A DNA stretch of 35,913 nucleotides, taken from positions 1-35,913 of the forward strand of contig LXFE01001511.1 in NCBI GenBank assembly GCA_001929475.1, read 5' to 3'. How positions within the stretch are numbered: the stretch's first letter is position 1; every line of letters starts with the position of its first letter. The translations under genes were made by a program, and so were the position numbers. Source of the stretch: Neolecta irregularis DAH-3 (taxonomy: Eukaryota). The notes under the pieces are model-generated. The model was not told where the DNA came from, did no database searches, and was given only the letters and a program-made list of their open reading frames with translations. This document shows, piece by piece, positions 1 to 35,913 of this stretch.

Positions 1-92
1 CAAGTCTATTCAAGTCCAAACAAGCAAGTCTAAATTTTGGACTTGCTTACTTGCTTATTTTTGTCCCTTATAAACAAGTAAGCAAGCAAGTC
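1..92. repeat. CAAGT/ACTTG subterminal-type repeat cluster, probably the end of a non-autonomous DNA transposon
   Basis: Many CAAG(T/C)AAG units and their reverse complements, with an internal inverted repeat AAGCAAGTC...GACTTGCTT. The same motif family occurs at 4156-4245 and 35792-35913. Confidence 0.6.
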
Positions 93-1410
93 TGATCATA
101 TGTATCGCTAATGTATGCTATGCACATCATATATTATCTTTGTCCGTAGACTTTCCATGGCAAATCTATTTGAGTTTGTAGTGCCAGCTTGTAATTAGCT
201 AGCTATATTATTTGTTTTTGTTATGCAGATATTATGGACGGCACTGCCTCAATCGCTTGGAAGCGAAGTTTTAATATTTTTTGATATCTCATTGTATCGA
301 AAGACTTTGTTAATAATGACTTATTTGGAGACAATACAAGCGGGTTACTTGACAAATACTTTAGGGGATTTGCATCCACTGTTCTTTCCTGCGATTCACC
401 ATGCTATAGGGATATCAAATAATAGCGTTCCGGTTCTGTGTTCTCTGCCAAAAGAGGTTTCTAGCTTTGCTGGTAAAATTTCAGTTACTGCAAATTAGGT
501 GATAGGTTGCATGGATGTCAAAAATTGGCCAGTGAGAGGAGATTCGATGTACAGCCGTCTTAACTATTCGTGCTCAAGAATTCTGTTCCGAAGTGACGAA
601 GATCCTAAGGCTAAGTACTGGACATAGCGTTGAGGTTTAAGAGATCTGTGACGCGAGAGGTCGCAGTGGCACTCGCGTGGACACCAGCGGCAGATGGAGC
701 CTCTGGGAACACTGAATGGGAGAATGGTTGGAAATCAGGAGTAGAATAATTATCAAGCATCCAGAGGAGTGGCGAGTTACTTCGATAAGGATGTCGAAAC
801 GGTTTCGCATGAAAGAGGAAGAAGAGACATATAGATTGGGATGATACTAATATGGCTTACATGTGAGCAGAACTGAGGGAGGAAGAGGAGGAAGATTTTG
901 GAGGGAAGCGGAGCTGGATGGAGAGATTCAGCAGTCGCCATTGAGGCCAACCGCCTGCCCGCCGGAGAAATCTGAGCCGCCCGCCCTCCGACGGGCTGTT
1001 GGACAGATTTCTAAGCGGTCCCCCCCAAGAGATCTGAACCACCCACATTTGTTGGCAGACCTTTAGTTTCGCCTTTAAATTCTGATCCCGATAGTGGTCT
1101 TTTCGTTGGAAAGCTGATTACGGTGAAAGAAATCAACTGAAGAAATGGCCAGATAGAGACCAATTTATATTAGCAAATTTCGTTGTTTAATGAATGCGGG
1201 ATTGCTATCTTCAAGCCTGAACCACAAAGTTTTATCAGACTCTGTAAATTGGCAATTCCTGCCGCAGGCGGCGGGTGGTTGGACACACCTGCCAAAAAAT
1301 CAGTTAGAAAGGGTGTAAATGAGAAGTTATAAAGTCCAAGGGATATGATCATATACTGAGTCAAAACAATATCACCAATTATCAAATACGCCTTCAAACA
1401 TGTTTTGATT

Positions 1411-3303
1411 TCAACGTCGCATCCTTTGATACTCGAGATACCTTACTGGAGGATAGAAGATTGCAGCCAAGCTATATGAATTAGTCTAGTCCCTTTGTCA
1501 GCATGAATATCCTACACTGCAGACAACTCAAATCCTATATCGCCTCCTGGAGATCCAATAAGCTTAGCGATAGGACCTGTGAACCACGGCTGTTGCATGC
1601 CTAACACCGCACCTATGACTCCAACAATCGAAGAAACCCCAGCTGCGATACCAACAGGTAATCGAGAAGGTGTATTCCAATCGTCGAGTTGGTATCCGTA
1701 TCTAGAACGAAATATGAGATGTTCCTCTACCCATGATAAGTTTAGACGATAAATTAACTGAATACCTAGTACAATACAAGTATATATCGACGTCCAGTAC
1801 GCTATGAGACCCAGCATGTTTGTCAAAGCATCGTTGAAATGTTGGGCTCCAACCAGTGCAATGCCGGTCACCATAGCACTTCCTACTATAGTCCATGACC
1901 ACCGCGGAATCTTTAGGGCCCGATTTCCAAGTCCCTTTCGATATCAACCAACGTTCATTCGCACCAAATCAACCTGAATTGCAAACCCAGTAGAGTATTT
2001 GGCCAAAATAGTTGATGACATTGCCGCAAATAAAAATAGTAAGAAACTCACTAGCCTTCCAGCATTTCCTAGAGAGCGCAAAATTTCATCCAAAAGGCCA
2101 CCGATGTTATTCCGTTCATAGGCAGTTTCATAACGGGAATCAGTGAATATAGCTGTCCCACAAGCTGCCCCGACAATTTCGGAAGGCGCCATTGACAGCC
2201 TAAAAATTAGACAAAACATATTGAAGGTGTACATTAATGATGCATAGGATACGAGGTAGATCCGGACACGTTTTGTATCAACCGGTCTCATAACATTATA
2301 ATCTGCCGCTGTCGTTGCCCTATTACCATTATCCTCTATATTTGAATCGAAATCATACCATCCAATTCCACCGCCGACAATGGCCGCCGCGAAATTCAGA
2401 ATTGCTGCCATCTTATCCGAATTTGCAGGAGCGGAAACTGTGAATGATCCGTCTTTCCCAAGCTGTACCAGAACTATTATGACCGATATTAGCGAAGGAA
2501 TATAGGCGTATGACTGAAATTTGTGAAGGACATCATAACCAAAGAAGGCAATAATGAATGCAAGAATGCCTAGACCGATGATACTGATGCGGTAAGGAAT
2601 GACTGTTGTGATTTCAAATAGGATTTGAGAAGATAGAATGAGTCCAATGGCTCCCCAGCCGGTCCTTTAGTCAGCGATGTATGAGAGCCGACTCGCATTG
2701 CAAAAAGGTTGAGAATACATACGACTCGTGTTCCTTTCACAGCTCAGTAGAACTGACGAGTGTGTACATACCTATCCATCCAAAACTGAAACGTGAAATA
2801 GCCATTTGACGGAGCCCGAATTGAGGACCAAGGCTGAAATAGTTAGCAATCAAGGAGTATCCATAGAGAATGCGTTGCGAAAAATGCTACTGGGGCAAGA
2901 CTCAAAAGATTGAAGATGATAATAAGTACTGTTGATTCCCAAAAACCTTGAATGTTAGCCGTGCATATGTCTAGTGGAGACTGAGTCTGAATACGGCTGT
3001 CTATTAGTAATGTAACAGCGGAACCAGATACCTGGACCCAGAATGCCCACGGACATTGTTGAGATGCCAATGTTTGCACTCCACCAGACTGCAACAATAT
3101 GCCACTAAACCATTCAGTTAGGAATGAATGGTGCATACCAAGGAGCTATCCGTTCGGTCTTCAGGTAGAACTCTTTCAATCCCTCTTTGTTCCACAAGTA
3201 ATTTGCTCGTCAAATGCTGCAACTTTTCAGTCATAGATTTCTCGTCCTGGATCTCTTTGTATTCCACTGACGGAGATTCGAGATCAGATTCATGCTGCTT
3301 CAT
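1411..3303 (-). CDS. FCY2: Purine-cytosine permease (NCS1/FCY2 family), multi-exon
   Basis: Spliced translation gives VEQRGIERV, WWSAN, FFATLGPQFGLRQMAISRFSFG, AADYN, EEHLIFR, PVGIAA and GGDIGFELSA. ATG at 3303; last exon LAAIFYPPVRYLEYQRMRR* ends at 1411. The symbol denotes the family, not proven orthology. Confidence 0.9.
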
Positions 3304-3600
3304 TGTTACTGGTATGTGTACTGATTTCTACTCTGGTTTCGTTTTTTTGCTGATCTCTGGAGGGAACCAGTTCTTTATCCCGAAATTTATAGTTCGCTTG
3401 CCTAGAACGGAATTTTTATAGTTAGATAGTCTGGAATGGAATTTCGAACTAATTTATGACGGAAAACTGGCGAGGAACTATGGCTCCATGTTATTACGGT
3501 GTTACAAGGCCGGTGATCCCTGTTGTGAGGATCCAAAAAGAAAATATCTTAATTCGATGGTCTCTCTACCCGATAACATCAATTGTCGCGCTATTTCAAG

Positions 3601-3627
3601 GTATCAAGTATCAAGTATCAAGTATCA
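3601..3627 (+). repeat. Short 7-mer tandem repeat (GTATCAA)x~4
   Basis: Sequence reads gtatcaagtatcaagtatcaagtatca. Confidence 0.7.
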
Positions 3628-4155
3628 TATTTCAATTTTCTATTATCATCGGCTCATCTTTTGCGGTATCTTTATCCATGTTATCTCTCTTTGTGAAATG
3701 ACGAAACACACACGATGATCACTTCTATTCCGCACAGCATCCCATTATGCTTGTCTTTCATATGAATTGTTGCAGGTGATCCATGTCTTGATGATTGAAA
3801 TTGTGAGCATTATGCATTTATGCCAAGATAGAATCATTTTTCCTCTTGAGCTGACTAAGACCTCTTGGGCATATGATACGAAAGAAATGCAAGAAATATT
3901 CTTTGGACGTTATTTAACGGATCTCTTTTGTTTTACTTCCTTTTAGTTTATATCTAGTTGTTAGTGGCGACGCGGCTCCTATGCTTTTTTCCTTGAGCCG
4001 TCCTTTGGTAGGAATCTGTGGATAATGATGTATCCACCCAAGTCAAGAATCTAAGAATCGTTTTTCATTTTATCGAAGTCGTGTCAGAATCATCGAAAAA
4101 CTTTACAACTGCAGCCTGCATGTGAAAGACTTCTAGGGTCGTTAGGGTATATCAG

Positions 4156-4245
4156 CTAGGGAGTGGATATAAGCCAAGTATCCAGAATATTTCAGGCCTT
4201 TGGACTTGCTTGCTTGGACTTGGTAGCATACTTGGACTTGCTTGA
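4156..4245. repeat. Second copy of the CAAGT/ACTTG repeat family
   Basis: AGTGGATATAAGCCAAGT followed by TTTGGACTTGCTTGCTTGGACTTG, resembling AGTGGAAATAGCCAGACTTG...TTTGGGCTTGCTTACTTG at the right window end. Confidence 0.6.
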
Positions 4246-4259
4246 TAGATTTTTAGTGT

Positions 4260-5050
4260 TGATGAAACTGGGCGTCTCACCATGGCTCTGCCTAGATCAG
4301 CACAGGGAAACGAATATATCTTGTGGTAATGGAACACTATACTCAGTTCCCCTTGGCATATGCCGTCGCTGCTGCAATGCCACTACAGTGGCCCGAATCC
4401 TTTACAACACAGTTGTATGCTTCTTTGGTCCTCCATCTAGGATTATCACTGACAATGGGACCCATTTCAATAACGAGATTATTCACAATTTATGCAAGAC
4501 TGTCAAAACAACCTTCTCCCTGACCACGCCATGCAACCCACAAAGCAATGGGCTCACTGAACGTTTTAACGGTACCCTGATAAAACAACTAAAGATCTCT
4601 GCAGCAAACAAACAACCCTGAAAACTGGGATTTATTCCTAAACGACATACTCTTTGCCTATCGTACCAGAAAACTATGTGGTCATTCTTACTCATCTTAT
4701 AAAAAACCTTTTTGGTAGCCGTCCTCCGACTTTTGACCCAGTCCCCCCTTTTGCAGCAAATTTCATGCCAGAGGAGCAACGAAGAGTTCAATTGGAGGCC
4801 ATTCAAGAGCAAATGTTTGATGGAAGAGCTCAGGCCATCGATCAGTACAACCCAATCACCTCCTTCGAAGTCGGGCAATTGGTTCTGCCTGCACATTCTC
4901 TCTTTAGAGCAAACACATTAATATCGCTCTACTACCCTCAACCATACACCATCAAGTCTGCTCATGATGGGAACACCTACAAAATCCAAACTTTACATGG
5001 CCATGAGCATCTTACTAAGGTCAATGGGCGACGACTCAAACTCTACCTCG
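4260..5050 (+). pseudogene. Degenerate Ty3/gypsy LTR-retrotransposon integrase (rve core and C-terminal region)
   Basis: Across frames: LPRSAQGNEYILVVMEHYTQFP, FGPPSRIITDNGTHF, PQSNGLTERFNGTL, WDLFLNDILFAYRT, and YPQPYTI...VNGRRLKLY. Contains frameshifts and an in-frame stop at 4619-4621; no RT or gag upstream. Confidence 0.9.
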
Positions 5051-5124
5051 CCGACCATCACTCACCGCCTCTACAAGTGGAAACCAGGATCTCCTGCTCC
5101 TTGACACCCCTGCACTCGATCTTT

Positions 5125-5246
5125 AGAGGGGAATGTGTTGCAGAGCTGGTGAAATCTTCACTTGTTCAGAACACTTTCTCATCCCATGTGTTCCGCGCGA
5201 ATAAAAACGTCCGCGAAATAACCACCGCCACCACTCCACTCCAACG
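5125..5246 (+). mobile_element. Polypurine tract and probable short 3' LTR of the gypsy relic
   Basis: AGAGGGGAA PPT closely followed by TGTTG at 5136, AATAAA at ~5200, and CAACG (decayed CAACA) at 5242-5246. The LTR right boundary is uncertain. Confidence 0.55.
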
Positions 5247-5378
5247 CTTTGCTTAAACCCACCAAGATGCCTAATTATCTTGCGACCGCTGCTTCTCCAC
5301 CTTAAGCCTTACAATTTATTTGGTTCACTTTACACTAAACCTACAGAATTCTGCTTGATTGAATGCTGCAAACTTCTG

Positions 5379-5590
5379 CCCGCCTCTCCCGCCTCTCTCC
5401 CGCCTCTCTCCCATCGCTCTCCCGTCGCTCTCTCCCGCCTGTCTCTCCCGCCTGTCTCTACCGCCCATCCCGCAGGACTCTCCTGCACGCGGCACACCTG
5501 CCTCACCCGCCTCACCCTCCCTTCCCCTTGTCTCACCTGTCTCGCCTGTCTCTCCCCCTCTCCCGCCCTCTTCCGCCCATCCCGCCTTAC
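5379..5590 (+). repeat. C/T-rich low-complexity minisatellite (CCCGCCTCTCT / CTCGCCTGTCT-like units)
   Basis: Repeated degenerate 11-12-mers, which account for the overlapping spurious Pro/Ser-rich ORFs in the ORF track. Confidence 0.75.
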
Positions 5591-5759
5591 TTGCTGCATT
5601 TTACTACCATTACTCCTACAACCGCCACTACAACTTATGAGATTTTCATCACCGCTAAAGTCAACTTCAATTTGCCTCGCCTCTACAAGATTCCCTTAAC
5701 CAAGTACCTTTCCTCTTCTACTATTTCTTCGTAACTGTTAACTATATATATGAATTATT

Positions 5760-5866
5760 CAGTCTATCAGACCGTGCAGACCAACTTGACCTTTGGTCTG
5801 GTCGGTCTGGACTGAAATAAATGCCAATCTAGTCTGGTCTATTTGGTCGGTCTATTTGGTCCAGTC
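5760..5866. repeat. CAGAC/GGTCT inverted-repeat hairpin cluster (MITE or transposon-end-like)
   Basis: CAGTC-CAGACCG-CAGACCAA...TTGGTCTG-CGGTCTG-GACTG forms a long imperfect palindrome at 5760-5814, followed by repeated GGTCTATTTGGTC. Confidence 0.55.
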
Positions 5867-6700
5867 GATTAGGAACGCTGGTCTAACCTGATACGACAGT
5901 ATTTTCGAAACCTCCAGCGAAGTATGCACATCCTGCCAGTGCAGCAGTCTTTAAAAAGTGACTGATCAGGGCTAAATATGTGGGGCCCAATCCAATTTGC
6001 TGCTTTCTCATGGCAAGACTCATTCCCAAATGCCCAATGCCCAATGTACACGTATATATCGTTTAATGCATTGTGATATGCGGCTGCTAAGACCATAGTG
6101 CGGGATAAAACTTTAGGCAATCCTTGTCATCAGACCTTGCTAAGCGGCTGACCTCTCATTTTATTCATAATTATCGCAGTGTCATCCATTTAATTATCCT
6201 TGAGAAAAGTCTCTTGATCACTAACATCGGGATTAGTCATTAGCCAAATGAAGCTCAAAAACCGTATTCTTCTGAAGCCTTCGTTTCGAATGCCAGATAT
6301 CCTAGGATAAAGAATGGACACGGATTGGCCGTTGATCAGGTGTTTATGGGGCTAGAAGCCTGCAGCCACACCAGGCCACATCGAACTTGCACTTCATCTA
6401 AGATGTGTTCTGGTTTGTTGTTTGATCATACTTATAACGGTTTCACTCGCCTGTATCATATATTTCTCACTCTGCCAGGCCTTACTCAAGACTGGTGCTA
6501 TTATTTTCCTTCTTATCACAGGCTTTCTTTTAGAAATATCAGTTTTAAAAATGATTTCATAACCTTGAAATTGGCTTGCCAAGTTTTTATCTATCCACGC
6601 TATTGAACCTCGTCTTCCATGGGAAAAAGAGCCTTGTCCCACCAATGACCATTTCCATATCTAAACCAACTTTTCTTGTTGAAATAGGAAACCACCCATT

Positions 6701-8609
6701 ATGCTTGAAAGGAAGGCCTTCTCACAAATCATAGCAGAGCTAGAGACGGGGCAAGTTCGGGGTGAGTCACGACCGGATAAAAGACATCTCTGGAAATGGG
6801 CAGGCTTACTTTTCGTTGAACAACGGGGAATCGAAAGGGTTATGCCCAATGAACGAACAGATACGTCGATGGCATAAACTTATGCGGTTAGTTCTTACAT
6901 TATAGTTGAATATTGCTTCGATGTGGCTGAGTGCAAATTTGACCATTAGTACGTTTGTTATCGGGACTTTAGGTCCACGTAAGTCAGATAACTCTTCATT
7001 CATATCTTGTTAATCGCAAAGTCGTTTTTGAACTTGGTATTTTTGAAGTTTGGACAATATCTTCTTATGAATAGGCTTCTGGGATTCGGTATTTACTGTT
7101 CTCTGTTGCAACATCTTTTGTACCCTCCCTGTAGCCTTTTTTGCTACGTATTACTTCACAATTTGAATTGTCATTTAACTGGATAGGCTCGGACCAAAGT
7201 TCGGCCTTAGACAAGTGGTTATATCTCGTTATAGTTTTGGGTGGGTAGGTAAGCCTCAAGTTTGATAGGCTTGACTCAATCGGAGGAACCTGGCTAATCG
7301 GTTGCCTCAATTGTATTTCCTGGTATTCCTCGTGATTTTAAGCTCTAACTGGAAGTATTGGTTGGTCCACAGTAAATTCAATTGTCGGTGCACAGGTCCT
7401 TAGAGAAATCGATGGAAAATTCCCTTACTGGGCAGGAATTGTTGTTATTGCCATATTGTCTTTGGTGGTTGCTTTAATGGGGTACAAGAGCGTTCACACC
7501 TACGAGAAATATGCGATAATCCCTATATTTTGCATATTCCTCTTTATAATTGTCGAGGTGTTTAAGAGCGGTGCTTTCCAGACACAACCTATGGGAACAG
7601 GTATCACAGAAGCAGGTGATGTACTGAGCTTTGGAAGTGCAATTACAGGATTTGGCATAGGATGGTGCTTCATTTCCTACGAATATGAGACCTGATGCAT
7701 AGGGCTGCATTTGCTGCAGATTACAACGTCATGCAACCCGAAACCCGAGATCCTTGGAAGGTATTTTTTGCTACATGGGCAGGAATTCTGTGAACCCAAG
7801 TTTGAGTTGTCAATCACTTACGACCTAGTGCTGCTCTTCTCTTTGTCCAGTTTATTGGCGTAGCATCTGCAATGGCTGTTCTATCAACTCCTCGCTTTAG
7901 AGATGCTTATGGTACAAACAGCATTGGAGGTTTAGTAGGTGAAATCTTGAAACCACTCAGCGGCTGCCTCCAAAAGCTAAGCCTCGCACTACTAGCCTTC
8001 AGCATTATTTCTAATAATGTGCCCAATAATTATTCATTCGCTCTTTCTATGCAGGTGTCTATGAATGTTTTCCAATATTGAATTTTAGGTCTTTGGGGGA
8101 CCTTTCTTAAAGACCCCAAGGTGGCTTTGGACCATTGTTGGTGGTCTGGTTTATATCGCGTTAGCGATACCTGGGTCGACTCGTTTCGAGACTGCTCTGG
8201 AAAATCTCCTCAATATGACTGCATATTGGCTGTCAATCTACACTGTGATTATAACTGGTACTATTTTGTTCCAAGGTGTTCTCTCACTTGTTTAGAAGAA
8301 CATTTTATATTCCGGCAAGGTGGTTCCGGCTACCATCTCGACAATTGGAACGACCGATCGAGACTTCCAATCGGATTTGCCGCACTGCTTGCTTTGTGCT
8401 GTGGCATTTTTGGTGCTATCTTAGGTATGAATCAGGCATGGTATACAGGTATAATAGCCAAACACATTGGTAAAAACGGTGGCGACATTGGATTTGAGTT
8501 GGCTGCCATGTATGATGTAACGGATGATCATACTACTTGACTACCTAGGTTTGCAGGTATCGTATACCCAATTGCGAGAGTATTTGAAAGGCGAAAGTTG
8601 GGCCGATGA
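6701..8609 (+). CDS. Second purine-cytosine permease (NCS1/FCY2 family), complete multi-exon gene; the 5' exons are missed by the ORF track
   Basis: ATG at 6701: MLERKAF...VEQRGIERV...WLSANLTISTFVIGTLGP...GFWDS...FFATLGPKFGLRQVVISRYSFGW...LNCISCIGWSTVNSIVGAQ...AADYN...NNVPNNYS...EEHFIFR...GGDIGFELA...ERRKLGR* (TGA at 8607-8609). The intron positions compared match the paralog at 1411-3303. Confidence 0.9.
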
Positions 8610-8946
8610 GACTCTATTCAGCGCCTCGTTGCGATGTCAGATGATGATTATTACAGCATCTGCCCTCAGTCTCAATTCTTACAACTGAAATTTAAAATTT
8701 ACTTCTGTTGTTGCGCAATTTCATCCTGTGAGCTTTATGTTAGGATTAATGGTATATATTACTCAGCACCTGAGCCTTCTCAGATAACAAGCTTGAACAT
8801 CAACTGAGCTGAATAACTACCAACCCCAACCCTACGAGTCTTTGCGACCTAAATTTGCAAGATTTTACAGGAAGCCGAAGAAAAATGTTTGAACTGTCCG
8901 CATCATGCTGCATTTTATAGCACCCAACTGGGAGATGGTGGGATAT

Positions 8947-9041
8947 GGTTCTATAGTGTAGTGGCATCACATCGGATTTTGAAAACCTGTAGAGCGTTTG
9001 AAACCTTTCCGGTAACCCGGGTTCGAATCCCGGTAGGACCT
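8947..9041 (+). tRNA. tRNA-Gln(UUG) with a 24-nt intron (8983-9006)
   Basis: Acceptor stem GGTTCTA/TAGGACC, D arm with TAGTGG, anticodon stem TCGGA/TCCGG with TTG at 8979-8981, T-loop GGTTCGAATCC, and a T-rich Pol III terminator downstream. Confidence 0.93.
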
Positions 9042-9754
9042 CATTTGTTTTATTACCTGGCACCCTCCTTACGATTACTTACTTCACTTGCATTTTCGCT
9101 GGTTCACTCTACTTGGAACCATTTGCTCATACCACCCAACACAGGACAATGAATGATTCCGATGTAACTGAACAAATTTAGGTTTCTCCCATCTAGCATT
9201 CACAATTGCTTAAGTTTGAGGTAGGGAGGATTGTAATTGTTATAGACATAGTGTATTCATTGCAGACATGTCCCAAGGGCCCTGCGTTGTTTTCCAAGGA
9301 GGTTATATGTAAAGAGTTATCTCCCAATAGCTCTCGTCCCAAGCAGCCATTGGAATATCCTCATGCTAATTTCATATGCATGCTTCCAGCTTTCCGATCT
9401 CGAGAATTACATTTTTCGTTTCTCTACCTTTGTTTCATTCTTTCATAATCTGTCATAGTATTTTCTTATTGGCTCTCTTATTCAATTGCTCCAGCTCAGT
9501 AATTCGCGCCTCGATCTTTTTTCTGCGTTATCTCAACCTGAGATAATTTGTCAGAACAGCGATTTCAAAGCATCGTGAGAAATTATACACTACTGAGTTG
9601 TAGTGTGCAAGAAATCTATCCTAATGAGCAACCTCCAGCAGTTGAATCAGAGGTTGAATCAGACAAAGGGCGACCGTATCAAATAATAAGATGATATCGT
9701 TGAAATAAAACCAACACCTAATCCTAACAACCTAAGCATAGCATTCCATGCAAA

Positions 9755-10776
9755 TTACATCACTTCCTCTAACCATTCATCAAAATATCGACATCCACTT
9801 GGATTCACCGGACTGCCCTCTTCGCATAACATGAATGCAGGACATCTGCCACACGGAGCTTCAGTGAAACCATCTAATCTTGTTACCTGAGATTGCCGAA
9901 TCGCTCGATAGGTTGTCCCATCAGGTTGCTGCTCAATCTTTCCATCGCAGACAAGAACATCTAAGAGATTTCCAACCTCACTGATGCCCAAGTCGACCTC
10001 GGTCAATTCCGAATTTCGAAGCCAGTTGGTTATTTGGGAGACATTAGGAAATCCAGAATGATCTGCTGGGTAAAGCTTTCCGATTCCCACGGACTTTGGA
10101 GGAAAGCTTCTTGATTCAACGAACCGGTATATCGCTGTGCATAATCTTTCGATAAATTCTACATCCAGTTCTTGGTCGGTAAACCATGGACCGCCGGTGA
10201 CCTCTATGGAAGGTTGAAGATCGAATAGCATGTATATCTTTCGCGTAGGCGTCTTGACAGATTTCACCGCTTTTATGAGTTGATTAGATTCAAGGGATTT
10301 CAAACAACGAGTCATCACAGTTTGATGTAAATTTGATTTTGCTTTGATGATTTTTGTCCAGATGCCTACGAATAAATAGCTGTTCCCAGAAGCGAAAAAC
10401 CTTCTGTGCCGGCGGCTTTAATAATTCCATATACAATCTGTTCATCACCCTCAAGGCCTGACATTCTAAAAGTTAACATGACGCTATATGAGAACTTACT
10501 TTTTTGCGTCATCCTTCCTCTGTGCTTTATACATCAGTTCTCCATTGAGCATCATTACTTCCAGTAGTCTCTATTGATCAGAAAACATAACCATTTAATA
10601 GTTGCCTTTGTCAACAGTGTGTTAATCAAGTCCCCAATCTCCTTTGTTGTCCTCCCGGACATCATACTCTCCAGATCATTTTGGCTTAGTGTGTCCGGAT
10701 GTCTGGCGAGGCATTGTTCGTACAAAGAAGCCGCATCTGGCGCAAAACCATCGCCAGTCTTCTTTTTTGGAGGCAT
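9755..10776 (-). CDS. RPC34: RNA polymerase III subunit C34 (RPC6/RPC34), 4 exons
   Basis: GIWTKIIKAKSNLHQTVMTRCLKSLE, VKSVKTPTRKIYML, PSIEVTGGPWFTDQELD, and the C-terminal Fe-S motif PCGRCP-x4-C-x9-C. Confidence 0.95.
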
Positions 10777-10838
10777 GGTCTAAAGACCTCAAAACTCCGA
10801 TTCAGCTAATAAAATCGGTTTACTAGCCAGTGTGGATT

Positions 10839-10853
10839 GGAAGTTTCTGGAAA
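10839..10853. promoter_or_regulatory. Heat-shock element (three-unit nGAAnnTTCnnGAAn) in the RPC34/STI1 divergent promoter
   Basis: gGAAgtTTCtgGAAa about 110 nt upstream of the STI1 ATG, with a second GAAatTTC near 10930. STI1 is an established HSF target. Confidence 0.7.
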
Positions 10854-10958
10854 ACGAATTGGGGTTCATAACCGAGCCCAACTAAAATTGAAGGAACTCT
10901 CCACCAGCAATTATTAACCATCAAAAACGGAAATTTCGAATATCTTCACGCTGATCTT

Positions 10959-13005
10959 ATGGCCGAAGCTTTAAAACAACAAGGTACTTGGCTAGTTTAT
11001 ATTAGAACTATTCCCACTAACATTTCCAGGGAACGCTGCGTTCGCCGCCAAGGAATTTCCTCGTGCAATTGAATTTTTCACTCAAGTATCCTTGTTCGAA
11101 GATCTGCTGCTGAATCCTAAAGGCAATCGAAATCGACTCCCAGAATCATGTACTTTATTCTAACCGCTCTGCTTGTTACGCCTCACAGAAAGAATGGCAG
11201 CAAGCTGTTGAAGATGCCGAAAAAGCAATCCAGATAAAACCTGATTGGGGTAAAGGTTGGAGTCGGAAAGCTTCTGCATTGCATGGACTTGGAGATTTAG
11301 GTATGTAGTCCTACAACTTGATCTGCTAAATGATAGTTGGAGCGAAAGATAGTTACGAAGAAGGCTTGAAAGTCGATTCCACGAATGCACAGTTGAAAGC
11401 TGGGTTGGAAGCAGTCAATGATGCGATTCAAAAGGAGGCTCAAGAAGATGGAATTGATGCAGATATGGGTCTTGGGAAGGTGTGTTACTCATCATGATAC
11501 CCCTAATATGTAGATGTTTGCGGATCCAAATCTCTTTGGAAGAATTGCTGCAAACCCAAAGCTTGCACCTCTTCTCGCTGACTCGGATTTCATGAATAAG
11601 CTTCGGCGAGTTCAGCAGAATCCAAAGCTCATTCAGCAAGAGATGCGCGATCCTCGAATGATGAGTGTCCTTGGCATGCTACTCGGTGTTGATATTCAAA
11701 CTCCTGATGTTTCAAGCCTAAAATGTCCTCAGCTGACCTTGTAGATCCCAATGCCTGATGTTACTCCAATTCCAAGCACAGAAACTTCTAGCAAGGAAGA
11801 TTCCAAGAAACAGCCCGAGCGCGAACCCGAGCATATAGATGAGGACTCGAAGGATGAGTTGGAAAATAAGAAAAAGGCAGAAGCCGAAAAAGCACTTGGG
11901 AATGCGGCATACAAATCTAGAAATTTCGACGAAGGTTTATCTCAAGTTTTTATAATGAAATTGACATATAGCTATTCAGCATTATACCGCCGCCTACGAC
12001 ATTCACAAAGAGATGACTTATCTTACCAACCTGGCTGCAGTCTATTTCGAACAAGAAGAATACCAAACATGTATCGAGACTTGCGAGAGAGCTATTGAAG
12101 AAGGTCGAGAAGTCCGCACCGATTTCAGGACTATGGCCAAGTATAATCATCATTCATAGCAACTACCCTAAATGATAATAGGGCCCTTGGACGTATTGGA
12201 AGCGCCTACATGAAACAGAACGATTTCGATAAGGCTATCAAATACTTCAACAAATCACTGACTGAACACCGTACTCCAGATATCCTAAGCAAACTTCGTG
12301 ATGCTGAGAGACTTAAAAAGGACGCAGAAGTTGCAGCATATATTAATCCAGAAGAAGCGGAGAAAGCTCGGATCCAAGGAAATGAGCAGTTTAAGAAAGG
12401 CGACTTTGTTGGCTCCGTCAAAAGCTATACCGAAATGGTCAAACGTGCTCCCCAAGACGCCAGAGCATATGGAAACCGAGCAGCAAGCTATATCAAACTT
12501 GCTGCTATGCCTGATGCTCTGAAGGTATAGCCTTTTCGTCGTAAATGTTAACCTCAATAGGACGCGGAAACAGCAATATCCATCGACCCAACTTTTGTCA
12601 AAGCTTATATTCGGAAAGTTTCTGCCCTTCTTGGTATGCGCGAGTATGCAAAGGCCCAAGCTGCGCTTGCGGAAGCTCGTCAGGCAGATACAGAAGGAAA
12701 TCATACTGGTGAACTGAATAGTCTTGAGCAAAAGATTATCATGGCCATGTATGGCCCTGCGGAAGGCGGATCTGAGGCGGACGTTCAAGAACGTATTGAA
12801 CGGGATCCAGAACTTTCTAGAATATTAGCGGATCCAGTTATGAGGAGTATTCTGGAGCAGGCTAGGAACGATCCCGCTGCGCTGAACGTAAGTTGATACT
12901 TTCAGAATATGTGGCTGATATATCTTATAGGAACATATGAAGAATCCGATGATCCGTGAAAAGATTATGAGATTGGTTTCGGCAGGCGTTATTAAGACGA
13001 GATAG
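10959..13005 (+). CDS. STI1: Hsp70/Hsp90 co-chaperone Sti1/Hop (TPR and DP domains), multi-exon
   Basis: [78 protein letters not shown] and the ending [10 protein letters not shown]. Confidence 0.96.
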
Positions 13006-13675
13006 CCAGTTATTAAACTGAACAAATTCGAAATTTTAAGTATGATTGATAAAATATATATTTGTCTTGATTAGTCTTCGGTTTGATTATCCCTCCAGGT
13101 AAAGTGCCCTACAACCCTGTGGCACGGAAATGATTCAAGTAATCTAATAGAGGAAATTTCTCCACAAATGGGAGTTTCTTCTTTTGTCTTCCTTTTCTTT
13201 GGTATTTGCTAGACGGCTAATGTGACTATTCGTTTTCTATGAGTAGGACCGTAGTTGCTCTTTGTTTCGGTTGTCGATATGCTCTATCTGTTCAAGCCAA
13301 GAATCAATTCTTTTGTTTTTTCTAAGCCATACTGTAATCTCTCAAAACTCTACACCGACGAGCTGTGTGGTGCAATCTGGTTTTTATATCTTCAAGTGAA
13401 AGGTTTAATACCAACGCGTCTATATTTCAGAAAGATGTCATCTCGAGGTTCAAGAATGGGGAGTTTCTAGTGCTCAGTTGAATTGATTATGAAGCAAGAA
13501 TAAAGCTATTTCCTCAGAAAAAATATTGAACAAGATGTTCTCGTTGCATGATGATCAGATTGAAACATATTTTCGGGCTTGAAAGAAACAGTGGCTAGTA
13601 CTTCATTCCTCTCAAGAAAACTACTCCTATTTCGCTAAACCTCGACAATCTCCAAAAGTCATTGTACATGAATTT

Positions 13676-14193
13676 TCAAAACAATTCAGTTATCATTTCT
13701 AGGAAATTCTTTTTGACGTCTTTTGCTTTGAACGTCACCTTCAAACAACCTTGCGGAATTTTCTCGGCCAAACTCCATTGCCATAACCCCTGTGTGCATC
13801 TCAAGAACGTGATTTCTTCATTATTCAGAAAGACCTTGAGATTGTTTCGACTATCTCGAGTCCACTCTCGGCCTTCATTTCTCTCAATTTCTCCCAAGAG
13901 AGGGCTTGGAAATTTGTCTGGAACTGCTATAGGTTGATACCTACTGTCATATAACTGGCCCTGGTAAAAATATAATTTTTCTCTCTCGTTATCTTCAATA
14001 AGGTGTGACAGCCGGAGATGGAGATCCTTGTCCACTCTGAAAATCATGCTGTCTACACGAGCACTCAGAATAACCTTTCGTTAAGTTAATAGCAGAGATT
14101 ATTGGATACCTCGTGTGTTGATATCTGCTTATGAAGGTATTCTAGAGTACCGAAATTATACAGAGGCATGATCAATGGCCCGGTCAGATCCAT
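13676..14193 (-). CDS. Hypothetical protein of about 160 aa, 2 exons
   Basis: ATG at 14193, then a 35-nt GT-AG intron (14109-14075) joining in frame to the 123-aa ORF. Composition is protein-like but there is no recognisable domain; the true 5' end is uncertain. Confidence 0.4.
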
Positions 14194-14359
14194 ATCTTGT
14201 GTATATCAGCAGAAAAGGAGGACCCTCTCAATTTGAAGTGTTGACAGGAGGTAGAGACTATGTCTCAAACTTTTGAAACATAAGGTTTCCGATGTTCCAT
14301 TTGATTTCAAATGCTTGACATTCTTTCTACTCGAATGTATTAGCCTTACAGATAATTAC

Positions 14360-15775
14360 CATGTGGAGGGAAGGATGACATCAAATCTTTTTCGGGAATC
14401 TAAAAATATTTGTGCACAAAATCTATTGGCATTATGACTCCCTCGTCTTTTGCCACCAAGAGAGTCTGTTGAGCATATCTTTATCTTACCATTACGTAAG
14501 GAAGGCTTGCAATGACATCGCGGCATTTTAATTTGTACTATCACAGGTAGATAGGAGTTCACACCTGGCAAAGTTTATGTCATTGGCTTGTATAAACCTG
14601 GTCTTATTCCTACCCGAGCTTCAACACTTACACTCTGCACATTTAAAAGATTCTCATTAAAGGAATTTTAATCTGCGAATTTACGTCGAATCTCCTGCAT
14701 TTCCCTTTAAAATTTCGAGAGGAATAGCTTGGTGAGAATGTGTTTAATTTCTCATACACCAATACTCTCTGTAAGCTTGAAACATGCAAGCTGTAATTTC
14801 AGGTAGGTTTCAGGGACTTTGACTTTTCTTCTCACTTGGAGATTCAATTAATTGGAGGAAGTGTGGTTTTGGTTTCCTCAAGGCTGAGATTTGGATAGAG
14901 AGCTTGTAGAGATTATAAAGGAATTAAAGAGGGTATACTGTGACTATGCGAAAAGACTAGCTCCAGGCCCATATTTATAGACCCAGTATTCTCCTACCCA
15001 GAAGAGAGGCGAGAAAAGTAGTTGAGAAAAGAGAAAGATACAAGGAAAATATTTGGTGCAGAAAAAAGGAGGTGAAGAAGAGAAATGACTATTAGGTGCT
15101 TAGTGCCATACTGCCAAAGAGACTCGGGCCAGGATTAGGAAACTCCATTTTCCGGAAGAAAGGGGTTTCCGAATGATGGTTGTTGCAGGGGAGGGAAAAG
15201 GGGTGAGTGTTGTTGTTGATTGCGAGAAAGGTTTGAGAGTCCGACCTTAAAGGAAAGAGGGGGGCAGAGTATGTCTTTTAGGCCGTGGGAGAGAGCGGAC
15301 AGGGAGGGGAAATGCAAAGGTTTGTATTAAGCGATGGCATGCCGGAACGACTGAGGGTACAGGTCGAGGGGAATTATGGCAGCGAGTTAATAGTGCGGTG
15401 AGGTGACGGGAGGTTTGGTGATGAAATTGTGTAAAATTTGTGTCTCGTACAACAAGCTTAATGCCTGAAGTTACAAATAAGACCAGGTTATATTCTAGCC
15501 CACGTGTTGCAGTTAGGGTTAGAAATAACTCTATACTCTAGTTTTAATGCCCGGCCTTTCGTGGGCGAAATATTATCCTACGCCTTCTTGCCGTATTGGT
15601 AAGGTAACCCTTTTGGGTATATCCGTACACTCCCGTAGTCTGCAATTCAATGAGTATACCTGTTGCAGTGATTTGCCTTTGGTATAGGTAATAGATATTG
15701 CTTATGGGTAAATCTTTTGTTTCAAGACACCAAGCTACGACTTCAGCATTCAGATTTCAAGATATCCATCTCGTC
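14360..15775 (-). ncRNA. Candidate telomerase RNA (TER) with template 5'-CUAACCCUAAC-3' at 15522-15512
   Basis: About 1.4 kb lacking any convincing ORF. The 11-nt TTAGGG template is enclosed by nested long-range helices: 15476-15489/14595-14608, 15582-15603/14485-14506, 15626-15632/14471-14477, 15690-15701/14416-14427 and 15752-15770/14374-14388. A 5' splice site and branch point follow. Ends are approximate. Confidence 0.7.
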
Positions 15776-16573
15776 GAACCTGGATAAAACTGGCAAGTTT
15801 GTAAAATATAACCTACAGTATTCTATATGGAATAGCTTGAGAATCGCACCTAGTATTCGTATGTCAACCTGTAACACACAGGGTGCAATAGTAGAGCTTT
15901 GCAGACTTAGATGGCCTGTATAAACCGAGAAAAACGAGGGTTAGGATTCCTTTGCTGAATGAATAGAGCATTATTCACCGGTCCTACAAGCAGGCAGCTA
16001 CAGGTCTACTTATAAGAAACAGAAATGGCCGCATCGGTTATAGAAACCTAGACTTTGACCAAAGGAAAAGCCAAACTAGAGACCCCTTTAAAATATCCTC
16101 AAAAGATTACAATATCATTTTCGTTCCACAAACGAAGTCAATCAAAGGATCAATGTGCAAATTCTGCGCCAACGTGCTATAGCAGAAACAAGAGCGCTTT
16201 CAAATAACCGTAGAATATTGTTCACTGGATTGAAACATCCGGGCTATGTCTACCGCGGCATCTGCGCCGTCTTTTTCACTGCAATCCAAGTGGGAAAAAA
16301 CTGTGTTTCATCTATCACAAGTGCTACAGACTAAAAGGAAACTGCGTGCCTTTTCGCACCCCGAGTGGCCTCTGGGCACTTATATTTCAACGGATAAATT
16401 GACTCGGCGCTAGTTGGTTCAAGGATCCATTCTAGCCGAATTGCGAAACTTGAACTGACTCCTGAGTGTTTGCTTGCCACGTCGCACGGGTATTATGAGA
16501 TCCTGTTTTCTGGCGGTTGTATTTAAATACCCGCTGTACTATCATCATCTCACAAACAACCACTCCTATCAAA

Positions 16574-18668
16574 ATGGCACTCCATCCGGGCCGAGTCCAC
16601 CATAAAACACAGAGTGCTTTTGTGCGCCCTGGCAAAAGTTTCTGTCTCACAATTAGGCATTCGACAATCAATCCACAAGTGTGGCCGCGGCTCAGATGCG
16701 CAATGAACTCAGTAAGATTGCAGAATCCATCAAAGAACCAAAGACTAGAAAGGTATTTCGTTCATATACTATTTTGTCGTCTCTTTGGTTTGGCAATAGA
16801 GTGGCCTGCAGTGATGTTGCTCTCTTTATCGGTGGTCTGTTGACATGGAACTGATTCGACATCTAATTTCTCTTGCCACTCTCATGGCAGGCAATACATC
16901 TCCAGTCATATTGACAACTGGACAACTGAGTGACTTTTGTAGTTCGTACCTGTATCGCAAGTTTTGCAGATCCGCCAAGGTAGTCTTGCGAACCAAGATC
17001 TTTTTACTCTATTCCTAGCGCGGGGTAGATCTCCACTCGGGAATAAAAATGAAACCAGGGGTCTCTGTAGATCTGCAATTGGTGTCCACTTGCTCAAATT
17101 CTATCTCTTCTTTCTTTCCCCCAATTTTCAGCTTGTGGTTTAACTTTTAGGCTTTCGAAATTGAAATGGATAATTTCTTTGCACTCTTCCGACGATATCT
17201 GATTGATAAGGCAAAGGGAACCAAAATGTAAATATTCATCATGTTCTGTAAACTAACTTGCAGCGAATGGGATAGAATTCATCCTCCAAAAAAGGAGCAG
17301 GTCATTGACTATGATACTCTGTCCGGAAGTGCACCAGAGGAATTTCTTAAAAGACTTGCTGTTCTCAAATTGAACGGTGGTCTTGGTACCACAATGGGCT
17401 GTGTGGGCCCAAAAAGTGTCATTGAAGTTCGAGAAGGAAATTCTTTTCTTGACCTTAGCGTTCGGCAAATCGAGGTACTTGACAACCTTCAACGCAATTG
17501 TAAAGTCATAGCATCTTAACAGAACCTATGGCGTCTCAGTCCCGTTTGTTTTGATGAACAGCTTCAATACCGATGAAGATACTTCCAGAATCATCAAGAA
17601 ATACGAGGGTCACAATATCGAAATTCTGACATTCAACCAATCAAGATTTCCTCGTGTTTTAAAAGATTCCCTCCTCCCCGTCCCTAGGGAGTACGATTCT
17701 GCGAAATCTGAATGGTATCCACCCGGCCATGGCGATGTCTTCGAAGCGCTCTCCAACAGCGGTCTCCTGGATCAACTCATTGCAAAGGGAAAAGAAATAC
17801 TCTTCGTCTCAAACATCGATAATCTAGGCGCCGTTGTCGACCTCAGAATTCTGAGCCACATGGCTTCGTCACAGTCGGAATATTTAATGGAGCTCACTCA
17901 AAAGACAAAGGCAGATGTTAAAGGAGGGACCTTAATCTGCTATGATGATACAGTACGTCTTCTAGAAATTGCTCAAGTTCCAAGTCAACACATCGAAGAA
18001 TTCAAAAGCATCAAGAAATTTAAATATTTCAACACAAACAACATTTGGCTGAACCTGCATGCAGTGAAACGAGTTGTCGAAAACAATGAACTAGAAATGG
18101 AAATCATTCCCAACTTTAAAACTCTCACATCCGATAAAAAGGGAGAAAACGATCAAAGTATAATTCAGCTCGAAACTGCCGTAGGTGCAGCAATCCGCTA
18201 CTTTAAGAATGCTCACGGCGTCAATGTGCCTCGCAACCGATTTTTGCCTGTGAAGACTTGTTCGGATCTGTTACTAGTCAAATCGGATTTGTTTAAACTT
18301 AAACATGGACAACTTGTCATGTCGGAAGAACGATTTGGTCCGGCTCCTATCGTTAAATTGGGGGTAGATTTCAAAAAAGTCAGTGATTTTCAAAGGCGGA
18401 TACCTGCCATACCTAAAATTTTAGAATTGGATCACTTGACTATTACCGGTGCTGTCAATCTCGGTCGAGATATCGAATTTCGAGGTGGCGCTTGTTTATG
18501 TGCGAAAGATTGATCTTTAGGTACTGTAATCATTGTTGCGAGTGATGGCAGTCGGATTGATATCCCGAATGGAAGTGTCATTGAGGTATCTTGATTTCCG
18601 ATAGAAAAAGTTGCTCATCAGCCTAGAATCAAGTGATCACCGGGAATCTAAGAATCCTTGAGCACTAG
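16574..18668 (+). CDS. UGP1: UTP-glucose-1-phosphate uridylyltransferase
   Basis: [54 protein letters not shown] and the ending [10 protein letters not shown]. Includes a 398-nt second intron (16753-17150). Confidence 0.97.
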
Positions 18669-19322
18669 AGAGTAAATGACTGATGAAATGACCTAGATAG
18701 AGGACTTTGCTCCCGGTAGATGTGTTCTTGATGATCATTGAGATTTTCTGAATGCTTCGCTCTATGAGCTTTCGCTGAAGTGGAAATACCTACTGCTTTA
18801 GCATATTTTTCAAATACATTAATAGCAATTTCAACAGTTTCACCAACGAGGTTGGCCACCCCATAGACCTTGATTCTCCCTTCAAAAATCTCCTGAGTTA
18901 CAGGTTTGATTATCATTTAATCCTAACCCTAAACTTCTGATGTTCCCTTATCCTGCCCCTATATTTGTGTATATCTTGCCTTCCGATACTAAATAACTTA
19001 CATTTATATCTAATCTATTCTGCACTAACGTTAACCCTAATTGAGAAATGCAACGACTCAAAGCACGTGTTACAGAAAATTATTTATCACGAGTCGCTGG
19101 CGATAACAAATACTTGCAGCAAGATTTCTCTTGTTAATTTCCCATAAAAAGTTCCCCTTCTAATCAACTGTAGAAATCATCTGTAACTTGCCGGAAACTT
19201 GTCCCGTAAATCAGAGTTGGAATACGTGATCACAGCATCGATCGAAACAGACTAATCAAATACGTTCCGAAACAAGCACCCAGCATAAATCTCGCTTGAA
19301 TTTCTAATTCTGAGCCTATTGC

Positions 19323-20785
19323 ATGCGGCTTTTGCGCTATATCCTCCCTCTTTCAATTAAAAACTTGCAATGCCGAAATGCCTCGACAACAAACTTTTCT
19401 GATGCGCTCAGTTGTATAGAGAAAAAGGCGCCAATATTTCGTATACATCAAAAGAATGTCCGAATTTTAATATCGCCAAAGGAATTTCATGATACTCTCA
19501 AGGTACCATTTCTCTCAATCGAATAACTCGTAGGAACAAATTCTCTTGGCTAAACGCGATGTTTTTCTGCAAACATTATATATCGGCTCTTCGGAATATG
19601 ATCTGGTAAATCCTTTTCTCGACTTCCTAATGACAGATTTCCATAATTTCTCTCGCTCTCCAACGTAATCCAAAACTCAAGGTCTCTATCCTCACAGATG
19701 CGTTAAGGGGGACCCGCGAATTTCCCTCGGAATGCACAGCGACCCTCCTCGCTCCGCTGTTGGATTACCCTAATGTTGAAGTTTCAATGTATCAAACGCC
19801 TGCGTTCACAACCTTTCTGAAGAAAATACTAGCCAGGAGATGGAGGGAGGGGGTTGGTAGTCAGCACATGAAAATATACGGTTTCGACGATACAGTGATC
19901 TGCTCTGGGTATCTCATTTTGCTTATACGCCGCTTACCATAGAGCAAATCTTTCAAATGATTACTTCACGAATAGGCAAGATCGATATTGGGTATTTCAC
20001 GACAAGGACCTGACAAGTTATCACCGGAAACTGCATGCGGCCGTCAAACAAATTTCATATCAGCTCTCAAGAACAGCAGAGCTGTCATCACCACCCCTAA
20101 AATCTGTTACTTTCAGGGAATTTTTCCAACCCGGATCATACGGTGAAGGCAACATTACAGTATATCCACTTTTACAACTTCCATATCACAACATTACCTC
20201 TGAGTCAGACGCTCTCCAAATTCTACTGACAGTTCCTGGAGATTGGGTCCTAACTTCTGGATACTTCCATCCACCCCCGTGGCTACAATCCCTCCTTCAC
20301 GCAAGAGAAGATCATGGAACAGTAATCACTGCAGCACCCAATGCATATATATTTTTCATTTTTGTCTAATTTCTAGGCAAACGGATTTCTGAATTCAAAG
20401 GGAGCAAGCAATCTTCTTCCTGATGTTTATGAAAACTATCTCTCTGATTTCAAAAAGGCCTCACAAAACGCAAGATTTGTAGAATGGGAGAGGCCAGGTT
20501 GGACATATCACGCCAAAGGTACCCTTCATTCTCTCGAGGTGTCTGAAACTAGGAATCTGGATCAACCCACCCAATTCAAGCCAAACCATAACTTTGCTAG
20601 GAAGCAGCAATTTTGGCCATCGTTCGTATAATTGTGATATTGAGAATACGATGATCATTGTCTGTCCACGAGATTTAGCGATGACAGAAACGGACAGGTT
20701 ATTTCACCACACAGCGCCGAAAAAAGATAGAAAAACCAGATTCATTTCAAGGGTTGGAGGTTGGCTTTTTAGTCGATTTGTCTAA
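19323..20785 (+). CDS. PGS1: Mitochondrial phosphatidylglycerophosphate synthase (PLD superfamily), multi-exon
   Basis: LYIG, DALRGTR, QHMKIYGFDD, ANLSNDYFTNRQDRY, TAAPNANGF, GWTYHAKGIW and GSSNFGHRS, with an N-terminus resembling a targeting peptide. Confidence 0.92.
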
Positions 20786-21016
20786 GGTTGAAAAATGTAT
20801 TCGACCATCAGCTTTAATTAAAAAATATAGATGGATAGCCGCGTACTAGTTTCAGGAATGAAAGATATTATTCCATCAAATGGACTTTACAATAATGCAT
20901 CAAGCAAAAAGAAACGCATATTTATCAAGCTTGAAAGTTTTCTTCCGTACCTGGAAGATAAGCAACTTTTGAAGTCCCTAAGCTAAGCTACGAAATTACT
21001 TTTCCAATATATCAGT

Positions 21017-21468
21017 CTATGTAATTTTGCAGACGTTTGTAACGGTAATGCAGGAGTCCATTTTTGAGGATACATCCGCATTTTTACAGTTTCCAGTAAC
21101 CCAAAACTTGCCAGATTGTGCATATATGACATATGTGTTGGTTCCGTTTATTGCGTTCAGTTGCCAGCCATATTCCGGTTGAACGTCGCAAGGAATAAGG
21201 AAATGTGCTCTCCCATCAGAAGTAGGAATATCGCGCCTCAGTTGATATAAAGTGGGCGGCCAGTAGACAAAGTTCACGAGGTAAAGGCTGAAGATGGTTG
21301 GATCAGTCTCGACTGACGACCAGGACACGGTCTGGCTCTCGCCTTTAATTAGAGAAGTATTGGTCCCTGGTGCCAGGATGTGGATCGCTTCTTGTTAACC
21401 CAGCTCTGCCTTATTAAGGACTTACCTGAAGTGAAAGAGACAAAGAGACAAATGGCGAAAAGTCGCAT
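21017..21468 (-). CDS. Small secreted protein with a Kre9/Knh1-like (Ser/Thr-rich GPI-anchored family) N-terminal domain, 2 exons
   Basis: Signal peptide MRLFAICLFVSFTS, a GTAAGT intron, then ILAPGTN...QTVSWSSVETDPTIFSLYLVN...YAQSGKFWV. Confidence 0.7.
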
Positions 21469-22012
21469 TAAATGTGGCGCTATTGCTTAGAAAGAGAGGC
21501 AGAATATTATAATACCATTCCATAACTTTATCAGAAAAAGATTGTGTTGGAATAAAATCGGCATTCGGCACTCTGTGCTTCCGTTTGGGAGTTGGGTTAG
21601 ACTTTTAAGCGCTGAGCTCCTATAGTTCTTTGACATGTGTAAGATTGTTAGCACATATGCTTACAAATATGATGCCTGGCAATGATTGTATCCGTAATTT
21701 AAGAGACTCAATTCGATGTCTAGTGTGAGAAAAATGTAATGATTTCAAGAACCTGAAACTTTTAGTAAAAAAGAATAGTTTCTCAATGGATTTACGAAGC
21801 AGTTTGTACAGGGATTAATGGATGTTTGACACACGATATATTCACAGGACATGCATCCTATGTGATAATTAACAGATTACAAATACACATCAGGAAAGTC
21901 TCTTGGAATTCGAACATGACAATCAGAGAAATGTCAACTTATCCATTTCTTATTCAACCCGGAAATGAGCGGTTCTACATTTCCTTTCGGGATTCATAGA
22001 CTTCATGACTCT

Positions 22013-22395
22013 TTACTCGAGAAGGTGACCAATGTTTAGTTTGAGGACGACAGTATAACCCATTCTTTCATTCTCCAAGCAGAACGAACCCCCCTGATCC
22101 CCAAGACCTGAGACGTATTCCAAAGCCGTATTGTACAAAGCCAAATAGTAGTCATTATTAACTAACAACATCAGAGACCTAGTAAATCGCAGCAAACAAA
22201 CCCGAGCTTTTTAAGAATCCTCCCGTCAATTTGCAATTTCGGTACAGGGGGTTGATCAGCTTTACTTCCAAGCGACAAGCTTCTCAGAGCGCGCGGATGA
22301 TAATATCCCTCTTCCATTTTCCGTTCGCGAATCGCCTCAGGGCAATCCCTGCGATCGTACATGGCTGATAAGCGAAGGGAATAAGTATCAGACAT
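22013..22395 (-). CDS. Possible small hypothetical gene or gene fragment
   Basis: Two adjacent protein-like ORFs separated by an intron-like segment, but no canonical in-frame splice could be resolved. Confidence 0.2.
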
Positions 22396-23083
22396 TGACG
22401 AAAGTGAAACAGAGGGCACGGAAATCATGTCCTTTATATTGCCGTTGCAGAACGAAAAGCTATGTTTCAGATATCAGGTGAGCAAAAAGGAAACATCAAA
22501 GGGAACGAATGAACAAAGGGAATACTGCTTTGAGTGCCACAGGGGGAAATCAAGAAAAAAAAGACTTCGTCACTGGAAAGTCTGTGCGCAAATGCATGGA
22601 TCGCTTTGACTGAATGGTGCGAGTTTAGCAATCACACTACCGTGGCTCGTCCGTAAGTAAAATAGTTCGAAAAGTAACATTATTTCAGCCATCTGGCATA
22701 TCAGAGAGAATTATATCTTTCACAAATCGTCAGCAAGGGTTTGTTACGTACAGTATATGAACATTCTTCTCCTTTAATCTAGAGATTGAATCATCTCACG
22801 CCAATCGCCATCTGATGACGACGGCCAGTTTCTTATCTAAAATTACTATTTCGAAATAATGCTTTTCACAGAATTCTAGTAGCACAATGAAAGAGAAAAA
22901 GAACCCTACAGCCTTACTACACAAGGATCAAAATGGTTAATTCCCCATTTTGCTGCATTTTCTTTTCTTTGGCTGTGTTCTTTTTCTTTGGCTGTTTTCT
23001 TCTTTTGCTGAAACATTCCTTCGGCAAACGTTAAACATCCGTCTCAGATGGAAAGACCTTCATCTGAGCTGGAGTTGAATATA

Positions 23084-23557
23084 TGGATAAGAAATAAACA
23101 GGAAAGCCCGAAGCGAGTATCGCATGGAGGTTTGGGTGACCCACTAAGGGCCTGAGTGTCAGCACGCTACTTGGATTTGGTGCTGGGTGAGACTCGGGTT
23201 GGTTACTCTGACTTAGTTACTTAGATAAGAAGTAACTGAGTATATTGAGTATCACGTTGAAGCCTGCCCTGCTAGCCAGGGTAGGCGCTACTTAAATACA
23301 AATCCGCTCATCTGCACAATACCGTCATTTGTCTCTTGCCTCACAATGACGTCCTTGGCAGCTAGTCTGATGACTGCCCGGATGGCCAAGGAGATGACGC
23401 TGGCGACTTCCTCTGATCGCTCCTGCAGTTACCCCCAAAGCTCGGGTGGTAACTGTGGCGGCTTGGTGAGTCGCGTTGATATGGCGATTCGCGTTAGTAT
23501 GGGGATTGGGGACGCTCTAAGTCCCCACACTGAGGATCCACCTTTATGAGTTTCACA
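23084..23557 (-). mobile_element. Solo LTR (474 bp) with 5-bp TSD ATATA
   Basis: Begins TG (23084) and ends CA (23557), flanked by ATATA at 23079-23083 and 23558-23562. The minus strand starts TGTGAAAC and contains TATTTAAG and AATATA motifs; GC content is higher than in the flanks. Confidence 0.65.
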
Positions 23558-24165
23558 ATATAGGTAGTAGTAGCTCTATATAGACCATCCACAGAACAAA
23601 CATCTTGCATTTTTAATTATGAAGGACTGCATATGGGTGAATTGAGAAAAGAGAATGATCAAGCAAAGTGATGGCAACGACAAGAGAGAAGCTTGAGGGA
23701 GGAGGGGACCGTCAGTATCACTCCGTCCAAAATGAGAGTGAAATAGACGCGAGAGTCTTTCGTACTCCTGCTACATGAATATCGGAATGAATTTGAAAGT
23801 AGCTATTGCATTTATTTCAGATTCAATAAGCTTTGGAGGGATTGATCATAATATTTAACTACACATACTTACCAGTTATGTAATATCGGCGTAATAATAA
23901 GAGGAGAATTATCTTTATGGAGGAAGTTGGATTTTTAAGGTTCGCATAGGGAATTCAGGGACGTAGCAAAAGTAATTCAGACAATCAGTATAGATATCTC
24001 TGCTATCAGAAAATTATACCTGTGATCCGATCAATATATCACAGTCTGAATTATCGATTGATTCTTCGTAGTCTTTCTTCAGTGTTCTGCAGCCCCTACC
24101 CGGACGCAGTTCCACAATGTCTCATATTGAAGTATATTTACTTCATTCTATCTTTCATCGTAAAT

Positions 24166-25522
24166 ATGCTTGTACAATTTCTGTTCTTCCCCCTGGCTGC
24201 GTCGCTCCTGGAGCTGTATGAGCTCAGATACAACGATTTTATCACTAGGGATTCTGAGAACGTAGAACCTCTTGACGTCGTTTACAGTCGGGGACTAGTT
24301 CTGGGTTTAGTTCAACAACATGCGGACTTTGGAGATTCTGTATCCGCAGAAAATTGTGCTTCGGCGTGCGACACTGTCTCATTCTCTTGCGAAGGATTCG
24401 GTTTACTCAAAGGTTCATCTCTCAGAACTATATGTATTTTATATGCGCTGTCAGAAGACTTGGAAGTGGTAGTATCCAAAATCAAATCCAAGAAGGCCTC
24501 ACAGACGTTGGTCGGAAAAGACCCAAGGGATGAAATTTATCTTTATTGGTAAATGAACCATAGAAATTCATCGACTCACAATTGATAGGCGAAGGGCATC
24601 GCGGCTGAATTTTCCTGCAAAACTGAAAGTCTTTACCAAATACATAAGTCCTAACAAAAACGACAATCACTACCGAAAACATATTCGCGAACTAGCTCAA
24701 AGATATGGATGGGTCAACCCTGTATCGATGGCAAAAGTCCCTGCTGTAAGATATTGTTTAGGGAACTCTGCAGTACGTTTTCTGGATGTCATTGTGGAGA
24801 AGGATGTTGCAAAGATATATAGAACGAACAAATGGATACCTGTAATCCAAAACACGGAAAAGGTTCAACCTGTCATGGTAGATGCCCACCTAAATCTTCG
24901 AAAACTCTGGCAAGAATTTCAAGAATTCAGGCATAGTGAGGTTATCCGCTCAGAGAATCTTAATCTCATAATCGTCTTCCTTGCAGTCCTCCTAAACAAT
25001 CCCTACTCGAATCGGATTGGCCTTTGGGAAATTAATCAAGATCCTTGGGAGGCAATGTTTCCATCTGAAGACCCGATATATATGTCATGGATGCAGTCAG
25101 AGCGTAAGGTTCAGCTACTTAAATCGGGCCGTTTTGCTATCCGGGAAATTTCACGACCTTTGGATCGCCCGCCGATTCTTTCCCTTTACCTTTCGCAATC
25201 TCAAAATTTTGTCAGAGATAAGTTTGAAGTAGTCGATGTTTTGAAGAAAACTTTTGAATACGATGACTTAGATGACAACGCTGCTCCTTCGATGCTCCCT
25301 GATCTTGATAAAGCGGAAGACCTTGTGCTCGCATTCTACAATATAGTTCAGGGTACGGAGTTGGAAAGACAGGAGAACTGGGATCCGAATTTAATCCAGA
25401 TTCTCATCGATTACCTTCACACAGTCATGTTGTTGAATTTTGGCGGGAACCAAGAATCTTGGGTTGGGTTTAAACGAATGAATCATGAAACCATGTTTAC
25501 GGACGTTGAATTCGGGTTCTAA
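24166..25522 (+). CDS. Orphan secreted protein (438 aa) with a PAN/apple-like cysteine motif, 2 exons
   Basis: ATG at 24166 with signal-like MLVQFLFFPLAAS. A 40-nt GT-AG intron (24549-24588) joins the two ORFs in frame (1317 nt total). Motif CASAC-x6-C-x14-CILY. Confidence 0.7.
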
Positions 25523-26327
25523 TCATACCACGATTTGATAACTCTAGTGTTGAAAGTGCTTCAAGTTACATTGATGAATATCCAGCTGTCAGGGATGCTG
25601 AGCCAGTTAGTTGAATACTCATATACAACGTTTGTTATAATGATTCACTTTAATGATTCATACTAACGTTACGATATCAGGTATGTGACTAAAGAGGTGG
25701 ATGAATGAGTGTCTGTAATTTCTATTACAAAAACATTTCTCTTGGGTCCAGACTACTTTCTTAGCTTCAAAAATCGACTTTCCATTCATATTCCACCTTG
25801 CTTAGACTTGAAACAAGCCTACTCCCATAGGATAATCGGGCCATCCGTTCTCATACAACCCTTTTACGGGTACGAAAGATTAGTAAAGATCGTGAATAAG
25901 GCCGGTGAAGGACATATATTGTGCCCATCTTATATCTTTTGTTATAGTTTGAGAAAAATGTGTGAGATTCAGATTTATGGACAGCAGGCAGATTCTACGA
26001 AAGCTCATTGGATAGTACTCGCGAACAGGATACAGAATAATAATTAATTTCTAGAAGACCTGGATGCATCAGTTACCCACTGAAAACATTGAGGAATAGA
26101 GTGTTACAAAATATGGTTCCGTGTTATTGTAGTATACTTCACCAATATGCAGCTGCAACACCTTGCTCGGTTTAAGGGATTATACTTTCAGAGGTTTGTA
26201 TAACCGGTAAAATTTCACAATCGAACAACAGTTGCATATAATAATATCTCTAGTAAATGATAACTTGTTGCCACGAGTCTAAGTCTTAAGTAGCTTGACT
26301 CGGTTGCTCAGGGCAGTCTGCAAATCT

Positions 26328-28465
26328 TTATGTTCTTAAAAAACCAGCCTTTACTCCTCCAAAAGGTCTCTGCAACTTATTCTCTCCAGAAAGAACTGAA
26401 AATTGCGCGGTTTGTACTTCAGAACTCGTTTGTTCGGTTACATTCAACCCAAAGTATGTAGCAACTGAGGAATCATACCCGATTTCAAGTTCAACTGATG
26501 TATTAGTCGCTGGACATGAAATAGAAATATTTACAGTAGCCCCTTTGCACTAGTTCTGCCCATTTTAAATGTTCGTTACTGTTGGTATTAATAATCTTTT
26601 GAGTTGCAAAGTTGAGTAAAAGATCTGATGCACCAGGGACGATCGGGGGAGATGAAACGGCTGAGACGAATGAGATGTGGATAAAGTGTTTGGAAGTATA
26701 CCTGTTCCTGCAAATTCAACACCAATAGCACCCTCTCCTGTCGATGAATCATAGTCGCTGTTATTTGACCAAGTGAGTTCTGAGACCCAATTTGCGTGCG
26801 AATCTCCAGATAAGATTATTGTATTGTTGATTTTAGCTGGTGTCAGCTTTGGTTCCGCTTTTATTGTACCATCATATAAAGTTTTTAAAACCCTATCTCG
26901 GTTCGATCGATACCCACTCTAGCAAGGTTAATATGGAGCCATTGCCAAGACAAGTATATACCCATCCATCAAAGTCGAAAGTATAGTTCTGATATCCTAC
27001 CTCGGTAATATTGATTTCCGCGAAAACAATCTGTTGAGCGACGACTTTCCAAGTAGCATTACTCATCATTAAACCATCATAAAACCATTCTTCTTGCCGT
27101 TGGCCCATGAGAGTACGGCTTTGGTCGTCCGCAATTGCCGCAATAAATTCGGTGTTGTCATAAGTATCAGTGATCTCTCGGGCGTAATGTCGGGTATCAA
27201 GAAAGAAAATATCAACGAGATCTCCTATCTGGAGTGTTCTCCAAATGCGCAGTGTGTCAGTTAAAGACACTTGACGGACGGGAAGATATTCGTAGAATGC
27301 GCGGACTGCATTGGCTTTTCTTGATGCATAGCTTACTCCGTACTTTGCATATGCGGTAGCGTTCTCTGGATGGTTAGCTGGAAGAATTAGTCGTTGGACA
27401 GGACATCAACATACCGCTTCCCGCTCTCCAGGAATTGTCGGCGATCTGAAAACGTTAGAATGCCATTGGAGCTGAATATACATCATGATCATCCCATATT
27501 ATGAACCATGGAAACTGTTGATGGGATAACTGAAGGTCGGGATCGGTATGATGTTGAGCTAACCGAGTTCGGTAATCTGATAATGTTGCACATTCTCTAT
27601 TGGGTTCCGGGATTCGACTGATATTCGTTCCATCACCAACTACCGATGAGAAATCAACAGTACTCAACGAGTGATACAGTCCCCATTCTTGTACTCATAT
27701 ATATCTATACTGTTAGACAGAGTGATTGTAGAATCCTACAATCCCCGAGATGTATCACATACTCAACTGAATCTTTTCGAGCGGGATTTCCAAAAGCGTT
27801 GAAGAATCCAGCGGCTGATTATCAGAAGAGATGACAATCTGCTCACGATAGTTGGAACAACTGTAGACTGCGAATTTCAAGTTTTGCGGGACGTGATCAC
27901 CAGTCCTAGGGACTGTTTTAGTTCTAAGAATCAGCACAAATGAATGAAACGGCATGATTACCGGCCAATTGGACTTGTCTGATTCGTATTGCAGACATTG
28001 AATTTGTAGTAGTAAGTAGTGAGGGAACAAAGGTTCCGAGCTTCGACCTATTCACTCAGTTGTGGGATGACTAGAGAGCAGACTTTGACGGTATAGTCAA
28101 CCTCGAATGAAGTTAAAACATGACCGCTGTCTGCTATTCGAGAGGGGTTGTGTTCAGGAAAGATGCTCCATTCCACACAAATTGTTTCGGTTGTTTCTGT
28201 GGCCGGAGTCACTTTTGTCCAAAGAATTACTGCGTCGGGTAGCCTAAAGGATAAGGCTTCAATAAGAGGTAACATATTACGGATCTCCACTAGCTACGCC
28301 GTGTTTGAACTCTACACTCCCCTTGAAACTCACCAGATCTCGCTTGGACAGATGTCGGTACTCGATGCTAAACTGCGGATGCCGCTTAGAAGGGGATAGG
28401 TAGTTCAAGTTGTTTAACCAGGAGGCATAGACGACCGGCAATACCAGAAAAAGCGACGCCTTCAT
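26328..28465 (-). CDS. Secreted PhoD-family alkaline phosphatase, multi-exon
   Basis: Signal peptide, FKHGVASGDP, VDYTVK, SCSNY, YRTRLAQHHTDPDL, WDDHD, LDTRHY, GDSHANW and GVEFAG; ends GFLRT* at 26328. Confidence 0.92.
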
Positions 28466-28998
28466 CACCTCAAGGATGAATTTTGTGATATTTAGGGGTT
28501 ACTATATATAATGGCCTTATATGTCTGAGGGCGCCTGCTGATCATTCATCTCGCAGATATTTAAATAGCAGTCGGGATCACGCGTTACCGCAGGTGGAGA
28601 AGACTTGCGAACAAGTAAGCAGGTCTGGAGAAGCACAAGGATGCTGCGATGCACTTTCCGTTTCTCTTCAAAGACCTTCAGACGAGAGAAACGATTGCAG
28701 TTCTCTGTGCGAACAGTCTCAAGTTGTCGAGTTTGCCTATCCAACTTTAGCTTTGCACACTCCGGAAAAATACCGCCATTCCACAAATCAGGCATAGACA
28801 TAGCACGCAGTTTTTCCAGCGATCCGCTTTAATGAAATACGAAAATTCATCCATTCCACAAATCATCATTTTTATTGGTATGTAACAAACCCGACATGTC
28901 CTGCTTGTGTGCAGGCACATTCCGGGATTCTCCGACGCCGAGAATTGGTGGCTGTGGTTATCGCGAAAAGTTTTGATCGATTTTGTGCGCAATAACAA

Positions 28999-31761
28999 AT
29001 GTTCCGACCATCCGCGAAATCTACCTACGCATGTTTGCGCTGTCAAATTCGACAGAGAACTAAAAGTGCGATGCAACCGGCGACCATTGATGGTGTTTCT
29101 TTCCGTAATGCTCTGCGGCAAGCCATATCGCTTGAACCGAAAAACAGTCAGCAAGTATATCAAACAACACCCCAGCCAGACCCGTTTGGTCGGACATTGA
29201 GACAATCAGCACAAGGTATTATTCTCGACAATACGTTTGCTCTTTCTCAACCTTGTAATGGTGACACCGCTAAAGACGCGCCCTTTGCTCTTGGGGCAGG
29301 ATCGACCGAAAATCATTCGGCTCGCAGGCAGGTAGCCTTCCGAGAAAAACTTGCTCAATCGTTAAAAACGACTATTGGGATTTCAGAGGAGTGGTGCTCT
29401 GTGCCATTTCCTGATGTCGGCGAAGTAAGTGAAGAATCCGCTGTCCTAGAGATTAAACCCGGTGACCTGGTTGAAATAAGGAGGGGGTATCTATTTCCCA
29501 CGGCCCTGTGATGATTGACTGCTAGCAATGGAGTGGCAGTATTAGCAATTCGAATCCCTTTTACAAAGGTCACAGACATGAACATCAAGGCATATTTGAC
29601 AACTCGGGCAAAGACAATCTATCAGACGGATTGGGCAGTAAGTTTTCGGATACCTGGGTTTGTCTCCCCAGAAATAGCAGAGAAACTTGGTACAGATGAT
29701 TGTGTTCCTTTGACCAACCCTTATCTCTCTCGCGTCGTTCATCCACTGCGCAAGTTTGATACAGAGTCATGGGAGTTTGCATCTACAAAGATCGGAGCCG
29801 TCGAATCTGTTCATGATCAACTAACTGCAAAGAAAATTACCACCCTCGAGATGGCAGAAACGTTATTCGGAAAAGATCCATCTCCACAAATGATTTATGC
29901 TACACATCTTCTTCTGATGCGGGATCGGAAACGATTTGTTGCTGACCCAACCAAAATGAGACAGAGCATGACATTTGATGTCAGACCTTCTAAACGAGTC
30001 GTCAATATGGAGAAGGTTACAATGTGGATTAGAGAAATGACTTCCGAGGTGACATCGTTCATTGTGAAGGCGAATCGAGTTGTAAAGAATCGAAAATCAG
30101 AGAAATGGTGTGAAGAAGACAAGCTCATAATTGAGTATTTCAAAGCTTATATTCTCGAACGTAAACAACTTCAGACGAGTCTTTTCCAATCTTACGTTCC
30201 TTCAATTCTCCGCAGGATAGATGACTATCAATCCAAATTCCTTGATCGAGGAATGGCATTCCAATTCCTCAAGGATATTGGAATATTTTCCAACTACGAG
30301 AACCATGACCTTCAAGATCCTAAAGTTAATATTTACCCATTCTCTGGAGAGATTGGAAAATTGTTTGATACAATAACTCACCGGGAGACTATTCGAAGAA
30401 GAGTATATATAATCGATGCACCCGATGCGAAAGAACTGGATGATGCAATTTCATATGAGAATGTAGAAGGAAAAGAATGGATACATATCCATATTGCAAA
30501 TCCAACTGCTTACATGCCCCAAAATTCTCCAGTTGCTCTTGACGCTAGAAATCGGGCTTCGACGATATATTTGCCGGAAATCACGGTTCCAATGTTACCA
30601 GAAGAAATTGCAACGGGGATCTTCAGCCTTCAAAAGGGTTCTCCAGTGTTAACTTTCTCCGCTCGGATTAATAATGACGGCGAGGTTATCGATTACAAAA
30701 TATCCCACGGGGTTTTGCAGAATGTAAAGCAAATTACTTATGACCAACTCGATCACCTTCTTGCTGGATTGAAACCTGCAGAGCAGTATGAATGGTTTGT
30801 TGGCTCTAAGAAACCTTCGAAAGTCCACTTTCAGCCCGCTGTTCTTGAGAAGGGTGAAATCGAGACGCTCAAAGCCATTCAGAAATTTGCTCAAAGGATC
30901 CTTGAGCGAAGAATCAGGGATGGATTTGTCTCATTTGACAACCCGGCATACATCGTCAGCGTATCACCGAATCCATTATACCCCACACATCATGATTCTA
31001 CCATCTCGAAATTCTCACAGAATGAACCGGTTGTTAGTCTGAAGGTTGCTCATGAATGCGGACTTTCGCGGCCAGCTGGCATCCTCGTTTCGGAATTAAT
31101 GATCCTTGGAGGTCAGATTGTGGCAAGATATTGCAATCAGTACAATATACCAAACGCTTATCGTACACAGGGTTTGTCTCAAGAACCTGAATTCATGACT
31201 GAATATCACAATGCTCTTCGCAAACGAAACTCAGTGGGATTGGTACCAACTGAATTTGCTCTTCCATTGATGAAATATTTAAAACCAGTAATGTTGAGTC
31301 TCAAGTCGGGTCGTCACGAAATGCTCGCAATCGACTGTTATACGAAAGCGACAAGTCCGCTTCGTCGATTCGGCGATATGGTGGTTCACTATCAGTTGGA
31401 CGCTCATCTCTCTAACCAAATACTACCCTTCACCACGGAACAAATTCAAAAAGAAATGAATCCTTTAGCGTGGCGCGAAAGCGCTGTAAATAATCTTTCG
31501 AGAATGGGCAATAAGCATTGGATATGCCAATTACTAAATCGTCTCTCTGGCTTAAAAGATTTCACGTTTGAGGGAATGATTTATATAAGCAACACCGCGG
31601 ATGTCCCAGTCCCCTGTTTGGCGAAGGAACTGGGAACCAGAGTCGAAGTATCGGGAATTCCGCTGGCGGACAAGCATCTTGGAAGGCGGCTCAAATTTCG
31701 AATTCAGGATGTAGACCTGTTCCAGCACAGTATTCATGGAGAGTTTATTGTGTTCATTTAG
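28999..31761 (+). CDS. DSS1: Mitochondrial RNase II/RNB-family exoribonuclease (Dss1/Cyt-4-like), 2 exons
   Basis: Presequence-like N-terminus, IDAPDAKELDDAIS, HIHIANP, TIYLPE and YTKATSPLRRFGD. One intron near 29487-29525. Confidence 0.88.
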
Positions 31762-32105
31762 AGGTGTATTGAGTTTATCAATTTGGGATAACCAGCATCC
31801 CGGGCTTGGATATAGATCGTAATGTACAGTGGTGTAGTGGCTGGAATATTTATATACTATATAGCGCTCATTCACTCGGAAATTCTGTTTCCCCCTTGCT
31901 TTGCTGTCACAAGCACAGATATACAGGTATTCATTGCAGTATCTGCGAGACAGGTGCGGAAATTACGGAGGAGCGGACAGAAAAAGTCGAGTCGCACATA
32001 CTCAAGCGGGCACCTGCCTATTCCGTAAAGTATCACCGACTCATCGTTCGTCTATAAAATACCAACTTTGGCTTCCATTGCCATTTATCCAGCCGGTAAT
32101 CATAG

Positions 32106-35100
32106 ATGAAAGGCCTTCTTTCAGCACTGGCATCGGGTGCTACGGCCTCCCCCATTCATATTATTGCATTTTATACCCTTTTGGCAAGTGCCGCCTATTT
32201 TCATCTTCTCGATCTTGCAAAGGACTATGCCGGCCAGAGTGCAGAACACCAGGACCTGGTCATGACCTGGCGTCGTGGAACCGTTGAGAAAGGCGATATT
32301 GAGGTATGTTTTCAGGTTTTCCGTGGATCTTTGGAAATTGGGATTAATATTCCCCCTGGCTTTCACCTTTTCCTTCCCGCACCCAAGACCCGATTGGTTG
32401 GCGTCATCGTAATACTATCCGGCTAGGAGACTCTAAAGAACCCTCAGTTGATAGTCTTTCATCAGGATGGTCATCTTCTCTACCGTCGATATATTATTTT
32501 TGAATTGTTTGCTAACCATCGCAGTCTCTGTTGCCGCATATATCTCTCGCAGTTTTCGATCTTCCATCCGGTCACTCTTACCTCCCTTTGGTTCTCGATA
32601 CTCTCCAGCCACAGTGCTACACCCCGAACAATTCCTTTTCCTGTATATCGCTTCCTATCCCCCCCGGAAAGTATGGAATACTACTCGAAGTACCAGAGCT
32701 TGATACCCTTGCGCTACAAACAAATGGAATTGAAGTGAATCATCCCAGCAAAGATCCAGTTTCGTTGATTTGGATGGTGAATTCAATAAGCCAGTTGGCC
32801 GAAAAAACCCGAAATCTCATTCACGTATGTCTGTTTCTATAGCGAGTCTGATTTTAGAACGCCGAACGGGCAGACATCGCGATTATGGCTGTCGCATATA
32901 TCTCAATGTATCTTACTTTCGTCTCACTATTTCTCAACATGCGAAACCTGAACTCTCGATTCTGGCTGGGCACGACTATTTTAATTTCAAGTACATTTGC
33001 ATTCCTATTTGCTCTTGTGACAACTCACCATACCGGAATTATAATTGACCCTATCGTACTAACTGAGGGACTACCGTTTCTGGTCGTTACAGTAGGCTTC
33101 GATAAGCCCTTTGCCTTAACGAAGGCGGTGCTAAATGGAAACACTGGAAACATCAAAACCGACGTCATTGAAGCTGTAAAATCAAAGGGTCTTGTCATTC
33201 TTCGAGATTACGCAGTAGAAACAGGGATCCTTGTTCTTGGTGCACTTAGTGGGGTTTCCGGACTTCGTCATTTCTGCGCTTTAGCTGCCTGGATTTTAGT
33301 GTGGGATTGTCTCCTCTTGTTTACCTTCTACACTGCCGTTCTTGCTATTAAACTTGAAGTATCACATCTCTCTAGATTTACACTGATAACAAGATCAATC
33401 GGATCAAATATTATACCAACATCCGAAAAGCCCTTGAAGAAGATGGAATTTCTCACAAAACAGCCGATAAAATCGTAAGCGCACGTCAGGATGATCCTCA
33501 ACGAGATGTTGAGTATATGTTTTTCTTTTCTCGTGGTAGAGTTCGTGAGGGAACCGTCACTCGATTCAAGAGTTATATGGTTGCCGGATGGGTGTTTGTC
33601 AATGTCTTTAACCTTCTTCCTACCCGCAGACACTCATTCACAAGCGAACCACTGGACCTTGAAGAAATTATCGAATCAGTTGCACGCTTGTCGGGATTGA
33701 GTGAATTTGTCTTATCCATATTACCTACAGCATGTCTGCGGTTTGGAAGTGATCGACTTGGATTCCTCCATGTATTTCTGGAAAGTTGGACGAGGTCGGT
33801 CGGAGATCCAGTCATTTCTAAATGGATTGTTCTAACTCTTGGAATCAGCGTTGGTTTAAACGCATGGTTGTTCAATGCAGCTAGGTGGCACATTCAAAAA
33901 CCAGTAGTCGAACAGGAAACACCCAGGCATCCCATGTCAAAACTAGTTGTTGGTGCGCCGGAAGAAGTTAGTCCAGATGTCACAGAAAGCCAGCGGACAG
34001 ACGCAGAATGTGAGAAAATGGTCAAGCTCGGAACGTCCCGGGAACTCCTCGACGAAGAACTCGTTCGAATGATGGCAACCGGCATAATTGCAGGGTATTC
34101 TTTGGAAAAAATACTAGGAGATCCAGAACGAGCTGTCCGTATTCGAAGAGCAGTACTATGTATGTTTATATCTAGTTTTTGTTTAACATTCAGCCCGAAA
34201 CTCCACTACCCGCACTCTTGAAACAAGCGAACTTCCATATCGCTATTATGACTACTCCCGTGTGATCGGAGCCTGCTGCGAAAACGTTATCGGTTACATG
34301 CCGATTCCTGTTGGCGTTGCCGGTCCAATGATGATTGATTGTGAGCCGTTTCTTATTCCCATGGCAACGACGGAAGGGTGTCTTGTTGCATCAACAATGA
34401 GAGGTTGCAAAGCCATCAATGCCAGTGGTGGAGCGATTACTGTTCTCATGCAAGATCAGATGACAAGAGGACCGTGTGTTATGTTTCCGTCACTTTCTCG
34501 AGCCGCTGCTGCAAAGTTCTGGCTAGATTCAGATGAGGGCCAGCGGGTTATGCAGAAGGCTTTTGATTCGACATCCCGTTTTGCGCGGCTCAAGAATTTG
34601 AAGACTGCAATCGCGGGCATTCACCTTTATATTCGATTTGCAACTTCCACCGGCGACGCTATGGGCATGAACATGATCTCGAAAGGCGCCGAACATGCTC
34701 TTTCAGTGATGAAAGACAAGGCTGGGTTCAGTGATATGTCCATTGTCTCCATATCAGGCAACTACTGTACTGACAAAAAACCTGCTGCAATCAACTGGAT
34801 TGAGGGACGTGGAAAAAGCGTTGTCGCGGAAGCGTTAATCCCTGGACAAATTATCAAAACCATTCTCAAAAGCTCAGTGGATTCGCTTGTCGAGTTGAAT
34901 ATTGCTAAAAACCTTGTTGGAAGTGCGATGGCAGGAAGTGTCGGCGGATTCAACGCTCATGCCGCAAATATAGTCACAGCTATATTTCTTGCTACTGGAC
35001 AGGGCATGTTCCTTCCCTGCCGCTAAACTGACTGCTAGACCCTGCTCAGAACATTGAATCTTCGAACTGTATCACCCTCATGAGAAAGTATTTCCCCTAT

Positions 35101-35504
35101 CGCTATTGTTATTAACGTTTAGCGTGAATGGAAATCTCCACATCACTGTCTCCATGCCGTCTATTGAGGTCGGTACAATTGGCGGTGGTACTGTTCTTGA
35201 GCCTCAGGGTGCAATGCTTGACTTGCTCGGTATTCGTGGTCCGCATCCCACTTCCCCTGGTCGAAATTCCCAACAACTTGCCAGAATAGTCGCAGCTGCA
35301 GTTCTTGCTGGTGAACTATCATTATGTTCTGCTCTGGCAGCTGGACATCTTGTCAAAAGCCATATGATATTAAATCGTAGTCAAGCGAATACACCATCGC
35401 CAATCAGTTCATCTTCAACTACTGCTCCGGGCCCATTGAACCAAAGTCCAGGCGCGAGGATGACTCCCATTCGATCAATACCGGGCTCTTGTTTGAAAAG
35501 TTAG
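32106..35504 (+). CDS. HMG1: HMG-CoA reductase (class I; HPIH-like N-terminus, sterol-sensing domain, catalytic domain), multi-exon
   Basis: [64 protein letters not shown] and GHLVKSHM. Confidence 0.97.
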
Positions 35505-35791
35505 ATATTTTAGTTGTACATGCTTCTTGCGTTTTGGGGGCGGAGTCGTATCATCCCTGTGATAGATGAGAAAGAGGAGTTAGACTTTTTATTGAGTTTT
35601 CTGTACCCGTAGTCAGAAATGGGAATCCGTAATCTTGACATACTGCAACAGCATCTGGGTTCTTCCCATGAAATTCCAGGGTTGATACCGTTCTCGTCGC
35701 CGATTCGGCTCAGATAGAGAATCATACAGGCAACGAGAGTGGGGGTTAGGCATTCTATGCATTTACGAACTAGTGTGAATACAGACATATA

Positions 35792-35913
35792 CAGTGGAAA
35801 TAGCCAGACTTGCTATTAAGTAAGTAAGTCCAAGTCTGGCCTTTGGGCTTGCTTACTTGCTCATTTTGGCCATTAAGACTTGCTTACTTGTTAATTTACT
35901 TGCTTACTTGATA
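35792..35913. repeat. Third copy of the CAAGT/ACTTG repeat family, running off the window end
   Basis: CAGTGGAAATAGCCAGACTTG, an imperfect inverted repeat AAGTAAGTAAGTCC...GGCTTGCTTACTT, and repeated ACTTGCTTACTTG. Confidence 0.65.

What the first reader, a model, noticed from the sequence alone, without database searches (positions are those of the whole stretch)
14360..15775. Candidate telomerase RNA gene: CUAACCCUAAC template inside a nested set of long-range helices
Seen in sequence: the minus strand of this apparently non-coding gap carries 5'-UUUCUAACCCUAACUGC-3' (template at 15522-15512, 1.8 TTAGGG repeats). Five pairings surround it in correctly nested order. (1) Just 3' of the template, AACCUGGUCUUAUU (15489-15476) pairs perfectly over 14 bp with AAUAAGACCAGGUU (14608-14595), closing an arm of about 870 nt. 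(2) CUUACCAAUACGGCAAGAAGGC (15603-15582) pairs with GCCUUCCUUACGUAAUGGUAAG (14506-14485), about 19 bp, and encloses the template core. (3) GAGUGUA (15632-15626) pairs with UAUGCUC (14477-14471). (4) GCAAUAUCUAUU (15701-15690) pairs with AAUAGAUUUUGU (14427-14416). (5) GAUGGAUAUC-UUG-AAAUCU (15770-15752) pairs with AGAUUUGAUGUCAUC (14388-14374). The G-U wobbles in helices 3-5 work only on the template-bearing strand, which argues for a folded RNA rather than DNA inverted repeats. Established knowledge: ascomycete TERs are 1-2 kb Pol II RNAs with a template-boundary element, template, long variable arm, pseudoknot and core-enclosing helix, and they are usually missed by annotation. The 11-mer is identical to the human TR template. 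Inference: this is the organism's TER. I could not identify a canonical U-A-U triple-helix pseudoknot or a P6.1 hairpin by eye, and I cannot say whether this locus has already been described.
Basis: partly seen in the sequence, partly recalled or inferred. Interest (0 to 1): 0.92.

Follow-up and report, generated by a model that had tools for sequence, protein, structure and literature searches.

The report
Candidate telomerase RNA gene in Neolecta
A gene-free stretch of a Neolecta irregularis contig carries the exact human-type telomerase template inside two strong long-range RNA helices and is a plausible but unproven telomerase RNA gene for this little-studied fungal lineage.

Summary
The window is a whole 35,913-bp contig of Neolecta irregularis DAH-3 (Taphrinomycotina). 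The sequence facts hold. CTAACCCTAAC occurs exactly once (minus strand, 15522-15512). It lies between the right arms of two nested inverted repeats, one 14/14 and one 21/26. A nested pair of that strength appeared in 4 of 750 shuffled windows.

Helices 3-5 are weak, and helices 3 and 4 have zero probability in the folded ensemble. The G-U strand argument fails, because helix 2 and the whole region fold better on the plus strand. The overall fold is no better than shuffles (z -0.51).

Downstream, in fission-yeast TER1 order, I found four more features:
- a three-way-junction-like domain holding the only P6.1-like hairpin in 1.5 kb;
- a drawable but non-significant U-rich pseudoknot;
- two near-consensus Sm sites;
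- a well-formed 33-nt Neolecta-type intron.

An orphan annotated gene, NEOLI_001518, follows on the same strand.

No Rfam telomerase family matches. No RNA-seq run, genome or close relative was reachable, so expression, copy number, telomere sequence and covariation are untested.

Verdict: telomerase RNA is the best single explanation (about 0.55). If true it is a new member of a known kind.

The parts
14360..15775 (-). Candidate telomerase RNA exon. The 5' end is not mapped. The 3' end would lie between the Sm-like sites and the 5' splice site at 14359.
   Evidence: No ORF here is in the protein collection.
15512..15522 (-). Template-like CUAACCCUAAC (1.8 telomeric repeats)
   Evidence: the only exact copy in 35,913 bp on both strands. 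Mean unpaired probability is 0.36 against a mean of 0.485 over all 11-nt windows.
15476..15489 (-). Helix 1, 5' strand. It pairs with 14608-14595 and extends imperfectly to about 15501/14584.
   Evidence: -19.7 kcal/mol; pair probabilities 0.42-1.0
14595..14608 (-). Helix 1, 3' strand. It closes an arm of about 870 nt.
15582..15607 (-). Helix 2, 5' strand (core-enclosing; 21/26 complementary)
   Evidence: -22.6 on minus, -25.9 on plus; p 0.92-1.0
14481..14506 (-). Helix 2, 3' strand. It contains the palindrome TTACGTAA at 14492-14499.
15498..15566 (-). The 7-bp helix GCCCACG (15566-15560) / CGUGGGC (15504-15498) closes a loop that holds the template.
   Evidence: (I17), (p 0.72-0.74)
14510..14585 (-). 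Three-way-junction-like domain. P5-like 9-bp helix 14585-14577/14518-14510; P6-like hairpin about 14567-14544; P6.1-like hairpin UGUG-AUAG-UACA at 14545-14534.
   Evidence: The P5-like helix has p 0.47-0.79 and the P6.1-like hairpin p 0.00. The descriptor hits 8 of 300 shuffles.
14823..15044 (-). Drawable triple-helix pseudoknot. Stem 2 is CUUUUCU 15018-15012 / AGAAAAG 14829-14823. The parallel third strand is UCUUUUC 15032-15026. Stem 1 is 15044-15038 / 14974-14968.
   Evidence: Not significant: 33 of 100 block shuffles and 10 of 100 global shuffles also give a hit.
14400..14423 (-). Two near-consensus Sm-like sites: GAUUUUGUG at 14423-14415 and AUUUUUAG at 14407-14400.
   Evidence: Read. The consensus AU5-6GR comes from PMC3603654. 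Each site misses it at one position.
14327..14359 (-). 33-nt intron-like element: GUAAUU ... GCUAAUA ... GUAG
   Evidence: It matches the form of real introns in the window (34-43 nt). The post-hoc strict pattern has a chance rate of 0.07 per kb per strand.
13676..14193 (-). Context: annotated orphan gene NEOLI_001518 (160 aa, with one 35-nt intron at 14109-14075), directly downstream on the same strand.

Best explanation
The minus strand from about 15775 to about 14360 is the gene for the telomerase RNA (TER) of Neolecta irregularis, a Pol II transcript of roughly 1.4 kb. Inferred mechanism:
- CUAACCCUAAC (15522-15512) templates TTAGGG repeats.
- Helix 2 (15607-15582 / 14506-14481) acts as the core-enclosing helix.
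- A 7-bp helix (15566-15560 / 15504-15498) and helix 1 bracket the template.
- An arm of about 870 nt holds the U-rich/purine-rich pseudoknot region.
- A three-way-junction-like domain (14585-14510) would bind TERT.
- The 3' end is made as in fission yeasts, by Sm binding plus spliceosomal cleavage at the 33-nt intron (14359-14327).

Shown: the sequence elements and their order. Inferred: transcription, every function, and the identity of Neolecta's telomere repeat.
For: 1. There is one exact 11-mer in the window. A. fumigatus and N. fischeri TERs use the same template (PMC3603654, section read).
2. It lies in the 2.4-kb gap between the start codons of NEOLI_001518 (14193) and UGP1 (about 16573). 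The genome is compact: 14.5 Mb and 5,546 genes (PMC5309816 passages).
3. Two nested IRs enclose it. A nested pair occurs in 4 of 750 shuffled windows. Both helices have p about 1 in the ensemble.
4. The only P6.1-like hairpin in 14300-15800 sits next to a hairpin inside a perfect 9-bp helix. That descriptor hits 8 of 300 shuffles.
5. Sm-like sites lie 41-58 nt upstream of an intron that fits the window's own introns. 5' splice sites 14-27 nt downstream of the Sm site are reported for other fission yeasts (PMC4299874 passages).
6. The order template, long arm, TWJ, Sm, intron matches S. pombe TER1, where the TWJ is at nt 1029-1090 of the RNA (PMC3592445 passages).
7. Taphrina, another member of Taphrinomycotina, has TTAGGG telomeres (PMC7036362 passage).
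8. The downstream 'gene' is an orphan. Among 1.84 billion representatives it found only itself plus three weak matches, and the two checked are bacterial Ig-repeat proteins.
Against: - No telomerase family matched in Rfam at the gathering threshold or at E up to 10.
- The MFE z-score of the 1,424-nt RNA is -0.51 (25 shuffles). The plus strand folds 61 kcal/mol better.
- Local folds of four sub-domains give z from -0.94 to +0.04.
- Template accessibility is at the 29th percentile.
- H3 and H4 have p = 0.
- There is no P6.1 with the 5-nt NUNGN loop. The 4-nt-loop variant has p = 0.00 and competes with the longer P6 hairpin.
- The looser TWJ descriptor hit 46% of shuffles.
- The pseudoknot descriptor hits 33 of 100 composition-matched shuffles. 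The pseudoknot would also sit deep inside the helix-1 arm, not beside the template.
- The loose intron pattern occurs by chance 1.77 times per kb per strand.
- A TATAAATA box (about 14977-14970) and a C/T-rich tract (15410-15000) inside the 'RNA' look promoter-like.
- The supporting descriptors were defined after seeing the sequence.
Confidence: 0.55

Rival explanations
1. Ordinary intergenic DNA: the shared upstream region of UGP1 and NEOLI_001518. The 11-mer is a chance match and the two inverted repeats are DNA-level features, either an old inverted duplication or protein-binding palindromes. No telomerase function.
For: From base composition I estimate about 7 chance copies of the 11-mer in a 14.5-Mb genome (my arithmetic; genome size). 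Each IR alone is at chance level. The spacing between the two IRs is nearly equal on both sides (89 and 93 nt), and helix 1 extends as an imperfect repeat, as expected for an inverted duplication. H2 is more stable on the plus strand. TATA and C/T-rich promoter-like sequence lies inside the region. There is no fold signal and no Rfam hit.
Against: The joint coincidence is small. The only template copy lies inside the only nested IR pair, which occurs in 4 of 750 shuffles. The 60 nt between the two IRs show no convincing similarity. The gap is unusually long for this genome. A leader starting at the TATA box would carry 12 or more upstream AUGs by my count of the sequence. The TWJ-like, Sm-like and intron-like elements would all have to be coincidences too.
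Confidence: 0.27
2. A non-telomerase transcript: a long structured 5' leader with an intron, or an upstream non-coding RNA, belonging to or regulating NEOLI_001518. The template match is chance.
For: The intron-like element at 14359-14327 lies upstream of the NEOLI_001518 start codon on the same strand. The genome paper says 99.4% of gene models have RNA-seq support (PMC5309816). The TATA box at about 14977 could drive such a leader.
Against: There are many upstream AUGs: 3 between the intron and the start codon, and 12 or more further up, by my count. This reading does not explain the template or the helices that enclose it.
Confidence: 0.12
3. Relic of a foldback or MITE-like transposon of about 1.13 kb, bounded by degenerate terminal inverted repeats (14481-14608 and 15476-15607).
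For: Two IR blocks have matching spacing on both arms.
Against: I saw no target-site duplication in the flanks (alignment). There is no second copy of either arm in the window at up to 3 mismatches, apart from one chance-level hit. There are no tandem repeats. The window shows no excess of IRs over shuffles. Genome-wide copy number could not be tested.
Confidence: 0.06

Closest known systems
Schizosaccharomyces pombe TER1 and the TER1s of other fission yeasts (Taphrinomycotina)
   Same: Size class is about 1.2-1.4 kb. The order is template, large pseudoknot domain, three-way junction near the 3' end, Sm site, then an intron used for 3'-end formation (PMC3592445 and PMC4299874 passages).
   Different: The template type differs, with TTAGGG here. 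The Sm-like sites are imperfect and lie 41-58 nt from the 5' splice site, against 1-27 nt in fission yeasts. The intron has none of the reported features that block the second splicing step (GUCAGU, AU 5' splice site, long branch-to-3' splice site distance). No sequence comparison was possible.
Saitoella complicata TER (Qi et al. 2013), the only non-fission-yeast Taphrinomycotina TER in the papers I read
   Same: It belongs to the same subphylum. It was found in the same way, as a template match plus structural patterns, because BLAST fails at this distance (PMC3592445 sections 13 and 19).
   Different: Its identification required a match to a P6/6.1 covariance model and a pseudoknot HMM. I could not run those models because they are in supplements and a database that were not available.
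Pezizomycotina TERs (Neurospora crassa 2,049 nt; Aspergillus species)
   Same: They are TTAGGG-type. A. fumigatus and N. fischeri carry the identical 11-nt template. They have core-enclosing helices and spliceosomal 3' processing.
   Different: There is no Rfam or sequence match here. Aspergillus has a template-boundary hairpin about 2 nt from the template, whereas here the nearest helix strand is 37 nt upstream. Their 5' splice site is AUAAGU, whereas here it is GUAAUU. Aspergillus TERs lie between Zpr1 and a TATA-box-interacting protein gene, which is a different synteny.
Human telomerase RNA template
   Same: The 11-mer CUAACCCUAAC is identical (stated in PMC3603654).
   Different: Everything else differs. 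Vertebrate TRs are H/ACA RNAs of about 450 nt. The Rfam vertebrate model gave no hit.

Membership tests
Fungal telomerase RNA (TER/TER1) | Template of 1.5 or more repeats complementary to telomeric DNA | tested here: met
   CUAACCCUAAC occurs once, at 15522-15512 on the minus strand.
Fungal telomerase RNA (TER/TER1) | The template matches the organism's own telomere repeat | not testable with these tools
   No genome is held and no runs were listed. The contig has no telomeric array. Only Taphrina's TTAGGG is documented. The search for Neolecta with 'telomeric repeat' found 2 papers; I read passages of one and only the listing of the other, and saw no Neolecta telomere sequence.
Fungal telomerase RNA (TER/TER1) | Long-range core-enclosing helix around the template | tested here: met
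   H2 scores -22.6 kcal/mol with p 0.92-1.0. The nested pair with H1 occurs in 4 of 750 shuffles.
Fungal telomerase RNA (TER/TER1) | Template boundary helix just 5' of the template | tested here: inconclusive
   A 7-bp helix (p about 0.74) closes the template loop, but its 5' strand is 37 nt upstream of the template. Aspergillus has a hairpin about 2 nt away.
Fungal telomerase RNA (TER/TER1) | Pseudoknot with U-A.U triple helix | tested here: inconclusive
   One can be drawn, but 33 of 100 block shuffles and 10 of 100 global shuffles also give one.
Fungal telomerase RNA (TER/TER1) | Three-way junction with P6 and a 4-bp P6.1 stem carrying a 4-5-nt NUNGN-type loop | tested here: inconclusive
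   There is no 5-nt NUNGN hairpin in 14300-15800. One 4-nt-loop variant (AUAG) sits in a TWJ-like context. That descriptor hits 8 of 300 shuffles. The hairpin has ensemble p 0.00.
Fungal telomerase RNA (TER/TER1) | Sm site and spliceosomal 3'-end signal | tested here: inconclusive
   There are two one-off Sm-like sites and a well-formed 33-nt intron. The loose intron pattern is common by chance (1.77 per kb per strand).
Fungal telomerase RNA (TER/TER1) | Match to curated telomerase RNA covariance models | tested here: not met
   No telomerase family matched at the gathering threshold or at E up to 10. This is expected to be insensitive at this distance, since BLAST failed for S. complicata.
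Fungal telomerase RNA (TER/TER1) | Stable transcript associated with TERT; template mutations are copied into telomeres | not testable with these tools
   No RNA holder was listed.
Fungal telomerase RNA (TER/TER1) | Conservation and covariation of template and helices in relatives | not testable with these tools
   No close relative was reachable. The next-best RNase II hit has 26% identity. The best metagenome UGP1 loci have 77% identity. 1 of 80 loci carries TAACCCTAAC.
Foldback/MITE transposon | Terminal inverted repeats with target-site duplication and multiple genomic copies | tested here: inconclusive
   IRs are present. I saw no TSD, and there is no other copy in the window. Genome-wide copy number is not testable.

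The most novel reading that the evidence does not exclude
The telomerase RNA of Neolecta is made from a bifunctional Pol II transcript. TER is exon 1. A 33-nt intron (14359-14327) releases it by first-step spliceosomal cleavage. The same transcription unit runs on into the spliced orphan 'gene' NEOLI_001518, which is either a non-coding second exon mis-annotated as a protein or a real small ORF coupled to TER output.
Probability: 0.15. Interest if true: 0.7.

Novelty: new member of a known kind. Interest (0 to 1): 0.45.

Why it matters
Neolecta is the only lineage with complex multicellularity among the early-diverging ascomycetes. It sits between fission yeasts, with their divergent telomeres and TER1, and the filamentous ascomycetes, with TTAGGG telomeres and vertebrate-like TER cores. 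In the papers I read, one Taphrinomycotina TER outside fission yeasts is described (Saitoella). A search for Neolecta together with 'telomerase RNA' found only one unrelated paper. A confirmed Neolecta TER would add a data point on how the vertebrate-like pseudoknot/P6.1 core and spliceosomal 3'-end processing evolved in fungi. It would also give a covariance-model seed for other uncultured Taphrinomycotina. It would not overturn anything. The kind of molecule is well known.

Tried and rejected
- Whole genome: none is held, so copy number, other template loci and telomere arrays could not be examined.
- Sequencing runs: no RNA holder was listed. That says nothing about expression. Read laying therefore could not be used.
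- Earlier findings of the scan: nothing by place, sequence or words.
- Metagenome scan with the downstream ORF: 188 pattern matches, none a relative.
- Metagenome scan with UGP1: 80 loci kept of 382 relatives, best 77% identity, so none is a Neolecta relative. TAACCCTAAC occurs in 1 of the 80 loci, at chance level by my arithmetic, so TER-UGP1 synteny is not seen in those fungi.
- Aspergillus TER synteny (Zpr1 / TATA-box-interacting protein) does not match this locus.
- First UGP1 protein search: I ran it with lengths 'longer' by mistake. It still showed Pezizomycotina at 76% identity as the best fungal hits.
- Exact look-up of six gap ORFs: 0 of 6 are in the collection.
- Codon-usage scoring: it did not separate gap ORFs cleanly from control ORFs and is biased by ORF selection. 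I dropped it as evidence.
- First full fold with shuffles timed out. I repeated it in smaller pieces.
- In one search I gave wrong registers for the P5-like and template-enclosing helices. Those two zero rows are void and are corrected.
- RNAduplex search for pseudoknot stem 1 gave uninterpretable long bulged duplexes. I replaced it with the descriptor.
- Supplements of Qi et al. 2013 (Table S2, Figure S2 with the P6/6.1 alignment) were closed. They may hold the models that would settle membership.

Full report
**What the window is.** A search with a 748-aa ORF (29515-31758) returned a 100%-identical protein named 'putative ribonuclease [Neolecta irregularis DAH-3]', whose longest contig is 35,913 bp. 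The window is therefore a whole contig of that Taphrinomycotina fungus. The next-best hit had only 26% identity, so no close relative is in the protein collection. The genome paper reports a 14.5-Mb assembly, 5,546 genes, and RNA sequenced from fruiting bodies (PMC5309816, passages). No whole genome is held here. No sequencing run was listed. The scan had no earlier notes.

**Gene context.**
- A TPR/STI1-like gene runs on the plus strand from about 10996. Its last exon ends near 13000.
- UGP1 is on the plus strand. Its N-terminal exons start at about 16573 and its main exon is 17512-18513.
NEOLI_001518 (OLL23530.1, 160 aa) lies on the minus strand: exon 1 at 14193-14110, a 35-nt intron at 14109-14075, and exon 2 ending at 13676.
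- NEOLI_001518 has no Pfam domain. Among 1.84 billion representative proteins it matched only itself plus three weak hits. The two I checked are bacterial Ig-repeat proteins. It is an orphan.
- The candidate therefore fills most of the 2.4-kb divergent gap between the start codons of NEOLI_001518 and UGP1.

**Check of the observation.**
- CTAACCCTAAC is at 15522-15512 on the minus strand. It is the only exact copy in the window.
- All five proposed pairings exist. Two are strong: H1 at 14/14 and -19.7 kcal/mol, and H2 at -22.6. Three are weak: -4.8, -7.8 and -9.2.
- A perfect 14-bp inverted repeat within 2 kb appears in 24 of 100 shuffled windows. The window has 3 IRs scoring 13 or more, against 3.08 expected. 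Neither strong helix is remarkable alone.
- Their nesting is remarkable. The arms lie 89 and 93 nt apart, and the arrangement appeared in 0 of 60 and 4 of 750 shuffled windows.
- The single template copy lies in the 93-nt interval between the two right arms.
- The 60 nt between the IR blocks are not convincingly similar, although H1 extends imperfectly to about 27 nt.

**Folding.**
- The 1,424-nt minus-strand RNA has an MFE of -316.1 kcal/mol, z = -0.51 against 25 dinucleotide shuffles. The plus strand folds at -377.5, z = +1.34.
- In the ensemble, H1, H2 and the inner 6 bp of H5 have probabilities near 1. H3 and H4 have 0.00.
- H2 is more stable on the plus strand (-25.9).
- The template's mean unpaired probability is 0.36, at the 29th percentile of all 11-nt windows. 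It pairs weakly with the 15 nt just upstream.
- A 7-bp helix, GCCCACG 15566-15560 with CGUGGGC 15504-15498, closes a loop around the template with p about 0.74.
- Four local sub-domains fold no better than shuffles, with z from -0.94 to +0.04.

**Search for defining TER elements.** I took the criteria from Qi et al. 2013 (sections 13, 18, 19 and passages), Kuprys et al. 2013 (sections 21, 23, 24 and passages) and Kannan et al. 2015 (passages).

a. Three-way junction.
   - The only hairpin in 14300-15800 with a 4-bp stem and a NUNG-type loop is UGUG-AUAG-UACA at 14545-14534.
   - It abuts a hairpin at about 14567-14544. Both lie inside a perfect 9-bp helix, 14585-14577 with 14518-14510, which has p 0.47-0.79.
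   - A descriptor for this arrangement hit 8 of 300 shuffles of the region and three other places in the 72 kb of both strands. A looser descriptor hit 46% of shuffles.
   - The loop has 4 nt, not the NUNGN 5-mer. The hairpin has zero ensemble probability.

b. Pseudoknot.
   - A triple-helix-capable H-type pseudoknot can be drawn in the C/U-rich tract. Stem 2 is 15018-15012 with 14829-14823. The parallel third strand is 15032-15026. Stem 1 is 15044-15038 with 14974-14968.
   - The same descriptor hits 33 of 100 composition-preserving block shuffles and 10 of 100 global shuffles.
   - The structure would sit deep in the helix-1 arm, far from the template.

c. 3' end.
   - Two near-consensus Sm sites (14423-14415 and 14407-14400) precede GUAAUU...GCUAAUA...GUAG at 14359-14327.
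   - This 33-nt element has the form of the window's genuine introns, which are 34-43 nt with YTRAY branch sites and mostly UAG ends.
   - A strict pattern, chosen after seeing the sequence, has a chance rate of 0.07 per kb per strand. A loose one has 1.77.

d. Rfam: no telomerase family matched at any threshold tried.

**Comparative evidence was not obtainable.** A metagenome scan with the downstream ORF found no relative. A scan with UGP1 kept 80 loci, with a best identity of 77%, and none is a Neolecta relative. Only 1 of the 80 carries TAACCCTAAC. Aspergillus TERs lie in a different neighbourhood.

**Weighing.**
- For telomerase RNA: a unique human-type template sits inside a rare nested pair of long-range helices, in an unusually large gene-free gap of a compact genome. 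A TWJ-like domain, Sm-like sites and an intron follow in the order seen in fission-yeast TER1. An orphan 'gene' lies downstream.
- Against: there is no thermodynamic fold signal, no accessible template, no canonical P6.1, no significant pseudoknot and no model match. Promoter-like TATA and C/T-rich sequence lies inside the proposed RNA. Several supporting descriptors were written after seeing the sequence.
- From base composition I estimate about 7 chance copies of the 11-mer in 14.5 Mb (my arithmetic). The template alone is therefore weak evidence. The co-location with the nested helices carries most of the weight.

**Probabilities.** I put telomerase RNA at about 0.55, ordinary intergenic DNA with a chance motif and DNA-level inverted repeats at about 0.27, an unrelated leader or non-coding RNA at about 0.12, and a foldback-element relic at about 0.06.

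**Novelty.** No paper in the library links Neolecta to a telomerase RNA. The search with 'Neolecta' and 'telomerase RNA' found one unrelated paper. The search with 'Neolecta' and 'telomeric repeat' found two: I read passages of one, and of the other I saw only the listing. Neither gave a Neolecta telomere sequence in what I saw. If real, this is a new member of a known kind. The boldest reading still open is that TER and the downstream orphan ORF share one spliced transcription unit.

Noticed in passing
window 15937-15945 (minus strand): A second telomere-like motif, CCUAACCCU (1.5 repeats), lies about 170 nt upstream of the proposed 5' end on the same strand. I estimate a chance of roughly 1-2% within 1 kb (my arithmetic). 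It could mean that the transcript starts further upstream, or it could be coincidence.
   Followed up: no
window 13676-14193 (minus strand): NEOLI_001518 is an annotated 160-aa orphan with a 35-nt intron. It has no real homologue among 1.84 billion representative proteins. It may be a non-coding exon or a lineage-specific small protein.
   Followed up: partly
window 25-64 and 35831-35901: Both contig ends carry copies of the same repeat of about 37 nt (CAAGTCT...CTTGCTTACTTGCT...), 84-86% identical, with a weaker copy at 4232-4259. This is probably a dispersed repeat that broke the assembly.
   Followed up: no
window 8947-9041 (plus strand): A tRNA gene scores 55 bits in Rfam and spans 95 nt against a 71-position model, so it is probably an intron-containing tRNA.
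   Followed up: no
window 11300-17520 (STI1-like, UGP1, NEOLI_001518) and about 29490-29530 (RNase II gene): The introns I read in this contig (about a dozen) are very short, 34-43 nt. They have weak 5' splice sites (GTATGT, GTGTGT, GTTTAT, GTATCC and others), YTRAY branch sites, and mostly ATAG or GTAG ends.
   Followed up: partly
window 14492-14499: The left arm of helix 2 contains the perfect palindrome TTACGTAA. From memory this is a bZIP-type binding site. The right arm lacks it.
   Followed up: no
L077 4099-4108 (minus strand): This is the only one of 80 metagenome UGP1 loci with TAACCCTAAC. The motif lies about 5 kb upstream of UGP1 on the opposite strand. The count is at chance level by my arithmetic.
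   Followed up: no
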